Assembly (NCBI GenBank): GCA_002329465.1
Contig: DCTW01000007.1
Coordinates: 3 to 64,002, forward strand
From: Candidatus Woesebacteria bacterium UBA1430
GTDB lineage: Bacteria; Patescibacteriota; Microgenomatia; UBA8517
Direction of reading: 5' to 3'
DNA: 64,000 bases
In this document: piece after piece, positions 1 through 64,000 of the stretch
How positions within the stretch are numbered: the first letter of the stretch is position 1
Layout of the letters: each line of letters opens with the position of its first letter
Program-made: the position numbers and the translations under genes
Notes under the pieces: generated by a model
Seen by the model: the letters and a program-made list of their open reading frames with translations, nothing else
Database searches by the model: none
What the model was told of the DNA's origin: nothing

Positions 1-58
1 AATATGTATCTGATCCTGTGCATTTTTTGTTAATATAAATTAAGGGGGTGAGTAAATT

Positions 59-235
59 ATGAAAAAAAAGGACTGGAGACTTTTGTCGCAAGTTTTAATT
101 GGGGCATCGCTAATAGCAGTAATTCTATCGGCAATGGGCTTTATGGGCTCTGACATATGGCTTGCATCAACACAATGGCTGCTTGTCGCAGCTGTCATGG
201 CTTTATTTGGTATCTATAGTCGTTTGAATTCATAA
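59..235 (+). CDS. small membrane protein (58 aa), not in supplied ORF track
   Basis: ATG at 59 lies 8 nt after AAGGGGGTGA (SD-like). Translation MKKKDWRLLSQVLIGASLIAVILSAMGFMGSDIWLASTQWLLVAAVMALFGIYSRLNS has two hydrophobic helices. TAA at 233-235. Confidence 0.45.
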   Translation: MKKKDWRLLSQVLIGASLIAVILSAMGFMGSDIWLASTQWLLVAAVMALFGIYSRLNS

Positions 236-258
236 ACTGCGGAATATTTTCGTTAAAT

Positions 259-381
259 ATGCGGAAAAAAAATTGTTCAGTTCAAAAATGCCCTGTTTGT
301 GGGTTTAAAATTGGCTCGGTAGCTGGCTCAAAAGACGCAATTTGCACCAATTGTGGCTTCAAAGACCCCTGTTGTGAATAA
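259..381 (+). CDS. 40-aa zinc-ribbon-like mini-protein, not in supplied ORF track
   Basis: Translation MRKKNCSVQKCPVCGFKIGSVAGSKDAICTNCGFKDPCCE has CPVC...CTNC cysteine pairs. TAA at 379-381. Confidence 0.4.
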   Translation: MRKKNCSVQKCPVCGFKIGSVAGSKDAICTNCGFKDPCCE

Positions 382-417
382 CATGCTTTCAGTAAAGAAC
401 TTTGCTAAAATAAGTTT

Positions 418-1131
418 ATGATTAAAAAAATTTTTTTCGTTGCTTTCTTGTTCCTACTTTTTTTCAGCAGCTTCACTGTGTCGGTTGATGCATCTATCAT
501 TAAGGTTACAAAAAATGGAAAAATTATATGGGGGGTTTTATCCTACGAAACCGATAGCCAAATAAAGATTAAAAATATAGCAAGTGTTTCAGATAAAAAC
601 GAAGCGAATGAAATTTATCTTAAAAACGAAGGTGATAAATTAACGCTTGAAGTAAACTCGGATAGTTCCGTCAAAAAAGCCGATATCACAAACTTTGAGG
701 GAAATATACTTGAAATCGAAACCCACAAAAATCCTCAAAATATAATAATTTATGAAAAAGACGGAAGGTTTGTAATCAACCAGCAAAACTATCTGGCAAC
801 GACATCCCTTTCAATCATTCTTAATCCTCAAGATCAAACGCTTTCTGTCGGCACAAGCCGGGGCACAAGTAAAATAATTGTTCTTCCTCAAGAAGCGGTT
901 TCAGGCTTAATAAGAGCCAATATCATCACCAATGCCAACAATTCAATTTTTTTGGATGAGAATGAAACTGGAAGGCTAGTCTATAAAATAAATGGCGAAA
1001 AAATAATCGAAATTTTTAATCTTTTGGAAATTAACGTTCCTGTTTTCGCCGAAGTATCGCCAACCGACGGAAAATTGGTCGATAAAATTGAACCAAAATG
1101 GTTTTCGGTTTTGGGATTTCTTTTTTCGTAA
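418..1131 (+). CDS. secreted/membrane-associated hypothetical protein
   Basis: N-terminal signal-like hydrophobic segment (FFVAFLFLLFFSSFTVSVDA). No family recognised. Confidence 0.6.
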   Translation: MIKKIFFVAFLFLLFFSSFTVSVDASIIKVTKNGKIIWGVLSYETDSQIKIKNIASVSDKNEANEIYLKNEGDKLTLEVNSDSSVKKADITNFEGNILEIETHKNPQNIIIYEKDGRFVINQQNYLATTSLSIILNPQDQTLSVGTSRGTSKIIVLPQEAVSGLIRANIITNANNSIFLDENETGRLVYKINGEKIIEIFNLLEINVPVFAEVSPTDGKLVDKIEPKWFSVLGFLFS

Positions 1132-1160
1132 GTAATTAATTTTTAAAGGAGGTGATTTTT

Positions 1161-1424
1161 ATGAACGTAACAGTTTACACAACAACAACCTGTCCTTATT
1201 GTAAAATGCTTAAAGAGTATTTTAATCAAAATTCGGTTCCGTTTATTGAAAAACTTGTCGATCAAGACGATCAGGCAAGACAGCAGATGATGTTGGATTC
1301 AGGAGGATTTCTTGGGGTTCCGTTTACAACAATAGAAAAAGAAGGTCTCCCCAAAGAAACAGTAGTTGGATTTGACAAAGCCAGATTAGATACTATCCTA
1401 GGTATTAATAATGATATTCATTAA
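1161..1424 (+). CDS. glutaredoxin-family thiol-disulfide oxidoreductase
   Basis: CPYC active site in VTVYTTTTCPYCKMLKEYF. ATG at 1161 follows AAAGGAGGTGA. The track start at 1152 is GTG inside the SD. Confidence 0.8.
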   Translation: MNVTVYTTTTCPYCKMLKEYFNQNSVPFIEKLVDQDDQARQQMMLDSGGFLGVPFTTIEKEGLPKETVVGFDKARLDTILGINNDIH

Positions 1425-2070
1425 TTTCAAAACTTACAGTCAGGGTACGGGCAGAAACGCCACAAAACTTGCCGGTATTATTAAGCAAATTTCCGAAGAA
1501 ACAGAAATCAAACTCATTCCGGTAGCGCAGGCCGTTGATATAAAAAGCATTGTTCAAGAAACAAAACTCGAGGTATGGGCACAGCACTCCGACCCTGTTG
1601 AGTTTGGGCCCCATACGGGGAAAATTCTTCCTCAGGGTTTAAACGAGGCGGGCGCCTTAGGAACATTTCTCAATCATTCAGAAAACAAATTCGATAGTTT
1701 CCACGATCTCAAAAAAGCAAATGCACTATGCCAAAAAAACGGCCTAAAAACACTTATTTTTGCATCAGATCTAAACGAAGCTAAAAGCATCATTTCTTTG
1801 CGTCCGGATTATTTCGCATACGAGCCGCCGGAATTAATCGGAAGCAAAGATCTCTCCGTTGCCACCCAAAACCCCGATATTATTACAAAAGCTGCTATTC
1901 TTTCCCAAAAAACCAAAACTCCTTTAATTGTAGGAGCCGGAATCCATAATAAGCTGGATATTCAAGTAAGTCTTAAACTTGGTGCGGATGGCTTTGCTGT
2001 TTCATCTGATATTCTAAAAGCAACAAATCCAAAAAAAGAATTATTAGAGTTACTGGAGGGTTACAAATGA
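1411..2070 (+). CDS. tpiA: triosephosphate isomerase, short archaeal-type (219 aa)
   Basis: INFKTY N-terminus, LNHSE catalytic-His block, YEPPELIG catalytic-Glu block and GAGI phosphate loop. The length is typical of archaeal TIM. Confidence 0.8.
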   Translation: MIFINFKTYSQGTGRNATKLAGIIKQISEETEIKLIPVAQAVDIKSIVQETKLEVWAQHSDPVEFGPHTGKILPQGLNEAGALGTFLNHSENKFDSFHDLKKANALCQKNGLKTLIFASDLNEAKSIISLRPDYFAYEPPELIGSKDLSVATQNPDIITKAAILSQKTKTPLIVGAGIHNKLDIQVSLKLGADGFAVSSDILKATNPKKELLELLEGYK

Positions 2071-2522
2071 AAATATATATAGCGTCAGATCATGGAGGTT
2101 ACTACCTCAAAGAAGAGCTTAAAAACTATTTGTCTTCAAAAGGTTACTCTGTCACCGACATGGGAAATTCAAAATTTGATAAAAACGACGACTACACAGA
2201 TTTTATTTTTCCTCTTTCCGAAAAAGTCGCAAAAGACAAAGATTCTATGGGTATTGTTTTAGGAAGATCCGGGAACGGCGAGGCAATCGCAGCCAATAAA
2301 GTTAAGGGAATAAGGGCAGCGCTTTGTCTAAGCGAACGTCATGCCAAAAAAGCTCGCGACAATAACAATGCAAACACTCTTTGTCTGGGTGCAGACTTTA
2401 TTTCTCCCACTACGGCCAAAAAAATTGTTGACACTTTTATAAAAACACGATTTTCAAGAGCAAAAAGGCACAATAGAAGAGTTTCCAAAATAAAAAAATA
2501 TGAATCCGCCCACTTTAAATAG
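2067..2522 (+). CDS. rpiB: ribose-5-phosphate isomerase B
   Basis: MKIYIASDHGGYYLKEEL N-terminus and RpiB/LacAB-like length. ATGA overlap with tpiA. Confidence 0.85.
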   Translation: MKIYIASDHGGYYLKEELKNYLSSKGYSVTDMGNSKFDKNDDYTDFIFPLSEKVAKDKDSMGIVLGRSGNGEAIAANKVKGIRAALCLSERHAKKARDNNNANTLCLGADFISPTTAKKIVDTFIKTRFSRAKRHNRRVSKIKKYESAHFK

Positions 2523-3549
2523 TCTTAATTTTGAGGCTAAAAAAGTTATTCTTAGACTCGATCTGGATGTTGAGTTAAACAGTCAAGAATTGGAAAAAAT
2601 ACCGCGCCTTCAAAATTCTCTTCCTACAATTTCTGCAATATTTTCAAAAGCAGAAAAAATTCTTCTAATAGGTCACGCTGGAAGGCCTGAAGGCAAGTTT
2701 GTCTCAGAATTAAGTTTAAAACCATTAATTTCTTTTTTTGAAATGAACATGGGTAGTACTAAATTTATAGAATTCAATCCTGAGCCGCAAAATCTCGAGT
2801 CTGCAAAAAATGAGTTTTTAAATTCACAAAACAAGCTTTATTTATTGGAAAATCTTAGATTTTGGATAGAGGAGGAAAAAAATAGTCTGGAATTTGCTCA
2901 ACAACTTGCTGATTTTGGTAACGTTTATGTAAACGATTCTTTTGCATCAAGTCACAGGAGCCATGCTTCGACCAACGCACTCCCGAAGTTGATTAGAAAT
3001 AAAGGCGGCTTATGCGCCATCGGAATTAGATTTGAAAAAGAGCTTGCCAATCTTGATAAAGCAATCACAAATCCCAAAAGGCCCGTAGTTTCAATAATAA
3101 GTGGAGTAAAAAAAGACAAACTCAAACACCTCGAAGGAATCAAAAAAATCTCCGACAAAGTGCTTGTTGCGGGCAGATTGCCGGAATATTTTGAGCAACA
3201 GCCGGACGACAAGTTAATTGTTGGAAAGCTCATCCCCGACAAAGAAGATCTTACAGTTCATTCTATAGAACTTTTCGAAAACGAAATTAGCAATGCAGGA
3301 ACGATTATTGTATCAGGTCCTATGGGTAAGTTCGAAGACAATGGCCACAGATTGGCAACGGAAAGAATTCTTAATTCTATAGCCAAAAACATAACGGCAT
3401 TCAAGTTAGCGGGCGGGGGAGATACTCAATGTGCTCTGGACATGTTTGGTTTAAGCGACAAATTTAATTGGATCAGTAGTGGTGGGGGTGCTATGCTTAC
3501 ATATCTTTCAACAGGCACTTTACCGGGCATTGAAGCGTTGGTAAACTAA
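2500..3549 (+). CDS. pgk: phosphoglycerate kinase (short, 349 aa)
   Basis: Blocks RLDLDV, GHAGRPEGK, LENLRFWIEEEKN, YVNDSFASSHRSHAST, GGGDT and SSGGGAMLTYL. Confidence 0.85.
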   Translation: MNPPTLNSLNFEAKKVILRLDLDVELNSQELEKIPRLQNSLPTISAIFSKAEKILLIGHAGRPEGKFVSELSLKPLISFFEMNMGSTKFIEFNPEPQNLESAKNEFLNSQNKLYLLENLRFWIEEEKNSLEFAQQLADFGNVYVNDSFASSHRSHASTNALPKLIRNKGGLCAIGIRFEKELANLDKAITNPKRPVVSIISGVKKDKLKHLEGIKKISDKVLVAGRLPEYFEQQPDDKLIVGKLIPDKEDLTVHSIELFENEISNAGTIIVSGPMGKFEDNGHRLATERILNSIAKNITAFKLAGGGDTQCALDMFGLSDKFNWISSGGGAMLTYLSTGTLPGIEALVN

Positions 3550-3553
3550 AATA

Positions 3554-4666
3554 ATGGTTAAAGTAGGAATAAACGGTTTTGGAAGAATTGGAAGAATTTC
3601 TTTAAGAATTGCCCTTACAAAGGAGAAAGAAAACGTTTCGGTTTGTGCAATAAACACTTCAGGATCAATGGAGGTTGAGGGTTGGGCGCATTTATTAAGC
3701 TACGACACAATGTATCGCCAATTTGAAAAAGAAGTTGTTGCTGAAAAGACAAAAAACGCCAAAGAAGCAACAGACGAAGATCCTCTAATCGGCTATATTA
3801 AAATTAAAGACGAAGATATTAAAATACCCATCCTTGCACAAAGAGATCCTTCAAAAATTCCCTGGAAAAACTACGGGGTAGATGTGGTTATAGAATCAAC
3901 CGGTGTTTTCCGTACCGAAGAAGACGCCAAAAAACACGCTCTCGGAGGAGCCAAAAGGGTAGTAATTTCAGCGCCAAGTAAAGGCGGCAATGTCGGAACC
4001 TATGTGTTAGGCGTAAACGAATATAAAGGCGACGCGGTTGTTTTAAACAACGCAAGCTGTACAACAAACTGTGTTGCACCGGTAGCGGCAGTTATGCAAG
4101 CCAAATTTGGTATAGAAAAAGCAGTCATGACAACAATCCACAGCTACACCGACGACCAAAATCTTCAAGATAATTCAAATAAAGATCTCCGCCGCGCACG
4201 CGCAGCCGCAGAAAACATAATCCCAACGTCAACAGGGGCAGCAATCGCAACAACCGAAACAATACCGGAGCTCGAAGGGCTTTTCGATGGCACCGCGCTT
4301 CGGGTTCCTACGGCAACAGGTTCAATTACCGATTTTACCCTTCTTCTTAAAAAAAATACAACCAAAGAAGAAGTAAACAAAACTTTTATAGAGGCATCTC
4401 AAAACCCGCTTTATAAAAACATTTTGGGGGTAACAGAGAAACCGCTTGTTTCCTCAGACATTATAGGAAGAAGCGAGTCGGCTATTGTAGATTTATCTCT
4501 AACACAAGTAGTAGCAGGCAATCTGGTTAAAATTTTTGCCTGGTATGACAACGAGTGGGGTTACGCAACAAGGCTTATAGAACAAGTAATTCGTGTCGGA
4601 AATACGCTCGAATCTCAAGTCGCACCCACAGATCCAATAACCCTTTCTTTCCAGAAAAATAGCTAA
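3554..4666 (+). CDS. gap: glyceraldehyde-3-phosphate dehydrogenase
   Basis: NGFGRIGR NAD loop, SCTTNC active site and WYDNEWGY C-terminal block. Confidence 0.9.
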   Translation: MVKVGINGFGRIGRISLRIALTKEKENVSVCAINTSGSMEVEGWAHLLSYDTMYRQFEKEVVAEKTKNAKEATDEDPLIGYIKIKDEDIKIPILAQRDPSKIPWKNYGVDVVIESTGVFRTEEDAKKHALGGAKRVVISAPSKGGNVGTYVLGVNEYKGDAVVLNNASCTTNCVAPVAAVMQAKFGIEKAVMTTIHSYTDDQNLQDNSNKDLRRARAAAENIIPTSTGAAIATTETIPELEGLFDGTALRVPTATGSITDFTLLLKKNTTKEEVNKTFIEASQNPLYKNILGVTEKPLVSSDIIGRSESAIVDLSLTQVVAGNLVKIFAWYDNEWGYATRLIEQVIRVGNTLESQVAPTDPITLSFQKNS

Positions 4667-4676
4667 TTCAGTGTCA

Positions 4677-5318
4677 ATGGAAATCATCCCGGCAGTTTTG
4701 ACCTCAGATCCAAGCGAACTTAAATATTTAATAGATTTAGCTGAAGGCAATGTTAAAAAAGTGCAAATAGACATAATCGACGGGATTTTTGAAAAAAACA
4801 AAACCATTAATCCCGAAAGCCTCAAATATTTAGAAACAAGCATTTTGTTCGATATCCAATTGATGGTAAAAGAACCGATTTCTTGGACAGAAAGATGTGT
4901 CCTGGCAAACACGGACAGAATAATTGGTCACATCGAATTAATGTCAGACCAGCTTGAATTTGCAGAAAAAGTCCAAAGCCTAGGCCTAAAAATAGGTTTG
5001 GGTTTGGACCTGGATACGCCGGTAGAAAAAATATATCCTCGTTTAATTAATGATATAGATGTAATTTTGCTTATGTCCACAAAAGCGGGTTTTGGTGGAC
5101 AGAAATTTCAAGAAAAAGTGTTTGAAAAAATTAAAAAACTAAACAAAATTCGAGAAAACGACCAATCGCCATTCAAAATTTGCGTCGATGGGGGAATAAC
5201 AAAAGACCAAGCCCCCAAGCTTCAAGAGCTAAAAGTAGACGAAATTGCAGTAGGAAGGCGTCTGCTCAACGAAAATATTACCGATGAACTTAAAAGCTTC
5301 CAAAAGCTTATTTCTTAA
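4677..5318 (+). CDS. rpe: ribulose-phosphate 3-epimerase
   Basis: IDIIDG, LLMSTKAGFGGQKF and VDGGI blocks. ATG at 4677; the track start at 4671 is GTG. Confidence 0.8.
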   Translation: MEIIPAVLTSDPSELKYLIDLAEGNVKKVQIDIIDGIFEKNKTINPESLKYLETSILFDIQLMVKEPISWTERCVLANTDRIIGHIELMSDQLEFAEKVQSLGLKIGLGLDLDTPVEKIYPRLINDIDVILLMSTKAGFGGQKFQEKVFEKIKKLNKIRENDQSPFKICVDGGITKDQAPKLQELKVDEIAVGRRLLNENITDELKSFQKLIS

Positions 5319-5339
5319 TGCTAAGTGTATAATTTATTT

Positions 5340-6005
5340 ATGATCGAAGACCCAAAAAAAATTCCCGGCAAAAAATCCGTAAAGCTTACAAGGGGAATAA
5401 TTAAAAATATCGCTTTTTTTGGAGACGCAAATGTATCTAAAACGGATTCGGTATATAAAGACGCTTTTGATATAGCAAAAATTCTTGCTTCGAAAGGATT
5501 TACGATCGTAAACGGCGGCGGCCCTGGAGTAATGGACGCATCAACGCAAGGAGCCAAGGCGGCTGGTGGAGAAACAATTTCTGTTACTTTCTACCCAAAA
5601 GATGCACCGGGTTTTGAAGGAAAATACTTAGGGAACATAACGGATAAAGAAGTAGTTACAAGCAATTATATTGAAAGAATGTTTAAACTCATAGAGCACG
5701 CCGACATGTTTATAGTTTTTAAAGGCGGGAGCGGTACTGTTAGTGAATTTGGAACGGCTTGGGTATTGGCAAATATTTATTATGGGCACCATAAGCCATT
5801 TATTCTATACGGAGAATTTTGGATTGAAATAATAGATGTGCTGAGAAAAAATCTAAATATAGATAAACAGGAAATGTCTGTTTTTGAAATAGCGGCTAAA
5901 AAAGAAGACGTTTGTGCTATTATCGAAAAATTCGAAAACAAGCTTCAAAAAATGCACTCAAAAAAATACACGGAGGGAAAACGCTACACCAACAATGGCA
6001 AATAA
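5340..6005 (+). CDS. LOG-family (TIGR00730-like) nucleotide-binding protein
   Basis: NGGGPGVMDA and FKGGSGTVSEF motifs (GGGxGxM / PGGxGTxxE pattern). ATG at 5340. Confidence 0.75.
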   Translation: MIEDPKKIPGKKSVKLTRGIIKNIAFFGDANVSKTDSVYKDAFDIAKILASKGFTIVNGGGPGVMDASTQGAKAAGGETISVTFYPKDAPGFEGKYLGNITDKEVVTSNYIERMFKLIEHADMFIVFKGGSGTVSEFGTAWVLANIYYGHHKPFILYGEFWIEIIDVLRKNLNIDKQEMSVFEIAAKKEDVCAIIEKFENKLQKMHSKKYTEGKRYTNNGK

Positions 6006-6825
6006 TAAAAAGCCCGACTTAGAAAAAATATCTCAAAAAATCAGGATTGATATAATTAAAATGATCTCCAAAGCAGGCTCGGGTCATCCGGCTGGATCTC
6101 TAGGTATGGTGGAGGTTTTTGTCACGCTTTATTTTGATATTCTTAATCACGATCCTAAAAACCCCGATTGGCCGATGCGCGATAGGCTCATTTTATCAAA
6201 CGGACATATATGTCCGGTTCTTTACGCTTGCTTGGCACATAGCGGGTATTTCTCCCCCAAACAGCTCTCTTCACTTAGAAAGTTCGGATCCCCTCTGCAG
6301 GGTCATCCCGAAAGAACCAAACTTTCTGGAGTAGAAACAACATCTGGCCCTCTGGGTAGTGGTCTTGCCCAAGCGGCAGGCATAGCCTTGGCTGCTAAGA
6401 TGGACGGAATGCGTTTTCGTGTTTTTGCCATTACAAGCGACGGCGAACACAACGAAGGCAACCATTGGGAAGCAATAATGTTTGCATCTAAATATCGCCT
6501 TACAAACCTTACCCAAATTATCGACAGAAATAAAATCCAGCTTAGCGGCAACACAAAAGATATTATGCCAATAGAGCCTTTTGTCGAAAAATACAAAAGT
6601 TTCAATTGGCACGTAATTGAGATTAACGGCCACGATATTAATGAGATTAAAGATGCGATTTCACAAGCACGGAATGAATATCAAGCTCCGACAGCAATCA
6701 TTGCGAACACAATCCCCGGAAAAGGCGTAAGTTTTATGGAAAATCGTTACGAATGGCACGGAAAAGCGCCCAATAAAAGCGAAACCGCAAAAGCGCTAAA
6801 AGAATTAATCTCGCATGATAAATAA
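5995..6825 (+). CDS. transketolase, N-terminal (TPP-binding) subunit
   Basis: GSGHPAGSLG, LSNGH and SDGEHNEGNHWEA (GDG-type TPP motif) blocks. ATG at 5995; the track start at 5914 overlaps the preceding gene. Confidence 0.85.
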   Translation: MANNKKPDLEKISQKIRIDIIKMISKAGSGHPAGSLGMVEVFVTLYFDILNHDPKNPDWPMRDRLILSNGHICPVLYACLAHSGYFSPKQLSSLRKFGSPLQGHPERTKLSGVETTSGPLGSGLAQAAGIALAAKMDGMRFRVFAITSDGEHNEGNHWEAIMFASKYRLTNLTQIIDRNKIQLSGNTKDIMPIEPFVEKYKSFNWHVIEINGHDINEIKDAISQARNEYQAPTAIIANTIPGKGVSFMENRYEWHGKAPNKSETAKALKELISHDK

Positions 6826-7789
6826 AACAATTAAATTATCAAAAAAACTAAATTCCTGTCGCGATGCTTTTGGTAAAGCTTTGGTTGAAGCAGGGGAGAA
6901 GGATCAAAACGTCGTTGTCCTTACAGCAGATTTAGAAGAGTCAACCCGTGTTCAGTATTTCAAAGATCGTTTTCCCGACCGCTTTTTTGATGTCGGTGTT
7001 TCCGAACAGGCACTTGCAACCATAGCATCAGGATTGGCAAATTACGGAAAAATTCCGGTTATAACCAGTTTCGCAACCTTTTCTCCGGGAAGAAATTGGG
7101 AGCAGATAAGAACAACAATTTGTATTAATAAAGTGCCCGTAAAAATAGTCTCAACACACGCAGGTATAAACGTAGGCGAAGACGGAGCCACCCATCAGGC
7201 GCTTGAAGACCTGGCTCTTATGCGAGTGCTTCCAAATATGCTTATCATATCCCCCTCAGACGCAGAAGAAACTCAAAAAGCAATCCGTGCGGCATTAAAG
7301 ACCAAAACGCCAGTTTACATCCGTCTCCCAAGATACGAAACCAAAATGTACACCACACCAAAGACTCCGTTTGAAATAGGTAAGGCGCTTTACTTGTGGC
7401 AAGGCAAGGATCCCAAAGTGGCAATCATGGCAACGGGCCCCTGCGCAGTCAAAGCTCTTAAAGCTGCCCAAACTCTTTCAAAAAACGGCATCGAAAGTCT
7501 GGTTTTAAATAACCACACAATTAAGCCGATCGATCAAGAAGCAATAGTAAATGCGGCAAAACTTACAGGCTGCGTTGTTACAATCGAAGACCATCAAATT
7601 AAAGGAGGCTTTGGCTCGGCAGTTGCTGAAACGCTGTCGGAATTATTCCCTGTACCAATAGAATTTATCGGAATCAACGACAGTTTTGGTGAATCCGGAA
7701 AACCAAAAGAGCTTCTCACAAAATTCGGCCTTACAACTGAAAACATAGTTGAAAAAGCTCTAAAAGTAATAAAAAGAAAAATGATCTAA
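6815..7789 (+). CDS. transketolase, C-terminal (pyrimidine-binding) subunit
   Basis: DVGVSEQ, GEDGATHQALEDLALMR and a C-terminal transketolase domain. Overlaps the N-terminal subunit gene. Confidence 0.85.
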   Translation: MINKTIKLSKKLNSCRDAFGKALVEAGEKDQNVVVLTADLEESTRVQYFKDRFPDRFFDVGVSEQALATIASGLANYGKIPVITSFATFSPGRNWEQIRTTICINKVPVKIVSTHAGINVGEDGATHQALEDLALMRVLPNMLIISPSDAEETQKAIRAALKTKTPVYIRLPRYETKMYTTPKTPFEIGKALYLWQGKDPKVAIMATGPCAVKALKAAQTLSKNGIESLVLNNHTIKPIDQEAIVNAAKLTGCVVTIEDHQIKGGFGSAVAETLSELFPVPIEFIGINDSFGESGKPKELLTKFGLTTENIVEKALKVIKRKMI

Positions 7790-7792
7790 CAC

Positions 7793-8683
7793 CTACATCT
7801 GCCCCTCAAGATTTTGTTCTACCGGCACCTGTTCCTCCTGAAGTTCCTCGGGCTCAGACGTATAGGCTTCCTTACACTCAATAAACTCAGGTGTTTCTGT
7901 AAAGCCGCACTCGCCATTGGCCTGTCTTTCGCAGACCGCCGAATCATAGCAAATATAATAATTTTTATATTCGCAACTGGAAGAAATTTGAGCGCCCTTT
8001 TCTATACAAAGTTCACCATTGCATCCCGAAACAACACAGTCGCGGTTATCAGCTAAAGTGTTTTTTCCTGAGTCAACAAATCTAATTGTTGAAATTATAT
8101 CTTCGATTTGAGCCAAATTTTGGCTCTCTGTATTGGTGTAGTAGAAAATCTCAGCGTAAACTTCTTGATCTCCCGGCTTTTTAATTAAATATTTTATAAA
8201 AGAAACGTCATATTCGCTTCCCTCAAGTTTTATTCCGCTATACCCTGCAATCTCGCCTGAAGAAACGCCCATATTTTCGTCCAAATAAGCAGGCCTGGTG
8301 CTTTGAAGAAATATTGAAATTCTTGCCTCATCATTCTCACTGCCTGATAAGCCTTTAACTAAATCAAATGAATAAGATCCACCATCTCCATTTCCGTCGG
8401 GAGCAACCTCAACCCACTCGTTCGGATGCTCGATTACAAATCCAAAATAATCATTGCTGTATTTAACCCATCCGGAAGTGTCAACATCTTCTTCGCCCGT
8501 AGACCTTAAAGAAGTGTCTGAATAAAGCCCCGTTAGATAGTTGTAAATCAAATAGCCAGTAGCTCCCAAAAAAAGAGCGGCCACAAAACCAAAAAGAATA
8601 ATTGCAGCATAAACAACTAAGCCTCGTTTTTTACCCTCTTTATCCTTCTGTTTTGATACAAACACCCCATTCTCTTTGGGCAT
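7793..8683 (-). CDS. membrane-anchored protein with C-terminal eight-cysteine cluster domain
   Basis: One N-terminal TM helix. The C-terminal segment CVVSGCNGELC...C...C...C...C...C contains exactly eight Cys. Confidence 0.55.
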   Translation of the reverse strand: MPKENGVFVSKQKDKEGKKRGLVVYAAIILFGFVAALFLGATGYLIYNYLTGLYSDTSLRSTGEEDVDTSGWVKYSNDYFGFVIEHPNEWVEVAPDGNGDGGSYSFDLVKGLSGSENDEARISIFLQSTRPAYLDENMGVSSGEIAGYSGIKLEGSEYDVSFIKYLIKKPGDQEVYAEIFYYTNTESQNLAQIEDIISTIRFVDSGKNTLADNRDCVVSGCNGELCIEKGAQISSSCEYKNYYICYDSAVCERQANGECGFTETPEFIECKEAYTSEPEELQEEQVPVEQNLEGQM

Positions 8684-8761
8684 AAATTAATTATTACATT
8701 TTTTTTCAAACCCCACAACCTTGACTGTTTTGAAACTTGTAAGTAAGATAAAATTAACGAA

Positions 8762-9232
8762 ATGAAGTATCTACTGCCCGTCTTTTTAATAATTGCTCTC
8801 TTTTTTCCCGCCCTATCCAAAGCCAGTGGTTTTTATCTGGAATCAATAGGTGACCTGGCTGTTGAAGGAGGCGGTCATACTCATTACTGGTATACAGGTT
8901 CGGAAGTCACTTTAAGAGGTGTTGCCCCGGCTAATTCAAGTGTAACTGTTGAAATAGACGGTACTGCCGAGTTGGTAACCGCTTCTTCCTCTGGCAGCTG
9001 GTCTTATACAACAAGTCTTGCCGAAGGCGATCATGGCATTGTGCTTTCTACACCCTCGGTAGAACCCTATTCGTTTACTCTTACAATAGGCGATATGCCT
9101 GAAGAAGTTGGTGCAATATCCAAGCCGGATACTCCGCCGGCTGGCAACATAACACCAACCCTTTTGGGCTTGATTATTGGTACAGGACTTCTTTTTACCC
9201 CTCTTTTGGTTGGCAAAGTCTTTATAAAATAA
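8762..9232 (+). CDS. secreted Ig-like-domain protein with C-terminal hydrophobic anchor
   Basis: Signal peptide (LIIALFFPALSKA), a beta-rich middle region, and a C-terminal TM helix plus basic tail (LLGLIIGTGLLFTPLLVGKVFIK). Confidence 0.5.
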   Translation: MKYLLPVFLIIALFFPALSKASGFYLESIGDLAVEGGGHTHYWYTGSEVTLRGVAPANSSVTVEIDGTAELVTASSSGSWSYTTSLAEGDHGIVLSTPSVEPYSFTLTIGDMPEEVGAISKPDTPPAGNITPTLLGLIIGTGLLFTPLLVGKVFIK

Positions 9233-9235
9233 TCT

Positions 9236-10249
9236 ATGTCTCAAAAAACGCTTTCGGAAATAGCCGACAAACTGGTTCTTTCTCCAAAGGGTATTTTGGC
9301 GGCAGACGAATCAGAAGGCACAATTAAAAAACGCTTCGATGATATCGGTATAGAATCAAACATTGAAAATAGGCGTAACTACAGAGAAATGCTTTTTACC
9401 ACCCCTGAAATTGAAAAATACATAAGCGGGGTTATACTTTTTGACGAAACAGTCTGGCAAAAAATAAACAAAGTAGTTTTAATCCCAGACTATCTATCTC
9501 AACGAGGAATCCTGCCGGGAATAAAAGTAGACGAAGGCAAAGAGCCTTTTTCAGATTCTCCCAACGAGTTCGTTACAAAAGGATTGGACGGTTTGTCCGT
9601 CAAGTTGCCAAAATATGTAAAGGCTGGATGTGTTTTTACAAAATGGCGTGCTGTCGCCCCAATAGGAAACGGCATTCCGACCAATGAAGCTATTCAAATA
9701 AACGCCGAAAATTTAGCCGAATTTGCGTTAATGTCTCAATCGCACAAATTAGTGCCCATTGTCGAGCCCGAAGTTCTTATGGATGGAAATCATTCAATAG
9801 AAAAATGCGAAGAAGTAAGCACAAAATTTTTATCTAGTGTTTTTTCAAACCTTAAAAAAAAGAAAGTCAATCTTAAAGGAATTCTTTTGAAAACAAATAT
9901 GGTTGTCCAAGGAAAAGATCTGGGGGATGCGGACGCAAACTTGGTGGCAATAAAAACGCTAAGCGTACTTAAAAAATGCATACCAGAAGAAGTTCCCGGA
10001 ATTGTCTTTCTTTCAGGTGGATTAAGCCCGGAAACTGCAACTCTTTATCTTAACGAGATAAACAAAAACAAAAATCTGCCCTGGCGGCTTAGCTTTTCTT
10101 TCGGCCGAGCACTTCAAAAACCAGCGCTTTCTGCCTGGTCGGGAGATCCCAAAAATGTTGTTTTAGCACAAAACAAATTTAAAAAACGTGCCATGTTAAA
10201 CTCTCTTGCAACACAAGGGTTATACCGGACGGAAATGGAAAAAGAATAA
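9236..10249 (+). CDS. fba: fructose-bisphosphate aldolase, class I
   Basis: LAADESEGTIKKRF N-terminal block and overall class I (Schiff-base) aldolase layout. Confidence 0.85.
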   Translation: MSQKTLSEIADKLVLSPKGILAADESEGTIKKRFDDIGIESNIENRRNYREMLFTTPEIEKYISGVILFDETVWQKINKVVLIPDYLSQRGILPGIKVDEGKEPFSDSPNEFVTKGLDGLSVKLPKYVKAGCVFTKWRAVAPIGNGIPTNEAIQINAENLAEFALMSQSHKLVPIVEPEVLMDGNHSIEKCEEVSTKFLSSVFSNLKKKKVNLKGILLKTNMVVQGKDLGDADANLVAIKTLSVLKKCIPEEVPGIVFLSGGLSPETATLYLNEINKNKNLPWRLSFSFGRALQKPALSAWSGDPKNVVLAQNKFKKRAMLNSLATQGLYRTEMEKE

Positions 10250-10251
10250 AA

Positions 10252-11241
10252 ATGGAGAACAATCTGAACCTTCTGTCGATAGGAGACGCTTCTTTGGATG
10301 TTTTTATTACACCAACGGAAACGGAAACCTACTGCAAAATCGACGATAAAGAATGCTTAATTTGTTTTAGCTATGGCGATAAAATCCCCGCCAAAGATTT
10401 GGAATTTAGTATAGGCGGAAATGCGGCAAATAACGCAGTGGGAGCAAGAAGGTTGGGCATCAATTCTTCCGCTATTATCACGCTCGGAAGCGACGATATA
10501 GGAAATCAAATAATCGAAAAACTCAAAAAAGAAAACGTAGATACGCGCTTTGTATTTCAAAAAGAAGGAATTCAATCAAATTATTCAACAATCATAAATT
10601 ACCTAGGCGAGCGCACAATCTTTACTTTTAAAGATGATTTTGACTACTCCTTGCCGGAACTACCCCACGTCGCCTGGGTTTATTTAACCTCAATGGGAAA
10701 TTCCTTCCGCCCGGCATATGCTCAAATCGCAAGTTTTATTAGGGAAAATCCCGATATCAAGTTAGCATTTAACCCGGGATCAAGGCAGCTCAGAGCAGTT
10801 AAAGATTTGGATGAAATTTTGTCGCTCAGCCACATTATATATATAAATAGAAAAGAGGCGGAAATAATTACAAATTTCGAAGATTCTCACGGCCGGGAAA
10901 AAGACTTGCTCCAATCCGTTGTAGAAAAAGGTCCCAAAACAGCCATTATTACAGACGGCGGAAACGGCTCTTTTGCTTTTGACGGATCGTCTTTCTTTAA
11001 AGCACAAGTCATGCCGATAGATGCATATGAAAGAACTGGAGCAGGGGATAGCTTTGGAGCCGGTTGTCTAGCAGCATTGATTAAAGGAAAACCACTAAGC
11101 GATGCGCTTTTGTGGGGTACGCTTAATTCTGCATCTGTCATTGGTTTCGTCGGTTCTCAAAAAGGTCTCTTAAGAGAAAACGAAATGCCCAAGTGGATAG
11201 AAAGAGCAAAATCGTGTAATCTTAAAGTTGAGCAATTTTAA
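10252..11241 (+). CDS. PfkB-family carbohydrate kinase
   Basis: GGNAANNA (GG switch) and C-terminal TGAGDSFGAG anion-hole motif. Confidence 0.8.
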   Translation: MENNLNLLSIGDASLDVFITPTETETYCKIDDKECLICFSYGDKIPAKDLEFSIGGNAANNAVGARRLGINSSAIITLGSDDIGNQIIEKLKKENVDTRFVFQKEGIQSNYSTIINYLGERTIFTFKDDFDYSLPELPHVAWVYLTSMGNSFRPAYAQIASFIRENPDIKLAFNPGSRQLRAVKDLDEILSLSHIIYINRKEAEIITNFEDSHGREKDLLQSVVEKGPKTAIITDGGNGSFAFDGSSFFKAQVMPIDAYERTGAGDSFGAGCLAALIKGKPLSDALLWGTLNSASVIGFVGSQKGLLRENEMPKWIERAKSCNLKVEQF

Positions 11242-11254
11242 GCTCTTTTAAGTT

Positions 11255-12241
11255 ATGAAAATTTTTGTATCTAGAAAAATACCGGGAAATTCGCTTGACC
11301 CTCTTTTAAACTCCGAACACGAGGTTTTGGTATCGGAGTTTGACCGTCCGCTTAGTGCTGAGGAATTTTTAGAAAGAGCAAAAGGATCAGATGCAATAAT
11401 TACGCTGCTTACAGACAAGATTGATAAAGATGTAATCGACGCAATCGGTCCGCAGTTAAAAATAATAAGCAACTACGCAGTCGGCTTTGACAATATAAGT
11501 TTAGACGATGCGACAGAAAAGGGTGTGGTTGTAACAAACACCCCATCAGACGAAGTAAACGAAGCTGTAGCAGAGCATACCTGGGCGCTTATTCTTTCTT
11601 TGGCGCGAAGGATTGTCGAAGCCGATGAATCAACAAGAAGAGGCTCCTACAGAGGTTGGGAGCCCGGAATTTTTTTGGGATCAAGTTTGGTTGGAAAGAC
11701 GCTGGGTATAGTAGGCCTTGGAAGAATAGGCCTAATGGTGGCCCGACGAGCAAAAGGCTTTAATATGCATGTTCTTTATAACAAACGAAGCCGGGACGAA
11801 AAAGCCGAAAACGAATACGCCGTTGAATTTAAAGATCTGGACTCTCTTTTGGCGGAATCAGACGTTGTAAGCCTTCATGTTCCTTTAACGGATGAAACCC
11901 GTCACATGATGAACAAAAACACGTTTTATAAAATGAAAAAAGGCGCAATTCTTGTAAATACGGCACGCGGACCAATCATTCATGAAAGAGAATTAGTAGA
12001 GGCAATAAGACAAGGTCAAATTGGAGCAGCAGGGCTTGATGTTTTTGACAACGAGCCAAACATCAACCCAGAGCTGATAGCCATGGAGAACGTAATACTA
12101 ACGCCGCATATTGCATCAGCTACCAGGGAAGCCAGAAATAAAATGGGAGCTCAAGCGCTGCAGGCGGTTTTTGACTTATTTGAAGGCAAAAAGCCCGAAA
12201 ATTTAGTAAACGAAATGGTTTGGGAAAAACGCCGTACTTAA
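11255..12241 (+). CDS. D-isomer-specific 2-hydroxyacid dehydrogenase (glyoxylate/hydroxypyruvate reductase-like)
   Basis: GIVGLGRIG NAD loop, NTARG and LTPHIASAT catalytic-His block. Confidence 0.85.
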   Translation: MKIFVSRKIPGNSLDPLLNSEHEVLVSEFDRPLSAEEFLERAKGSDAIITLLTDKIDKDVIDAIGPQLKIISNYAVGFDNISLDDATEKGVVVTNTPSDEVNEAVAEHTWALILSLARRIVEADESTRRGSYRGWEPGIFLGSSLVGKTLGIVGLGRIGLMVARRAKGFNMHVLYNKRSRDEKAENEYAVEFKDLDSLLAESDVVSLHVPLTDETRHMMNKNTFYKMKKGAILVNTARGPIIHERELVEAIRQGQIGAAGLDVFDNEPNINPELIAMENVILTPHIASATREARNKMGAQALQAVFDLFEGKKPENLVNEMVWEKRRT

Positions 12242-12269
12242 AATTAATTCACTTCTTAAAATAGCTTTT

Positions 12270-13283
12270 ATGAAAATAATCAAAAAAGAAGAAGACGTAT
12301 CCAAAAAAGAAAGCGCTTCCCCAAAAAAGAAAAAGCAAAAAAAGAACCCCTGGGGGAAAAAAGAAAGATTTGTTATTATCGGAATACTTTTTCTAACAGC
12401 GTTTTCATCGGCTATTTTGGCAGTATCGGCAAGAAGCTGGAAACTACCCGGATTTCCAAAACTCAAAGCACCGTCGTTTGAACTTGAAAAAACCTACGTC
12501 TATGAAAAAGATATAATCAAAAAATCAGATGAAAATATCGAAAAAATTAAAGAAATCTTTAAAAAAGAAACAAGCAACCTCTCTGGAGTATATGCCTTTG
12601 AGGTGGTACTTCTTGATACAAACGTTGTTTTTGGTGTAAACGAACAAACAAAACTCCAAGCAGCCTCGCTAATTAAGTTACCCGTTATGGCTCTTTTATA
12701 TGAAAAAGCGCAAGCCGGTAGCCTGGATTTGGATAATACTTACACGCTTAAAAATTCAGATAAAAAAGCAGGATCCGGAAGCCTATATTCTAAGCCTGAA
12801 GGAACAAAAATAACATATAGGAATTTAGCTCAATTAATGGGTAAAGAATCCGACAACACGGCATTTGCTATAGCGGTAGATATCCTTGGCGAAGAAGAAA
12901 TAGAAAGCTTTATAAAAAGAGTCGGTATGTATGAGACTAGTCTAAGTGAAAATACCACAACCTCCTATGATATCGGCATTTTTTTTAAAAAGCTCTGGAG
13001 CGGGGATATTGTGAATCATCAATATAAGGAAGAATTATTAAATTCTCTAACAGATACAATCTACGAAGACTATTTGCCAAAAGGTATTTCTGAAGAAATT
13101 GATGTTTCCCACAAATACGGCCGGGAATTCCATGTGTTAAACGATGCCGGAATCGTCAGAAGTGAGCCCCCATTTGTTTTGGTTTTAATGAGCGAAGGAA
13201 TCATTGAATCCGAAGCTGAAAAAATCTTCCCAATATTATCAAGAAAGCTTTATCAAGAAATTTTATCCCTTTATAAAATTTGA
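12270..13283 (+). CDS. membrane-anchored class A beta-lactamase-like serine hydrolase
   Basis: Basic N-terminal tail plus TM helix. SLIK (SxxK), SDN and a KYG (KTG-like) motif. Confidence 0.7.
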   Translation: MKIIKKEEDVSKKESASPKKKKQKKNPWGKKERFVIIGILFLTAFSSAILAVSARSWKLPGFPKLKAPSFELEKTYVYEKDIIKKSDENIEKIKEIFKKETSNLSGVYAFEVVLLDTNVVFGVNEQTKLQAASLIKLPVMALLYEKAQAGSLDLDNTYTLKNSDKKAGSGSLYSKPEGTKITYRNLAQLMGKESDNTAFAIAVDILGEEEIESFIKRVGMYETSLSENTTTSYDIGIFFKKLWSGDIVNHQYKEELLNSLTDTIYEDYLPKGISEEIDVSHKYGREFHVLNDAGIVRSEPPFVLVLMSEGIIESEAEKIFPILSRKLYQEILSLYKI

Positions 13284-15457
13284 GGTCCATTTTCACCCTC
13301 TTTTTTTTCAATAAAAAAGGTTGGGCTGCAGTGTTTGGTTGGTTTGTTCTCTTGCAAAAACCATTCTGAAATAGTAGGACATCCGGCACACGGCAAAGTC
13401 CCTAGGGTTTTACATATCTCAAGCCGCACAAGCCCGTTTGGTACCCTCCAATCCACACTTTCCCTGCCGGAGAGCAGATGAGTCATAATTTTATTCCATA
13501 TCGGTGAAGCGCCGGTTACACCCGAAGCAACACTGCTCATTGGAGAGTTGTCGTTATTTCCCACCCAGGTAGCCACAAGGTAGTCTTGATTAAATCCAAT
13601 AGCGAGATTGTCTCTCAGATTATTGCTGGTTCCGGTTTTTACGGCCACTTCAGGATGATTTGGTATTACAAGCATGCTGTTTATCCCAAAAGCAGGAGCT
13701 CTTGCAGAGTTATCTCGTAAGATATCAATAAGCATAAACGCAATTCTTTCGTCAAGCACTTTAATAAAACCGCATTTCTCCTCCGAGCCCTCCTTTGCGC
13801 TAACTTCTGCAAGAAATTGTTTGCAGCCTTTAGAATATATAATTTTTCCCTCGGCATCATATATTTTCTCTATGGAGCTTAAACTTGGGCGCATTCCATA
13901 ATTTGCAACCGTTGCGTAAGCAGTCGCAAGTTCGATAATTCGCACATCACCACCGCCCAAAGTTAAAGATAATCCATAGTCCGATGCATCTTTCCAAGTT
14001 GAAATCCCCATTTTTTTTCCCAGCTCCACCATTTTATCAACGCCGTATGAAGCAAGCGTTCTTACGGCCGGCACATTCCTTGACTCAGCAAAAGCACTTC
14101 TTAAACTAATATTCCCCCGGAATTTTCCGTCATAATTTTTAGGAGAATAAGGGTCGGTCCCTGCAACATGGAAAGTTATTGGTGAATCTTTTAACAAAGA
14201 AGCGGGAGTATATCCGTTTTCAAGAGCATACGCATAATTTATAAGTTTTATCGAACTGCCCGGTTGCCTAAGCCTTAAAAGTACGTTTACGTTTCCATCC
14301 ATTTCTGTATCAAAGTAATCCTTAGACCCGACCATCGCCAAAATGTCACCGTTTTTGGGATTAAGAACAATAGCAGCCCCATTTGATACGTTTAAGTGTC
14401 GTATCGATTCTACTTCATTTTTTACTATTTCCTCTATCCTTTTTTGGAGCTTATAGTCAAGCGTTGTTACGATTTTAAGTCCGCCCTTAAGAACCATCGA
14501 TTCGCCATATTTGTTAACCAGTTGATCTTTTACATACATAACAAAATGAGGTGCTTTTATCTCGGTTTTGTTTTTTGAAAATACAATTTTTTCCCCCTTA
14601 GCCTTTTCTGCCTCCTCAAAAGCAATAAATTCGTTCGAAACCATAAGGTCAATCACTTCGTTTTGCCTTTGAATCGAAAGCTCGGGATTATTTCCAAAAG
14701 GGGAAAGCAGCGTAGGGCTTTTGGGCAATCCCGCCAAAAGCGCCGCCTCTGAAAGCGTAAGCTCGGAAACGTCCTTATCAAAATAAACTCTTGACGCTTC
14801 TTTAATCCCGTAAATACTGCCTCCATATGGAACCTCGTTTAGATACATTTCCAAAATTTCATCTTTTGAATATTTTCTCTCGACATCTATGGCAAGCAAA
14901 ATCTCTCGCACCTTTCTTTTTAAGGTTTTCTCTGGTGTAAGCAAGGCATTCTTTACAAGCTGCTGTGTAATAGTCGAGCCACCCGTAACCTTTCCTTCAT
15001 CTAGATAAATACCCAAAGCACGGGTTATACCCTTTACAGAAAAACCGCGGTGCGAATAAAAATTAGCATCCTCGGCAGCTAGAGTTGCAAGTTTTACGTT
15101 AAGCGGTATTTCGGTTAGCTTTACCCTGCTTCTGTTTTTATCTTTATACATTTGATATAAAAGCACGCCATTTCTGTCGTAAATTTTGGTCGAGAGTTCA
15201 ACATCCCGTTGTGTAAGATCCTCGGCCCTTGGAAGATTGTGAAACAAAAAAGCCCACAAACCAAAAAAAACAAATACCAAAGAAAAATACAAAAAAGTTA
15301 TCAAAAAAAGCAGTCTTTGAATGCCGCAAGACAAGATTACCCTCGGTAAAATAAAAAACGCCGAAAAAATTTTTTGCAACAGAAACAAAGCCAAATAAAT
15401 TGTTTTATAAACAGGTTTTCCAATAAAGACAAGGATGTGCGCTGGTTTTGAAGTCAT
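13271..15457 (-). CDS. PBP1A-family bifunctional transglycosylase/transpeptidase
   Basis: GT51 motifs EDANFYSHRGF, GGSTITQQ and RKVRE. Transpeptidase motifs SSIK, SRN and KTGT. Confidence 0.9.
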   Translation of the reverse strand: MTSKPAHILVFIGKPVYKTIYLALFLLQKIFSAFFILPRVILSCGIQRLLFLITFLYFSLVFVFFGLWAFLFHNLPRAEDLTQRDVELSTKIYDRNGVLLYQMYKDKNRSRVKLTEIPLNVKLATLAAEDANFYSHRGFSVKGITRALGIYLDEGKVTGGSTITQQLVKNALLTPEKTLKRKVREILLAIDVERKYSKDEILEMYLNEVPYGGSIYGIKEASRVYFDKDVSELTLSEAALLAGLPKSPTLLSPFGNNPELSIQRQNEVIDLMVSNEFIAFEEAEKAKGEKIVFSKNKTEIKAPHFVMYVKDQLVNKYGESMVLKGGLKIVTTLDYKLQKRIEEIVKNEVESIRHLNVSNGAAIVLNPKNGDILAMVGSKDYFDTEMDGNVNVLLRLRQPGSSIKLINYAYALENGYTPASLLKDSPITFHVAGTDPYSPKNYDGKFRGNISLRSAFAESRNVPAVRTLASYGVDKMVELGKKMGISTWKDASDYGLSLTLGGGDVRIIELATAYATVANYGMRPSLSSIEKIYDAEGKIIYSKGCKQFLAEVSAKEGSEEKCGFIKVLDERIAFMLIDILRDNSARAPAFGINSMLVIPNHPEVAVKTGTSNNLRDNLAIGFNQDYLVATWVGNNDNSPMSSVASGVTGASPIWNKIMTHLLSGRESVDWRVPNGLVRLEICKTLGTLPCAGCPTISEWFLQENKPTKHCSPTFFIEKKEGENGPQIL

Positions 15458-15548
15458 ACCCTATATTATATCAATCACGACAGCTATTTTGGAGTAGGAA
15501 TTTAAACGAATTGAACACAAAAATATGTCTATAGTTGTAGAATATGGA

Positions 15549-17783
15549 CTACTTTAGCGGATAACTAACATTTACGCGATTCATCGGAAAAGGGCACGTC
15601 AGACATATCATCGTGCCAAGAGGATCATGTATTACCAAATGATTTTGCATTTCAATATTTTCAGGCGGAGTATCGGAAGAAGCAAGCGTTTGATTTATTC
15701 TATCTACTTGAACATCCTGTCTAGTAGCCAGATTTTTCGTTGGCAAATTATCTTCAAGAAAATATTCAAATCTTTTTGGACAATCAGCAGATTCGTTTTC
15801 GGGCAATCCGCCGCTATCGGCACACACGCTAAGCCCGACAACTTCATTTGGCTTTGTCGGCCAACCGTGCCCTTTATCCGAAGAATTATAAAATCCTTCT
15901 TCTGCTTTATCCAATACCTCTTTCATTATTCTGTTCCAAATAGGAGAGGCTCCGGATACGCCCGAAACAGCACCGCTCATAGATGTATAGTCGTTGTTTC
16001 CCACCCAGGTTAAAACCAAAGCGTGTGATGTGTATCCGACAGTCCAGTTGTCTCGAAGATCGTTAGTTGTCCCCGTTTTTACCGAAACCTCGGGATGGCC
16101 GCTTACATTAAGATACGAAGAAGCGCCAAAAGCAAAAGAACGGGCATTGTTATCATGAAGGATATGGGAAATTATAAATGCAACACCAGAATTAAGAACC
16201 CGCACGCCCTCGGGCTCGTCTCTATCATATTCAAAAAGTACTTTTCCTTTCCAATCCTCAACTTTAAGGATAGAAACAAGATCTTGTTTTATGCCTTGGT
16301 TTGCGAGCACTCCAAATGCAACGGCCATGTCATAAGGCATCACCTCTCCTCCGCCTAAGGTTAGAGACAGCCCATAATTTTCTGGATCTTTAAAAGTGGT
16401 TATGCCCATCTGTGTCGCAAAATCAATAAAATTCTCTAAACCGTTAAGCGCAAGCACCCTGACGGCAGGAATGTTATAGGAATTTCCAAGCGCGAATCTT
16501 GCTTGTGTAGCACCGTGAAATTGCCCGTCATAATTTGAAGGACAATAAGGTTTCTGTCCTGCCACTAAAAAACAAGTAGGAACATCTGCAAGCGGCGTGC
16601 TGGCAGTTATCTTACCGTCTCGTATGGCCAGTGCATAATTTAAGGGTTTTATCGAACTTCCGGGTTGTCTTTTTGCGAAAATAATATTTACCTTGCCGTC
16701 TTCATCCTCCGCGTTATAATTTTTTGAGCCAACCATAGCAAGTATTTCACCGCTTTTGGGTCTTGTTACCAATGCGGCTCCATTACCGACATCTTGATTT
16801 TTGAGTTTTTCAACCTCATCGAGCACGATCTCCTGTGCATACTCTTGTAGCTCAAGATCAAGAGTGGTTGTTACACGAAGCCCCCCCTTCTCGACAACGT
16901 TGTCGCCATATTCTTTTGCCAGTACTTCTTTAACCCAAAGCGCAAAATGCGCAGCCTTAAGATCTTTCGCTTCAGCATACTTAAGCTCCTCACCAAGAGC
17001 TTGTTCCGCTTCTTCCTCAGTAATATATTTATCTTCTACCATCCTTTTCAAAACAAGAGCTTGTCGCTCTTTTGCATATTCGGGATGGGCTCCAAAAGGA
17101 GAGTAAAGAGTTGGTGCCGCAGTTAGTCCTGCTAAAAGCGAAGACTCAGCCAAGGTCAAATCGTCTGCATTTTTGCCGAAATAAAGCTCGGATGCAGACC
17201 CGATACCGTAAGCCGTTGATCCATAAGGGATCTGGTTTAAATACATCTCCAATATCTTATCTTTAGGATATCTAAGCTCAACGAGTACGGCCAAAACAAA
17301 CTCACGGACCTTTCGCTTAATTGTTCGCTCTGGCGTTAGAAGAGAATTTTTTACCAGCTGTTGCGTAAGAGTGGACCCGCCCTCAAGCTTCTTCCTAAAA
17401 ATAGTTTTGTACAAAGCCCTGCTCATCCCGCTAATCGAAAACCCGGGGTGTTTATAAAAGTCTTTGTCCTCAATGGCTATCGTGGCCTTTTTAACATGAT
17501 CGGGAATTCTCTCAAGAGGTATTGGATTTCTTCTTTGATCGGTATATATTTCATAAATTAATTTCCCTTTTCTGTCATAAAGCTTAGTGGAAATAGCTTG
17601 GTCCTTAGAAATATCACCGGGGAAGGGTATTCCCCAAAAAAACCACAAACCGACAATAAAAAAAATAAAAGTTACCCCTGCAATAACTTTTTTCTTTTTT
17701 GTAAGACTAATTTTTAACAAGCGTTTGTTTTTCTCAAACTGTTTGCCTTGACGCTTTTTGCGCTTCGGATCGGATTTTGTCAT
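15549..17783 (-). CDS. PBP1A-family bifunctional transglycosylase/transpeptidase (paralog)
   Basis: EDKDFYKHPGF, GGSTLTQQ, SSIK and KTGT. ATG at 17783; the track start at 17801 is TTG. Confidence 0.9.
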   Translation of the reverse strand: MTKSDPKRKKRQGKQFEKNKRLLKISLTKKKKVIAGVTFIFFIVGLWFFWGIPFPGDISKDQAISTKLYDRKGKLIYEIYTDQRRNPIPLERIPDHVKKATIAIEDKDFYKHPGFSISGMSRALYKTIFRKKLEGGSTLTQQLVKNSLLTPERTIKRKVREFVLAVLVELRYPKDKILEMYLNQIPYGSTAYGIGSASELYFGKNADDLTLAESSLLAGLTAAPTLYSPFGAHPEYAKERQALVLKRMVEDKYITEEEAEQALGEELKYAEAKDLKAAHFALWVKEVLAKEYGDNVVEKGGLRVTTTLDLELQEYAQEIVLDEVEKLKNQDVGNGAALVTRPKSGEILAMVGSKNYNAEDEDGKVNIIFAKRQPGSSIKPLNYALAIRDGKITASTPLADVPTCFLVAGQKPYCPSNYDGQFHGATQARFALGNSYNIPAVRVLALNGLENFIDFATQMGITTFKDPENYGLSLTLGGGEVMPYDMAVAFGVLANQGIKQDLVSILKVEDWKGKVLFEYDRDEPEGVRVLNSGVAFIISHILHDNNARSFAFGASSYLNVSGHPEVSVKTGTTNDLRDNWTVGYTSHALVLTWVGNNDYTSMSGAVSGVSGASPIWNRIMKEVLDKAEEGFYNSSDKGHGWPTKPNEVVGLSVCADSGGLPENESADCPKRFEYFLEDNLPTKNLATRQDVQVDRINQTLASSDTPPENIEMQNHLVIHDPLGTMICLTCPFPMNRVNVSYPLK

Positions 17784-17846
17784 GAAGAAATTATACCTCA
17801 AGCTGGTCTATTCGTGTAATAATTGTTAATATATAAGTTAAGTTCA

Positions 17847-18341
17847 ATGAATACACTAACCTCAAAACCCTGGTGGAATTATCTGCAAAACGATATTAAA
17901 GATCTGCTTGGTGAATCCTTTCTCCTTCTTGAAAAATCCAAAACGTGGAGAAAAAAGTTTCATGACTATTCGTTTGTAGTGTTTCCCGCATCCAAAGCCT
18001 ATGAGGGATTTCTGAAAAAATTACTTCTGGACACGGGTCTTATCTCGGAAAAAGATTATTACGGCAAGCATTTTCGCATAGGAAAATCTCTTAATCCGAG
18101 TCTGGATGTTAAGTATCGAGATGAAAGCTGGGTATACGACAGCCTTGCTGATTTTTGCAAAAGCGAAGAGTTGCCAAAAAAATTATGGAAAACATGGAAA
18201 ACGGCAAGGAATTTAGTCTTTCACTGGTTTCCGAACGAGGTAAATGCAATTACACTGCCCGAGGCCGAAGACAGAGTAAGGCTAGTAATAGAATCAATCG
18301 ATTTAGTCTATACGGAATGTGGTGTAAAATTAAATAAATGA
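17847..18341 (+). CDS. hypothetical protein, HEPN-like (R-N-x3-H motif)
   Basis: C-terminal ARNLVFHWF fits the HEPN Rx4H motif. The upstream helix ASKAYEGFLKKLLL resembles HEPN helix 1. Assignment is tentative. Confidence 0.45.
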   Translation: MNTLTSKPWWNYLQNDIKDLLGESFLLLEKSKTWRKKFHDYSFVVFPASKAYEGFLKKLLLDTGLISEKDYYGKHFRIGKSLNPSLDVKYRDESWVYDSLADFCKSEELPKKLWKTWKTARNLVFHWFPNEVNAITLPEAEDRVRLVIESIDLVYTECGVKLNK

Positions 18342-18979
18342 AGCTTGATAAATTCAAACACACAATAGCCCTTTACGCATTCCTGCTTGTTGTTTGGGGT
18401 TTTTATAGGCTTCTTTTCCAATTCCCCGAAGAAATTGAAATTCTAATAATTAAACCGCTTGTTTGGCTCGTACCCACATTCTACTTAGTTAAAAAAGAAA
18501 AAGAAAATATCCAAAGCTTAGGTGTTACTACCAAAAATCTATTTCCGACGCTTTATTTTGCAATTTTTTTGGGCGCGGTTTTTTTAATGGAAGGCTTGTT
18601 TGTTAACTACCTTAAACACGGGGCTTTTTCTTTTGGAGCAAACATAGGCAGCATTCCTGTTCTTGGAGCTGTTTTTCTATCTTTCGCGACAGCTCTCTCA
18701 GAAGAAATTACATTTAGGGGCTTTATATTTACACGCATTTGGCAGAATCTTAAATCCGAGTGGACCGCAAATATTCTCACCAGTGTAGGATGGACGCTAA
18801 TACATCTTCCGATAGCAGTACTCGATTGGAAACTTGGATTGTCAGAACTTCTTACATACTCTTTGTTAGTAATGTTTTTTTCTTTAGGGGCTTCCTTTAT
18901 TTTTGCACGCACAAGAAACGTGTTTGCTTCGGTTTTTCTCCACGTTTTATGGCAGTGGCCGATTATACTATTTAGATAA
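18338..18979 (+). CDS. CPBP-family intramembrane metalloprotease (CAAX protease/Abi family)
   Basis: Multi-TM protein with the SEEITFRGF (EExxxR) motif and a distal FLHVLWQ His motif. ATGA overlap with the upstream ORF. Confidence 0.8.
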   Translation: MKLDKFKHTIALYAFLLVVWGFYRLLFQFPEEIEILIIKPLVWLVPTFYLVKKEKENIQSLGVTTKNLFPTLYFAIFLGAVFLMEGLFVNYLKHGAFSFGANIGSIPVLGAVFLSFATALSEEITFRGFIFTRIWQNLKSEWTANILTSVGWTLIHLPIAVLDWKLGLSELLTYSLLVMFFSLGASFIFARTRNVFASVFLHVLWQWPIILFR

Positions 18980-19022
18980 TTTGACTATTTGCACCATTAT
19001 GATCTATTATGATTAGGCTTTT

Positions 19023-19646
19023 ATGCTTCGGCGTTTAACAATATCATCACCAGTAGTGGTTTTTGCAACGATTATTCTTTTGGCATCTATATTTCGTTCG
19101 GCATCGGTTAAATATTCGTTTCATTTACCTCCTTCAAGCGAGACCATAATTACGGAAAATACTCCAAAAATTGATTATTCTCTTCCCTCGGTTGGAGCAA
19201 TTGGTCCGAAGCATCCGCTTTGGCCGCTTGAGGTAGGTCGGGACAAAATCTGGCTTTCTATAAATAGAGATTATCTCAGAAAGGCAGAAATTGCGCTTCT
19301 GCTTGCTGATAAACGGCTTTCTTCTGCGGACCATTTAATGGGTGAAGGCGATGTAGAATTTAGCATATCCGTAGCGAGAAAATCGGAGATGTACCTTGAA
19401 GAATCCTGCAAATATTTGGAGGAGGCGGAAGAACACGGAACAAATGTGCTCGATTTTACAGAAAAATTATCGCTTGCATCACTTAAACATCGCGAAGTTT
19501 TGGAAACAATGCTTACTCATGCTCCAAAAGACGCAAAACCCATTCTTATACAAATCCTTAATACTCCAAAAGGCGTTTACGAAAAGACAACTCATCTTCT
19601 TAATAAATACCAAAGAAGTCTTCATATAAACCCCTTTAAAAGTTGA
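19023..19646 (+). CDS. membrane-anchored helical hypothetical protein
   Basis: N-terminal TM helix followed by a helical domain. No family assigned with confidence. Confidence 0.5.
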   Translation: MLRRLTISSPVVVFATIILLASIFRSASVKYSFHLPPSSETIITENTPKIDYSLPSVGAIGPKHPLWPLEVGRDKIWLSINRDYLRKAEIALLLADKRLSSADHLMGEGDVEFSISVARKSEMYLEESCKYLEEAEEHGTNVLDFTEKLSLASLKHREVLETMLTHAPKDAKPILIQILNTPKGVYEKTTHLLNKYQRSLHINPFKS

Positions 19647-19700
19647 GTAATTACTGAATTTTTCTCAAATTCTGACACTTTTTGACATATTTATTAATAG

Positions 19701-19727
19701 TTGACATCACACATTTAGTGTTAGAAT
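19701..19727 (+). promoter_or_regulatory. candidate sigma70-type promoter of the nrdR-nrdJ operon
   Basis: TTGACA at 19701-19706 and TGtTAGAAT (extended -10) at 19719-19727. The spacer is short. Overlapped by CAC/GTG inverted repeats. Confidence 0.4.
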
Positions 19728-19777
19728 ATTGTGAATATCACTGGGAATAGTGTTTTTCTATTTCACAAGTGAAACAT

Positions 19778-20224
19778 ATGAAATGCCCTTTTTGCAATGC
19801 AGACGAAACCCACGTCCTGGAATCAAGAGTAATAGAAGATGGGCGGGTAATAAGAAGAAGGCGGAAATGCATTAAGTGCAAAAAGCGCTTTACAACATAC
19901 GAAAGCATAAAAAAAAGCGTCCTTTGGGTGGTCAAAAAGGGCGGTAACAGAGAGCCTTTCGATAAAGAAAAAATTAAAAGAGGTATTTTAAGAGCAATTG
20001 AAAAAAGGCCTGTATCTCTCGACCTCGTAAACGATATCGTAGATCAGGTAGAAAGAGAAATGCTCAAAAAAGAAAAAGAAGAAGTCCCGTCCCGCTGGAT
20101 AGGGAACGAAGTTTTAAAAAGGTTGATAAAAATCGACAGAGTAGCCTGGCTTAGATTTGCAAGCGTATATTTGGAGTTTGAGGAACTCAAAGATTTTGAA
20201 AACGCAATAATCAAAAAAAAGTAA
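19778..20224 (+). CDS. nrdR: transcriptional repressor NrdR
   Basis: MKCPFCNADETHVLESR zinc ribbon plus an ATP-cone. ATG at 19778. Confidence 0.9.
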   Translation: MKCPFCNADETHVLESRVIEDGRVIRRRRKCIKCKKRFTTYESIKKSVLWVVKKGGNREPFDKEKIKRGILRAIEKRPVSLDLVNDIVDQVEREMLKKEKEEVPSRWIGNEVLKRLIKIDRVAWLRFASVYLEFEELKDFENAIIKKK

Positions 20225-20225
20225 T

Positions 20226-22676
20226 ATGGTAATAAAAAAGAAGCAGCTTAATTTAGATAGTCTAACATTTCCTTCATATGAGGAAATCAAAACTATAACA
20301 GAAAAAAGAATAGGCAAGATGCCGAAATTGCCAAAGGCTCTTCCAAAAGGAGATTGGTCCGAGCAGGCACTAAAAGTGCTGGAAGAAAGATATCTGCAAA
20401 GAAATATTGATAACGAAGTGAACGAAACCGCTGAAGAAATGATTTGGAGGGTTTCCTGGGAAATAGCATCCGCGGAAGCGCTCTGGGGTAAAAAAAGATC
20501 CGAAGTTAAAAACAAAGCAATAGAATTCTACAAGCTTCTTATAACCCGCGAGTTTCTTCCGAATTCGCCAACCCTTATGAACGCCGGTACCGGAAACATG
20601 CTTCAATTTTCGGCGTGTTTTGTTCTTCCTGTAGACGATTCAATGGAGGGAATTTTTGACGCACTCAAATTTCAAGCATTAATACACAAAAGCGGTGGCG
20701 GCACAGGTTTTGCTTTCAGCCGCTTAAGACCCAAAGGCTCCGTAGTTAAAAGCAGCAAGGGCACCGCTTCAGGTCCTGTTTCATTTATGAGGGTGTTTGA
20801 CGCGGCAACAAACGAAGTAAAGCAGGGGGGCAAAAGAAGGGGAGCAAATATGGGCATCTTAAGAGTCGATCACCCGGATATTTTAGAATTTATCCACTGT
20901 AAAGAAGAGGGTGGAATTACAAACTTTAATATATCAGTCGCAATTACCGATAAATTTATGAAAGCTTACGAAAAAGACGAAAACTACGACCTTTTAGATC
21001 CAAGAACACAAAAAAAGGTAGGATCCCTTTCGGCTCGTGAAGTATTTACCCAGATTGCCGAAGCAGCCTGGAGAACGGGTGATCCGGGATTAGTATTTAT
21101 AGATAGAATAAACAGCTCCAAAGCAAATCCCGTGCCCTCGCTTGGCCCCATTGAATCAACTAATCCGTGTGGTGAACAGCCTTTATACCCATTTGACTCC
21201 TGCAATCTTGGAAGCATTTTTTTAAGCTATTTTGTAAAAGAAGATAATAATGGAGCAAAATCAGTAGATTGGGATCGATTAAAAAAAGTAACAAGACAAG
21301 CTGTCAATTTTATGGATAACGTAATCGAGCTAAACCCCTATCCGCTCGAAGATATTAGAAGAATCTCCCTTGCAATAAGAAGAATAGGTCTTGGCGTAGG
21401 TGGGTGGGCTGATATGTTAATTGATTTGGGTATACCCTACGATTCTGAGCAAGCTCTCAAACTGGGAGGAAAAATTATGAAAACAATTGATGAAGAGGCA
21501 GTCGCGGCTTCCGAGAATTTGGCTAAAAATCGGGGTCCTTTCCCGCTCTGGCCGATTAGTATCTACAAAAATGATAAACCAAGAAGAAATTCAACAGTAA
21601 CAACAATTGCCCCAACAGGCACAATTTCTATCATCGCCGGCACATCAAGTGGTATAGAGCCCATTTTTGCAATTGCATTCCAGCATATCGTAAAAGATAA
21701 ACATTTAGAAAGAACGCTAAATTTTATAAATCCAAAATTCGAAGAAATAGCACGAAAACAAGGGTTTTGGTCCGAGGAAATAGAAAAAAAAGTGGCAGAA
21801 CACGGCACAATCAGAAGTATTGAAGAAATACCCGAGAAAATAAGAAACATATTTGGCACTGCCCACGAAATCCACCACGATTGGCATATAAAAATGCAGT
21901 CTGTCTTCCAAAAATATACGGAAAACGCGGTAAGTAAAACCATAAATCTAAGAAACGAAGTAACCTCCGAAGATGTAAGGCAATCTTATATCCTGGCTTG
22001 GGAAACAGGCTGCAGCGGAATCACTGTTTTTAGAGACGGCTGTAAAAACGCCCAAGTATTAAATCTCGGCGTCAAAGAAGAAAAAGAGGAAGAAAAAGGC
22101 AATGGAATTATAAAACCAATAGAAGAACGCCCGTTCAAAATTTCAGGTGCCACATATAAACTCAAAACTCCGGTAGGCACGGCCTTTATTACCATAAATG
22201 AGGACGACGAAGGCGAACCGATCGAAATATTTATAAACGTAGGCAAGGCTGGCAGCGATATTACGGCAGTCGCAGAAGCGCTCGGACGCACGGTTTCAAC
22301 AGCGCTTAGATTTAAAGGTGTGCTTAGCCCAAGACAAAGGGCGATAGAAATAGCAAGTCAGCTTTCTGGGATCGGAGGAAGAAGGTCTGTCGGCTTCGGT
22401 CCAAACAAAATTCGCTCTCTTCCAGATGCTGTTGCGGTTGCTCTTTCAAACCATCTTGGTTTTAAGATAAATGGAGCTTCTCACGAGCAGGTAACAGACT
22501 CCGAAAAGCTCTATTTGAACAACAAAGAAGGTCAAACAGATAATTTTACACAAACACACGCTGCCTTGGAAATTACAGCGGTTAAGGCGGATATTTGCCC
22601 TGTTTGTGGAGCAAACGCTTTGGTTTATGAAGAAGGATGTGAAAAATGTCACGTCTGCGGCTATTCGGAATGTTAA
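20226..22676 (+). CDS. nrdJ: adenosylcobalamin-dependent (class II) ribonucleotide reductase
   Basis: SNPCGEQPLYPFDSCNLGS active-site block, TIAPTGT, and the C-terminal CPVCG...CEKCHVCG zinc motif typical of NrdJ. Confidence 0.9.
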   Translation: MVIKKKQLNLDSLTFPSYEEIKTITEKRIGKMPKLPKALPKGDWSEQALKVLEERYLQRNIDNEVNETAEEMIWRVSWEIASAEALWGKKRSEVKNKAIEFYKLLITREFLPNSPTLMNAGTGNMLQFSACFVLPVDDSMEGIFDALKFQALIHKSGGGTGFAFSRLRPKGSVVKSSKGTASGPVSFMRVFDAATNEVKQGGKRRGANMGILRVDHPDILEFIHCKEEGGITNFNISVAITDKFMKAYEKDENYDLLDPRTQKKVGSLSAREVFTQIAEAAWRTGDPGLVFIDRINSSKANPVPSLGPIESTNPCGEQPLYPFDSCNLGSIFLSYFVKEDNNGAKSVDWDRLKKVTRQAVNFMDNVIELNPYPLEDIRRISLAIRRIGLGVGGWADMLIDLGIPYDSEQALKLGGKIMKTIDEEAVAASENLAKNRGPFPLWPISIYKNDKPRRNSTVTTIAPTGTISIIAGTSSGIEPIFAIAFQHIVKDKHLERTLNFINPKFEEIARKQGFWSEEIEKKVAEHGTIRSIEEIPEKIRNIFGTAHEIHHDWHIKMQSVFQKYTENAVSKTINLRNEVTSEDVRQSYILAWETGCSGITVFRDGCKNAQVLNLGVKEEKEEEKGNGIIKPIEERPFKISGATYKLKTPVGTAFITINEDDEGEPIEIFINVGKAGSDITAVAEALGRTVSTALRFKGVLSPRQRAIEIASQLSGIGGRRSVGFGPNKIRSLPDAVAVALSNHLGFKINGASHEQVTDSEKLYLNNKEGQTDNFTQTHAALEITAVKADICPVCGANALVYEEGCEKCHVCGYSEC

Positions 22677-22680
22677 TTAC

Positions 22681-23220
22681 ATGCCTATCTACACCAAAAA
22701 GGGGGACAAAGGAACAACATCACTTTTTAACCCCGCACTTTACAAAGAAAAAAGAATTCCAAAAAGTGCCCAAAGAATAAGGGTAATAGGCACAATAGAT
22801 GAACTAAATAGCTTTCTTGGTATAATTTCGTCCAAAATTAGAAATAAAGATACTAAAAAATTTATTATCAAAATTCAAAGAAATTTATTTACTATAAACG
22901 CCGCTCTTGCAGGTGCCAAATTGTCTTTCAAAACCGAAGAAACAAAGTTTTTGGAAAAAAAGATTGATGAAATCGAAAAATTGCTTCCGCCGCTCAAAAA
23001 TTTCATAATACCGGGCGGAGACACTCTGGCCACCGAAGTTATGTACGCTCGCACAATAGCAAGAAGGGCAGAAAGAGAGCTTGTTGCTTTGAGCAAAAAG
23101 GAAAAAGTCAAACCAAGCCTGCTCAAATATATAAACAGGCTTTCTGACGCGCTTTTTATGGTCTCAAGAAACATAAATTTTGCCAAAGGCAAAAAAGAGA
23201 CTCCTTGGAAGCCTCGCTAA
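22681..23220 (+). CDS. pduO: PduO-type ATP:cob(I)alamin adenosyltransferase
   Basis: MPIYTKKGDKGTTSL N-terminus and ~180 aa length. ATG at 22681, just after the nrdJ stop. Confidence 0.85.
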   Translation: MPIYTKKGDKGTTSLFNPALYKEKRIPKSAQRIRVIGTIDELNSFLGIISSKIRNKDTKKFIIKIQRNLFTINAALAGAKLSFKTEETKFLEKKIDEIEKLLPPLKNFIIPGGDTLATEVMYARTIARRAERELVALSKKEKVKPSLLKYINRLSDALFMVSRNINFAKGKKETPWKPR

Positions 23221-23239
23221 AGATGTTAAAATAAGCTAT

Positions 23240-23563
23240 ATGGTTGCACCCCCCGAACAGGAACCGGTTCTAAAAAATTTTGAAATACCCGACGAGCCTG
23301 AAATTGGCGAAAGCGCAAGAGAAGCGGGTGTTTCTGTGCGCCCGGTGTATCCTAAGGTGTCTCCGCCTCTTACGCCAAGCAGCGGCGCAACGACCCTTCA
23401 AAGAATACAAAGCGTTGAATTTGCTTATCCACAAAATGTATATGAAGACATGTCAAAAGGTTCAGCGTCTGATTCTAAAACCTGGTACGGTGCATTTAAT
23501 TTAAGAAGAATCAAAAAAGCACTGTTAAAAGGCTTAAGAGTAATTTTAAAAACAGAAAGATGA
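23240..23563 (+). CDS. hypothetical protein (107 aa), translationally coupled to downstream ATPase
   Basis: ATG at 23240. ATGA overlap with the 23560 start. No family recognised. Confidence 0.45.
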   Translation: MVAPPEQEPVLKNFEIPDEPEIGESAREAGVSVRPVYPKVSPPLTPSSGATTLQRIQSVEFAYPQNVYEDMSKGSASDSKTWYGAFNLRRIKKALLKGLRVILKTER

Positions 23564-25902
23564 ATACTTCCACGCTCACCCAAAGCATTACGGTTTTTTT
23601 CATTTTTTTGTTTTTGTTGACATTTTTTTTCATTTTATTTGGCTTTATTGCTTGGTCAATAGCTCTTTATTATCGGCGAAAAGAAAGAGAAAAAAAGTCT
23701 CTAGAAGCAGTTCTTCTTCAGGTTGCCGCCCCCAGAGGAAATGAAATAAAACCGGACGCAATGGAGCAGTTAATAGGGGCTCTCCATTCAACCAAAAAAA
23801 GCGGTTGGAAAACACGAATCTATGGCCAACCATGTATATCTTTTGAAATAGTAGCCAAACGGGAGGATATCAGGTTTTACGTTTGGACGTTTAAAAACCA
23901 AAAGGATCTTTTAGAAAAACAAATCCACGGCGCTTATCCCGATGCACAAATAACAGAGGTCCCCGAATACAACATCTTTTCAGAAAACGGAAAGGTAGCA
24001 TATAAAGCACTTCAATTAAAAAAAGATAATTTTTATCCGATAAAGACATTCAAAGAGCTGCCCACGGATCCGCTCGCATCAATTACTTCTTCTCTGGCAA
24101 AAATGGGAGAAAACGAAGCCGCATCAATTCAAATCCTTATTTCTCCCGTCGATTCATCCTGGCAATCCCAAGGCAAAAATTACATTTCACAAACAAAAAA
24201 ACAGGAATCCGATCCAGAAAAAGCAAAATATTCTGTGCCAGTCAAAACCCTCGAGGCTGTAGAGAATAAAATCTCAAAGCCGGGCTTTGAGGTTTCAATT
24301 AGGCTGGTAGTGGTTTCGGAAACCGAAGATTCCGCCAAGGCGCACCTGGGAAATATATCAAGCTCCTTTTCACAATTCGATGGAGACTTAAACGGCTTTG
24401 GTTCAAGAAAAATAAGAAACAAAGGGGCATTTATCGAAGATTTTATTTACAGATATCACCCTCTTTTCCATTTTGGCAAAAATAGAACATCAATCCTAAA
24501 CGCGGAAGAAATCGCCACAATTTTTCATTTTCCAAATAAACTTATAACAACGCCCCATATCCACTGGCTTAACGCAAAGCGCGCTCCGGCACCCGCAGAA
24601 ATACCCACACAAGGACTCTATCTTGGTTTAAGTAGCTATAGAGGCATAAAACGAGAAGTCTTCATTTCGGATCCGGATAGGTTAAGGCACATGTATATAA
24701 TTGGCCGCACAGGTACAGGTAAATCCGAGTTTCTCAAAAACATGATCAGGCAGGATATAAACGAAGGAAAGGGCTTGTGTTTTATGGATCCTCACGGAGA
24801 TGCAGTAGAAGATATTCTTAACTTTATCCCACCAGAACGCGCAGAAGACGTTATTTATTTTCGCCCGTCCGACTCAGAAAGGCCAATGGGACTAAATCTC
24901 CTGGAAGCTAAAACAGAAGACCAGCAGCATTTTGCCGCAACGGCTGTTATTAACATGATGTACAAGCTCTTTGATCCTTACAAAACCGGAATAGTAGGCC
25001 CGAGATTTGAGCACGGCGTAAGAAACGCAATGCTTACAGTCATGCAGGGAATGGATGGGGGAACATTTATAGAAGTAATGAGGGCAATGACAAACTCACG
25101 TTTTGTCCAGGAACTTTTGCCGAGAGTTAAGGATCCGATAGTCAAAAGTTATTGGCAAGACCAGATTGCTCAAACATCAGATTTTCATAAATCCGAAGTT
25201 CTTGACTATACTGTTTCTAAATTTGGCCGCTTCGTAACAAACAGAATGGTGCGTAACATAATCGGTCAATCAAAATCTTCCTTCTCATTTAGAGAGATAA
25301 TGGATAACGGCAAAATCCTGCTTATCAACCTTTCCAAGGGAGAGCTGGGTGAGGAAAACAGTAGCTTCCTGGGCCTTGTTATTGTGCCAAGAATACTTAT
25401 GGCCGCCATGAGCCGATCGGATATTCCTGAAGAAAATAGGCGTGATTTTTATCTTTATGTAGATGAGTTTCAGAATTTTGCAACACCCGATTTTGCTCAG
25501 ATTTTGTCCGAGGCAAGAAAATACAAGCTAAGCCTTACCGTTGCAAATCAATTCATAGGTCAAGTTGACGAGGAGGTAAAAAACGCTGTATTTGGAAACG
25601 TTGGTACCCTAATTTCCTTTAGAGTAGGGGTTAACGACGCAAACTACTTAACTCACGAATTTAGCCCCGTTTTTGGCGAAGATGATCTCTTAAACATTGA
25701 GCGCTATCATGCTTTTGTCAAAACAATTGTCAATAACGAGCCCGTACCTCCTTTTTCAATGGATACAACAATGAATTTGGAAGAAATAGCAAAAAAAAGA
25801 AACATCAAAATAGCAGAGGTTATCAAAGAAATGAGCAGGCTAAAATACGGCAAGGATGTAGGGTTGGTAGAATCCGAAATAAGTTCAAGAGCAAAGCTTT
25901 AA
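23560..25902 (+). CDS. membrane-anchored FtsK/HerA/TraD(VirD4)-superfamily P-loop NTPase
   Basis: N-terminal TM hairpin. Walker A IIGRTGTGKSEF, Walker B LYVDEFQNF, and a TraD/VirD4-like C-terminal layout. Confidence 0.7.
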   Translation: MNTSTLTQSITVFFIFLFLLTFFFILFGFIAWSIALYYRRKEREKKSLEAVLLQVAAPRGNEIKPDAMEQLIGALHSTKKSGWKTRIYGQPCISFEIVAKREDIRFYVWTFKNQKDLLEKQIHGAYPDAQITEVPEYNIFSENGKVAYKALQLKKDNFYPIKTFKELPTDPLASITSSLAKMGENEAASIQILISPVDSSWQSQGKNYISQTKKQESDPEKAKYSVPVKTLEAVENKISKPGFEVSIRLVVVSETEDSAKAHLGNISSSFSQFDGDLNGFGSRKIRNKGAFIEDFIYRYHPLFHFGKNRTSILNAEEIATIFHFPNKLITTPHIHWLNAKRAPAPAEIPTQGLYLGLSSYRGIKREVFISDPDRLRHMYIIGRTGTGKSEFLKNMIRQDINEGKGLCFMDPHGDAVEDILNFIPPERAEDVIYFRPSDSERPMGLNLLEAKTEDQQHFAATAVINMMYKLFDPYKTGIVGPRFEHGVRNAMLTVMQGMDGGTFIEVMRAMTNSRFVQELLPRVKDPIVKSYWQDQIAQTSDFHKSEVLDYTVSKFGRFVTNRMVRNIIGQSKSSFSFREIMDNGKILLINLSKGELGEENSSFLGLVIVPRILMAAMSRSDIPEENRRDFYLYVDEFQNFATPDFAQILSEARKYKLSLTVANQFIGQVDEEVKNAVFGNVGTLISFRVGVNDANYLTHEFSPVFGEDDLLNIERYHAFVKTIVNNEPVPPFSMDTTMNLEEIAKKRNIKIAEVIKEMSRLKYGKDVGLVESEISSRAKL

Positions 25903-25930
25903 AAATTTTGGTAAAATACCCTAAAGTTTA

Positions 25931-26003
25931 GGATGCGTAGCTCAGTGGTTAGAGCACCGATCTTATAAGTCGGGGGTCGATGGTTCAAATCCATCCGCAT
26001 CCA
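25931..26003 (+). tRNA. tRNA-Ile (anticodon TAT)
   Basis: Hand-folded cloverleaf: acceptor ggatgcg/cgcatcc, D gctc/gagc, anticodon stem ccgat/gtcgg, loop ctTATaa, T gatgg-ttcaaat-ccatc. No encoded CCA. Confidence 0.85.
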
Positions 26004-26006
26004 CCT

Positions 26007-26366
26007 ATGGGTCTCGAAATCCAAAGAACATACCAGCTTGATTATCTTGCCAAACAACACAGGGTAGTATGCGACGTGGGTAGGCTAATTATGGATTGCT
26101 TTGTTGTCGATACAAATCCCAAATCACTTCCTGATTTAACTGATATAATTCAAGGCCGGATAGAAGAACACAGTCTTCAGGTAGATTCAGAAGTGCTTGT
26201 GTATGGGCGAGGTGTGTCGAATATTGTTAAAAACATTGTCTGGGATTATCTTGCATCAGGCATTCTCGACGCCGATACAAGATGGTTCTTGCATCCGGGA
26301 GAAAACTTTGCCGATGCTTTAGAAAAGATGAATAATCCTGAAGAATATATAACAAGACTCTCTTAA
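26007..26366 (+). CDS. hypothetical protein (119 aa)
   Basis: ATG at 26007 is the first start not overlapping the tRNA. No family recognised. Confidence 0.4.
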   Translation: MGLEIQRTYQLDYLAKQHRVVCDVGRLIMDCFVVDTNPKSLPDLTDIIQGRIEEHSLQVDSEVLVYGRGVSNIVKNIVWDYLASGILDADTRWFLHPGENFADALEKMNNPEEYITRLS

Positions 26367-27226
26367 AGCTCCTCAAGCTGCTGTTTTTTGCCGGGTTCTT
26401 TAATTTCGGCAAGCTCCAAATACCGCTCTGTAGTAGAAAGTCTCTTATGTCCCACAGCGTGAGATATGGTTACCAGGTCGACATTTCTTTTAAGACTTTC
26501 AACTATAAAAGTAGTTCTAAGATCATTAACGGAATATTCCGGTATTTCGGCCTTTTGCATATACCTATCAATCGCAGCGCGTATATTTCGAACAGCCAAA
26601 GGCTTCCCGTTTTTGCTGACAAAAAGATATTCGGACTTAGTGTTCGGCCTTATTCTTATATATTCTTCAATTGCAGTCAGAGCGGCTCTATTAAGTTGCA
26701 CCGTCCTTTCGGGTTGTGTGGCATAGGATTCAATAACTACGCGATCCTTTTTGATGTTGTCAAACTTTAGATTCGCAACCTCGGAAATTCTCATGCCCGT
26801 CTGGAGAATAAGCTCAACAATAGCGGCAATTCTAGGATCCGTTCTAACAACGTCCCTTAGAGCCCTATACTCAAGTTGAGACAAAAATTTTGGCAAAGAA
26901 GTCTTAATTTTAGGGTGGTCAACATTTTGTGAAGGATCGCTCGAAATAATTTTTTTATCCTTAATCCATCTAAAAAAGGTTTTTATCGCATTAAGCTTTC
27001 TGGATACGGTTTTGGGAGTGTATTTTTGATTCAATAGAAAATCGCGAAACCCCTCAAGATCACTCTGCTTAATGTGGCTTGGGAGCGCCTTGTTGTGTTG
27101 TGCAAGAAAGTCAACAAGCTGCTCAAGATCAGATTTATAGGCTAAAATCGTAGAAGGTGAACGGCCTTTTTCCTTTAAATCATCTATGAATCTTGGCAGA
27201 AGAGATTTTAGCGATTCCTCATTCAT
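26363..27226 (-). CDS. tyrosine recombinase/integrase (XerC/XerD family)
   Basis: N-terminal SAM-like domain. Catalytic ...TGMRISE... and HAVGHKRLSTTERYL (H-x-x-H ... Y) blocks. Confidence 0.85.
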   Translation of the reverse strand: MNEESLKSLLPRFIDDLKEKGRSPSTILAYKSDLEQLVDFLAQHNKALPSHIKQSDLEGFRDFLLNQKYTPKTVSRKLNAIKTFFRWIKDKKIISSDPSQNVDHPKIKTSLPKFLSQLEYRALRDVVRTDPRIAAIVELILQTGMRISEVANLKFDNIKKDRVVIESYATQPERTVQLNRAALTAIEEYIRIRPNTKSEYLFVSKNGKPLAVRNIRAAIDRYMQKAEIPEYSVNDLRTTFIVESLKRNVDLVTISHAVGHKRLSTTERYLELAEIKEPGKKQQLEEL

Positions 27227-27336
27227 TTTAATTCTTATTTTATTTGTCTATCTATAATAACACAAATGTTATTTTCGTCAATATTATAAGATACATTTCG
27301 GGCCTCGGTTTGTGATTCGAACTTGATTAATCTAAG

Positions 27337-27723
27337 ATGTGTTATATGAATTATCTTTTTTCAAAACTCGGCTCGTTTCGCAAGGTTGTTTTTTTTCTTC
27401 TTGCTGTTTTTTTGGCACTATCCTTAGTCAGAAATATTCAAAAAATCCGTAACGCAAATGAAAAAATCGATAACGCAGAAAAAAAACTTGAAGATTTAAA
27501 CAAAGAAAGTCTGCTGTTGCAAAAAAAGCTTAAAGAAGTGGAAAGCACTAATTTTATAGTGAAAGAAGCCCGAGATAAGCTCGGATTGGCAAAAGAGGGA
27601 GAAATCGTTTTAATTCTTCCGGAAGATGAAGTTCTTAGAAAACTTTCACCTAAAGACATAAATGGGGAAGAGATTATGCTTACAGAAGAAAATTGGAAGG
27701 AGTGGTTTAAACTCTTTTTCTAG
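27337..27723 (+). CDS. septum-formation initiator (FtsB/DivIC-like) protein
   Basis: Single TM helix followed by a coiled coil (KIDNAEKKLEDLNKESLLLQKKLKEVES) and then IVKEARDKLGL. Confidence 0.6.
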   Translation: MCYMNYLFSKLGSFRKVVFFLLAVFLALSLVRNIQKIRNANEKIDNAEKKLEDLNKESLLLQKKLKEVESTNFIVKEARDKLGLAKEGEIVLILPEDEVLRKLSPKDINGEEIMLTEENWKEWFKLFF

Positions 27724-27737
27724 AACATGCTTCATAT

Positions 27738-27766
27738 TTGAATCATAAGGGTATAATTGTTATAGT
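27738..27766 (+). promoter_or_regulatory. promoter for tRNA(CAT)
   Basis: TTGAAT (27738-27743), a 17-nt spacer, then TGtTATAGT (27758-27766). The predicted TSS lies a few nt before the tRNA 5' end. Confidence 0.5.
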
Positions 27767-27775
27767 ATCAATACG

Positions 27776-27845
27776 TGCGGGGTAGTGTACGGTTGCACGG
27801 AAGGCTCATAATCTTCCAGACCGGGTTCAACTCCCGGCCCCGCAA
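27776..27845 (+). tRNA. tRNA with anticodon CAT (Met or lysidine-Ile; not initiator-like)
   Basis: Acceptor tgcgggg/ccccgca, D gtgt/gcac, anticodon stem gaagg/tcttc, loop ctCATaa, T ccggg-ttcaact-cccgg. 70 nt. Confidence 0.75.
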
Positions 27846-27849
27846 CCGA

Positions 27850-28053
27850 GCTATCAAACTCAATTCAGGAAAAAGTATTTCAACTAAATCTAGGCTACCG
27901 TTAAAACTTATCTACTATGAGGCTTACTTTCTCAAAAAAGACGCTTTTGCAAGAGAAAAATATTTAAAATCAAGTATGGGTAAAAGAGTTCTTAAAAAAC
28001 AACTCGCCAACTTTATAAAACAGGCAAAATCTGCTAAAATTCACTTTACCTAA
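27850..28053 (+). pseudogene. 5'-truncated GIY-YIG nuclease gene fragment
   Basis: The frame reads AIKLNSGKSISTKSRLPLKLIYYEAYFLKKDAFAREKYLKSSMGKRVLKK. This aligns with residues ~26-73 of the GIY-YIG ORF at 63207-63428. The GIY/YIG strands and a start codon are missing, and tRNA(CAT) occupies that position. Confidence 0.65.
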
Positions 28054-28108
28054 GGTGACTCGAATAAGCAAAGGTCAGATAGAGTCGCCGTGGGGTGGTT
28101 AAAGCCGA

Positions 28109-28181
28109 GCCAGGGTAGCTCAGTCGGCAGAGCACAGGATTCATAAACCTGCGGTCGTGGGTTCGATCCCCACCCCTGGTA
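28109..28181 (+). tRNA. tRNA with anticodon CAT (second copy, different sequence)
   Basis: Acceptor gccaggg/ccctggt (G1-U72), D gctc/gagc, anticodon loop ttCATaa, T gtggg-ttcgatc-cccac. Confidence 0.8.
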
Positions 28182-28184
28182 CCG

Positions 28185-29189
28185 ATGAACAGAACGAGAG
28201 TACTTGCTGGTATGAGATCGAGCGGCAGGCTTCATTTAGGCAACTATTTAGGCGCGGCCAAAGGCATGATTGCACTTCAAAATAGGCATAATAACGAGTG
28301 TTTCTATATGGTTGCGGATCTTCATGCTATGACCACACCCTTTGATAAAAAGACCATAAGAGCTCAAAGCGTAAACGTTATTCTAGATTACCTTGCAGCA
28401 GGACTGGATCCGAACAAATCAACTATTTTTATCCAATCGGAAGTTCCCGAGCACACAGAGCTCTCCTTTTATTTTTCAACTGTCGTTTCACTGGCAAAGA
28501 TGACGCACCTGCCTACGTTTAAAGAAAAGGTGCGCGAAAATCCGGATTTCGTATCCATGGCGCTTGTTAATTACCCCGTCCTCATGGCAGCGGATATTCT
28601 AATTTACAAAGCGGAACTAGTGCCTGTCGGCATTGACCAAGAGCCCCACCTTGAAGTAGCACGCGACATAGCCAAAAAGATGAATGGGACATTTGGTACA
28701 AATTTCCCCGAGCCCAAAAGATTTGCCACAAAAGGCGAATATATCCCCAGCCTGACCGGTGAGGGTAAAATGAGCAAATCAGTAGAAGGTAGTTATATTC
28801 TCCTGACAGATAGTTACGAACAAATTAAAAGTCGTTTGGCAAAAGTGCCTACAGATAGCGGAAGTGGAGACAGGGTTCCCGAAAGGGGCGGAGTGGCGGT
28901 TCTTTTTAAAGCTGTCGAGATTTTTGAGGGTAAAGAAAAAGCCGAAGAATATAAAAAAGCATATCTTGGTAAAGGTATCCAATATAAAAATCTTAAAGAA
29001 AATCTCGCCAAAGCAATCTATTCAGAGCTCAAGCCAATTCAAGAGAAAAGAAAAAAACTGGAAAAAAACACAGATTATGTTGAACAAATTTTAGTTAGCG
29101 GTGCCCAAAAAGCACGCACCGAAGCACAAAAAACCATCTCGGAAGTACGGTCCAAACTTGGCCTGAATCCTTCTGGTATTTTATCATGA
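28185..29189 (+). CDS. trpS: tryptophan--tRNA ligase
   Basis: GRLHLGNYLGA (HIGH-type) and GKMSKS motifs. Class Ic size. Confidence 0.9.
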   Translation: MNRTRVLAGMRSSGRLHLGNYLGAAKGMIALQNRHNNECFYMVADLHAMTTPFDKKTIRAQSVNVILDYLAAGLDPNKSTIFIQSEVPEHTELSFYFSTVVSLAKMTHLPTFKEKVRENPDFVSMALVNYPVLMAADILIYKAELVPVGIDQEPHLEVARDIAKKMNGTFGTNFPEPKRFATKGEYIPSLTGEGKMSKSVEGSYILLTDSYEQIKSRLAKVPTDSGSGDRVPERGGVAVLFKAVEIFEGKEKAEEYKKAYLGKGIQYKNLKENLAKAIYSELKPIQEKRKKLEKNTDYVEQILVSGAQKARTEAQKTISEVRSKLGLNPSGILS

Positions 29190-29533
29190 TATCAATCAAA
29201 GATTTTCAAAAACTGGATTTAAGGATTGGAACGGTAATCAAAGCCGAAGTGCCCTCCTGGAGCCATTGGGTAACCAAACTTACGGTTGATTTTGGACAAG
29301 AAGTAGGCAAAAAAACCATCTTTGCAGGAATAATGCATTTTTACAAACCGAAAGATTTGGAAAAAAAGCAGCTCCCCTTCCTTATCAACATAGAGCCCAA
29401 AAAAATTGGCCCCGAAGGCGATTTTTCTGAAGGAATGCTCCTTGCGGCAACATATAAATCCAAAACCTCAATAGAAAAGCCGACCCTTCTGATAGTGGAA
29501 TCAAAAGTTCCAAACGGCACCAAAATTAGGTAA
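29186..29533 (+). CDS. tRNA-binding domain protein (CsaA/EMAP-like)
   Basis: FQKLDLRIGTVIKAE ... SEGMLLA OB-fold tRNA-binding pattern. ATGA overlap with trpS. Confidence 0.8.
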   Translation: MISIKDFQKLDLRIGTVIKAEVPSWSHWVTKLTVDFGQEVGKKTIFAGIMHFYKPKDLEKKQLPFLINIEPKKIGPEGDFSEGMLLAATYKSKTSIEKPTLLIVESKVPNGTKIR

Positions 29534-29541
29534 ATAAAAGA

Positions 29542-29571
29542 TTGGCAATCCGAGAACCTGAGTGATATAAT
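29542..29571 (+). promoter_or_regulatory. promoter of ftsH
   Basis: TTGGCA (29542-29547), an 18-nt spacer, then TGaTATAAT (29563-29571). ATG at 29584 implies a very short leader. Confidence 0.5.
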
Positions 29572-29583
29572 CCCTCATAGCTT

Positions 29584-31410
29584 ATGAAAAATAAAAAGAA
29601 AGTCGAGCTTAAATTCAAATTCAATTTGGGTAAAATAATAATTGTCGCACTTTTAATTCTTTTTATCGCACCCTTTTTCCTTGCACTGCTTCAAGAAGGT
29701 ATAGACCAGGGTAAAATCGATGTCTCTCAAGGCTTAAGTGATATCAAAAACGGCCTTATTGAAGAAGTCGAAGTTGAAGATGAAAGATTAACTTTCAAAT
29801 ACAAAAACGAAGATGTAAAAATAGCCACAAAAGAAAGTGGGGTAAGCTTTCCCGAGCTACTTGAAGCCTATCAAATAGATCCGGCCACGATAAGTTATCG
29901 CGTCGTAGACAACACCCTGATTCGTTTGGTAGGGGAAATTGCAGGCATCCTGCTTCCTTTAATCTTAATGGCTGCCTTTTTTTATTTTTTAATAAAAATG
30001 CAAAGCCGTGGAGCCCAGGATATTTTTTCATTTGGTCGAAGTAAGGCGAGGCTGTTTGCAAAAGGAAAACAATCGGTTAATTTCGCCGATGTAGCAGGAG
30101 TTGATGATGCTAAAAAAGAGCTGGAGGAAGTAGTGGATTTTCTAAAAAATCCTGCTAAATATAGAAAAATAGGCGCAAGAACACCAAAGGGTGTGATTCT
30201 AGTTGGCCCTGCGGGTGTCGGTAAAACCCTTCTTGCAAAAGCGGTTGCAGGAGAAGCCGGAGTTCCGTTTTTTTCAATGGCGGGATCCGAGTTTATGGAA
30301 ATGCTCGTTGGCGTAGGTGCAAGCCGTGTCCGCGACCTTTTTGCAAACGCAAAAGCGGCAGCCCCGTCAATAATTTTTATAGATGAAATAGACGCAATAG
30401 GTCGCCAGAGAGGAAGGGGAATTATGGGAGGCCACGACGAGCGTGAGCAGACGCTAAACCAAATTCTCGTCGAAATGGATGGATTCACACCCAACGACAA
30501 CGTTATCGTTCTAGCAGCCACAAATAGGGGAGATCTTTTAGACCCGGCACTACTAAGACCCGGTAGGTTTGACAGAAGGGTATTGCTGGATATGCCAGAT
30601 AAAGAAGGAAGAGTGGCTATCCTTAAAATTCACGCCAAAGGTAAAAAGTTCAAAAAATCTATAGATTGGGAAAAAGTTGCAGACAGAACAGTAGGCTTTT
30701 CAGGAGCCGATCTGGAAAACATGCTCAACGAAGCGGCAATTCTTGCAGCAAGAGAGGACAAAAAAGAAATAGTCCTCGAAGACATAGAAGAAGCGGCAAC
30801 CAAAGTAAAGCTCGGCCCTGCCAAAAAGAGGCTTCAGTCACAAGAGGATAGAAAAATTACGGCGTATCACGAGGGTGGCCATGCAATTACGGCTCATTTT
30901 CTTGAAAAAACGGATCCGGTTCAAAGAGTATCTATTGTCGCAAGGGGAGCAAGCCTTGGCCACACCTTTATTCCACCGGCAGCAGACAGGACACACGAGT
31001 CCCGTTCGCGACTAAAAGAACAAATAACCGCTATGCTCGGGGGCCGGGCGGCGGAAGAGCTGGTCTTTGGTGAAATGACGGCCGGGGCGGCAAACGATAT
31101 AGAAAAAGCTACCGAGCTCGCACGCGCCATGGTAATAGAACTCGGCATGAGCTCCCTTGGGCCTATCAATTTTTCGACCCAGCTTGACGAAGAGTCTCAA
31201 AAAAGATTATTTATGGGAGAAAACGTAGTCTCCGAAGATACTCAAAAACAAATAGACAAAGAAATTAGATTACTCATAGACCAAGCATACAAAAAAGCCC
31301 TTGAAATAATTAAGAAAAACAAAAAAGCTCTCGACAGTATCGCAAAAGAGCTTCTGGAAAAAGAAACCCTCTCTCGTGAAGAGTTTGAGCGCATAGTCGG
31401 CAGAAAATAA
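29584..31410 (+). CDS. ftsH: ATP-dependent zinc metalloprotease FtsH
   Basis: Two TM helices, AAA Walker A GPAGVGKT, Walker B IIFIDEID, SRH, and the HEGGHA zinc site. Confidence 0.95.
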   Translation: MKNKKKVELKFKFNLGKIIIVALLILFIAPFFLALLQEGIDQGKIDVSQGLSDIKNGLIEEVEVEDERLTFKYKNEDVKIATKESGVSFPELLEAYQIDPATISYRVVDNTLIRLVGEIAGILLPLILMAAFFYFLIKMQSRGAQDIFSFGRSKARLFAKGKQSVNFADVAGVDDAKKELEEVVDFLKNPAKYRKIGARTPKGVILVGPAGVGKTLLAKAVAGEAGVPFFSMAGSEFMEMLVGVGASRVRDLFANAKAAAPSIIFIDEIDAIGRQRGRGIMGGHDEREQTLNQILVEMDGFTPNDNVIVLAATNRGDLLDPALLRPGRFDRRVLLDMPDKEGRVAILKIHAKGKKFKKSIDWEKVADRTVGFSGADLENMLNEAAILAAREDKKEIVLEDIEEAATKVKLGPAKKRLQSQEDRKITAYHEGGHAITAHFLEKTDPVQRVSIVARGASLGHTFIPPAADRTHESRSRLKEQITAMLGGRAAEELVFGEMTAGAANDIEKATELARAMVIELGMSSLGPINFSTQLDEESQKRLFMGENVVSEDTQKQIDKEIRLLIDQAYKKALEIIKKNKKALDSIAKELLEKETLSREEFERIVGRK

Positions 31411-31415
31411 AGATC

Positions 31416-32342
31416 ATGAAAAGGCTCGTGCTTATAGATGGAAATGCGGTTATGCATAGAGCATTCCACGCGCTTCCGCCGCTAACCACTCCCAATAACG
31501 AACCCATTGGAGCGGTCTACGGCTTTACCTCAATGCTTCTGAAGGCAATCGAAGACCTAAGCCCGGATTATATTTTCGTTTGTTTTGATAGAAAAGAACC
31601 GACATTCAGAAAAAAACTCAGCAAAGATTATCAAGCTCATCGCCCCGAAACAGATAAAAGCTTGATACCTCAATTTCCAAAGGTAAAATATCTTCTCAAA
31701 GCTTTAAATGTTCCCATCTACGAAAAAAAAGGATTCGAAGCAGACGACCTTATTGGCACCATTTCTCACTCCGTCATTAGCCATCAGTCATTAGCCATCA
31801 GTCATCAGTTAATCGATGAGGTTATAGTTGTCACCGGCGATCGCGACCTTCTCCAGCTTGTGAATGATAAAGTTAAAGTTTATCTCCCCATAAAGGGCTT
31901 GTCACAAGCAAAGCTGATGGATAAAAAAGATGTGTTTAAGATGCTCGGAGTTACCCCCAAGCAAGTTGTTGATTATAAAGCGCTGATCGGAGACCAGTCG
32001 GACAACTACAAAGGAGTAGGGGGCATAGGCCCGAAAACAGCCTCAAACCTACTTCAAAAATACAATTCGCTGGAAAATATTTATAAACATTTAGATGAAT
32101 TACCAAAAAGTATTAATCAAAAGCTTAAAAAAGATAAAAATTCGGCATTGCTTTCCCAAAAACTTGCACAAATAGTAAAAGATGTACCAATCAAAATAAA
32201 AAAATTCCAAAAATGGGATCTGGGCTCTTCCGATGTTAAAAAAATCCTAAACGAATTTGGTTTTAAAACGCTTGGACAAAGAATATTAAAACTTTCAAAA
32301 AAGCAAATCTCGGAAAATCAAAAAAGGCTTTTTAATATCTAA
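31416..32342 (+). CDS. 5'-3' exonuclease (FEN / Pol I N-terminal domain-like)
   Basis: LIDGNAVMHRAFHA, GFEADDLIGT, VTGDRDLLQL and GDQSDNYKGVGGIGPKTA (H3TH). Confidence 0.85.
   Translation: MKRLVLIDGNAVMHRAFHALPPLTTPNNEPIGAVYGFTSMLLKAIEDLSPDYIFVCFDRKEPTFRKKLSKDYQAHRPETDKSLIPQFPKVKYLLKALNVPIYEKKGFEADDLIGTISHSVISHQSLAISHQLIDEVIVVTGDRDLLQLVNDKVKVYLPIKGLSQAKLMDKKDVFKMLGVTPKQVVDYKALIGDQSDNYKGVGGIGPKTASNLLQKYNSLENIYKHLDELPKSINQKLKKDKNSALLSQKLAQIVKDVPIKIKKFQKWDLGSSDVKKILNEFGFKTLGQRILKLSKKQISENQKRLFNI
31774..31815 (+). repeat. tandem heptanucleotide repeat, 6 units (TCATTAG CCATCAG TCATTAG CCATCAG TCATCAG TTAATCG)
   Basis: Read directly from the sequence. It lies in frame inside the exonuclease CDS and encodes VISHQSLAISHQLI. 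Confidence 0.85.
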
Positions 32343-33446
32343 ATGAAAGTTGCTCTTGTCCACGACTATCTCAACGAATTCGGAGGAGCCGAGCGTGTCT
32401 TGCAGGCTATAAGCGAAATTTATCCCGATGCTCCCATTTATACAATTTACGCCAAAAAGGATTCACCGGCCATGAAGCAAATGGGTAATGTAACTATCAA
32501 AGAGTCCTGGTTTTCTTATCTTCCTTTTGCTCATAAACTTATTTCCCCTCTTCGCTTTTTAATACCTCTTATTTGGTCTTCGTTTAATTTCAAATCCTAC
32601 GATTTGGTCATAACCTCAGCTAATTGGGCAGTCACCAAAGGCATGCGCGGCGCCACGAGAGAAATCTGTTATCTTCATTCTCCTCCTCGCTATCTCTATG
32701 GTTACGACACCTCCAGAAATTGGCAAGGCAAATGGTTCAGCGGAGCAATCAAGGCCTACGCTCTTGTCGTCAATCACTTCATGCGTATATACGACTTTAA
32801 GCAGGCACAAAAAGTTTCTTACTTTATCGCCAATTCACAAAACGTCGCTAAGCGCATCGAGAAGTTTTATCGGCGGAAAAATTACAAAGTCATTTACCCC
32901 CCAATAGATGTTAGTAAATTTAATCATAAGTCATTAGTTATAAGTCATAAGTCAGATTACTATCTAACTGGAGGTCGCATGGCTGCTGCTAAAAATTTTG
33001 ATTTAATTATCAAAGCTTGTAAAAAAGCAAAAGTAAATTTAAAAATTTTTGGCACCGGAATAGAGGAAAGCAACTTAAAAAAAATTGCGAATAAAAATAT
33101 AGAATTTTTGGGAAACATTTCAGATTCCGAGTTAATTAATTACTATAAAAACGCACGTGCATTTATTGTTGCACAAAAGGACGAGGACTTTGGGATCACG
33201 CCTATCGAAGCCGCCGCCGCCGGTTGTTCCACAATTGCATATCGTGGTGGTGGATACCTCGAATCTATAATCGAAAACAAAACCGGTATTTTCTTCGATG
33301 AGCTGACTGTGGGTTCCTTAGTTAAAGCAATTGAACAATTTAAGAATATTACAATCAAGCCCTCAATCCTTACCACCCACGCCCGAAAATTTAGTAAAGA
33401 AAGGTTCCAAAAAGAATTCATTAAATTTATCAATTCAAATGCCTGA
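32343..33446 (+). CDS. GT4-family glycosyltransferase
   Basis: MKVALVHDYLNEFGGAERV N-terminus and the C-terminal EDFGITPIEAAAAG (E-x7-E) motif. Confidence 0.8.
   Translation: MKVALVHDYLNEFGGAERVLQAISEIYPDAPIYTIYAKKDSPAMKQMGNVTIKESWFSYLPFAHKLISPLRFLIPLIWSSFNFKSYDLVITSANWAVTKGMRGATREICYLHSPPRYLYGYDTSRNWQGKWFSGAIKAYALVVNHFMRIYDFKQAQKVSYFIANSQNVAKRIEKFYRRKNYKVIYPPIDVSKFNHKSLVISHKSDYYLTGGRMAAAKNFDLIIKACKKAKVNLKIFGTGIEESNLKKIANKNIEFLGNISDSELINYYKNARAFIVAQKDEDFGITPIEAAAAGCSTIAYRGGGYLESIIENKTGIFFDELTVGSLVKAIEQFKNITIKPSILTTHARKFSKERFQKEFIKFINSNA
32924..32958 (+). repeat. tandem heptanucleotide repeat, ~5 units (TCATAAG TCATTAG TTATAAG TCATAAG TCAGATT)
   Basis: Read directly from the sequence. It lies inside the GT4 CDS and encodes HKSLVISHKSD, in the linker between the two Rossmann halves. 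Confidence 0.8.
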
Positions 33447-34287
33447 ACTACCTGAAGTAGAAAATATAAGAATTGGCCTTGAAAAATATCTAAAAGGTCA
33501 TAGTATCAAAAGCGTCGAGGTCTTAAATCGCCGTATATTTCAAGGAGACGAAAAAAAATTAATAGACGCAAAATTCGAATCAGCCGAGAGATTTGGAAAA
33601 ATGATAGCAATTAACTTTAATAACGGCTTTTCACTTTTGGCTCACGTTAAACTTACAGGACAGTTTATCTACCGTGGCCCAAACCTTCCCAATCCGCCCG
33701 AGCTTTCCGTAAAAGTAACGGATGGCCTTGGAGGAAAGCATACTCATGTTGTTTTTCATCTAAACCGAGGCGGCGTGCTGTACTACAATGACATAAGAAA
33801 ATTCGGCTGGATCAAGGTAGTTGAAACCAAAAAATTAAAAAACGAAGCAGTTTCAAAACTAGGCCCCGAGCCCTTAAAAGACTTGACACTTAATCTTTTT
33901 ACTAAAACTCTTTCTTCCTCAAAGCGCGCTGTAAAAGTAATTCTTATGGATCAATCAAAAATAAGCGGTATAGGCAATATCTATGCAAATGACGCTCTTT
34001 GGCTTTCCCAAATAGCGCCAACTCGTTCATCTCAAAGTCTCTCAGAAAAAGAGATAAAAACGCTTTACAAGGCAATTAAAAAAGTTTTAAGAGAAGGATT
34101 AAAGCAGGGTGGGGCAAGCGAGCTGGCATTTGTCACACCGGACGGAACAGAGGGAAAGTACCAAGATCATACCTTGGTTTACGGCCGGGAAGGCGAGCTT
34201 TGCAAAAGATGCAAAAAGGCTAAAATAAAAAAAATATTTCTCTCAGGTCGCGGTACATACTTTTGTCCAAATTGCCAATATGATTGA
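33439..34287 (+). CDS. mutM: formamidopyrimidine-DNA glycosylase (Fpg/MutM)
   Basis: MPELPEVE N-terminus (catalytic Pro2, Glu3), H2TH, and the C-terminal CxxC...CxxC zinc finger. ATG at 33439. Confidence 0.85.
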   Translation: MPELPEVENIRIGLEKYLKGHSIKSVEVLNRRIFQGDEKKLIDAKFESAERFGKMIAINFNNGFSLLAHVKLTGQFIYRGPNLPNPPELSVKVTDGLGGKHTHVVFHLNRGGVLYYNDIRKFGWIKVVETKKLKNEAVSKLGPEPLKDLTLNLFTKTLSSSKRAVKVILMDQSKISGIGNIYANDALWLSQIAPTRSSQSLSEKEIKTLYKAIKKVLREGLKQGGASELAFVTPDGTEGKYQDHTLVYGREGELCKRCKKAKIKKIFLSGRGTYFCPNCQYD

Positions 34288-35344
34288 GCAAATAACCCTT
34301 ACCGATTTTAGGAATTTTAAAAAAAAAGCTTTTAGCTTTTCTCCTCAAATAACTGTAATAGCAGGATCAAACGCGGCAGGTAAAACAAACATTCTCGAAT
34401 CAATCTATCTTCTTTCAACCGGAAAATCCTTCAGAGCAAAAGTAGAAGAAGAAATGATAAATTACGAAAAAGAAATTGCCCGCATCAAAGGCAAAATCAT
34501 AAAAGACGAAGAAGTTAAAAACATAGAAATAGCGCTAACCAGAGGACAAATCTCTCTAAGCGCTACAAGAATCGAAAAAGTGGCGAGAAAAAGGCTGCTT
34601 ATAGATGGTTCTGGAAAACGTCTTATCGATTTTGCCGGTCAGTTAAAAGCGGTGTTATTTTCACCCGCCGATCTTGACCTGGTTACCCAGTCACCAAGCA
34701 CAAGGCGCCGTTTCCTTGATTTTGTCATTTCTCAGGTAGACCGGGAATACCGTCGTTCAATCCTTTCATACGAAAAAGGCCTTCGCCAAAGAAATCGGCT
34801 TCTCCTAAGAATCCGCGAGCAAGCGGTCTCTAGATCCTATCTTCATTTTTGGGACAGGCTTTTAATTAAAAACGGTGATTATATAGGAAGGGCGCGCCAA
34901 AATTTTATCGATTTTGTTAATTCCACGCCCGATTTCGATGGCCAGGATTTTATCCTGGAGTATGATAAAAGCGCAATTTCGGAATCACGCCTTAATGAGT
35001 ATAAAGAAGAAGAAGTAGCAGCGGCAACCACTCTTGTAGGTCCCCATAGGGACGATTTTTGTATAAAACTCAAAAAAAACGCCGTTTCAAGAGAGCTTGC
35101 CAGATTCGGCTCCCGCGGAGAAGCAAGAATGGGTGTTCTCTGGCTCAAGCTTGCAGAGCTTGGTTTTATAGAAAAGCAAACAGGCGAAAAACCAACCCTT
35201 CTTCTTGATGATATATTTTCAGAGCTTGATAGCGAGCACAAGGAAATTGTTATGAATTTAGCCCACGCCCAGCAAACAATTATAACAACAACAGCTCAAG
35301 AATTTTCTAAAGAAAAAAACATTGAAACAATATTCCTAAACTGA
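34280..35344 (+). CDS. recF: DNA replication/repair protein RecF
   Basis: GSNAAGKTNILESI Walker A, SMC-like signature region and LLLDDIFSELD Walker B. Confidence 0.85.
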   Translation: MIEQITLTDFRNFKKKAFSFSPQITVIAGSNAAGKTNILESIYLLSTGKSFRAKVEEEMINYEKEIARIKGKIIKDEEVKNIEIALTRGQISLSATRIEKVARKRLLIDGSGKRLIDFAGQLKAVLFSPADLDLVTQSPSTRRRFLDFVISQVDREYRRSILSYEKGLRQRNRLLLRIREQAVSRSYLHFWDRLLIKNGDYIGRARQNFIDFVNSTPDFDGQDFILEYDKSAISESRLNEYKEEEVAAATTLVGPHRDDFCIKLKKNAVSRELARFGSRGEARMGVLWLKLAELGFIEKQTGEKPTLLLDDIFSELDSEHKEIVMNLAHAQQTIITTTAQEFSKEKNIETIFLN

Positions 35345-35356
35345 TATACTATAGGT

Positions 35357-35557
35357 ATGAAAGAAAGACCAAATGAAGAGCATAAAAATATAATTCAACA
35401 ACGGCTTTTTGAGTTGGATGAAGATGGAAATATTATTATTCCTTGGGACGTTGAGCCGAGTGAACCACCTTTATACACTCCCGAAGAGATTGAGGATCTC
35501 TTCAAGACTGACGAAGAAAATACAGGTGCCCATTGGGTAATCAATAAATGGGGATAA
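35357..35557 (+). CDS. small acidic hypothetical protein (66 aa)
   Basis: ORF only. No family recognised. Confidence 0.4.
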   Translation: MKERPNEEHKNIIQQRLFELDEDGNIIIPWDVEPSEPPLYTPEEIEDLFKTDEENTGAHWVINKWG

Positions 35558-35562
35558 ATTTT

Positions 35563-35829
35563 TTAATCCTTCTTCACAAACCTTGTCAAATTATAAGTTA
35601 CTCCTACAGCGAGCGCAGTAATAATAACGGCATAAATAAATAGAGATATAATCCCGGATGATTTGCCGGCAATGGGCTCAATATAAGCTCTTACAAGCTC
35701 TTTTATCAGTTCATTCCAAGAAAGAGCTGCTACAAGCCCAAAAGCATTTGTAGAAAGCCTGAGCATTTCGTTAAGCATCTCCTGCCTGATATTTTTTGCC
35801 TTTATATCACCCTTTTTGATTTTTGCCAC
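35563..35829 (-). CDS. small membrane protein (88 aa)
   Basis: Basic N-terminus, an amphipathic segment and one C-terminal TM helix (IISLFIYAVIITALAVGV). Confidence 0.5.
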   Translation of the reverse strand: MAKIKKGDIKAKNIRQEMLNEMLRLSTNAFGLVAALSWNELIKELVRAYIEPIAGKSSGIISLFIYAVIITALAVGVTYNLTRFVKKD

Positions 35830-35850
35830 AAGACTATTGTAATCTATTTT

Positions 35851-36240
35851 TTAGATATCGTCATTTGATTCAAAAACATAAAATATCTCCATACCCCAAA
35901 AATTAGGTTGTGCCTTAACGGGGGCAATGTTTATACCGTTATATCTCCCTCTGTGCTTTATAGACAGGATCGTACAGTCCTTCAAAAATCTGGAAAGTCC
36001 ATTTAAATCATCGCTTATCGCTCTTACAAGTATATTAGTCTTGAAAACAGACTCAGCTTCACGTCTGCGCGTTTTTCTCAGATCCTCATCTTTCGTTTCA
36101 TTAAGCTCCAGGTTTTTAAATGAAATCGAAAGCGAAGGGAATCTGGAAACCAAAAGATTGTTGATATCGTTTAAAAAAAGCTCGGAATAAATTTCATGCG
36201 ACTGGATAGCCATCATCTTATCTAGATCAAAATCTTTCAT
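35851..36240 (-). CDS. hypothetical protein (129 aa)
   Basis: ATG at 36240 (MKDFDLDK...) was chosen because the track start at 36342 overlaps the divergent gene. Confidence 0.45.
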   Translation of the reverse strand: MKDFDLDKMMAIQSHEIYSELFLNDINNLLVSRFPSLSISFKNLELNETKDEDLRKTRRREAESVFKTNILVRAISDDLNGLSRFLKDCTILSIKHRGRYNGINIAPVKAQPNFWGMEIFYVFESNDDI

Positions 36241-36265
36241 TATAAATTTATATATAATATTATAT

Positions 36266-37144
36266 ATGTTCATGAAAGACTTTGACCCAAAGCTGCTTAA
36301 AAAATTATACCGCCCCGGTAAAAATTCAAACGGAGAAGACAACGGTCAAATAGTAATTATAGGAGGGTCAAAACTCTTCCACGGTGCACCCATTCTTTCT
36401 CTGAAAGCCGCCTCAAGAATAGTCGATATGGTTTTCTTTGCCTCACCGGAAAAAAGCATAGAAAAAGTTGCCGCGCGAATTAAATCCGAATTGTTTTCGT
36501 TTGTTTGGGTTCCTTGGGAAGAAGTGGAAATATACTTAAAAAAATCAGACGCAGTACTCATAGGCCCAGGATTTATGCGCTATTCAACCGAAAACAATAA
36601 CCACCATGTCAAAAGCGGGGATTGCGACGAAGCCTGTATTTTAACAAGAGATATTACAAAAAGCCTTCTTTCAAAATTCCCAAACAAACGTTGGGTTATA
36701 GACGCGGGCTCTCTCCAATCAATGGACCCGGACTGGATCCCGTCCAACTCAATTCTTACCCCAAACCGTAAAGAATTCGAAATGCTCTTTAAAGAAAATT
36801 TGGATTCCGATTACAAAGTGCTGATTACTAAATATTCAAAAAAGCACAATTGCACTATTGTCTTAAAAGGTCCCGAAACAATTGTCGCCTCTTCAGAAAA
36901 AACCGTTGTAGTAAGAGGGGGAAACGCAGGTCTCACAAAAGGGGGCACAGGAGATGTCCAAGCGGGTTTAACAGCGGCTCTTTATGCCAAAAACGATGCG
37001 TTCTTGTCAGCTGCTGCAGCATCCTATCTGGTTAAAAAATCAGCCGAAAGCTTGTTCAAAAAAGTAGGCTTCCAATACAACGCCGACGACCTCGCTGGCA
37101 GAATCCCGAAAGAATATAATAATATTCTTAAAATTACCGCATAA
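36266..37144 (+). CDS. ADP/ATP-dependent NAD(P)H-hydrate dehydratase (YjeF C-terminal family)
   Basis: IIGGSKLFHGAPILSLKAASR and GGTGDVQAGLTAAL motifs. Confidence 0.8.
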   Translation: MFMKDFDPKLLKKLYRPGKNSNGEDNGQIVIIGGSKLFHGAPILSLKAASRIVDMVFFASPEKSIEKVAARIKSELFSFVWVPWEEVEIYLKKSDAVLIGPGFMRYSTENNNHHVKSGDCDEACILTRDITKSLLSKFPNKRWVIDAGSLQSMDPDWIPSNSILTPNRKEFEMLFKENLDSDYKVLITKYSKKHNCTIVLKGPETIVASSEKTVVVRGGNAGLTKGGTGDVQAGLTAALYAKNDAFLSAAAASYLVKKSAESLFKKVGFQYNADDLAGRIPKEYNNILKITA

Positions 37145-37189
37145 TTTGCAGAAATTTGTGATATACTTAATTATTATTATCCTTCCGGT

Positions 37190-38257
37190 ATGTACGAGCC
37201 TAGATATACTATTACAAATAAAATTCTAAAAGGAATAGGCCAAATCGAAGCTGCAAAAGAAATAATTGAAGAAGCACCGTTAGTACCGGATTTTGAAAGA
37301 GAATTTAGAGGGGACGCAATAATCCGCCAGATTTACCATGGCACACACATAGAGGGAAACGATTTAACACTCACCCAAACCAAACAAATCCTCGAAGGAG
37401 AAGAAATCTATGCTAGAGATAGAGATATCCAAGAAGTTATAAATTACAGAAACGTCGTTAAGTTAATAGATATTCTAAGCCAAAAAAGAGGTGGGTACGA
37501 TTTAGATATGCTCCTTGAAATACACAAAGAAACAGTAAACAAAATCGTACCTGAAGAAAAATCCGGACACCTAAGAAACACACAGGTAATTATCCGCGAA
37601 GAAGGAACGGGCCGTGTAATTCTAAAACCCCCTCCTCCTCACGAAGTGCCGTATCTGCTTCGTGACTTTTTCGATTGGCTCAATTCGGACCCCGCACGGG
37701 ATATCCATACAATTATAAGAGCGGGGATAGTTCACTACGTGTTAGTAGCGATCCACCCTTTTGTTGAAGGCAACGGGCGCACGGCTCGCGCTTATGCAAA
37801 CCTTGTTATGTTAAAAGAAGGCTACGATATTAAAAAATTCTTTGCAATAGAAGAGCATTTTGACAGAGATCTTGCCGGTTATTATCGATCCTTTTTTGAG
37901 GTGGATAAACAGTCTCCCGATATATCCCAAAGGGAGCTAACCCCTTGGCTTGAATATTTTACCGAAGTCGTTGCCGTTGAGCTGACAAAAATAAAAGACA
38001 AGGTAAAAAGCTTATCAATTGATTCACGGCTTCGTCTTAAAATAGGCGAGCAGGTAGCGCTTTCGGCAAGGCAGGTTAAACTTATAGAATACTTGTCGGA
38101 ACACGGAGCTGCCGTAATGAAAGACCTTTCAAAAGTTTTACCAATGGTATCGGAAGATACTGTATTGCGGGATCTTAAAGATTTACAGGAGAAGAATATA
38201 ATTGAAAAAGAAGGAAGTACAAAAGCCAGTAGATACGTAATCAAAACCAAAAGTTAA
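37190..38257 (+). CDS. Fic-family protein with C-terminal winged-helix domain
   Basis: Canonical Fic motif HPFVEGNGRTAR. N-terminal THIEGN inhibitory-helix-like element. C-terminal HTH-like LSARQVKLIEYLSEHGAAVMKDLSK. Confidence 0.85.
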   Translation: MYEPRYTITNKILKGIGQIEAAKEIIEEAPLVPDFEREFRGDAIIRQIYHGTHIEGNDLTLTQTKQILEGEEIYARDRDIQEVINYRNVVKLIDILSQKRGGYDLDMLLEIHKETVNKIVPEEKSGHLRNTQVIIREEGTGRVILKPPPPHEVPYLLRDFFDWLNSDPARDIHTIIRAGIVHYVLVAIHPFVEGNGRTARAYANLVMLKEGYDIKKFFAIEEHFDRDLAGYYRSFFEVDKQSPDISQRELTPWLEYFTEVVAVELTKIKDKVKSLSIDSRLRLKIGEQVALSARQVKLIEYLSEHGAAVMKDLSKVLPMVSEDTVLRDLKDLQEKNIIEKEGSTKASRYVIKTKS

Positions 38258-38266
38258 AATGCAATA

Positions 38267-38467
38267 ATGTTACCAACAGATCCACAATTTTTATATATGG
38301 TATTAATTCTGCCAAGCCTTTTTGGTCTGACTTTGGTTGGAGAGGGTCTAAATAAAATTGTCCACCACGAGTGGCACGGATTAATAAGTTTATTTTTTGG
38401 AATAGCATTTATAGGAGTTGTAATCTTTGCATATTTTTTCTTTTCTTCCTTCGTCTCAAATGCATAA
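38267..38467 (+). CDS. small two-TM membrane protein (66 aa)
   Basis: Two hydrophobic helices. Preferred over the antisense ORF at 38254-38535. Confidence 0.4.
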   Translation: MLPTDPQFLYMVLILPSLFGLTLVGEGLNKIVHHEWHGLISLFFGIAFIGVVIFAYFFFSSFVSNA

Positions 38468-38480
38468 AGAAAACTAATCC

Positions 38481-40196
38481 ATGAAATTTTCGAAACTGGC
38501 AATCTATTTAGAAAATCTTGAAAAAACTGCCTCAAGAATTAAAATCACCGAAATATTAGCAGAGCTTTTCAAAAATTCGGATAAAGAAGAAATCGACAAA
38601 ATCGTCAATTTAATTTTAGGCAGGCTTGCCCCAAGCTACGAAAATATAGTCTTTAACTTTGCAGATCGCTTGATGCTGCATTCAATATCAAAAGCCTATA
38701 CCCTGGATATCAGCAAAGCGCGCACTCTCTACAAACAAAAAGGCGACTTAGGCGACGTAGTAGAAACACTCGCCTCAAAAGATATCAAAGGAACTATGGA
38801 TGTAGCTCGGGTTTACAAAAAGCTTGTTAGAATCGCAAAAGAGCAAGGCGAAGGAAGCCAAGAAAGAAAAATAGACGAAACGGCTGATTTATTAAAAAAG
38901 CTGGATCCCAAAAGCGCTAAATATACGGTAAGAATAATTTTAGGCAAATTAAGGCTTGGATTTTCGGATAAAACAGTACTCGATGCACTCTCTTGGATGC
39001 TTAAAAACGACAAATCAATTAAAAAAGATCTCGAAAAACTCTATCACATCACACCGGATGCAGCGCATCTTGCAAAAAGCATAAAAACGCAAGGTCTCCA
39101 AAAGGCGCTTATAAATACAACGGCAAAAGTGGGAATTCCAATTCTCCCCATGCTCGCTCAGCGCCTTAAATCTCCGGAAGAAATGATTGAAAAAATGGGT
39201 AGGGTAGCTGTGGAGCCGAAATTCGACGGTCTTCGCATTCAAATTCATTTTCAAAATAATCCGAGAATAATCAAAGCCTTTACTCGCAACTTAAACGAGG
39301 TTTCATGGATGTTTCCTGAGCTGGAAAAAATAAAGGATTTGGTTAGCGCCAAAAGCGCTGTCCTTGATACAGAAGCAATAGGAATAAGCGAAGACAGGAA
39401 AAAGCTCGCTAATTTCCAGACAACAATGACAAGAAGGAGAAAGCATGAAATAAATAAATTTATGAACAAAGTACCCATCAGATTTTATGTTTTTGATATT
39501 TTGGTTAAAAACGATAAAAGCCTTCTTGATCTGTCTTATATCAAAAGGCGGGAAGCATTAAACGCCGTAGTATCAAAGCAAGGCCTTCTGGTAATTGACG
39601 ATTTTGTTCTAACGTCAAGCCCAAATGATATCCGAAAAGAAATGAAAAAAAGTCTGAATCTTGGACTCGAAGGCATAATAGTCAAAAAAGCCAACAGCTC
39701 CTATATGCCTGGGCGTACAGGTTGGCGCTGGGTGAAAATGAAAGAAGAAGAAAGCTCCCGCGCCAAACTGGCAGATACCGTTGATTGCGTAATTATGGGC
39801 TATACACTTGGAAAAGGAAAAAGAGCAAGCTTTGGCATAGGACAATTTTTGGTTGGTATTCAAGACAAAAACCAAATCAAAACAATCACAAAAGTTGGCA
39901 CAGGTATAACAGACGAAAAATTCCACTATCTTAATAAACTGCTAAAGCCCTTAAAAACAAAAAATAAGCCTCAAAGTTATCTTCTAAAGGATAAAAATCT
40001 CACGCCCGACTATTGGGTTGAGCCGAAAATCTTGGTGGAGCTTGCGGCCGATGAAATTACAGTTAGCCCCACACACTCATCCGGCTTTGCCTTAAGGTTT
40101 CCACGTATGGTTAAAATAAGAGACGACAAGTCGCCTGAAGAAGCAACAACCATTAAAGAAATAAAAGAGCTTTATAAAATGCAAAACAAAAGATAA
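38481..40196 (+). CDS. lig: ATP-dependent DNA ligase (Lig1/archaeal-type with N-terminal DNA-binding domain)
   Basis: Motif I EPKFDGLR (adenylated Lys), EGIIVK, WVKMK and an OB domain. A ~230-aa N-terminal helical domain precedes them. Confidence 0.85.
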   Translation: MKFSKLAIYLENLEKTASRIKITEILAELFKNSDKEEIDKIVNLILGRLAPSYENIVFNFADRLMLHSISKAYTLDISKARTLYKQKGDLGDVVETLASKDIKGTMDVARVYKKLVRIAKEQGEGSQERKIDETADLLKKLDPKSAKYTVRIILGKLRLGFSDKTVLDALSWMLKNDKSIKKDLEKLYHITPDAAHLAKSIKTQGLQKALINTTAKVGIPILPMLAQRLKSPEEMIEKMGRVAVEPKFDGLRIQIHFQNNPRIIKAFTRNLNEVSWMFPELEKIKDLVSAKSAVLDTEAIGISEDRKKLANFQTTMTRRRKHEINKFMNKVPIRFYVFDILVKNDKSLLDLSYIKRREALNAVVSKQGLLVIDDFVLTSSPNDIRKEMKKSLNLGLEGIIVKKANSSYMPGRTGWRWVKMKEEESSRAKLADTVDCVIMGYTLGKGKRASFGIGQFLVGIQDKNQIKTITKVGTGITDEKFHYLNKLLKPLKTKNKPQSYLLKDKNLTPDYWVEPKILVELAADEITVSPTHSSGFALRFPRMVKIRDDKSPEEATTIKEIKELYKMQNKR

Positions 40197-40219
40197 TTTT
40201 TCTTGTGTTAATAAAATTA

Positions 40220-42661
40220 ATGAGAAAGGACAAGACAGGATTAAGCGAAAAAGAAGCAAAAAAAAGACTTCAGACATACGGGCCAAACGTTCTTCCCGAA
40301 AAACCCCCGCCTAGTGCAATAATCGTATTTCTTTCACAGCTTAAAAACCCATTGGTTTATGTTCTCCTCGCCGCAAGCCTGATCACCTTTTTCTTAAGAG
40401 AATTGGCTGATACCTTTATCATTCTTGTCGCCGTATTTATAAATACACTTTTGGGCTTCGTGCAAGAAGAAAGAGCAAACAAAGCTCTCTACTCCCTTAA
40501 AAAATTAATAGAGCCTCATGCAAAAGTAATCCGCAGCAAAATAGTAAAGGAGCTTCCTGTTGAAATGATTGTTCCTGGCGATTTGGTCATTCTCGAACAA
40601 GGAATGAAAATCCCCGCAGATGGAAAGATAACAAACGCAAGCCATTTTTTTGTGTCGGAAGCAATTCTTACGGGTGAATCGGTAAGCGTACCCAAGTCGC
40701 TCGAAAACGATGTTTTTATGGGTACAATAGTCGCCTCAGGTCGTGCAGAAATGGTAGTTGAAAAAACGGGCAAAGACACCCAAATGGGAAAAATTGCTCT
40801 AAATATCCAAGGTAAAGGTGAAGACACACCCCTAAGAAGGCAGCTTTCAGTCTTTAGTAAACAGCTGACTGCTTTGGTTTTTATACTTACAGCATTTGTA
40901 TTTTTGGTGGGTTTAGCAACAGGAAGAGAGCTAAGCGATATTTTTACCACTTCGGTAGCGCTTGCAGTGTCTGCAATCCCAGAAGGGCTTCTTGTTGGCC
41001 TGACCGTGGTATTGGCAATAGGAATGCAAAGAATATTAAAAAAGAAAGGTTTAGTCAGAAACTTGGTTTCTGCCGAAACCTTGGGTGGAGTAACAACTAT
41101 TTGCGTAGATAAAACAGGCACGCTTACAGAAGGCAAAATGCAAGTAGTAGAAACATTTGGCGCCGAAAAAGATTTGGTGCTGCAAGCAGCCATCGCAAAC
41201 GATTTGGACGACCCCTTGGTTATATCAGCCTGGGAATGGGCTGCCGAAAAGCTCAAAAAAGGTAAAAAAAGCCCGGAATATCTCCGTAGGCTGTACCCCA
41301 GGATAGACAGCATCCCGTTTTCATCCAAAAGCAGATTTTTCGCAAGTCTAAACAAAAGAAAAGACACAAAAACGCTTTTTGTCAATGGCGCTCCGGAATT
41401 TCTTCTTGGTTGGTCAAAAATTGATTCGGGTATGAAAAAAAGCATAGAAAAAAAAATAAAATTTTTTACCAAATCCGGATATCGCGTAGTAGGCTTCGCA
41501 AGAAAAAAAAGCACCGATATCAGTACAATCTCCGAAAACGATGTCAAAAAAAATTTAGAATTTGTCGGCATCTTAGCATTTTCGGATCCCATACGTCCGG
41601 GAGTGGAAAGCGCTTTTGAAAAAACCAAAAAAGCAGGCATTAACGTTATCGTTATAACAGGCGACTATCCGGATACCGCAATCTCGGTGATGAATAAAAT
41701 AGGGCTTTTTATCACGCAAGAAAGCGTTATAACAGGCTCCGAACTTGATAAAATTCCCGCTGGACAGCTTGCTAAAAAGCTCAAAAATAAGCAAATAAAC
41801 CTTTTTGCAAGGACCACGCCAGAGCAAAAGCTTAAAATCATAAAAGCTCTCAAAAAAAGCGGTGAAGTAGTAGCCATGATGGGAGATGGTGTAAACGACG
41901 CCCCGGCACTTAAAAAGGCTGATATTGGCATCGTTGTAGCAGAAGCCACAGATGTAGCCAAAGAAACAGCAGATTTAGTGCTCCTCGACAGCAACTTCGC
42001 AACAATAGTAGAAGCCGTTGAAGAGGGGAGAGGTATCTTCGATAACATAAGAAAAATAATTCTTTATCTAATGAGCGACGCATTTGAAGAAATAATAGCA
42101 GTCATGGCAGCAATAATTTTAAATTTTCCGCTTCCCGTAACCGCAGCCCAAATTCTTTGGATAAATTTGGTTTCAGATGGATTTCCCAATCTGGCTCTTA
42201 CTCTTGATCCTAAATCATCCAGCATTATGAATCGCCCGCCAAGACGTCCTCAAGAAAAGGCAATTTCGGCTTGGATGAGAGAGTTGATTTTTATAGTTTC
42301 ACTATCGGGTGGACTTATAGCCTTTATTTTGTTCCTGATCTATTACCAAAAAACAAACAATCTTCTTCTGGCTCAATCAATAGCTTTTGCCACCCTTGGA
42401 GTAAACTCATTGGTTTATGTTTTTTCCGTCCGCACCCTGAAAGCACCTTTCTGGAAGGAAAATCCTTTTAAAAACAAATGGCTCAACGCCTCGGTCCTTG
42501 CCGGCCTTTTACTTCAATTTACTCCATTCGCTTTAGGTCGGCTCAGAAATTTTTTTGAATTAGCTCCACTTTCATACCAGCATCTTATTTCGATTTTTTC
42601 AGCCTCTTTTGTTATGTTTATAATAATAGAGATAGGTAAAATTTATTTTAAAGAACAATGA
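40220..42661 (+). CDS. P-type ATPase, type II (Ca2+/cation-transporting)
   Basis: TGES, PEGLLV, CVDKTGTLT, TGD and MMGDGVNDAPALKKA. ATG at 40220; the track start at 40205 is GTG. Confidence 0.9.
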   Translation: MRKDKTGLSEKEAKKRLQTYGPNVLPEKPPPSAIIVFLSQLKNPLVYVLLAASLITFFLRELADTFIILVAVFINTLLGFVQEERANKALYSLKKLIEPHAKVIRSKIVKELPVEMIVPGDLVILEQGMKIPADGKITNASHFFVSEAILTGESVSVPKSLENDVFMGTIVASGRAEMVVEKTGKDTQMGKIALNIQGKGEDTPLRRQLSVFSKQLTALVFILTAFVFLVGLATGRELSDIFTTSVALAVSAIPEGLLVGLTVVLAIGMQRILKKKGLVRNLVSAETLGGVTTICVDKTGTLTEGKMQVVETFGAEKDLVLQAAIANDLDDPLVISAWEWAAEKLKKGKKSPEYLRRLYPRIDSIPFSSKSRFFASLNKRKDTKTLFVNGAPEFLLGWSKIDSGMKKSIEKKIKFFTKSGYRVVGFARKKSTDISTISENDVKKNLEFVGILAFSDPIRPGVESAFEKTKKAGINVIVITGDYPDTAISVMNKIGLFITQESVITGSELDKIPAGQLAKKLKNKQINLFARTTPEQKLKIIKALKKSGEVVAMMGDGVNDAPALKKADIGIVVAEATDVAKETADLVLLDSNFATIVEAVEEGRGIFDNIRKIILYLMSDAFEEIIAVMAAIILNFPLPVTAAQILWINLVSDGFPNLALTLDPKSSSIMNRPPRRPQEKAISAWMRELIFIVSLSGGLIAFILFLIYYQKTNNLLLAQSIAFATLGVNSLVYVFSVRTLKAPFWKENPFKNKWLNASVLAGLLLQFTPFALGRLRNFFELAPLSYQHLISIFSASFVMFIIIEIGKIYFKEQ

Positions 42662-43632
42662 TAGCGCTACGCCTAATAATAATATTTATTTTTTCCTTTT
42701 TATTAATTAAATCATCGGAACTTGTTATAATCTCACTCAAAAAAATTAGCGCCAAAACAAAAACAGGCGTTTTCGCTCTCTCAGCAATAATTATGGCAAT
42801 TGGCACCTCCTTGCCCGAGTTGTTTTTGGGGATAACAGCGGCACTCGACGGCTCACCAAACTTATCTCTTGGAAACGTAATTGGGGCAAACATAGCAAAT
42901 ATAACCCTTGTCGCAGGTATCTCTGCTGCAGTCTTTGCAAAAAGCGTTCACATACGCGAAGACTATCTTCATAAAGACGTCGGCATCGCACTAATTGCCG
43001 GTATAGCGCCGATAATTCTAATATTAGACAAATCCCTTAGCAGGGTTGATGGGCTTGTTCTCCTTTCGGTTTACGGCGTGTACGCAACAAGCATTTTCAA
43101 AAAGCGCTATACCGAAATAGCCAGGGGTGGCGAAGTTAGCGACCATTTTCACAAAATCCTGCGAAGCATCCCTATATTCGACGGTAAAAACACAAAAGAA
43201 TTAGGAAGATTATTCTTAGGAATAGCGCTCCTTTTGTTTTCTGGAAATATTATAGTAGAAAACGCAGAATGGGTAGCTCATGCCACAAATATACCAATCT
43301 TTCTTGTGGGCTTGATAATACTCTCAATAGGCACAACGCTTCCCGAAATAGCATTTTCCGCCAAATCCCTGCGCGACCATGAGCCCTCAATGTTTCTCGG
43401 CAACCTCCTGGGCTCAATAATTGCAAATTCAACCTTCGTAATAGGCTTGGTGGCGGTGATTTCACCCATAAAAATACAAGCATTTCAAGACTATACAGTC
43501 GCAGCAAGTACGTTTTTGTTGGTTTTTCTACTTTTTTGGTTCTTTGTTAAAAGCAAGCACCGCCTTGACCGCTGGGAAGCCATCCTCCTTTTAACTCTTT
43601 ACATAATATTTATTCTTCTGGAATTCATGTAA
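42658..43632 (+). CDS. Ca2+/cation antiporter (CaCA/YrbG family)
   Basis: Two alpha-repeat motifs, GNVIGANIANITLVAG and GNLLGSIIANSTFVIG. ATGA overlap with the ATPase gene. Confidence 0.8.
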   Translation: MIALRLIIIFIFSFLLIKSSELVIISLKKISAKTKTGVFALSAIIMAIGTSLPELFLGITAALDGSPNLSLGNVIGANIANITLVAGISAAVFAKSVHIREDYLHKDVGIALIAGIAPIILILDKSLSRVDGLVLLSVYGVYATSIFKKRYTEIARGGEVSDHFHKILRSIPIFDGKNTKELGRLFLGIALLLFSGNIIVENAEWVAHATNIPIFLVGLIILSIGTTLPEIAFSAKSLRDHEPSMFLGNLLGSIIANSTFVIGLVAVISPIKIQAFQDYTVAASTFLLVFLLFWFFVKSKHRLDRWEAILLLTLYIIFILLEFM

Positions 43633-43641
43633 ACTAAACTA

Positions 43642-45294
43642 ATGGAGGATAATTTATCCGACGAGACAGTAATTTCCCAACCAACTCAAAACCTGGGAAA
43701 TACTGAACAAGGTGCGGGTTCCAGCAAAAAAGAAGCCTTAAACAATCTAAAAAAAGCGCTTGAAAATTTAGACACAAATAATAAAGTCGACGCTTATCTA
43801 GAAATATGGAAAGCACAAAGGGATATAGAAGATATTTATCAAAGAGAAGGCCTGGGAATAAGTCCTCCTTCTCCAGAAAACAAACAAAAAAGGAATGAAA
43901 AGTTAAATGAGGAAATAGATAATCTTAGGCAAGAATATACAAATGAACCCGATAAGTTTGAGTCCTTCAAGAAAATTGTAGATGAGCGCTCAGAAAAAAT
44001 GATCACAAGGCTCAAAAACGACCTTAATGGGATGCCGGAACAGAATTTTCAACAAGAAGCCAAGATCTTAAGAGAAAATTTTGAGACAGCCTTAGAGCGT
44101 GCACAAGCAGTCTCATCAGGCCACAGATTTAAAGGTAACATTAACAATATTGAAATGAGTCTATTAAGACTTTTTGCAGTAAACGAGCTTGGCCGTTACA
44201 CAGAGCTTCTTGCCAATATTAACAAAGGTAATAATGTTGATGAAGACGATCTTAGCAAAGCCCGCGGCAGTGTAGAGCAACGCCTGCAAGAAAACAATGA
44301 ATTTGCAAAAAGGTTTACAGATCGCTTAATGGCTTTGAACACCTTGCTTGACGAAGCCGAGAAGGAAAGCCAAGAACAAATGCCCAAAAGCGCTGGACCC
44401 CCCAGATGGTTTACCGAAACAAGAGAAAAACCAACCTCAAAACCACAGACTCAAACTCCTAATTCAAAGCCTCAAATCCCGGATAGTGAAAAATACAGGC
44501 GTTTTTTTCAATATAACAAAGCTCGTCCGTCAGATAAAGCTATTAAAGATTTAGCTCGAGAATACAAAATAGACGAAGAACAAGCCGCCTTTCGTTTAGC
44601 AACAAGAAGAATTCACGAAAAACCGACCCCCAAGTTCACCAGAGAAGAGGAGATGGAATATCTAAGAAAGCTTTACCCCAACCTAAGCGATGAAGAAATT
44701 GAGTACAAATACCTAAGCGAATCGCTTAAACCGCGCAGAACCCCGGTTATCCGTACTGACAAGCGGAGTGCCAATGCGGTTAGCAAGACACCCCGACCGG
44801 GCGTTGGCATGCTAAAACATAGAGCCGATGAAATAACCGAGGAAAAAGCGCGTTTTGATCAAGAAGTAGCAAAAATAATAGAACAAGAAAAAGGCAATGC
44901 CAAAGCCATTGCCAAAAAGCTTCAAAAAGCTTCTGAAAAAGTTGACAGACTTATGTTTTCAAAAAATGCCCAAAAAAGGCAAAACGCCCTTAACGAACAC
45001 GAAGCGCTTCTGGAAGCTTTTAGAAGTCTAAACTTTACTCACGAGAATTATAATAACCCTGATATTTCATCTCTTCTTAAGCTGCACGCCGATCTTCACA
45101 GCTTTACCACAGATTTTAACCGCCTCGGAATTACCAAAAAAGACGTGCGAAAATTTTTCCCTAGGCTCAAAATATTAAGAAGAAAGCCCAAACCTAGCGA
45201 ACAAGATAAACTAACAAAAATATCTTATTACATTCAAAACAAAAAAGCACGAAAAGATAAAACAAAAATTGTTAAAAATTTAAAAGAAAAGTGA
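43642..45294 (+). CDS. large charged hypothetical protein (550 aa)
   Basis: Long uninterrupted ORF, K/E/R-rich and helical, with no TM helix. No family recognised. Confidence 0.5.
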   Translation: MEDNLSDETVISQPTQNLGNTEQGAGSSKKEALNNLKKALENLDTNNKVDAYLEIWKAQRDIEDIYQREGLGISPPSPENKQKRNEKLNEEIDNLRQEYTNEPDKFESFKKIVDERSEKMITRLKNDLNGMPEQNFQQEAKILRENFETALERAQAVSSGHRFKGNINNIEMSLLRLFAVNELGRYTELLANINKGNNVDEDDLSKARGSVEQRLQENNEFAKRFTDRLMALNTLLDEAEKESQEQMPKSAGPPRWFTETREKPTSKPQTQTPNSKPQIPDSEKYRRFFQYNKARPSDKAIKDLAREYKIDEEQAAFRLATRRIHEKPTPKFTREEEMEYLRKLYPNLSDEEIEYKYLSESLKPRRTPVIRTDKRSANAVSKTPRPGVGMLKHRADEITEEKARFDQEVAKIIEQEKGNAKAIAKKLQKASEKVDRLMFSKNAQKRQNALNEHEALLEAFRSLNFTHENYNNPDISSLLKLHADLHSFTTDFNRLGITKKDVRKFFPRLKILRRKPKPSEQDKLTKISYYIQNKKARKDKTKIVKNLKEK

Positions 45295-45323
45295 TAATAT
45301 AAATTAAGGGAGGTGATTAGTTA

Positions 45324-45650
45324 ATGGCAGCAAAAGAAATTCAAACAGGCTTGAAAAAAGAAACGGCCGCGGCACTGTCCTACGTTTTAGGGCCAATTAC
45401 AGGTGTAATTTTTTTGTTACTGGAAAAGGACCCGTTTGTTCGCTTCCATTCTATGCAATCTATAGTTTTTAGCGTAGCAGCTTTAATTCTCAATACGCTT
45501 TTGACGGCTACCGTGGTACTTGCCCTTTTCGTTCCCATCCTTTTTCTTTTAGAGTTTGCTCTTTGGTTAATGCTTATTTATAAAGCTTCGCAAGGAACAG
45601 AGTGGGAATTGCCTGTTTTAGGCAAATACGCCAAAAAATTCTTAAAATAA
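45324..45650 (+). CDS. small multi-TM membrane protein (DUF4870-like)
   Basis: AALSYVLGPITGVIFLLLEKDPFVRFHSMQS pattern. Strong SD AGGGAGGTGA upstream. Confidence 0.6.
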   Translation: MAAKEIQTGLKKETAAALSYVLGPITGVIFLLLEKDPFVRFHSMQSIVFSVAALILNTLLTATVVLALFVPILFLLEFALWLMLIYKASQGTEWELPVLGKYAKKFLK

Positions 45651-45677
45651 ATCGTCAAAAAGTGTTAAAATTGCCCA

Positions 45678-46145
45678 ATGAAGCTCGCCATAGGCCTTGG
45701 TAATCCTGGTAAAAAATATGCTCTAAATCGCCATAATGTAGGTTACATGGCAATTGACTGGCTAAAAAGAAATAATCTGCCAAGCCGTGTCATTCTCAAA
45801 AAATCAGGAGTTTTTATGAATTCCTCCGGACCGGCAGTCAAAAAACTGATCAATCATTTTTCATTAGACACTGATAATTTATACATTGTTTACGACGATC
45901 TTGATATCCCGCTCGGAAAATTTAAAATCCAAAAAGGGATAGGTCCCAAGGGCCATAAAGGCTTAAACTCAATCTATAGCGCGCTTAATACCAAAGATTT
46001 CTGGCACATAAGAATAGGGGTGGACAATAGAACTCCCCAAGACAAAACACCAGGTGAAGATTACGTTCTTTCGGATTTTACAGACGAAGAAAAACTTTTA
46101 CTTAATAAAACTTTTACGGATCTTAGCAAAGAATTGGCTAAATGA
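45678..46145 (+). CDS. pth: peptidyl-tRNA hydrolase (short form)
   Basis: GLGNPGKKYALNRHNVGYMAID N-terminal block with the catalytic His. Confidence 0.85.
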   Translation: MKLAIGLGNPGKKYALNRHNVGYMAIDWLKRNNLPSRVILKKSGVFMNSSGPAVKKLINHFSLDTDNLYIVYDDLDIPLGKFKIQKGIGPKGHKGLNSIYSALNTKDFWHIRIGVDNRTPQDKTPGEDYVLSDFTDEEKLLLNKTFTDLSKELAK

Positions 46146-46444
46146 GCGACAAAACTTTTACAAAACTCAAAGATATTCTTAAAGATTATAAATCCGAAGA
46201 AGATAAATATATATCCCGTGAGTTCCAAAAATATGGCTATGATCTGGCCGAAGAGCTGGGGGACTTAAAGCATAAGGCCCTCTACATAAAGCTTGCCAAA
46301 GAAACTCCAAGAGGACTTTTAGAGGCGGCAAGAAGCTTTGTCAAAGATGCCGAAAACGCCAAAAACAAAGGAGCCCTTTTTATGTGGAAACTCGCCGAAT
46401 TGAAAAAAAAGCGGGTTTACACACAAAAGGAGCGCAGGCGCTAG
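46142..46444 (+). CDS. hypothetical protein (100 aa)
   Basis: ATGA overlap with pth. Helical and basic at the C-terminus. Confidence 0.5.
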   Translation: MSDKTFTKLKDILKDYKSEEDKYISREFQKYGYDLAEELGDLKHKALYIKLAKETPRGLLEAARSFVKDAENAKNKGALFMWKLAELKKKRVYTQKERRR

Positions 46445-46487
46445 CCGAGAACTAAACTTTTTAGATAAAAGCGCAGCTACTTGGATT

Positions 46488-46721
46488 TTAAGGTTTCGAT
46501 AGCTTTCGCCCTCCTTGTCTAATCTGTTCTCTGACTATCGACAAGATTCCGCCCTCAGCCGCTGCCGCATTTTCCGCTCTAATTAACTCAATAGTATCAA
46601 TACTCAAGGGCGCATCGCTGTACTCTTCTGGAGTATTTTTTTTCCTTAAAACATAATTTCTTACTCCTGGAGTTGGTTGTACAGCATCGCTTTTTTGAGG
46701 TAAATCATTCTCAGCACTCAA
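46488..46721 (-). CDS. hypothetical protein (~77 aa)
   Basis: TTG at 46721 lies 6 nt after GAGGGGGGGTGA on the minus strand. No family recognised. Confidence 0.35.
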   Translation of the reverse strand: MSAENDLPQKSDAVQPTPGVRNYVLRKKNTPEEYSDAPLSIDTIELIRAENAAAAEGGILSIVREQIRQGGRKLSKP

Positions 46722-46861
46722 AAAAATCACCCCCCCTCAATAAAAAAAGAGCCGTAATAGGCTCAATATTATTAAATTTTCGTAGTATAATTATAATCGA
46801 CGGATCGTTCATTTTATCCGCCCCACGCTTACCACGGGGTTCAATTATAGCATAAATATCT

Positions 46862-47182
46862 ATGGAAAATAAAAATACCAAAAGTTTTTATTCAAAAGTT
46901 TACCAAATAGTAAAAAAAATTCCTCCCGGAAAAGTGGCAACTTATGGTCAAATTGCAAAAATATTGGGAACACGGGATGCAAGACGGGTAGGCCACGCTC
47001 TTCACGCAAATAAAGATAGGCTTGTGCCCTGCCATAGGGTGGTGGATAAAAACGGCCGTTTAGCGCCAAACTTCGCCTTTGAAGGATCTAAAGAACAAGC
47101 AAGAAGACTAATAAAAGAGGGTATAGCGCTAACTGACGAAATGCACGTAGATTTAAGTCTCTATTTATGGAAAAAGGTCTAG
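46862..47182 (+). CDS. MGMT-family (O6-alkylguanine-DNA alkyltransferase C-terminal domain) protein
   Basis: YGQIAKILG ... RRVGHALHAN ... VPCHRVV (PCHR active-site Cys). Confidence 0.8.
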   Translation: MENKNTKSFYSKVYQIVKKIPPGKVATYGQIAKILGTRDARRVGHALHANKDRLVPCHRVVDKNGRLAPNFAFEGSKEQARRLIKEGIALTDEMHVDLSLYLWKKV

Positions 47183-47451
47183 TATCAAAAAAATTATTAA
47201 TTAAAGGCAGAGTCCAGGCTGTCTTCTATCGCGCTTGGCTCAAAAAAAACGCCGAAAATGCAACAATGACCGGTTGGGCTAAAAACCTGCCCGACGGCAG
47301 CGTAGAGGCAGTCCTCCAAGGAGAAAAAGAAAAAGTAGATAATCTTATTAAAAAATGCCGTCAAGGCCCGCCCCTGGCAAGAGTTGATGAAATTATTGTT
47401 AAAAAAGCAAGGCTGGATAAATCCTTGAAAAGTTTTAGAGTGAAAAGTTAA
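47167..47451 (+). CDS. acyP: acylphosphatase
   Basis: KGRVQAVFYRAW ... GWAKNLPDGSVEAVLQGE pattern. Confidence 0.85.
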   Translation: MEKGLVSKKLLIKGRVQAVFYRAWLKKNAENATMTGWAKNLPDGSVEAVLQGEKEKVDNLIKKCRQGPPLARVDEIIVKKARLDKSLKSFRVKS

Positions 47452-47453
47452 AT

Positions 47454-47837
47454 TTATTTTTTTCCAAAAAGTCGAGCAAAAAATCCAGGTTTTTTTGTTT
47501 CTGTTGACCCAGCAGTCGGCGCTTTAGCTTGTGGAATACTCTCTGCTGGCGTGGGAAATTCCTCCGTTCTAGCTGGTGGTTGGGCACTTCCGGCATATCC
47601 GGTTCCCACGCGCTCAGGCGCTTGTTCCGCAAGGGTTTCGTGTGCGACTTTACCCGCTAAATTGGGAGGAAAGTGTCCTTCGTGGGGATCTCTGGTTGAT
47701 CCTGCGGTTTCTTGTGCCCTTTCTATTATTTGACCAACATCGGCATTTGCACGAGGGGCTTCTGCTCCAAAAGTTTCTGTTACAGGAGGTGCACCACCGG
47801 GTGCTACTGGTTCTTGAGTTTCTATTCCATTATCCAT
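47454..47837 (-). CDS. low-complexity P/A/G/E/T-rich protein
   Basis: ATG at 47837 (MDNGIETQEPVAPGG...). Locally G+C-rich; ORFs are open on both strands, so the coding call is uncertain. Confidence 0.4.
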   Translation of the reverse strand: MDNGIETQEPVAPGGAPPVTETFGAEAPRANADVGQIIERAQETAGSTRDPHEGHFPPNLAGKVAHETLAEQAPERVGTGYAGSAQPPARTEEFPTPAESIPQAKAPTAGSTETKKPGFFARLFGKK

Positions 47838-47931
47838 ATATTTACTTAACCACAAACTATCAAATCTTGTCAACTAATCCTTGAATCTTGCCTCCCAAAA
47901 GTATAAAAATAACTAAGGCGGCAAAAAACAC

Positions 47932-48471
47932 ATGTTGAAAAAAGAAATCACCTTCCACTTGCTTTTTTTATTAATCATTTTTACAATCACGACGCTTATT
48001 AAGCGTTGGTTCGTAAGCCCCGTCTATTTACTCTTTTGGCTCGGAGGAATTGTTGGCACATTTCTGCCTAATCTGGACCATGCTATCTATGCATTTTTCT
48101 TACGTCCGCACGAGCTTACTAGTCAAAGATTTGTAGCTTTTATCAAAAACCGCAAATTTATTAGCGCTTTAGAGCTCATGCAAACCACAAGAGACGAAAG
48201 GCAAAAATTAATTTTTCATTCAAGCCTTTTTCAGATATTTTTTGTTATATTCGCATTCTGGGTTATCAGCGCTTCGGGAAGTTTGTTTGGAAGGGGTTTG
48301 GTAACAGCATTTTTAATACATCTTTTTGTTGATCAGGCTCAGGATTTTCAAAAAAGAGGGGACATTAAAAATTGGTTTCAAGGTATAAATCTTACCCTCA
48401 CAAAAGACCAAGAAGTATTATATCTTGTGTCTAACCTTCTCATAATCCTTGTCGTGAGCTTTCTTTTCTAG
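47932..48471 (+). CDS. multi-TM membrane protein
   Basis: Four to five hydrophobic helices. No family assigned. Confidence 0.5.
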   Translation: MLKKEITFHLLFLLIIFTITTLIKRWFVSPVYLLFWLGGIVGTFLPNLDHAIYAFFLRPHELTSQRFVAFIKNRKFISALELMQTTRDERQKLIFHSSLFQIFFVIFAFWVISASGSLFGRGLVTAFLIHLFVDQAQDFQKRGDIKNWFQGINLTLTKDQEVLYLVSNLLIILVVSFLF

Positions 48472-48548
48472 CGCAAGTGGTCTATATTAAATTAAGGTCA
48501 TAATTTGCACTTGGCCTAAGGTTTTAATTGAAATAAATTTTGCTCTAT

Positions 48549-49757
48549 ATGAAAGTCTTGATGTTCGGCTGGGAATTTCCGCCCCACAACAGCGGCGGAC
48601 TTGGAGTAGCCTGTCAGGGTCTTGCAAAGGCTCTTGGGCAATACGCTGATTTAATTTTCGTTTTACCCAAAAAGCTTGATATAAAACCAAACGGAAAATT
48701 TAAATTAATTAGCGCGGACATAGAAAACATCTCCCTAAAATTTATTAATAGTACGCTTATTCCTTATATTACATCGGAAAAATACTACGGATTGAATCGA
48801 AACAAAAAATCCGTTTACGGACGAACGCTTTTCGAAGAAGTAGAAAGATACGCGGAACTAGCCGGAGAAATTGCCAAAAAAGAAAGCTTTGACATAATAC
48901 ACGCGCATGATTGGCTAAGCTTTGGTGCAGGAATAAATGCAAAAAAGGCAAGCGGTAAGCCCCTTGTTGCTCACATTCACGCAACCGAAATAGACAGAAC
49001 AGGCGGAAACATAAATAAACAAATCTACGAAAAAGAAAAAGAAGGCTTGGAATACGCAGACCGCATAATTTCTGTAAGCGAATTTACCAAAAACATTCTT
49101 CTTAATCACTACCAAATACCCTCTGAAAAAATAGAAGTTGTCCACAACGGTATCGATTTGGCAAATTATACCCTTTCCGCAAATACAGACTTAAGCTTCA
49201 AAAAACTCAAAAGCTTGGGTTTCAAAATAGTCCTTTTTGTAGGAAGAATAACAATCATGAAAGGGCCGGACTACTTCGTCCACGCAGCGCAAAAAGTATT
49301 GAAGCATAACCCCAAAACACTTTTTGTCATGGTCGGGTCAGGGGATATGGAAGGCCAAATTATCGATCAGGTAGCAAAGCTTGGAATTTCGGATAAATTC
49401 TTCTTCACGGGCTTTCTAAGAGGGGCTGATTTATCAAAAGCGTTTAAAGCAGCGGATCTCTTTGTTATGCCTTCAATTTCCGAGCCGTTTGGCCTTACCG
49501 CTCTTGAATCGCTTATTCACAAAACCCCCGCAATCGTTTCAAAACAATCCGGAGTATCGGAGGTATTAAACCAGGTAATGAAAGTTGATTTTTGGGATAC
49601 GGATGAAATGGCAGATAAAATTTTATCCGTTCTAAAATACAAAAGCCTGCATAAAGAAATGAGCACAAATGGCGAAAAAGAAGCAGCCTTTTGTTCCTGG
49701 GAGAGCGCTGCGCAAAAATGTATTAATATTTATAATAAATTAGCCATTAATCATTAG
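48549..49757 (+). CDS. glycosyltransferase, glycogen-synthase-like (GT4/GT5 fold)
   Basis: FGWEFPPHNSGGLGVACQGLAKAL N-terminus and the SEPFGLTALESL E-x7-E motif. ATG at 48549. Confidence 0.8.
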   Translation: MKVLMFGWEFPPHNSGGLGVACQGLAKALGQYADLIFVLPKKLDIKPNGKFKLISADIENISLKFINSTLIPYITSEKYYGLNRNKKSVYGRTLFEEVERYAELAGEIAKKESFDIIHAHDWLSFGAGINAKKASGKPLVAHIHATEIDRTGGNINKQIYEKEKEGLEYADRIISVSEFTKNILLNHYQIPSEKIEVVHNGIDLANYTLSANTDLSFKKLKSLGFKIVLFVGRITIMKGPDYFVHAAQKVLKHNPKTLFVMVGSGDMEGQIIDQVAKLGISDKFFFTGFLRGADLSKAFKAADLFVMPSISEPFGLTALESLIHKTPAIVSKQSGVSEVLNQVMKVDFWDTDEMADKILSVLKYKSLHKEMSTNGEKEAAFCSWESAAQKCINIYNKLAINH

Positions 49758-49771
49758 TCATTAATCATCAA
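49744..49771 (+). repeat. tandem heptanucleotide repeat, 4 units (CCATTAA TCATTAG TCATTAA TCATCAA)
   Basis: Read directly from the sequence. It spans the 3' end of the GT gene, and the TAG of unit 2 (49755-49757) is the stop codon. Confidence 0.8.
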
Positions 49772-49774
49772 GCT

Positions 49775-50971
49775 ATGAGCTCAATCTGCATTTATTTCCA
49801 AGTCCACCAGCCAAGAAGAATCAAAAGGTTTAGAATTTTTGATATCGGTAAAGAGGAGGATTACTTTAAAGACGATTCCAATACAAACCTAAACAATAAA
49901 AAAATTATCGAGAAAGTAGCCTCAAAGTGTTATATTCCTACAAACCACTTGCTTCTTAGTCTATTGAATAAACACCCCGAATTTAAAGTGTCATTTTCCT
50001 TTTCCGGCCTTGTACTCGAGCAGCTAAAAGAGTATTCACCCAAAGCACTAAGTTCTTTCCAAAATTTAGTGGCCACAAAAAAAGTGGAGCTTTTAAGCGA
50101 AACATATTATCACTCTCTCTCCTTTTTGTATTCAGAGGAAGAATTTAAAAGTCAAGTTGGTCTCCACAAAAAAATTATCAAAAAACTTTTTGGCGTAACA
50201 CCCAAGGTTTTTAGAAATACAGAGCTAATTTACAATAATGACCTGGCAAAACTCGTAGAAAAAATGGGATATAAAGGCATCTTGGCAGAAGGTGTGGATA
50301 ACGTTTTAGACTGGAGAAGTCCAAATTTTATATATAAGCCAAAGGATGCAGATATCGCGCTTCTTCTTAAAAACTACCGTCTCTCAGACGACATTGCGTT
50401 CAGGTTTTCCGAAAAATCTTGGAAAGAATACCCGCTCACAGCGGAAAAATTTGCAAACTGGATAAATGCAGTTAACGGTAACGGAGAAGTAATAAATCTT
50501 TTTATGGATTACGAAACTTTCGGTGAACATCAATGGGAAGACACGGGCATTTTTAAATTTCTAGAGAAACTTCCCTCAGAAATTCTTAAACATCCGGACA
50601 ACGATTTTGTAACGCCAAGCGAAGCGATCAAAAAATACAAACCCAAAGACGAGCTTGATATACCGGAGTTTATTTCCTGGGCAGACGTAGAAAGAGATCT
50701 CTCCGCCTGGCTTTCAAACTCAATGCAAAAAGACGCTATCCACAAGCTCTATTCTTTAAGGGAAAAGGTAATAAATTCGAAAAACAAAAGTTTGATCAGA
50801 GACTGGAGACTGCTTACGGCTTCCGACCACTTCTATTATATGTGCACCAAATGGTTTGCGGACGGAGATGTGCACAAATATTTTAACCCCTATGATACGC
50901 CGTATGACGCGTTTCGCTATTTTATGAATGTTTATACCGATCTAAAGCTTCGTGTTAATAAAAAACAATGA
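49775..50971 (+). CDS. glycoside hydrolase family 57 (alpha-amylase/glucanotransferase-like)
   Basis: YFQVHQPRR N-terminal block and the MDYETFGEHQWE catalytic-region block. Confidence 0.8.
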   Translation: MSSICIYFQVHQPRRIKRFRIFDIGKEEDYFKDDSNTNLNNKKIIEKVASKCYIPTNHLLLSLLNKHPEFKVSFSFSGLVLEQLKEYSPKALSSFQNLVATKKVELLSETYYHSLSFLYSEEEFKSQVGLHKKIIKKLFGVTPKVFRNTELIYNNDLAKLVEKMGYKGILAEGVDNVLDWRSPNFIYKPKDADIALLLKNYRLSDDIAFRFSEKSWKEYPLTAEKFANWINAVNGNGEVINLFMDYETFGEHQWEDTGIFKFLEKLPSEILKHPDNDFVTPSEAIKKYKPKDELDIPEFISWADVERDLSAWLSNSMQKDAIHKLYSLREKVINSKNKSLIRDWRLLTASDHFYYMCTKWFADGDVHKYFNPYDTPYDAFRYFMNVYTDLKLRVNKKQ

Positions 50972-52923
50972 GTAGATCACTAGTACTTGGAAACGGAAGC
51001 ATACTGGTAGGCATCGATAGTTACGCCCGGATAAGGGATTTCTATTTCGATTACGTTGGCCTTGAAAATCACATGGGAGAAAATTCGCTTAACAAAATCG
51101 GAGTTTTTGTGGACGAAAAAATAAGCTGGCTTGATTCCGGAGAATGGGAAATAATCATTGACTACAAGCCCGAAACGCTAGCAGGAAGTATTACGGCAAT
51201 CAACGAATCATTGGAATTAGAGCTTCATTTTCTCGATGTTGTCTATAACGAAAAAAATATTTTTCTGCGCGAAATAACTGTTAAAAATCTTGCCAAAAGG
51301 GCAAGAAACATTAAAGTTTTCTTAAACCATCAATTCAGAATGTACGGAATCGAAAAAAAAGACACGGTTTATTTTGATCCGGAAGACGAGGTAATTATCC
51401 ACTATAAAGGCAGAAGAGTTTCTTTAATTGGCGGAGTAATGGATGATAAAAACGGTTTTTCCGATTATAGCGTAGGTCTTTCCGGCATAGAGGGCAGGGA
51501 AGGGACATGGATGGACGCGGAAGATGGGTCTTTACAAAAAAACGAAATAGAGCACGGCTCTGTAGATTCAACCATAGCCTTTGAAAAAAGCGCGGATTCA
51601 AGCGCAAGCTTTTCGTTTATAGTCTGGGTAGCTTTTGCAAAAACTCTCGACAATGTCAAAAAAATTAATCTGTACATTCTTAAAAAAACTCCCGAGCACC
51701 TTCTTGAATCGGCCCAAGACTTCTGGTATGCATGGCTGAACAAAACAAATTTTGACTTTTGCGACCTTGATAAAGAAATAGTCGATCTTTTCAAAAAATC
51801 TCTTTTAATCATGCGCACACACGTTGACAATACGGGTGCAATAATTGCATCAGGAGACTCTGAGCTTCTGCGTTACGGCAGAGACAACTATTCGTATGTC
51901 TGGACGCGCGATGCGGCACAAGTAGCACTTGCTCTTGATATGGCAGGCTATCACGAAGTTTCCAGAAAATTTTTTGAATTTGCAAACGAGGTAATAAGCG
52001 AGGAGGGTTACTTCTTCCATCGCTACCGCTGCGACAAATCATTAGGCAGCTCATGGCATCCATGGATTTCGGATGGTCGCCGCCAGCTTCCTATTCAGGA
52101 AGACGAAACAGCTCTTGTAATCTACGCACTCTGGAAGCACTATGAGAATACAAAAAATCTTGAATTTATAGAAAGCATTTACAATTCACTTATCAAAAAA
52201 GCATCAAATTTTATGCTCGGCTTTAGGAATGAACTTAAATTACCCTTCCCAAGCTACGATCTCTGGGAAATGAAATATGGAATAAATACCTTCACATCAT
52301 CCTCGGTTTATGCAGCCTTAACAGCAGCCTCAGAATTTGCAAAACTTCTTGGTAAAGAAAACGACGAAAAGTTATTCCGTCAAGGTGCCGATGAGCTAAA
52401 AGAGGCGATTACTAAAAATCTTTATAACGATAACGCCCGCTACTTTTATAAACTTATAGATATCGTCGAAGGAAATATAATTCACGATGAAACCGTTGAT
52501 TCAAGCAGCCTTCACGGAATATCTTTTTTTGAAGTCCTTCCAATAAATGACAGCAAATTAGAAGAAGCATACAAGGTTTTTAATTCACACTTAAGCTGCA
52601 GTAGCGGGGTCGGTGGCATTGCCAGGTTTGAAAACGATGAATATTTCAAAGATCCAAACACCTCTTGTCCGGGCAATCCCTGGTTTATAACTACGCTTTG
52701 GAAAGCACAATACGAAATCAAAAAAGCACAAAGCAATAAAAATCTCAACGAAGCAAAAAACATTCTAAAATGGGTTACAAATAAAGCGCTTTTTTCCGGC
52801 ATTCTTTCCGAACAAATTCATTGGGCAAACGGGAACCAGCTTTCAGCCTCTCCTTTAGTTTGGAGCCATGCGGAATTTGTAATAACCGTAATAATGTATA
52901 TAAATAAATATGACAAAGCCTAA
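50968..52923 (+). CDS. glycoside hydrolase family 15 (glucoamylase/glucodextranase-like)
   Basis: N-terminal beta-sandwich plus an (alpha/alpha)6 domain with YSYVWTRDAA, QEDETA and LWE blocks. Confidence 0.8.
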   Translation: MSRSLVLGNGSILVGIDSYARIRDFYFDYVGLENHMGENSLNKIGVFVDEKISWLDSGEWEIIIDYKPETLAGSITAINESLELELHFLDVVYNEKNIFLREITVKNLAKRARNIKVFLNHQFRMYGIEKKDTVYFDPEDEVIIHYKGRRVSLIGGVMDDKNGFSDYSVGLSGIEGREGTWMDAEDGSLQKNEIEHGSVDSTIAFEKSADSSASFSFIVWVAFAKTLDNVKKINLYILKKTPEHLLESAQDFWYAWLNKTNFDFCDLDKEIVDLFKKSLLIMRTHVDNTGAIIASGDSELLRYGRDNYSYVWTRDAAQVALALDMAGYHEVSRKFFEFANEVISEEGYFFHRYRCDKSLGSSWHPWISDGRRQLPIQEDETALVIYALWKHYENTKNLEFIESIYNSLIKKASNFMLGFRNELKLPFPSYDLWEMKYGINTFTSSSVYAALTAASEFAKLLGKENDEKLFRQGADELKEAITKNLYNDNARYFYKLIDIVEGNIIHDETVDSSSLHGISFFEVLPINDSKLEEAYKVFNSHLSCSSGVGGIARFENDEYFKDPNTSCPGNPWFITTLWKAQYEIKKAQSNKNLNEAKNILKWVTNKALFSGILSEQIHWANGNQLSASPLVWSHAEFVITVIMYINKYDKA

Positions 52924-53749
52924 TTTGCCGTATCTTCTGATTGATATAGGAGGAACATATACAAGACTTACGGCGTGCAAAAACGGCATAAGTTTTGTTG
53001 AGCCGGAAGTTTTTAAAACGCCCAAAAATTTTAGCAAAGCCATTAAAAAAATAAAACTGCATGCCGATAAATCTTTGGGAAACGAAAAACCAGGCATTGT
53101 TATTGCGGGAGTAGCAGGCCCATTAAATACGGATAAAAGCGCTCTTACAAACCCCCCAAACCTTAAGCCCTGGAGCGGTAAACCTCTTCGAAACAAACTC
53201 TCAAATATATTTGGTACACAGGTATTTCTAGAAAACGATACGGCAATAGTAGGCCTTGGCGAAGCGTCAAAAGGAGCAGGAGTAAATTACTCGATAGTTT
53301 CATATATTACCGTAAGTACAGGAATAAATGGGGCACGAATAATTGATAAAAAAATAGATAGAAACGCTCAAGGGTTTGAAGTGGGCCACCATATAATAGA
53401 CGCAGATAAATCTATTCTTAAAAAATCCAAAGGAGAACTTGAAGACTTTATCTCAGGCCGGGAAATTAAAAAAAGATTTGATAAAGACCCTTTCGAAATC
53501 GAAGACAATAATATCTGGTCCGAGGTGGCAAAATACTTAGCAGTTGGTATCCATAACACAATTCTTTTTTGGTCCCCCGAAGTTGTAGTTCTCGGCGGAA
53601 GCTTAATGAAAAAAATTAGCTTAAGTGAAACAAAAAAGGAATTAGAAAAAATTATGAAAATACACCCCAAGCTACCCGAAATTAAAAAAGCCCAGCTAGG
53701 AAATTTCGGAGGCCTCTGGGGCGCGCTTGAGTACGCCAATTCCCTATGA
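52910..53749 (+). CDS. ROK-family sugar kinase (glucokinase-like, lacks Cys-rich Zn motif)
   Basis: LLIDIGGTYTRL phosphate-1 loop, ENDTAIVGLGE and GINGARI. Confidence 0.7.
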   Translation: MTKPNLPYLLIDIGGTYTRLTACKNGISFVEPEVFKTPKNFSKAIKKIKLHADKSLGNEKPGIVIAGVAGPLNTDKSALTNPPNLKPWSGKPLRNKLSNIFGTQVFLENDTAIVGLGEASKGAGVNYSIVSYITVSTGINGARIIDKKIDRNAQGFEVGHHIIDADKSILKKSKGELEDFISGREIKKRFDKDPFEIEDNNIWSEVAKYLAVGIHNTILFWSPEVVVLGGSLMKKISLSETKKELEKIMKIHPKLPEIKKAQLGNFGGLWGALEYANSL

Positions 53750-54993
53750 TTTTTAAAAACAAGCTCAAGTTTATAAAAGTTATCTATTTCATTTTTCTTC
53801 TGATACCGGCATTTTTAATACTTTCTCCCGAGAAAAAGACGTCCCCATCCTATCAAATGGGGCAATTATCAGGAGCCCTTGCGATTACCATGCTCTCAAT
53901 CCAGTTTGTACTTTCATCAAGGTTCAAATTTCTAGAAAAGTCCGTAGGATACGATAAAATAATTAAACTCCATTCCCAAAACGCGAGGTTCATGCTTCTA
54001 TTTGTACTGATACATCCGCTTTTTCTTTTTTCGGCAATAACCCCTTTCACGCTTGATTATTGGCAAGGCAAGCTTGCCCTCCTGCTTCTTTTAATAGTGG
54101 CCACAACAAGCATTTATTCCGATAAGCTAAAAATTAATTACGAAAACTGGAAAGTTATTCATAAACTAACCTATCTTATAGTTTTTTTGGGTTTCTTCCA
54201 CAGCTTTACTGAAGGATCCGATATCGTTTCCCAAAGCCCGTTTTACTATTGGTGGCTTTTTCTTATGTTCTTAGTTATAGTCTCCGTCGCACACAGATTT
54301 AAAAAGCTTTATTTTAATAAAAATATTTATGAAGTAGTTGATATTAGAAAAGAAACAAACTCGGTGCGCACCGTCAGTCTTAGACCCCTAAGGGGCAAAT
54401 TATTCAATTACAATCCTGCCCAATTCGCTTTCGTTACTTTTTACTCCGATGCTTTGCCGAAAGAAGAGCATCATTTTACAATAACATCCACCCCCGAGGA
54501 GGAGACTCTTTCCTTTACTATCAAAGAATCAGGAGATTTTACTTCAAAGCTCGGACTTCTTAAAAAGGGAGATAAAGCAAAGCTCGACGGTCCCTACGGA
54601 GCATTAAGCGAAAGCCTTGGAGAAGATAGCGCGCTTTTTATAGCGGCAGGCATTGGGATAACTCCGATAAAAAACCTCCTTTCTAAAGGCTCAAAGCTTA
54701 TCTACGCCGTCAAAAATGAAAAAGAAATAGTCTTTAAGGATTTTTTGGAAAAAAAGGCTAAGAAAAATGAAATCGATCTTGTTTACGTTTTTTCTCGTAA
54801 ACTACCCCCAAACATCAAATTCAAAGCCTACAAAGGGCATATAGATAAAAAAATTCTTGAAAAAGAATTCAACGGTTTTAAAAAGGTGGTTTTGGTAGCT
54901 CCTCCTGCATTAGTTAAAGCTTTAAAAAAAGATTTAATATCTCTCGGGGTCGAAAAAACAAATATCTTCATAGAAATATTCTCCCTAAAGTAA
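53746..54993 (+). CDS. NOX/ferric-reductase-family transmembrane flavocytochrome (FRD + FAD + NAD(P)H domains)
   Basis: Six TM helices. His pairs H76/H90 and H139/H152 are spaced 14 and 13 residues. FAD motif HHFTITS and NAD(P)H motif AAGIGITP. Confidence 0.75.
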   Translation: MIFKNKLKFIKVIYFIFLLIPAFLILSPEKKTSPSYQMGQLSGALAITMLSIQFVLSSRFKFLEKSVGYDKIIKLHSQNARFMLLFVLIHPLFLFSAITPFTLDYWQGKLALLLLLIVATTSIYSDKLKINYENWKVIHKLTYLIVFLGFFHSFTEGSDIVSQSPFYYWWLFLMFLVIVSVAHRFKKLYFNKNIYEVVDIRKETNSVRTVSLRPLRGKLFNYNPAQFAFVTFYSDALPKEEHHFTITSTPEEETLSFTIKESGDFTSKLGLLKKGDKAKLDGPYGALSESLGEDSALFIAAGIGITPIKNLLSKGSKLIYAVKNEKEIVFKDFLEKKAKKNEIDLVYVFSRKLPPNIKFKAYKGHIDKKILEKEFNGFKKVVLVAPPALVKALKKDLISLGVEKTNIFIEIFSLK

Positions 54994-55000
54994 GTGCTTG

Positions 55001-55030
55001 TTGACTTATTCGTATTTTTCTTTGTATAGT
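55001..55030 (+). promoter_or_regulatory. candidate promoter of trxA
   Basis: TTGACT (55001-55006), an 18-nt spacer, then TATAGT (55025-55030). ATG at 55046. Confidence 0.35.
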
Positions 55031-55045
55031 GGGAAGCGTCAAGCT

Positions 55046-55366
55046 ATGGCATTAATAGACATAACGGATCAAGATTTTCAGGAAAAAGTATTAAATTCAG
55101 ACATTCCAGTATTGATAGATTTCTGGGCTCCGTGGTGCGGACCGTGCAAAATGGCAGCTCCCGCCCTCGAAGAACTCTCCGAAGCCTATAAAGATAAAGT
55201 CAAATTTTTAAAAATAAACGTTGACGAAAACCAAACAAATGCGTCAAGCCTTGGCGTCATGTCTATCCCCACAACCATTCTGTTCAATCAAGGAAAAGAG
55301 ATAGGAAGACAAATTGGCTTTGCGGGCAAGCAAGCATTTGAAGATTTACTAAAGAAACTAAATTAA
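55046..55366 (+). CDS. trxA: thioredoxin
   Basis: FWAPWCGPCK active site and ~106 aa length. ATG at 55046. Confidence 0.9.
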   Translation: MALIDITDQDFQEKVLNSDIPVLIDFWAPWCGPCKMAAPALEELSEAYKDKVKFLKINVDENQTNASSLGVMSIPTTILFNQGKEIGRQIGFAGKQAFEDLLKKLN

Positions 55367-55400
55367 ATCTGTTAATATAAAATCAAAGGAGGTGATAAAA

Positions 55401-55709
55401 ATGGGAGACGACAATACTCAAAATCCAACCTCTCCAGCATCGAACATGGGTAGTGGAGTGCCTCAGTCGACAGAACCGACTGCACAAGTACCACAATACC
55501 CATCTCAAACAAGTCAGACTCAGGTGACGGCAGATGAGCCAACGACGCCGGAAGCGCCTGTTACTGGCTCCGCAACCACACCCGAGCCAACACAGCCAGT
55601 CGAGCCGCAGTCAACTGCGAACATGGGTGGTTCAATGCAGGAACCCACAATGCCTTCTCAAAGTGGCGATGAAGACACAAACATTGGGGGTACGGGTTCG
55701 CAAGCATAA
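55401..55709 (+). CDS. low-complexity P/T/Q/S/E-rich small protein (102 aa)
   Basis: ATG at 55401 follows AAAGGAGGTGA. Disordered composition, locally G+C-rich. Confidence 0.45.
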   Translation: MGDDNTQNPTSPASNMGSGVPQSTEPTAQVPQYPSQTSQTQVTADEPTTPEAPVTGSATTPEPTQPVEPQSTANMGGSMQEPTMPSQSGDEDTNIGGTGSQA

Positions 55710-55730
55710 ATGGCAATATTTGTTTATTAA

Positions 55731-55758
55731 ACGAAGCGGGCAAGTTTGCTCGCTTCGT
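55731..55758 (+). other. strong intergenic hairpin (ACGAAGCGGGCAA-gt-TTGCTCGCTTCGT)
   Basis: A ~13-bp stem including one G-U pair, located between the disordered-protein ORF and trxB. No U-tract on the plus strand. Confidence 0.35.
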
Positions 55759-55769
55759 AAACTGCAATT

Positions 55770-56744
55770 ATGAATGATTTTTTTGCACCAAAACCTAAAG
55801 AAAATGAGGCATGGGACGCTGCTATTATAGGTTCAGGCCCTGCTGGATTAACAGCAGCAATCTATTTAACGCGCGGCGCAGCTTCAACTGTTCTTTTTGC
55901 CGGAGATCAATGGGGAGGCCAATTAATGCTTACCACCCAAGTTGACAATTACCCAGGATTCCCCGAAGGAATTTTAGGCCCTGATCTTATGGACAAAATG
56001 CGCTCTCAAGCCGCTCGTTTTGGTACCGAAATAATCGAACAAAACGCTACTTCTTTAGAAAAAAAAGACAAAATTTTTATTATCAAAGCCGGCGAAAAAA
56101 GTTTTTCTTCCAAATCCGTCATAGTTACAACAGGCGCTAAAACACGCTGGTTGGGGATTCCTGGAGAAGATAGGTTGAGAGGAAAAGGAGTAAGCTCCTG
56201 CGCTCCCTGCGATGCACCATTTTTTAAAGATAAAAAAGTAGCAGTCATCGGAGGGGGAGATTCGGCAATGGAAGAAGCGCTGGTTCTTACAAAATATGCA
56301 TCAAAAGTTTTTATAATCCATAGAAGAAACGAATTCAGAGCTTCTCAGGCAATGCAGGAAAAAGTTTTTAGTAACAAAAAAATTAACGTAATATGGAATA
56401 GCGAAGTAATCGAATTTCTCGGCGAGGATAAGCTCAGAGAAGCAAAGATCAAAAACAACGAAACAAAAAAAATCGAGCAAATGGGTATAGAAGGCGCGTT
56501 TGTAGCAATAGGTCACGATCCAGCAAGCGAAATTTTTAAAGGAATTCTGGAACTGGACGAAAAAGGCTATGTCAAAAAATTTGAAAAAGACGGCTTCAAA
56601 ACCGCAACAAGTCAAAAAGGGATCTTTGTAGCAGGGGATGTACATGACTATCACTATCGCCAGGCGGTAACAGCAGCAGGCTTTGGCTGTATGGCAGCAA
56701 TGGACACGCTAAATTACCTAGACAAAGATACTCCGTCTTGGTAA
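55770..56744 (+). CDS. trxB: thioredoxin-disulfide reductase
   Basis: GSGPAG FAD loop, redox-active CAPC, GGGDSAMEEA NADPH loop and GIFVAGDV. Confidence 0.9.
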   Translation: MNDFFAPKPKENEAWDAAIIGSGPAGLTAAIYLTRGAASTVLFAGDQWGGQLMLTTQVDNYPGFPEGILGPDLMDKMRSQAARFGTEIIEQNATSLEKKDKIFIIKAGEKSFSSKSVIVTTGAKTRWLGIPGEDRLRGKGVSSCAPCDAPFFKDKKVAVIGGGDSAMEEALVLTKYASKVFIIHRRNEFRASQAMQEKVFSNKKINVIWNSEVIEFLGEDKLREAKIKNNETKKIEQMGIEGAFVAIGHDPASEIFKGILELDEKGYVKKFEKDGFKTATSQKGIFVAGDVHDYHYRQAVTAAGFGCMAAMDTLNYLDKDTPSW

Positions 56745-56752
56745 GAAAAAAA

Positions 56753-57283
56753 TTAGTTTAAACTTTCAAGGGTTTTATAAGAAACTACCGCAGCACTTCC
56801 CCAGACGTTAAATGATTTATTAATCCCAAGCATAGGAAGCTCAACTATTACATCAGCCACTTGGAGAACCTTACTTGAAACACCCCTTGTCTCGTGCCCA
56901 AGAACAAGAGCAACCGGAAAGTCTGGCCGTAAATTTTTATAACTAACGGATTTTGGATCCTGCTCTATTGCTATTATTTGGTATCCGCGGTTTTTAAGCT
57001 CGTCAATTACTTCCACTGCACTATTTCGTTTTTCCCAAGGTACCCAGTTTTCAGTACCCACAGCAGCTTTGTGGATCCTTGCTGACGGCGGGTGCTCCAT
57101 CTCTCCGCAAAGATACATTTTTTTGGCGGCAATAGCATCCGCGAGCCTAAACAAACTCCCTATGTTGTATGTATCAAGTATTTCATCCAGCACAAAAACG
57201 ATCGGATTTCTTTTGATCTTTTTTATATCTTTCTCGCTTGGCAAAGAAATTCTAAGCTCTGCTGCATTCTTTTTTTTCACCAC
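56753..57283 (-). CDS. SpoU/TrmH-family RNA 2'-O-methyltransferase
   Basis: NIGSLFRLADA, LVLGHETRGVS and ELPMLGINKSFNV motifs. Confidence 0.85.
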   Translation of the reverse strand: MVKKKNAAELRISLPSEKDIKKIKRNPIVFVLDEILDTYNIGSLFRLADAIAAKKMYLCGEMEHPPSARIHKAAVGTENWVPWEKRNSAVEVIDELKNRGYQIIAIEQDPKSVSYKNLRPDFPVALVLGHETRGVSSKVLQVADVIVELPMLGINKSFNVWGSAAVVSYKTLESLN

Positions 57284-57338
57284 GCTATTATATCAGACTT
57301 CAATAATTTCGCGCCCGTTTGTATAATAATATTTTGTC

Positions 57339-58280
57339 ATGAAGGATACGGTAATCGAAGTAAAAAACCTTGTTAAAAAATATAAAAAAGCAAACACCCC
57401 TGCCGTGGACGGAATATCTTTCAATGTCAAAAGGGGTGAATTTTTTGCGCTTCTTGGCCCAAATGGTGCGGGAAAGACAACAACAATATCAATTCTCACA
57501 ACCATACTTAGTAAAACCGAGGGGGTAGTTAAAATTGCGAATTACGACATAGAAAAAGAGGCCGATAAAATTAGAAAAAGCATAGGAATAATTTTCCAAA
57601 ACCCAAGTCTTGACCTAAATCTTACCGCAGAAGAAAATATTCGTTTTCATGCCCTTATATACGGTCTTTACCCATTCCGCCCTTCATTTTCTCTAATGTC
57701 CGAAGAATATCGCCGAGAAGTTATCAAACTCGCAGAAATAATAGGTATAAAAAACGACATTACAAAACCGGTTAAAACATTTTCGGGCGGCATGAAAAGA
57801 AAGCTGGAAATAGTAAGAAGCCTGATCCACAAACCCAAAGTACTCTTTCTTGACGAACCAACCTCTGGCCTCGATCCGGCAAGCAGAAAAAATCTTTGGA
57901 AATATCTCCAGGATATTAGAAAAAAATACAAAACAACCATTTTTCTTACAACGCACTATCTGGAGGAAGCGGAAGACGCGGATAGAGTTTTAATTATCGA
58001 CCAAGGAAAAATTGTAACCCTTGGAACCCCAGCAAAAATCAAAAAAGACCTGATAGATAGTTCAATCATACTAAACGCGAAAGACAAAGCTGCTTTAAGA
58101 TCCGAGCTCGACGCTATGAAATTAGATTACGAAGGACACGGACCGTTTAAAATCAAATTGAACGGTAAAAATGCCCAGGAAATAATTAAATCCATAAAGT
58201 CGGATCTTACTTATCTTGATATCAATAACCCAAAGCTTGAGGACGCATATCTCAAATTAATAGCAAAAGGAAATAAATGA
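57339..58280 (+). CDS. ABC transporter ATP-binding protein (ABC-2/DrrA-like)
   Basis: GPNGAGKTTT, FSGGMKRKLEI and LFLDEPTSGLD. Confidence 0.9.
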   Translation: MKDTVIEVKNLVKKYKKANTPAVDGISFNVKRGEFFALLGPNGAGKTTTISILTTILSKTEGVVKIANYDIEKEADKIRKSIGIIFQNPSLDLNLTAEENIRFHALIYGLYPFRPSFSLMSEEYRREVIKLAEIIGIKNDITKPVKTFSGGMKRKLEIVRSLIHKPKVLFLDEPTSGLDPASRKNLWKYLQDIRKKYKTTIFLTTHYLEEAEDADRVLIIDQGKIVTLGTPAKIKKDLIDSSIILNAKDKAALRSELDAMKLDYEGHGPFKIKLNGKNAQEIIKSIKSDLTYLDINNPKLEDAYLKLIAKGNK

Positions 58281-59059
58281 TTCATCAAATTACAGCTATT
58301 TTCACAATCGCGCAAAGAGATTTTACAAAGCTTTTGAGGGATCGTGCCCGTATTTTGGCAACTTTCATATTTCCATTTCTTTTTATAGGAATTCTTGGCA
58401 CAAGCCTTGAGTCAAACCTTCCACCTGATATCGGTTATAGCTTTAAAGTGTTCGTATTCACGGGTGTTCTTGCCCAAACGCTTTTCCAATCAACCGCCTC
58501 AGGAATAATTTCTTTAATAGAGGATAGGGAAAACGACTTTTCTCAAGAAATCTTTGTTTCTCCGATCTCAAGATATTCAATAATCATTGGAAAAATATTG
58601 GGCGAAACCATGGTTTCAATGACGCAGGGCTTAGGCATAATCGCCTTTGGTTTACTAATAGGCGTTCCGCTTTCTTTGGAAAAGCTTATTCTCATGTTTC
58701 CGGCAGGATTAATGGCATGCCTTTTTGGAGGTGCATTCGGGATTTTAGTGCTCTCAAATCTCAAATCACAAAGAGCTGCAAATCAAATCTTTCCCTTTAT
58801 TATTTTTCCTCAATTTTTTTTGGCAGGCGTCTTTAATCCCATCAAAAGCCTTCCACCCCTTCTTCATATTCTCTCAAGAGCAATGCCTATGACCTATGCG
58901 GTTGACCTTATGAGGGGGGTGTACTATGCAAATTCTCCGGAAAAAAATCTAATCGTACTCCACTCAATTAGCTGGAATACTCTGGTTATATCCGTCGTTT
59001 TTATGATATTTCTCCTTTTAGGAACAGCTCTTTTTATAAATAATGAAAAAAATAAATAA
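58277..59059 (+). CDS. ABC-2-type transporter permease
   Basis: Six TM helices. ATGA overlap with the ATPase gene. Confidence 0.8.
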   Translation: MIHQITAIFTIAQRDFTKLLRDRARILATFIFPFLFIGILGTSLESNLPPDIGYSFKVFVFTGVLAQTLFQSTASGIISLIEDRENDFSQEIFVSPISRYSIIIGKILGETMVSMTQGLGIIAFGLLIGVPLSLEKLILMFPAGLMACLFGGAFGILVLSNLKSQRAANQIFPFIIFPQFFLAGVFNPIKSLPPLLHILSRAMPMTYAVDLMRGVYYANSPEKNLIVLHSISWNTLVISVVFMIFLLLGTALFINNEKNK

Positions 59060-59118
59060 CACGTTTTTTTCTATTGACAAATACCCTAGAGTAATACTAT
59101 ATATTATGGTAATAAACA

Positions 59119-59721
59119 ATGTCTGAATTTGAGCAAACAGTAGGAGAAATTGTTGGGCACATAAAAAGGAGTAGGGATGGTTTTGGTCAAGGATGGGCAG
59201 AATTCCACGCTGCCGAAGAATTATATAAAACCGCAAAAGAATTAAGAAGGCAGATGCTTCAAGAAATTCTTGGTCAAAATGATCTGGCAATTTGTCCCGG
59301 GTATCATGGTTTGCAGGAAGGTTCAAACAAGCCAGCGGCCGAGCAGTTGGGGATTTATCCACGTTCTCAAATGAGGCTTTATTTTTTTCAAGACCCAGTT
59401 TTCGAAAGAGAGGGAGAGTACGGAACCGATTTCTTCGGTGCTACGTGGTTAAGTTTGCTTTGTCCGGAGCATTTTCCAGAAACTGACGAAATATATCGCC
59501 AGGCTGAAACAGGTACTGAAATAAAAAGCGAAGTGATTCGGGATGGCGATAGATACATTCTTCATGTAAATGGAGAGGATATTACGGATTTTGTAAATAG
59601 GGGTGGAGCACACATTAATCTTAATGGCGTTACCCATCCGGGAGAAGAAATATATAGACATTTCAACTTACCGGACTTACCCGAAAAACCCAGCTTAGAT
59701 TCGTTAAAATTTGGAAAATAA
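59119..59721 (+). CDS. hypothetical protein (200 aa)
   Basis: Preceded by TTGACA (59074-59079), an 18-nt spacer and TATATA. Locally G+C-rich. No family recognised. Confidence 0.5.
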   Translation: MSEFEQTVGEIVGHIKRSRDGFGQGWAEFHAAEELYKTAKELRRQMLQEILGQNDLAICPGYHGLQEGSNKPAAEQLGIYPRSQMRLYFFQDPVFEREGEYGTDFFGATWLSLLCPEHFPETDEIYRQAETGTEIKSEVIRDGDRYILHVNGEDITDFVNRGGAHINLNGVTHPGEEIYRHFNLPDLPEKPSLDSLKFGK

Positions 59722-59872
59722 AAACTTCCCTTAATCTCTCCAACAATGGCTGCCTACTTCTGTAGGTATTATAACTGCCTTAGAGAAGATTGTTAAGGCA
59801 TTTGAGGACACTGTTCAGGTTCAATTAATCAAGGAGAGATGGGAAGAAATTAAAACTTTACAAGTTCCGGCA

Positions 59873-60673
59873 CTAGCTGTCTAATTCTGTTCTAATATTC
59901 TCTAGGAATTCAACTTCTTGCTGAAATAAATGAGGAGTAGCTTCATCTATGGTAAACCAACCGGTTGTTTCCTCTGGATTATTTTGCTCAAAGTTGGGGG
60001 TTTTCATTAAATAGAAATGGATATCTTTCAAAACCACATTTCCATTGTCCTCCACAGCTGGTCTGTTTATACTTCCCAACTTCTTAATAATAGTTATATT
60101 TAAAAATCCGGTTTCCTCTTTCATTTCCCTAAGTGCCGTTTGTTCTAATGTTTCACCATCCTCAATATGACCTTTAGGTAATACTAAATCACCGTTTGGA
60201 AAAGTAACAAAAAGTATTTTCTGTTTTCCATCAACAACTTGTGTAATAATTCCTCCCGCAGACACTGCTTTACCAATTTGCAATTTCTCAAAAAACTTTT
60301 TCGTTGCTGGCCATACTTTATCGCTTTTTATAATTTGCTCCTTAGTAAACCACTTAACGTCACCAACTTCGTCTTTTTGAGGATTAATTTCTTTTACTAC
60401 CGCACTACAAATCCACCAATAAGTTAATTGGTCTTTAACATCACCTTTTGATTTTTCAACTTGCTTTAGAGGAATGACTTCAAATCCCAGCTCCTCATTA
60501 ATTTCTCTGATTAGAGCTGTCTTTATATCTTCGTCTTCCTCCAAATGTCCGCCAGGTGGATAGTAAAAACCTGTAAATTCACCAAAATCTCTCTTTGAAC
60601 TCATCAATAGAAATTCTGCTTCCTCGTCTCTGTTTAGTCTTGGAATAATTCCAACCACAACTTTTTTTGTCAT
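59873..60673 (-). CDS. tandem-domain Nudix hydrolase
   Basis: Two Nudix boxes: GGHLEEDEDIKTALIREINEELG and KGHIEDGETLEQTALREMKEETG. Confidence 0.8.
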   Translation of the reverse strand: MTKKVVVGIIPRLNRDEEAEFLLMSSKRDFGEFTGFYYPPGGHLEEDEDIKTALIREINEELGFEVIPLKQVEKSKGDVKDQLTYWWICSAVVKEINPQKDEVGDVKWFTKEQIIKSDKVWPATKKFFEKLQIGKAVSAGGIITQVVDGKQKILFVTFPNGDLVLPKGHIEDGETLEQTALREMKEETGFLNITIIKKLGSINRPAVEDNGNVVLKDIHFYLMKTPNFEQNNPEETTGWFTIDEATPHLFQQEVEFLENIRTELDS

Positions 60674-60702
60674 AATTTTTAGGTTCTAATAGCGGAAGTG
60701 TG

Positions 60703-60773
60703 CTGCCCGGCAGGGATTCGAACCCCGATTAACGGCTCCAAAGGCCGCTGTCCTACCGTTAGACGACCGGGCA
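60703..60773 (-). tRNA. tRNA-Gln (anticodon TTG)
   Basis: Acceptor tgcccgg/ccgggca (U1-A72, as in bacterial tRNA-Gln), D gtc/gac, anticodon stem gcggc/gccgt, loop ctTTGga, T cgggg-ttcgaat-ccctg. Confidence 0.85.
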
Positions 60774-60810
60774 ATGTTTACGCTATTTTACCATCGAGCA
60801 CTTTTCTAAT

Positions 60811-62283
60811 CTAGTTCACAAATCCATTTAAAGGCAGAAGCTGCCCATCCTCTTGTGTGCAGACAGAAGGATCAACCTGCATTTTTTTTGGAACAATAAC
60901 TCCAATATCACCAAAAACCTTATTTACCTCATTCTCCGAAATGGTCCAAGGCCGAACAATGCTATATGTAGGGACATCGTTCCCGGGGGCTATTTGGATA
61001 ACTTTTTTCCACCAAAAAAGATAGCGGTATCCATAAGAAACGCCAAGTTCGCCGATATAATTAATACCGACGCATGGATAGTTGTTTTCCCTAACACTTT
61101 CTTTAATAAAAGTAACAGCACCAAGTTTATCTTTATATTCACCATGTACTTGTTTTTGGTTTAACGCCGAAAAGTTTATTAGAACAAAAAATCCCAAAAG
61201 AAAAACTGCCGGGGAAAAAAATCCCTTGATTCTTATTACAAACGAATAAAAAATCCCAAAAAGAGTAACGGACAAAACAATCAAATTATTAAAATAGTAT
61301 TCACTCATCGCACGTTTTGAAAAAAAGTGAACAGCAATTGTTAAAACAACCCAGGCGATAAAAATTGCTGCTTCCTCCCGTTTTATTTTTTTTAAACCCC
61401 AAAGCCCAAAAACAAGCAGGAAAAATCCTGCGAAAGAGTAGGGGAATATGCGGATATTGCTAAAAGGCTCCCGAAGCACGCGGTCTATATGCTCAATTAT
61501 CACATAGAGCTTATAATACCCGCTTCTAATCTCGGCATACTCTCCTCCGGAAGAAAAAGCCGTGGCAAGCGCATTTATCTGCCCAAACCCATGCCTTATC
61601 TCAAAAGCGATAAAAGGAGTGATAAGCAGAATAAATATGCCAAAAGAAAAATAAACCGCCCGTTTATGCGAAAAAAGGTTTTTTAGAGATCCCCGGGAAA
61701 GAAAAAACGCTAGTGGAACAAGAATCAAAAAATAAGGAATAAATGCAATATGAATATGCCAGATTAAGCCGAAAAGCACTATTAATATAGGTATCGCCCG
61801 GTAATCCTTTCGTAAAAGAATCATCAGACAATAAAAAAACCATACGCTCCAGAGAAGTGTGGGCTGAGTAGGAACAATCCATCTGTCAAGAAAGGCAATA
61901 TTCGAGCTTGCGGCATAAATAACGCTCGCCGAAATAGCGGCATCTTTTCCGTAAAGTTTTTTAATAATCCAAAAAACGCTCATCAAAGTTGCCATGGAAA
62001 TAACGGTAATTGGTATGGCAAAGGACAAAGGATTCATGCCAAAAAGCCAAAAGAAAAAAGCCATTATGTAGTAATAAATTGGACCTATAAAAAGTCCTGT
62101 AATACTCGTTTCCTGTCCGATCAGTCTAAAATGTTTGTCAACCAAAATATCCTTTGCAATAAAGGCTTGAAGATCCTGCTCATGCCCGTATCCGTAAAGC
62201 TCCTCAAATCGAAAAATTCTAAAAAACAAACCCAGCAAAATTATTACCATTAATATGTAATTTTGCCGAATCAGCTTAAACAT
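60811..62283 (-). CDS. GT-C fold membrane glycosyltransferase (ArnT/PMT, GT39-like)
   Basis: About 12 TM helices, an N-terminal loop with an acidic motif (GYGHEQD) and a C-terminal soluble domain. Confidence 0.65.
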   Translation of the reverse strand: MFKLIRQNYILMVIILLGLFFRIFRFEELYGYGHEQDLQAFIAKDILVDKHFRLIGQETSITGLFIGPIYYYIMAFFFWLFGMNPLSFAIPITVISMATLMSVFWIIKKLYGKDAAISASVIYAASSNIAFLDRWIVPTQPTLLWSVWFFYCLMILLRKDYRAIPILIVLFGLIWHIHIAFIPYFLILVPLAFFLSRGSLKNLFSHKRAVYFSFGIFILLITPFIAFEIRHGFGQINALATAFSSGGEYAEIRSGYYKLYVIIEHIDRVLREPFSNIRIFPYSFAGFFLLVFGLWGLKKIKREEAAIFIAWVVLTIAVHFFSKRAMSEYYFNNLIVLSVTLFGIFYSFVIRIKGFFSPAVFLLGFFVLINFSALNQKQVHGEYKDKLGAVTFIKESVRENNYPCVGINYIGELGVSYGYRYLFWWKKVIQIAPGNDVPTYSIVRPWTISENEVNKVFGDIGVIVPKKMQVDPSVCTQEDGQLLPLNGFVN

Positions 62284-62358
62284 AATTTTATGTTAATCCA
62301 TCAAAGTTGATTAAGCCACCCCCGCTAAGGTAAAATAGTTCTGTTCTTTAAATGAAAT

Positions 62359-62431
62359 GGGTCGCTAGCTCAATTGGCAGAGCACCAGCCTTTTAAGCTG
62401 AGGGTTCTGGGTTCGAGTCCCAGGCGACTCA
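62359..62431 (+). tRNA. tRNA-Lys (anticodon TTT)
   Basis: Acceptor gggtcgc/gcgactc, D gctc/gagc, loop ctTTTaa, T ctggg-ttcgagt-cccag. Confidence 0.85.
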
Positions 62432-62624
62432 CAATGTGCTATCATTCTTCTAAATGCCGGTTGTAGTTGTTAAAGATAAAGTCAGCAAAAAAGGCATCAG
62501 AAAGAGCGCTTACATTAAGCAATATTCTCCATGCTGCCTACAGCTAATACAAATTTATATTTTAATTCATTATCGGCAATAAAAAAACTCTTGTTTTTAC
62601 CCCATAATACCTAAATAATAAAAT

Positions 62625-63134
62625 GTGAGTCGTGAGCACTTCATTACAACAACATTTTCATTAACAGCACTCGCTCTGATAGCCTCTGCAGGCTTTGAGC
62701 AATCGGTTAGGAATGAAATATTAAAAAAAGAGCACTCGTGCGGTATATGTGGCAATCAAAAAAGCCTTACTGTGCACCATATCGTACCCGACAGCCTGGA
62801 AAACGGTAAAGATAACCAAAGCCCCAAAAATTCAATCGATCCTTATGTAAAATTTTTTCAAGAGGTGTACAAAGAAGAAATTTTGCCCATTATCCCCCCT
62901 GGCATACTTGGTGATTTTAGAAGAGCCGTAAAAAAAAGAATAAATTCACAAGCAAACGGAGTCGTCCTTTGTATGGGGTGCCATAGAAGGCTTCATCAAA
63001 ATTTTAATCCAAACTACGACAGGAATTTTTTCGATTCTGATTTGGGGTACGATCTATCAGAAGAATCTTTGGTTCAGTTTATGTTGGACAAAATCATTAA
63101 CCCGGCTCTTAGAGATCTATCACTAGATATCTAA
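62625..63134 (+). CDS. HNH endonuclease-domain protein with N-terminal hydrophobic segment
   Basis: CGICGNQKSLTVHHIVP ... NGVVLCMGCHRRLH (HNH / CxxC...CxxC). GTG start. Confidence 0.7.
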   Translation: MSREHFITTTFSLTALALIASAGFEQSVRNEILKKEHSCGICGNQKSLTVHHIVPDSLENGKDNQSPKNSIDPYVKFFQEVYKEEILPIIPPGILGDFRRAVKKRINSQANGVVLCMGCHRRLHQNFNPNYDRNFFDSDLGYDLSEESLVQFMLDKIINPALRDLSLDI

Positions 63135-63148
63135 ACGACTTAGCTAAG

Positions 63149-63221
63149 TGACCCCACCGGGATTCGAACCCGGGTTTGCGGGATGAAAGCCCGCTGTCCT
63201 AGTCCCCTAGACGATGGGGCC
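63149..63221 (-). tRNA. tRNA-Glu (anticodon TTC)
   Basis: Acceptor ggcccca/tggggtc, D gtct/ggac, anticodon stem gcggg/cccgc, loop ctTTCat, 4-nt variable loop, T ccggg-ttcgaat-cccgg. The layout parallels E. coli tRNA-Glu. Confidence 0.85.
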
Positions 63222-63428
63222 AAGTCTTTTCAATACCTCCTCTTCTCTTTTTATTGCGGCGGTTTTTAATATATACGCTTCATAGTATATCAAATTGTAG
63301 GGAGCTTTTGTCTTTGTATATCTTGATCTAAGTTTATTATGTTGTTTAATTCTTTTCTTAAGATCACTGGTATAACCTACATAAGTCGAGTTATCTTGGC
63401 TGCTTTTAATAAAGTAAACGTAATACAT
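63207..63428 (-). CDS. GIY-YIG nuclease-domain protein (73 aa), with its 3' end inside tRNA-Glu
   Basis: MYYVYFIKSSQDNSTYVGYTSDLKKRIKQHN...LIYYEAY... (GIY / YIG / R / H-N pattern). The last 5 codons and the TAG stop lie within the tRNA acceptor/D arm. Confidence 0.75.
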   Translation of the reverse strand: MYYVYFIKSSQDNSTYVGYTSDLKKRIKQHNKLRSRYTKTKAPYNLIYYEAYILKTAAIKREEEVLKRLGPIV

Positions 63429-63442
63429 TCAGTAGGCTATAA

Positions 63443-63480
63443 ATGAAAGCCCGCTGTCCTAGTCCCCTAGACGATGGGGC
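63443..63480 (-). repeat. orphan copy of the tRNA-Glu 5' half (positions 2 to end of anticodon loop), identical to 63183-63220
   Basis: 38/38 identity read directly: atgaaagcccgctgtcctagtcccctagacgatggggc occurs at both sites in the same orientation, 260 bp apart. Confidence 0.9.
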
Positions 63481-63493
63481 TGTTTTATCACCC

Positions 63494-63523
63494 TTGAAAC
63501 AATATTGCACACTCTGATATAAT
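63494..63523 (+). promoter_or_regulatory. candidate rRNA operon promoter
   Basis: TTGAAA (63494-63499), an 18-nt spacer, then TGaTATAAT (63515-63523), about 140 nt upstream of the 16S 5' end. Confidence 0.5.
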
Positions 63524-63663
63524 ACCTCCACTACAAAGTTAACTTCCCTCTCCTTTTGGAGAAAGAAGGGGGTAACAACTCCAGGTAGAAAATTGAACCT
63601 TGACAATCAACTAACGTCTGAAAGCAACTTTGGGCGCTTCTTGCTTTTTAGCAAGATTCGTCA

Positions 63664-64000
63664 CTTTTTGAGGGTTTGATCCTGGCCCAGGGTGAACGCT
63701 GGCGGCGTGCATTAGGCATGCAAGTGGAACGGACGCGACTCGCAAGAGTTGCGTCAGTCGCGAACGGCTGAGTAACGGGTAGGAATCTACCCCTTGGTGG
63801 GGAATACCTCCGCGAAAGCGGGGTTAATACCGCATAAACTCGTGCATAGCACGAGGAAATTCCAATTAACAAATTCCAAATAAATCTAAAATTTTAATTT
63901 TCTAAACTCAAAACATTTTGAATTTAGGATTTAAACATTAATTATTGTTTGCAATTTGGTGCTTGAAATTTGGGATTTTCTCTTGCTATGCAAGAGTAAA
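63664..64000 (+). rRNA. rrs: 16S rRNA gene, 5' part (runs off window)
   Basis: tttgagggtttgatcctggcccagggtgaacgctggcggcgtg matches the universal 16S 5' end (GTTTGATCCTGGCTCAG ... AACGCTGGCGG). The ...taataccgcataa block follows. Confidence 0.9.
63858..63978 (+). other. AT-rich insertion (intervening sequence) within the 16S rRNA gene
   Basis: An abrupt shift occurs after ...ctcgtgcatagcacgaggaa. Hand count is 19 G+C in the 100 nt 63861-63960, against 36 G+C in the 60 nt 63721-63780. The 3' boundary is uncertain or beyond the window. Confidence 0.55.

Follow-up and report, generated by a model that had tools for sequence, protein, structure and literature searches.

A heptanucleotide tandem array in a Woesebacteria 5'-3' exonuclease gene, probably a microsatellite carried as translated filler

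We think it probable, at roughly 0.6, that the heptanucleotide array inside the 5'-3' exonuclease gene of this Woesebacteria genome is a microsatellite of the STRR/LSSR type, grown at the DNA level in a permissive loop of the enzyme and carried there as translated filler. It is one of three related arrays, here called A1, A2 and A3, in the 64-kb stretch of DNA that was analysed (the window). Arrays of 7-nt units entered the literature in 1990 as short tandemly repeated repetitive sequences (STRR), and in 2007 heptanucleotides were shown to be the commonest long simple sequence repeats (LSSR) of prokaryotes. To our knowledge, neither the cause of the 7-nt period nor that of each genome's preferred unit has ever been explained. 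The arrays described here bring the phenomenon into ultra-small CPR genomes, which are nearly all coding, and in which such arrays appear to persist as translated filler in a few permissive loops of core enzymes.

The exonuclease array and the loop that holds it

The host of A1 is a gene on the + strand (31416-32342) for a stand-alone, FEN-like 5'-3' exonuclease of 308 aa, as judged from its open reading frame, Pfam domains (PF02739 and PF01367; 5_3_exonuc_N, E 2e-51, and 5_3_exonuc, E 3e-31), orthologue alignment and an AlphaFold model; its nearest homologues belong to Woesebacteria, Microgenomates and Patescibacteria. A1 itself (31773-31809, + strand) reads TCATTAG, CCATCAG, TCATTAG, CCATCAG, TCATCAG, the first heptamer starting at 31774 and the codon at 31773, and its in-frame translation, VISHQSLAISHQLI, covers residues about 120-132. 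Tandem Repeats Finder (TRF) reports it both as period 14 at 31773-31805 (2.4 copies, 100% matches, score 66; GTCATTAGCCATCA) and as period 7 at 31773-31809 (5.3 copies). TRF, the reading frame and Pfam thus agree with the sequence-only reading, which had placed a heptamer array with these letters within the exonuclease. Its count of six units over 42 nt (31774-31815) was too generous: the array has about 5.3 units over 37 nt, because the supposed last unit, TTAATCG, matches the family at 3/7 positions and encodes the L-I-D of an ancestral IDEV.

Chance origin of the arrays is ruled out by shuffled sequence, in both a pattern count and a period scan. Allowing at most one mismatch, the pattern YCATYARYCATYAR has 8 matches in the window against 1.18 expected, a number reached in 0/100 shuffles, and all eight fall inside A1, A2 and A3 on the + strand. 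An autocorrelation scan of the 64 kb at period 7 recovered exactly these three arrays (shuffles, 0.0) and found zero arrays at the other periods from 4 to 12. Head-to-tail units of 5-11 nt in a run over-long relative to chance define an LSSR, and A1 has this form. The folding of A1 is no better than that of shuffles (z = -0.8), which rules out a hairpin or structural role for it, and no inverted partner occurs among the pattern matches in the window. Weaker TRF rows elsewhere in the window (1100, 19007, 58752, 62038, 63857 and others) proved unconvincing as heptamer arrays when inspected.

In the protein, A1 falls between a helix (residues 109-122) and a strand (135-139), in a segment that the AlphaFold model draws as coil; pLDDT averages 90 over the enzyme and drops below 50 at residues 126-130. 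Among the 120 nearest orthologues, this linker is 10-15 aa long and insert-free in 60 and 17-48 aa long in the other 60, and some orthologues carry unrelated peptides at the site. The window's linker runs to 22 aa where the closest relatives lacking an insert have 11 aa, a net insert of 33 nt. The orthologue alignment proposed in the sequence-only reading confirms its suggestion that this 14-codon stretch is an insertion, although the insert, which is specific to the lineage and sits in a hypervariable linker, amounts to about 11 residues; judged by the model, the loop is probably disordered and structurally permissive. Length variation in CPR core proteins, often recorded as insertions, can be repeat-derived, and such inserts are better masked before phylogenies are built or structures predicted. 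The peptide 'SHQSLV' of one orthologue (P0098) looked at first like another member of the YCATYAR family; its DNA is a different, inverted GGTCTCT/AGAGTCC element.

The letters of A1 point to a repeat at the level of DNA rather than of peptide, because its two perfect 14-mers fall in different reading frames, one giving VISHQ and the other SLAI, and because A3 has the same units in a non-coding spacer. On these two grounds a peptide-level repeat is ruled out. It is very improbable, too, that the array was kept for its product, as a selected flexible linker rich in S, H, Q, L and I or as a heptad-like motif. An insert of equal length in lineages down to 65% identity and a shared SHQS[LS][AV]I family in two proteins are what such selection would leave, but the identical 14-mers yield different peptides, half of the orthologues lack the insert and others have unrelated residues in its place, the residues are low-confidence coil, the same DNA units recur where nothing is translated, and one strain variant is short by one residue.

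Two further arrays, stop codons and the spacer before GH57

The sequence-only reading had also pointed to related arrays near 32924-32958 and 49744-49771, and TRF bears these out with extents of 32924-32954 and 49739-49773, both on the + strand. A2 (TCATAAG, TCATTAG, TTATAAG, TCATAAG, TCA; period 7, 4.4 copies) lies in the gene for a GT4-family glycosyltransferase of 367 aa (32343-33446, + strand; ORF; Pfam Glycos_transf_1 and Glyco_transf_4). Its in-frame peptide, NHKSLVISHKS, sits in the inter-domain linker, which has 28 aa against a baseline of 23-25 aa in orthologues. A3 (ATTAG, CCATTAA, TCATTAG, TCATTAA, TCATCAA; periods 7 and 14 in TRF) forms the 3' end of a gene for a glycogen-synthase-like GT4/GT5 glycosyltransferase (48540-49757, + strand; ORF, Pfam). 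The public call for this gene (P0121) places the start at 48549, for a product of 402 aa with the C-terminus ...KLAINH. A3 encodes the final residues LAINH, supplies the stop codon and then occupies the entire 17-nt spacer before the next gene, that of a GH57 glycoside hydrolase (49775-50971, + strand; ORF, Pfam), whose ATG lies 1 nt past the array. Orthologues of the A3 host end in ...YNSLI, and relatives have at this locus TAA stops and array-free spacers of 54 nt or 157 nt.

Two further claims about the arrays as a set did not survive. A3 is not translated through like the others, since the ORF list and frame analysis identify the TAG of its first in-frame unit (49755-49757, + strand) as the stop codon of its host gene. 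The shared codon phase of the arrays carries no signal, since any heptamer array must have it: with 7 and 3 coprime, every frame gives the same cyclic 7-residue peptide. A proposed signature of selection against in-frame stops fared better in part. Stop-type triplets occur in 0/5 in-frame units against 6/8 out-of-frame units (Fisher one-sided p = 0.016), so that the pattern is visible, but such avoidance is a precondition of any intact reading frame. Likewise, the out-of-frame units of A1 were said to keep their TAG, which two of the three do and one does not. A stop-free TCATCAG array, as found in one orthologue (L004), that gained C-to-T changes only where they were harmless would fit these letters equally well. 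The reverse strand of the unit, CTAATGA, gives TAA and TGA. Elsewhere, in a scan of a genome collection, stop-containing TCATTAG arrays lay outside long ORFs in 59/60 cases among the matches listed.

The position of A3 raises the question of regulation. The arrays might be cis-acting RNA or ssDNA sites for a putative protein, Csp-, S1- or CsrA-like, whose subsites each read about 7 nt, with A3 modulating translation of GH57; such a role has been put forward for the Beggiatoaceae TAACTGA repeats (MacGregor 2015, PMC4679880), where 13 cases of heptamers were found immediately before start codons and overlapping upstream stops. A3 spans its whole spacer and ends 1 nt from the ATG, no Shine-Dalgarno (SD) sequence was found upstream of the GH57 gene, SD sequences are largely absent in general (SD-like cores in 4/44 genes), and genome-specific units would suit co-evolution with a binding protein. 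We nonetheless consider this explanation unlikely. A1 and A2 lie deep within their genes, at relative positions of 0.41 and 0.52, with no evident regulatory role; A3 is 'reverse' in orientation compared with the Beggiatoaceae arrangement; the relatives do with array-free spacers; and no candidate binding protein was identified.

Age of the array and heptamers in related genomes

Comparison of orthologues shows that A1 is old rather than recent, its peptide family having been inherited down to orthologues of 61-65% identity. A relative with 92% identity has an A1 of the same length with 4 substitutions, and the 65%-identical orthologue in L004 again has the same length, in a perfectly homogeneous form, (TCATCAG)x4.6. 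In a 61% relative the array is shorter and decayed, and the sister of that relative in a rough NJ tree is without it. Across deeper divergence the insert measures 0, +6 or +11 residues. In L217, a relative that lacks the insert, the A1 site contains exactly one unit, TCATCAA, within TCT CAT CAA.

At shorter range, A1 now changes chiefly through point substitutions and indels of 3 nt. The arrays are identical in 6-9 strain-level contigs but for one in-frame deletion of 3 nt. Between strains 99.7-99.8% identical over 6.9 kb this deletion, within the array, is the sole indel; the probability of its falling in those 42/6927 nt is 0.006. Unit-number polymorphism, for which the sequence-only reading had proposed a search, was not found in 90% protein clusters or in 9 strain-level contigs, 3-nt indels being the only variation at strain level. 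Heptanucleotide repeats do serve as contingency loci in some pathogens, as at the Haemophilus influenzae promoters of the HMW adhesins and at neuO of E. coli K1, and gain or loss of a unit in A1 would shift the frame and switch the gene off or on. We give phase variation almost no credence here, given a frame kept in 9 or more strain-level contigs with a single in-frame 3-nt deletion, heterogeneous units by which slippage is suppressed, core housekeeping genes as hosts and an array length conserved over deep divergence.

On the microsatellite reading that we prefer, the array would have started from a single local proto-unit, formed by S-H-Q codons (TCT CAT CAA or AGT CAT CAG) that contain TCATCAA or TCATCAG, and would have expanded by slipped-strand mispairing or out-of-register templated repair. 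Selection would have acted as a filter for coding-strand orientation, stop-free in-frame units, net length changes divisible by 3 nt and sites within loops, and the array most likely does nothing for the enzyme itself. Several findings sit awkwardly with this account. The net insert of 33 nt is not a multiple of 7 or 21, and compensating non-unit indels must therefore be assumed; the strain-level contigs include no unit-length variant that would betray ongoing slippage; and purely local slippage does not account for a single family common to the window's three arrays or for the similarity of units within other loci. We also know of no established mechanism for the strong excess of 7-nt periods relative to 6 and 9, which are frame-neutral.

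That excess is pronounced among relatives. In 813 kb of Microgenomates loci, a sample taken around one gene and not at random from genomes, 36 arrays have period 7 (shuffles, 0.0), while periods 5, 6, 8, 9, 10, 11 and 12 have 2, 5, 3, 2, 0, 0 and 1, respectively. A 50-kb E. coli control had 0 arrays of period 5-12, at such size a sanity check only. In the same Microgenomates set, 7 is the best period in 9 of the 18 expanded exonuclease linkers, and none of the unexpanded ones shows comparable period-7 autocorrelation. The units are genome-specific: YCATYAR occurs three times in the window, AAATCCG three times in L127 and an AAAATCC-like unit four times in L215. The mean distance between units is 1.89 within loci against 3.03 between loci, and the window's three arrays are pairwise at distance 1. 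Across genomes, the exonuclease loop has TCATYAG, AAATCCG, AAGTTCA, AAAATCA or AAAATCC, and in the glycosyltransferase loop the window has TCATAAG and L127 has AAATCCG. Two genomes of one metagenome (L131 and L133) share a 116-nt hairpin of inverted heptamer arrays, 99/116 nt identical (85%), in different genes with unrelated flanks, placed exactly at A1-type and A2-type loops; its fold z is -3.5 in L131 and -6.2 in L133.

These observations raise the possibility of sequence-specific spread through the genome, by ectopic gene conversion, microhomology-templated copying or mobile or enzyme-driven insertion. Each genome would keep its own heptamer family, which would repeatedly seed a few insert-tolerant loops. 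Such spread would account for genome-specific families, for different units in the same two loops of different genomes, for near-identical hairpins at both loop types and for the perfect homogeneity of the L004 array despite 65% protein identity. We regard it as a minority possibility, since the direct arrays showed neither terminal repeats nor target-site duplications nor an associated enzyme, A1 itself is without a fold, the proto-unit in L217 makes a local origin sufficient for A1, the arrays behave like any other coding sequence when the window is compared with its 92% relative, and the loci were sampled around a single gene. More tentatively still, we speculate that an unrecognised heptamer-specific process in Microgenomates, perhaps in CPR generally, writes or copies genome-specific arrays and hairpins, re-seeding core-protein loops and keeping arrays in concert. 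If so, the three YCATYAR arrays of the window would be its products and may share a mechanism with the unexplained cyanobacterial STRRs that use TCATTAG. Hundreds of Woesebacteria genomes with a few defined loops offer a comparative system that could separate local slippage, as in our preferred microsatellite account, from templated or mobile spread.

Comparison with known repeat systems

The STRR units CCCCAGT, TTGGTCA and CAACAGT are said to have been reported by Mazel et al. in 1990 from filamentous cyanobacteria. Like STRRs, the arrays described here are tandem heptamers in many short dispersed copies, three of one family in 64 kb, and TCATTAG, written as TTAGTCA, is one base away from STRR2 (TTGGTCA). 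The likeness that the sequence-only reading had drawn to cyanobacterial STRRs became concrete in the genome collection scan for YCATNAR arrays of at least 4 units, where TCATTAG dominates among the matches listed, mostly from Nostoc, Microcoleus and Tychonema; at least 120 matches are listed, the window's own genome is absent from them and the taxon proportions are indicative. Arrays of 4-18 or more TCATTAG copies occur in Nostoc, Microcoleus, Tychonema, Anabaena and Calothrix among these matches. Heptanucleotides of Calothrix are also mentioned in PMC4692102. Unlike STRRs, which are mainly intergenic, A1 and A2 form part of the coding sequence of core genes and A3 runs across a gene end and a spacer; the arrays are short (4-5 units) and heterogeneous, the host is a member of the CPR/Microgenomates with a small genome, and TCATTAG is none of STRR1-3. 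A protein search with a synthetic (SLVISHQ)n gave 15 weak matches, all to short hypothetical ORFs and none to real CPR proteins, four of them from Nostoc, Microcoleus, Microcystis and Shewanella, which adds nothing beyond the cyanobacterial link. In the literature searched, no paper brings heptamer or heptanucleotide repeats into connection with CPR, Patescibacteria or Microgenomates, and none describes TCATTAG, in any rotation, as a repeat of bacteria, the matches being eukaryotic AP-1/Yap sites.

According to the accounts of Mrazek, Guo and Shah 2007 in PMC4679880 and PMC4692102, heptanucleotides are the most abundant LSSR (5-11 nt units) in many prokaryotes, slippage was proposed as their origin, and repeats within genes mostly have units that are multiples of 3 nt. 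Our arrays resemble LSSRs as over-long tandem repeats with a strong preference for period 7, but they lie in frame in conserved proteins with a 7-nt unit, and CPR genomes were absent from the 2007 survey. Rehm et al. 2015 (PMC4692102) described GGGAATC/GGGGAYT heptamers of Xanthomonas and Nostoc, with about 180 arrays per genome of typically about 4 units, in which array position is conserved between related species and length varies. Those repeats likewise form a genome-specific heptamer family; in contrast to the arrays here, which are AT-rich, unstructured and largely coding, they are G-rich, quadruplex-forming and intergenic.

Rickettsia palindromic elements (RPEs), reportedly described by Ogata et al. 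in 2000, are selfish DNA that has entered protein-coding genes without breaking their frame. The likeness lies in noncoding-type repeat DNA that is tolerated, in frame, where conserved proteins of a reduced genome have surface loops, and alignments and the AlphaFold coil place A1 as just such an in-frame insertion in a permissive loop. A1 differs from RPEs, which are hairpins of 100-150 nt, as a direct tandem of about 37 nt with no palindrome and no sign of transposition. The 116-nt hairpins of L131 and L133 are close analogues: a palindrome of about 100-150 nt with near-identical copies elsewhere is found in that element and not in A1. RPEs are discussed further in PMC1779305 and PMC10969869.

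A further comparison is with the TAACTGA repeats (MacGregor 2015, PMC4679880), direct arrays present in marine Beggiatoaceae, Cyanobacteria and Bacteroidetes, some of which are translated at the protein periphery; Table 3 of that paper includes TGACTGA, whose reverse translation, SVISHQS, is that of our TCATCAG unit. The TAACTGA unit is TAA plus TGA plus C, so that, as here, one strand has stops in all three frames and the opposite strand is translatable, giving SVISYQL there and SLVISH*/SSVISHQ here. A3, like some TAACTGA arrays, overlaps an upstream stop and abuts a start codon. The unit here, CTAATGA, has the same composition with TAA and TGA swapped; A3 is opposite in orientation to its downstream gene, and A1 and A2 lie mid-gene and are not 5'-proximal. 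An inverted pair of the TAACTGA family itself is present in a CPR-like contig (L143).

A heptamer array in a loop of the exonuclease

We consider it probable, at roughly 0.6, that the heptamer array in the exonuclease gene (A1) is a microsatellite that arose from a local proto-unit and has been kept as loop filler, probably with no function in the enzyme. The host gene encodes a stand-alone 5'-3' exonuclease (31416-32342; Pfam PF02739 and PF01367) and lies downstream of FtsH and upstream of a GT4 glycosyltransferase and Fpg. The nearest named homologues of the exonuclease belong to Candidatus Woesebacteria, Microgenomates and Patescibacteria and the host is therefore a CPR bacterium. The window has a G+C content of 39%, with about 80% of its long ORFs on the + strand (gene calls here are ORF-based), and an SD-like core precedes only 4 of its 44 long ORFs. 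All three stop codons are in use among these ORFs (TAA 26, TGA 13 and TAG, the rarest, 5), and TAG is genuinely a stop in this host.

The sequence-only reading had described a tandem TCATTAG-family array within the exonuclease, and both TRF and direct reading find it where it was reported. TRF calls it with a period of 14 at 31773-31805 (2.4 perfect copies of GTCATTAGCCATCA, score 66) and with a period of 7 at 31773-31809 (5.3 copies), and the units read directly are TCATTAG, CCATCAG, TCATTAG, CCATCAG and TCATCAG. TTAATCG, proposed as a sixth unit, instead codes for L-I-D of the ancestral IDEV motif. The description was essentially right with several over-readings, of which this is one. Its claim of further arrays stands: a period-7 autocorrelation scan of the 64-kb window found exactly three, A1 and two more of the YCATYAR family (A2 and A3), while composition-preserving shuffles of the window gave 0.0. 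There were no arrays within the window at any other period from 4 to 12. Allowing at most one mismatch, YCATYARYCATYAR has 8 matches in the window against 1.18 expected, a count reached by 0 of 100 shuffles, and all 8 lie on the + strand within A1, A2 and A3. TRF also gives weaker rows in other parts of the window, which inspection did not bear out as arrays.

An alignment of 40 exonucleases has a single hypervariable region, the segment from GFEADD.IGT to V.VTGDRD. Among the best 120 orthologues this linker has 10-15 residues in 60 and 17-48 in 60. The suggestion that the A1 codons are an insertion was confirmed by this comparison, the linker having 22 residues in the window and 11 in insert-free members of its own subclade, such as the protein P0006 (ISHQANVDEVI). 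This amounts to a net gain of 11 residues; at 33 nt it is a multiple of neither 7 nor 21. In an AlphaFold model built from the alignment (pLDDT 90 overall, pTM 0.88), residues 123-134 form a coil that joins helix 109-122 to strand 135-139, and pLDDT falls below 50 at residues 126-130. On alignment and model, A1 is an insert in a loop predicted to be disordered.

A2 (32924-32954, + strand) lies in the inter-domain linker of the GT4 glycosyltransferase adjoining the exonuclease, where it is translated as NHKSLVISHKS; this linker has 28 residues in the window and 23-27 in most related glycosyltransferase sequences. A3 (49739-49773, + strand) covers a gene end and the spacer beyond it. The stop of the glycosyltransferase gene at 48540-49757 is a TAG (49755-49757) supplied by the first in-frame A3 unit, about 3 residues beyond the point at which its orthologues end (...YNSLI), and the rest of the array makes up the whole spacer to the ATG of a GH57 gene at 49775. 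In relatives at 67% and 61% identity the gene ends in TAA, and the spacers, of 54 and 157 nt, contain no array. That the arrays serve as protein-binding sites is a minor alternative and would chiefly concern A3. A second heptamer array on a gene end occurs in the Woesebacteria contig L215, where an AAATTCC/AAAATCC array (17233-17274) starts in the final bases of a Fic-domain gene that ends at 17234. In the 67%-related genome (L219 3707-3776) the first ~20 nt of the GH57 gene recur in nearly identical form within the spacer that precedes it (ATGTCTAGTATTTGCTTTTAC, then ATGAGTAGTATTTGCT), pointing to a start called wrongly or to a short duplication at the 5' end.

Reading frame and stop codons

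A1 is a repeat of DNA and not of peptide: its two perfect 14-mers fall in different frames and are translated as VISHQ and SLAI, and units of the same type form the non-coding 17-nt spacer part of A3. Because 7 shares no factor with 3, a heptamer array gives one cyclic 7-residue peptide whichever frame is read, here S-L/S-V/A-I-S-H-Q/K/stop. The shared codon phase remarked on for the related arrays is thus automatic for any heptamer array. Retention of the array as a selected peptide is likewise a minor alternative.

The avoidance of in-frame stops that had been read from A1 is real as a pattern. When A1, A2 and the same-family array of a 51%-identical orthologue (L126) are pooled, TAG or TAA is found in 0 of 5 units whose last three bases form a codon and in 6 of 8 out-of-frame units (Fisher one-sided p = 0.016). 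The in-frame half of this pattern, however, is obligatory for every intact ORF. Furthermore, C-to-T drift at harmless sites in an AT-rich genome would look the same as 'repair' of in-frame TAGs; at the A1 site of a 65%-identical orthologue (L004) the array is (TCATCAG)x4.6, wholly free of stops. Orientation is also constrained, the reverse strand of the unit, CTAATGA, containing both TAA and TGA.

Heptamer arrays in related loci and other genomes

A wider sample of 80 Microgenomates-like metagenome loci (L125-L204, 813 kb), retrieved through the exonuclease alignment, contains 36 period-7 arrays against 0.0 in shuffles; the density of about 44 per Mb agrees with 3 in the 64-kb window, for loci that all surround one gene and are no random genome sample. 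Periods 5, 6, 8, 9, 10, 11 and 12 gave 2, 5, 3, 2, 0, 0 and 1 arrays. Of 40 arrays (these 36, A1-A3 and one from L004), 24 fall in long ORFs. The units are locus-specific, with a mean distance of 1.89 within loci and 3.03 between them.

The same loops carry different heptamers in different lineages. The exonuclease linker holds (AAATCCG)n in L127, (AAGTTCA)n in L133, (AAAATCA)n in L135, a perfect (CCAAAAT)x5 in L215 and YCATYAR units in L126. The glycosyltransferase linker has the TCATAAG family in the window (...ISHKSDYY) and the AAATCCG family in L127 (...KSETRNYY), and the units that follow 'AYY' in a 950-residue protein differ between L151 (4412) and L160 (9207). Among 83 sequences (the 80 loci, the window, its 92% relative L001 and L004), 7 is the best period in 9 of 18 exonuclease linkers of at least 16 residues, and no unexpanded linker has comparable period-7 autocorrelation. 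Many orthologues available as protein only contain the cyclic peptides expected of heptamer arrays, for example IPNSKFQIPN from (AAATTCC)n; we infer from translation that such arrays underlie most of them, with DNA verification for P0079 only.

The main rival to a local microsatellite is sequence-specific propagation across the genome, through gene conversion, copying from a template or mobility. We regard it as rather unlikely; it would account both for heptamer families that are genome-specific and for the same loops being occupied repeatedly. Hairpin elements show that these loops do receive independent insertions. A 116-nt element of inverted heptamer arrays (GAAGATG ... CATCTTC, with ends GACGGT ... 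ACCGTC) lies in frame in two different genes, in an exonuclease loop (L131 3661-3776) and a glycosyltransferase loop (L133 13847-13962), on contigs of one metagenome with unrelated flanks. The copies are 85% identical (99/116 nt) and fold much more strongly than shuffles (z = -3.5 and -6.2), and in the exonuclease P0098 the loop is taken up by a similar inverted element. These elements are closely analogous to the Rickettsia palindromic elements that occur in frame, and the 116-nt one is also MITE-like. A1 is a plain direct array that folds no better than shuffles (z = -0.8).

The 426-residue glycosyltransferase-like ORF of L133 (13238-14515) has three separate heptamer-derived inserts, the hairpin element being flanked by (AAAATCA)n at 13562-13606 and (AAATATC)n at 14079-14127. 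Inverted pairs of arrays, potentially long hairpins, also occur in L143 (7233-7269 and 7330-7368; TAACTGA family, as in Beggiatoaceae), L163 (8153-8253), L172 (1180-1450, with a 170-nt CAGCTGA/TAGCTGA array) and L187 (2443-2567), those of L163 and L187 lying within long ORFs near the N-terminus.

Tandem heptanucleotides are known from cyanobacteria as STRRs. Scanning 185,579 species genomes for at least 4 YCATNAR units gave at least 129 arrays. TCATTAG accounts for 60 of 129 among the matches listed, proportions here being indicative only, and is overwhelmingly in filamentous cyanobacteria (Nostoc, Microcoleus, Tychonema, Anabaena, Calothrix), with some in Bacteroidota, one in Parabeggiatoa and one in a CPR genome (Yanofskybacteria); 59 of these 60 lie outside long ORFs. 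A Candidatus Yanofskybacteria (Parcubacteria) contig (L071, MGKI01000002.1, 2380-3745) has five different heptamer arrays within 1.4 kb, including (CTGATGG)n within a 710-residue ORF and (TTGGTCA)n, the classical cyanobacterial STRR2 unit. Our literature search found no paper connecting heptamer repeats to CPR bacteria. TAACTGA repeats have been described in Beggiatoaceae, Cyanobacteria and Bacteroidetes (MacGregor 2015, PMC4679880); one strand has stops in all frames, 'reverse' copies are translated at protein peripheries, and some arrays overlap stop codons and abut start codons. TGACTGA, tabulated in the same paper, gives SVISHQS in reverse translation. A Calothrix heptanucleotide report is mentioned in PMC4692102, and Mrazek et al. 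2007, as summarised in PMC4679880 and PMC4692102, identified heptanucleotides as the most frequent class of long simple sequence repeats (LSSR), with polymerase slippage as a suggested source.

Change over time and origin of the array

A3 is identical in 6 contigs of 99.3-99.8% identity. A1 is also identical at strain level save in one lineage (L211-L213, 99.7-99.8% identical; contigs from at least 3 samples) with a 3-nt in-frame deletion (TCATTAGC---CAG; window 31795-31801), the sole indel in 6,927 aligned bases, which yields a 307-aa protein (P0242). This deletion is found in place of the unit-number polymorphism that had been predicted, of which the strain-level contigs have none; a phase variation locus is a minor alternative. 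In the 92%-identical relative A1 has 4 substitutions and unchanged length, and A2 has a 3-nt indel. The 65% relative has a homogeneous array of the same length, and in the 61% relative A1 is shorter and decayed and A2 decayed at unchanged length. From this persistence and change, A1 is therefore old. On short times it behaves like any coding sequence, with indels of codon size, and over long times it has expanded, contracted or been homogenised.

A rough NJ tree places beside the 61% relative a sister that lacks the insert and has exactly one unit at the site (TCATCAA, within TCT CAT CAA). In the local reading that we prefer, such a proto-unit would have seeded a heptanucleotide microsatellite. 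The array would then have grown through slippage or out-of-register repair and would have been retained only because the loop is disordered, the orientation stop-poor, the in-frame units stop-free and the net length 3n.

The glycosyltransferase gene that hosts A2 varies elsewhere as well. In the 92%-related L001 (~11,700) its second linker has six extra residues, HPPADS, relative to the window (~33,120). Compared with L001, the L003 copy appears frameshifted near its 5' end and its gene call starts 31 nt later.

Follow-up and report, generated by a model that had tools for sequence, protein, structure and literature searches.

The closest described systems to the locus analysed here are the GIY-YIG insertion sequences in the rRNA genes of CPR bacteria (Brown et al. 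2015; Tsurumaki et al. 2024, PMC11270868), which have the same type of protein and belong to the same host group. They likewise lie on the same strand as the stable-RNA genes that house them, and they belong neither to the group I nor to the group II introns. That work (PMC11270868) makes no mention of tRNA, tmRNA or RNase P RNA as hosts, nor of inverted repeats or of host-gene sequence repeated directly on either side of the insert. What is more, an insert cannot remain in a mature tRNA, and at a tRNA gene the gene is therefore partly duplicated instead. In phage T4, the GIY-YIG gene of SegB sits, as here, between tRNA genes and outside any intron, and it is co-inherited with the flanking tRNA markers through break repair (PMC2330249). 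Seg proteins, however, exceed 200 aa and carry DNA-binding domains, while the cassette proteins discussed below have 80-90 aa with nothing beyond the catalytic domain; unlike in the window cassette, no partial tRNA duplications have been reported for SegB (PMC2330249). An analogy in terms of strategy comes from fungal mitochondria, where host function is saved by duplication and not by splicing, as is proposed for the window cassette. Namely, Paquin and colleagues reportedly found, in 1994, a mobile endonuclease ORF carrying a duplicated host-gene end at atp6 of Allomyces. In the mitochondrial mORFs of Glomus, an endonuclease ORF at the end of a gene is accompanied by a replacement terminal segment and a displaced remnant of the old one (Beaudet et al. 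2013, PMC3630166). In the fungal cases it is the 3' ends of protein genes that are duplicated, whereas here it is the 5' end of a bacterial tRNA gene, and both the hosts and the endonuclease subfamilies differ. Integrase-driven islands and prophages in tRNA genes have sizes of 9-120 kb and a tyrosine or serine integrase of their own, and the part of the tRNA that they duplicate is usually the 3' one (PMC9897764). Finally, the UPF0213 proteins (E. coli YhbQ type; structures 1zg2 and 1ywl; PMC1564403) share with the cassettes a minimal GIY-YIG domain that lacks the C-terminal Asn of UvrC and I-TevI. The characterised UPF0213 members are single-copy chromosomal genes, whereas the cassettes occur in several polymorphic copies that lie within RNA genes. 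In the open-access literature, we found no account of GIY-YIG cassettes with tRNA duplications in bacteria.

The window, i.e. the whole 64,000-nt stretch of DNA analysed here, carries one such cassette (copy 1), whose parts are the following, in the order of the minus strand:

63443-63480, minus strand: orphan copy of tRNA-Glu(UUC) positions 2-38, the upstream repeat arm (from its identity to 63183-63220)
63429-63442, minus strand: 14-nt leader from the orphan to the ATG, ttatagcctactga (sequence reading)
63207-63428, minus strand: GIY-YIG ORF of 73 aa, C-terminally truncated, standalone type resembling UPF0213/Slx1 (Pfam PF01541)
63284-63292, minus strand: extended -10-like motif TGATATACT, within the codons for the conserved LIYYE (sequence reading)
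63149-63221, minus strand: intact tRNA-Glu(UUC), which carries the downstream repeat arm 63183-63220 (ARAGORN, 63148-63221; Rfam, 63149-63221)

The original prediction had proposed that a GIY-YIG ORF is bracketed here by a perfect 38-nt duplication, with the two copies 260 nt apart, and a repeat search returns exactly these coordinates: it gives one pair of copies, at 63183-63220 and 63443-63480, with 100% identity. By our own calculation, a 38-mer is expected to recur by chance in 64 kb about 3e-14 times. On the minus strand, the repeat corresponds to positions 2-38 of tRNA-Glu(UUC) and ends with the last base of the anticodon loop, as had been predicted, and the base 5' of the orphan is an A as opposed to G1 in the tRNA-Glu gene. 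The predicted complete tRNA-Glu at 63149-63221 is called as tRNA-Glu or tRNA by both ARAGORN and Rfam, and neither program calls a tRNA at the orphan copy. The insert comprises 260 nt, nearly all of it ORF, and the leader contains neither a hairpin nor an inverted repeat. Independent support for the repeat comes from Logan contig L092, the same contig in 7 samples, which is 99.92% identical to window positions 60702-63212 and ends at 63212. This endpoint is the final k-mer before the repeat's shared 31-mers start, which is where a 38-nt repeat is expected to break a graph with k = 31, the value we take to be that of the Logan assembly. Samples that contain this population include DRR771667, SRR35045364, SRR35045365, SRR28237301 and JGI 3300029288.

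The ORF itself matches PF01541 with E=1.1e-16 and 61.3 bits (cut-off 22.6) over profile positions 1-73 of 78, so that its assignment to the GIY-YIG family holds. Residues Y2-Y5, Y16, G18, R26, H30, N31 and E62 fall in invariant or nearly invariant columns of the family alignment and cover the GIY-type Tyr, the YIG-type Tyr and Gly, the Arg, the His/Asn and the catalytic Glu. The family profile matches PDB entries 1zg2 (E=2.9e-14) and 1ywl (3.5e-08), followed by SLX1, copy 1 itself having just 73 aa. Full-length relatives have 80-90 aa and extend about 15 aa further at the C-terminus, which bears out the proposed shortening at the tRNA junction; the second copy in the window (see below) retains its C-terminus. 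It had also been proposed that the last five codons (LGPIV) and the TAG stop derive from the tRNA. This is correct for G-P-I-V and the stop, which coincide with tRNA positions 1-15, but not for the L codon, which lies upstream of tRNA +1. In the relatives there is no obvious DNA-binding module, their only Pfam matches being PF01541 or overlapping GIY-type families; NCBIfam contains no specific model for these mini GIY-YIG proteins, and exact look-ups with the glycosyltransferase and the GIY protein of the window returned no match. Judging from its sequence, copy 1 is degraded, lacking the last ~15 aa and flanking inverted repeats, and, given these losses, it may be inactive.

Two familiar explanations had been set aside from the outset, and our results agree. 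Rfam, at its gathering threshold, finds no Intron_gpI in the window, and an uninterrupted tRNA is present, which speaks against a group I intron. As opposed to an integrase island, the cassette has an ORF of 222 nt, no integrase between the repeats or adjacent to them, and a duplication of the 5' part. The only integrase-like gene in the window, a recombinase at 26363-27226, is also kept in strains that lack the second GIY-YIG copy.

Would one expect to see this layout elsewhere? We examined 80 loci encoding relatives of the mini GIY-YIG protein (UPF0213/Slx1-like), located with a 12-sequence alignment, a 25-sequence alignment being too diverse, and could assess 76 of them for tRNA. The suggested enrichment of GIY-YIG genes at tRNA genes is indeed present: a same-strand tRNA starts between -60 and +150 nt from the stop codon at 25 of the 76 loci, as compared with an expectation of 1.7% from the far flanks of the same loci, and an opposite-strand tRNA occurs in this interval at none of the 76. 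Direct repeats bracket at least 13 cassettes (L002, L004, L007, L014, L017, L026, L029, L033, L034, L038, L057, L064 and L076), and each of these 13 repeats is better than all of 100 shuffles. They start at tRNA positions -12 to +1 and end at +7 to +71, most commonly at +10 to +13. For this reason, the tie that had been drawn between the repeat boundary and the canonical intron or split-tRNA position is probably a coincidence: a boundary at the end of the anticodon loop is real in the window but is not a general property. In L029 and L034, a matching 3' remnant of the tRNA is also found downstream of the intact copy. With a repeat from +2 to +38 and an ORF overlapping the tRNA, the window has the same recurrent architecture, and the proposed order of tRNA 5' fragment, GIY-YIG gene and intact tRNA thus recurs in many unrelated genomes and at several tRNA types.

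The association extends beyond tRNA, as 56 of the 80 loci lie in or next to a stable-RNA gene. In particular, cassettes are found inside 23S (L020, L048, L065) and 16S (L005, L077) rRNA genes, and other copies inside RNase P RNA or just downstream of tmRNA, all on the same strand as the host RNA. Repeats of the RNA 3' end around cassettes downstream of tRNA or tmRNA are clear only at L059, weaker at L061 and L072, and not general. Clusters of the GIY protein go with the type of target RNA irrespective of the host taxon (Ser x6, Glu x3, Cys x2, Met x2), and this tracking may be read as indirect support for site-specific cleavage.

A second remnant (copy 2) lies between two tRNA-Met genes of the window:

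27776-27847, plus strand: tRNA-Met(CAT) #1, left boundary of the polymorphic remnant (ARAGORN, Rfam)
27848-28108, plus strand: long spacer allele between the tRNA-Met genes, made up of a 14-nt foreign tRNA trailer, the GIY-YIG remnant and a 55-nt spacer
about 27862-28053, plus strand: GIY-YIG remnant copy 2, N-truncated (tblastn, alignment, weak Pfam match)
28109-28183, plus strand: tRNA-Met(CAT) #2, right boundary of the polymorphic segment (ARAGORN, Rfam)

Copy 2 lacks the first ~27 codons, keeps its C-terminus and shares 39% amino acid identity with copy 1. We had considered GIY homology from 27850 onward, but a comparison with L035 and L072 ruled this out: positions 27848-27861 match the tRNA trailer that precedes a full-length GIY gene in these two loci. 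The long spacer allele is base-for-base identical in an independent assembly (L096), while strains L088, L089, L090 and L095, together with relatives L093/L094, have an unrelated 34-nt spacer in its place, with flanks that are 99.7-100% identical between the window and the short-allele strains. The alleles diverge directly after the 3' end of tRNA-Met #1, and Logan contigs L091, L097 and L098 begin exactly at +1 of tRNA-Met #2, so that the breakpoints of the polymorphism are precisely the two tRNA-Met genes. Since a 91-95% relative has the short allele too, this allele is taken to be the ancestral one. The second remnant bears signs of mobility: like a free-standing homing gene, it is present or absent between near-identical strains, and its trailer is foreign.

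Copy 1 can be compared with a relative (L085/L086; 92-94% identical) which has neither the orphan nor the ORF at its tRNA-Glu gene, the tRNA itself being identical in sequence to that of the window. We dropped the notion that this is a naive empty site, because the relative's 47-nt tRNA-Glu leader shows a colinear partial match to the ORF (p ~0.01). The comparison of orthologous sites therefore yields a locus free of orphan and ORF, as one would look for, but one whose leader is a probable scar of the ORF. The same 47-nt leader is not found upstream of the window's orphan, and the difference between the two genomes would fit either a gain in the window lineage or a loss in the relative. When metagenomes were scanned with the tRNA-Glu sequence, only four loci came up, all of another lineage; with unrelated flanks and no GIY gene, they were rejected as true empty sites.

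As for the expression of the tRNA, the relative has TGGTATACT within its 47-nt leader, at the place matching TGATATACT in the window, and TGATATACT is a possible internal promoter for tRNA-Glu. In a consensus scan, no complete sigma-70 site turns up on the coding strand, either 5' of the orphan or from there to the tRNA; the sole promoter that the scan returns is the divergent rRNA promoter at 63494-63523 on the plus strand. A fold of the whole co-transcript shows no significant structure (z=-1.7). The tRNA-Glu gene of the window now appears to rely on transcripts that run through the decaying nuclease gene.

Taken together, we read the locus as a decaying homing-type cassette which uses tRNA genes as homology arms and whose host tRNA is kept functional by duplication and not by splicing, a reading whose probability we put at about 60%, with the mechanism being inferred. 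The ORF would be a degraded member of the widespread 80-90-aa Slx1-like/UPF0213 GIY-YIG genes, acting as selfish cassettes in or against tRNA, tmRNA, RNase P RNA, 16S and 23S genes. As a tRNA does not tolerate an unspliced insert, only layouts with an intact tRNA directly after the cassette would survive, and at a tRNA gene the survivor would keep a duplicated 5' piece of the same tRNA upstream. Namely, a break in a naive tRNA gene would be repaired from a cassette-bearing copy, with the orphan 5' fragment providing the arm for homology or annealing on the left and the intact tRNA the arm on the right, and the cassette would be copied in along with the 5' segment, which would thereby be doubled. 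Given the conservation of tRNA sequences, these arms could also serve for transfer between diverged lineages. Cassette and tRNA would be co-transcribed and the tRNA released by RNase P, whose cut in the window would also take off the stop codon of the ORF. Decay would proceed by deletion down to the tRNA boundaries, costing copy 1 its C-terminal ~15 codons and any inverted repeat, and copy 2 its first ~27 codons.

That said, several points count against homing. To our knowledge, neither a nuclease activity nor a cleavage site is known for the mini GIY-YIG family. Its members consist of a catalytic domain, with no obvious module for binding DNA, and one would not usually expect this of a homing enzyme that acts at specific sites. 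With arms of 10-13 nt, homologous repair has little sequence to work with, so that annealing through microhomology must be assumed, and the intact tRNA still contains the region of the repeat boundary and might be cut again. What is more, the same end product is expected from several models.

One of these is a transposon-like element with terminal inverted repeats (CCCCxCAC...GTGxGGGG), in which a staggered cut would create a target-site duplication of ~10-13 bp that is the tRNA 5' end by chance. Highly significant inverted repeats do enclose the ORF at 32 of 75 loci, several of them inside RNase P RNA or rRNA, the commonest direct-repeat length is 10-13 nt, and the left end CCCTCACCCAGA is shared by two cassettes, L026 and L057, that sit at different tRNAs and belong to different organisms. 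We nevertheless consider such an element unlikely, as a stagger of fixed size would hardly produce direct repeats that vary from 7 to 71 nt (38 nt in the window). Positions +1 to +4 of the tRNA are also part of the right inverted repeat, which in L057, L064 and L017 runs into the direct repeat too, so that the latter is not pure target sequence. Moreover, copies within a genome are highly divergent, the window pair being a case in point, which argues against recent intragenomic transposition; the window copy 1 has no significant inverted repeat and is not a stem-enclosed IVS; and we know of no bacterial GIY-YIG transposase. Could the host's own recombination suffice? In Campbell-type cycling, recombination between the repeats would release a 260 bp circle consisting of the tRNA 5' half and the ORF, which the host would re-integrate into any tRNA-Glu through the 38-nt homology and with no site-specific cleavage. 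The predicted product, a 5' part, the insert and then the 5' part with the rest of the gene, is exactly what is seen, the repeat copies are 100% identical, and the tRNA-Met polymorphism indicates that recombination within tRNA genes does happen. Still, such cycling strikes us as quite unlikely: the native leader should have stayed upstream of the orphan, where the relative's 47 nt are absent in the window, and the model accounts neither for the truncation of the ORF exactly at tRNA +1, nor for the short 7-13 nt repeats of most loci, nor for repeat-free copies inside rRNA and RNase P RNA.

The mini GIY-YIG protein might, on the other hand, not be mobile at all, but a host factor for the expression or processing of stable RNAs that is kept in tRNA operons, with the tRNA fragments left over from local duplications and deletions in tRNA arrays. 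The cassette genes strictly share the strand of the tRNA, tmRNA and RNase P genes beside them and lie close to these, which suggests co-transcription, and for Slx1-like prokaryotic nucleases a connection with tRNA methyltransferases has been noted, on the grounds of neighbouring COG4123 genes and a fusion with TrmH (Dunin-Horkawicz et al. 2006, PMC1564403). Presence and absence in near-identical strains, the truncation of both window copies, several divergent copies per genome, the location of some copies inside rRNA and RNase P RNA genes, and protein lineages that go with the type of target and not with the host all suit a selfish element better than a housekeeping gene, and make a host factor improbable. 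Finally, an assembly artefact, in which reads of two strains were mis-joined and thereby created the repeat and its junctions, deserves mention, given that the window derives from a metagenome assembly and that contigs of this population break at tRNA genes. We regard it as very improbable indeed. Namely, L092 ends at the base that is predicted if both contexts of the 38-mer occur in the 7 samples, and, since every genome needs an intact tRNA, both junctions are most simply placed in one genome; the copy 2 remnant recurs base-for-base in L096, and the same architecture is present in many independent assemblies.

What does the preferred reading, a decaying homing-type cassette, imply? The recurrent layout points to a selfish element, so far little described, whose insertion at tRNA and other stable-RNA genes does not destroy these genes. 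More broadly, and with somewhat less than even confidence, we propose that the mini GIY-YIG (UPF0213/Slx1-like) cassettes form an undescribed class of selfish elements on stable-RNA genes, which at tRNA genes employ 'exon duplication' in place of splicing and for which tRNA genes are portable landing pads, those in rRNA and RNase P RNA being placed at helix tips. The duplicated tRNA 5' segment would be both a scar and a homology arm for homing into any genome with that tRNA, and cassette remnants could be re-employed as tRNA leaders or promoters. If this is true, partial gene duplication is a third route to a harmless insert in an essential RNA gene, beside self-splicing and RNase III-type excision. 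It would also give a testable lead on the function of the widespread, uncharacterised UPF0213/YhbQ-type GIY-YIG proteins, and a source for orphan tRNA fragments, which annotation pipelines now ascribe only to integrases or CRISPR. Lastly, it suggests that conserved tRNA genes may serve as anchors for recombination, through which small cassettes pass between diverged lineages of bacteria with reduced genomes.

The GIY-YIG copy at the tRNA-Glu(UUC) locus of the window is a degraded form of an arrangement that recurs in other genomes and is apparently undescribed, in which a second, incomplete copy of the tRNA 5' part (the orphan) and the intact tRNA flank a GIY-YIG gene. Its elements, and one neighbor, are the following:

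63480-63443, minus strand, first in order: orphan copy of tRNA-Glu(UUC) positions 2-38
Orphan to ATG, minus strand, second: 14-nt leader (ttatagcctactga)
63428-63207, minus strand, third: ATG-initiated ORF of 73 codons
63221-63149, minus strand, last: intact tRNA-Glu
62625-63134, plus strand: HNH-domain ORF of 169 aa, between tRNA-Lys (62359-62432) and tRNA-Glu

A repeat search found one direct repeat (38 nt, 100% identical, 63183-63220 and 63443-63480, spacing 260 nt); by our calculation, the chance of a 38-mer repeat in 64 kb is about 3e-14. Both ARAGORN and Rfam call a tRNA in the downstream copy only, and Pfam gives a GIY-YIG match (PF01541) for the ORF at E=1.1e-16 (profile positions 1-73 of 78). 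The layout described in the original prediction (38-nt repeat, ORF, intact tRNA) is accurate save for one codon. Namely, the ORF was said to end with LGPIV and TAG inside the tRNA: tRNA-Glu positions 1-15 do supply G-P-I-V, the final four codons, together with the TAG stop, but the codon for Leu comes immediately before tRNA +1. The predicted shortening of the C-terminus holds as well, since in alignment with relatives the protein keeps the motif residues and lacks the last ~15, the ORF being cut by the tRNA junction. The HNH-domain ORF is convergent with the tRNA-Glu unit, and its place is conserved in Logan contigs and in a 92-94% identical relative (L085 5239-5745).

Transcription of tRNA-Glu in the window appears to run through the ORF. 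A consensus scan found no full sigma-70 site on the coding strand here; the conserved LIYYE codons (TTGATATACTAT) include an extended -10-like TGnTATACT, in window and relative alike, which could serve as a candidate tRNA promoter. RNase P cleavage at tRNA +1 would strip the ORF mRNA of its stop codon, which probably makes synthesis of the truncated protein inefficient.

Could the repeat and its junctions be an artefact of assembly? The Logan de Bruijn graph uses k=31, and the first 31-mer common to both repeat copies starts at 63183, so that 63212 is the expected end of any unitig that approaches from the 3' side of the tRNA. Logan contig L092, which encodes the exact HNH protein (62625-63134) and occurs in 7 samples, matches window 60702-63212 at 99.92% identity and stops at 63212, just where such a graph predicts. 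The second GIY-YIG copy of the window (copy 2) is found unchanged in L096, a separate and independent assembly (5741/5741 positions identical). Mis-assembly is improbable.

Relatives of the window protein are 80-90 aa long; most belong to metagenome-assembled genomes of Patescibacteria/CPR, with others in Omnitrophota, Verrucomicrobiota, Planctomycetota and further phyla; their consensus is MYYVY..YVGYT.DLKKR..EHN.G...STK...P..LIYYEA....DA..RE..LK...G...LK..L. Against structures, the family profile matches UPF0213 1zg2 (E=2.9e-14), 1ywl and then SLX1, which places the family with the minimal 'Slx1-like standalone' GIY-YIG group defined by Dunin-Horkawicz et al. 2006 (PMC1564403).

The family is linked tightly and directionally to stable-RNA genes. 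We surveyed 80 loci encoding relatives (labelled L002, L004 and so on) in species-representative genomes, picked by peptide patterns only, and 56 of them have the cassette in or adjoining such a gene. At 25 of 76 assessable loci, the GIY stop has a tRNA start on its own strand at -60 to +150 nt, often just 1-26 nt away, versus 1.7% expected from the distant flanks of these loci, and an opposite-strand tRNA lies in that interval at 0/76; at another 18/78 loci, a same-strand tRNA ends up to 350 nt upstream. Many isoacceptors are represented. At tRNA genes, a duplicated tRNA 5' segment typically brackets the cassette. In particular, when the downstream tRNA was compared with the 200 nt preceding the ATG (best local match, 100 shuffles), a direct repeat was the best match in at least 13 cassettes, each above all 100 shuffles, starting at tRNA -12 to +1 and ending at +7 to +71, mostly +10 to +13. 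The interpretation in the original prediction, a cassette that duplicated the tRNA 5' half, is essentially right, and the same arrangement recurs among the 80 loci. L029 and L034 have, in addition, the complementary 3' remnant of the tRNA, placed after the intact copy. In 32 of 75 cases the ORF is enclosed by significant inverted repeats (type CCCCxCAC...GTGxGGGG); at tRNA loci, the Gs that end the right arm are tRNA positions +1 to +3/4.

Several cassette lineages (L024, L062, L064, L078 and L034, Ser; L017, L036 and L038, Glu; L029, Cys) have two short GC-rich hairpins between orphan and ATG, e.g. TCCGCCCAAGGCGGA and TCAGCCTAGGGCTGA, and L078 has the double hairpin on either side of the ORF. 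Some genomes place tRNA genes between two divergent GIY genes, or repeat GIY-tRNA units on one strand. Long orphans whose anticodon arm is interrupted or replaced by palindromic inserts also occur.

Unusual tRNA/GIY configurations
L076 1853-1984: long orphan, 77-nt insert at anticodon 35/36
L029 1902-1979, 2340-2440: long orphans, 30-nt insert at 33/34, fragments in tandem
L002 1832-1978, 2236-2300: long orphans, fragments in tandem
L053 200-340, 670-732: long orphans, fragments in tandem
L076 2001-2243, 2247-2324, 2380-2640; L033 1531-2457; L007 52-389, 2001-2337: sandwich or serial units

Copies at other RNA hosts all lie on the same strand as the RNA gene.

GIY genes at non-tRNA hosts (Rfam, same strand)
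Within RNase P RNA: L011
In the 5' part of RNase P RNA: L046, L049, L067, L071
Within 23S: L020, L048, L065
Within 16S: L005, L077
100-150 nt downstream of tmRNA: L019, L023, L060, L061, L066

Protein clusters track target type over host taxa (Ser 6, Glu 3, Cys 2, Met 2, plus RNase P and tmRNA groups); the proteins of the five tmRNA loci fall in two clusters that also include those of cassettes following tRNA-Asp and tRNA-Ala. Verrucomicrobiota ORFs lie away from RNA genes, flanked by copies of a REP-like palindrome, CCGCGTAAAAGGCTTCGCCTCACGCGG, ~20-50 nt before the ATG and after the stop (L040, L047, L051, L056, L058, L068, L074, L079); several of these loci have two GIY copies, and their proteins form a cluster of their own. 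L030 (327-563), L042 (1484-1734) and L065 (3662-3825) have matches to group I intron ribozymes no more than a few kb from the cassette, one of them in the same 23S gene as the cassette, so these RNA genes gather several kinds of insert. The window's own 16S gene (plus strand, from 63664) is interrupted near 63860, at about rRNA position 195-205: Rfam aligns its 337 nt (63664-64000) to model positions 1-205, and the 1530-nt 16S of L085 (3392-4921), which has no insertion, aligns with the window up to 63859. This insert has two hairpins (ctcgtgcatagcacgag, ctcttgctatgcaagag) and runs past the window end; the L077 cassette has a similar 16S position.

Is there an empty site in close relatives? 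The complete genome CP055307.1 (L085) and Logan contig L086, 92-94% identical to window 60700-63860, have the same tRNA-Glu with neither orphan nor ORF, as an empty site would. That said, their leader resembles the ORF. There, the upstream flank that they share with the window (...GTGATTAAAACA) is 47 nt away from tRNA +1, and the relatives' 47-56 nt form a colinear alignment with two blocks inside the window ORF (AACATCAT..TTAGATTAAG, window 63343-63322; TTTGGTATACTAT..., window 63294 onward), with an alignment score reached by 20/2000 shuffles. Gain of the cassette in the window lineage is possible, and the resemblance makes the leader a probable scar of a further-decayed cassette.

Cassettes are gained and lost between near-identical strains, and their copies decay via deletion, as seen at tRNA-Met:

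27776-27847, plus strand: tRNA-Met #1, left of copy 2
About 27862-28053, plus strand: copy 2, a GIY-YIG remnant of the C-terminal ~63 codons only, between the tRNA-Met genes
28109-28183, plus strand: tRNA-Met #2, right of copy 2
26363-27226, minus strand: XerC/D-like tyrosine recombinase (Pfam Phage_integrase, E=3.5e-29)

The window and L096 (flanks 100% identical) share a long allele, a 262-nt spacer with the remnant, while L088 (flanks 99.7-99.8% identical) has an unrelated 34-nt spacer, found also in L089, L090 and L095 and, with one substitution, in L093 and L094 (flanks 91-95% identical). Since near-identical strains and these more distant relatives have it in common, the short allele is ancestral and the long one recently acquired. 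The alleles differ from directly after tRNA-Met #1 to the exact +1 of tRNA-Met #2, where three Logan contigs begin, indicating a graph branch. The long allele's first 14 nt past tRNA-Met #1 match the trailers that follow tRNA-Met in L035 and L072; 124-139 nt downstream, both of these loci have a full-length GIY gene whose product belongs to the same cluster. On the simplest reading, copy 2 would be an already deleted cassette allele from an L035/L072-like lineage, brought in by crossovers within the conserved tRNA genes. The recombinase adjoins tRNA-Ile(tat) (25931-26005), ~550 nt from the tRNA-Met/GIY remnant, and is seemingly unlinked to it, as strains without the remnant also carry it.

The finding itself is real, and the known kinds akin to it are cassettes of free-standing endonucleases and the intervening sequences found in stable-RNA genes. 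A fungal mitochondrial mobile ORF with a duplicated gene end was reportedly described by Paquin in 1994. In logic, fungal mobile ORFs of this sort are the nearest analogue (PMC3630166). Accounts of CPR rRNA GIY-YIG insertion sequences (Brown et al. 2015; Tsurumaki et al. 2024, PMC11270868) mention neither tRNA, tmRNA or RNase P hosts nor repeats. T4 SegB, too, is encoded within a tRNA cluster and is a homing enzyme of the GIY-YIG type, but it is large, multi-domain and without tRNA duplications (PMC2330249); integrase islands duplicate the tRNA 3' part and are kilobases long (PMC9897764), and group I introns in Patescibacteria tRNAs are a phenomenon apart (PMC13011429). Our full-text searches of a library of open-access papers found no description of the GIY-YIG/tRNA-duplication architecture.

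How might cassettes spread? Staggered-cut insertion, circle integration, or entry of a whole-tRNA-carrying cassette into a resident tRNA with later loss of the tandem 3' remnant would each yield the same end product, and sequence alone separates none of these routes from break repair. We infer the latter as the most likely. Namely, a naive tRNA gene would be broken and repaired from a cassette-bearing allele, with the intact tRNA as right homology arm and the orphan as left annealing arm, so that gap repair would copy the cassette together with a second 5' segment and regenerate an intact tRNA, the equivalent of splicing for introns. As both arms consist of tRNA sequence, such transfer would need no conserved synteny.
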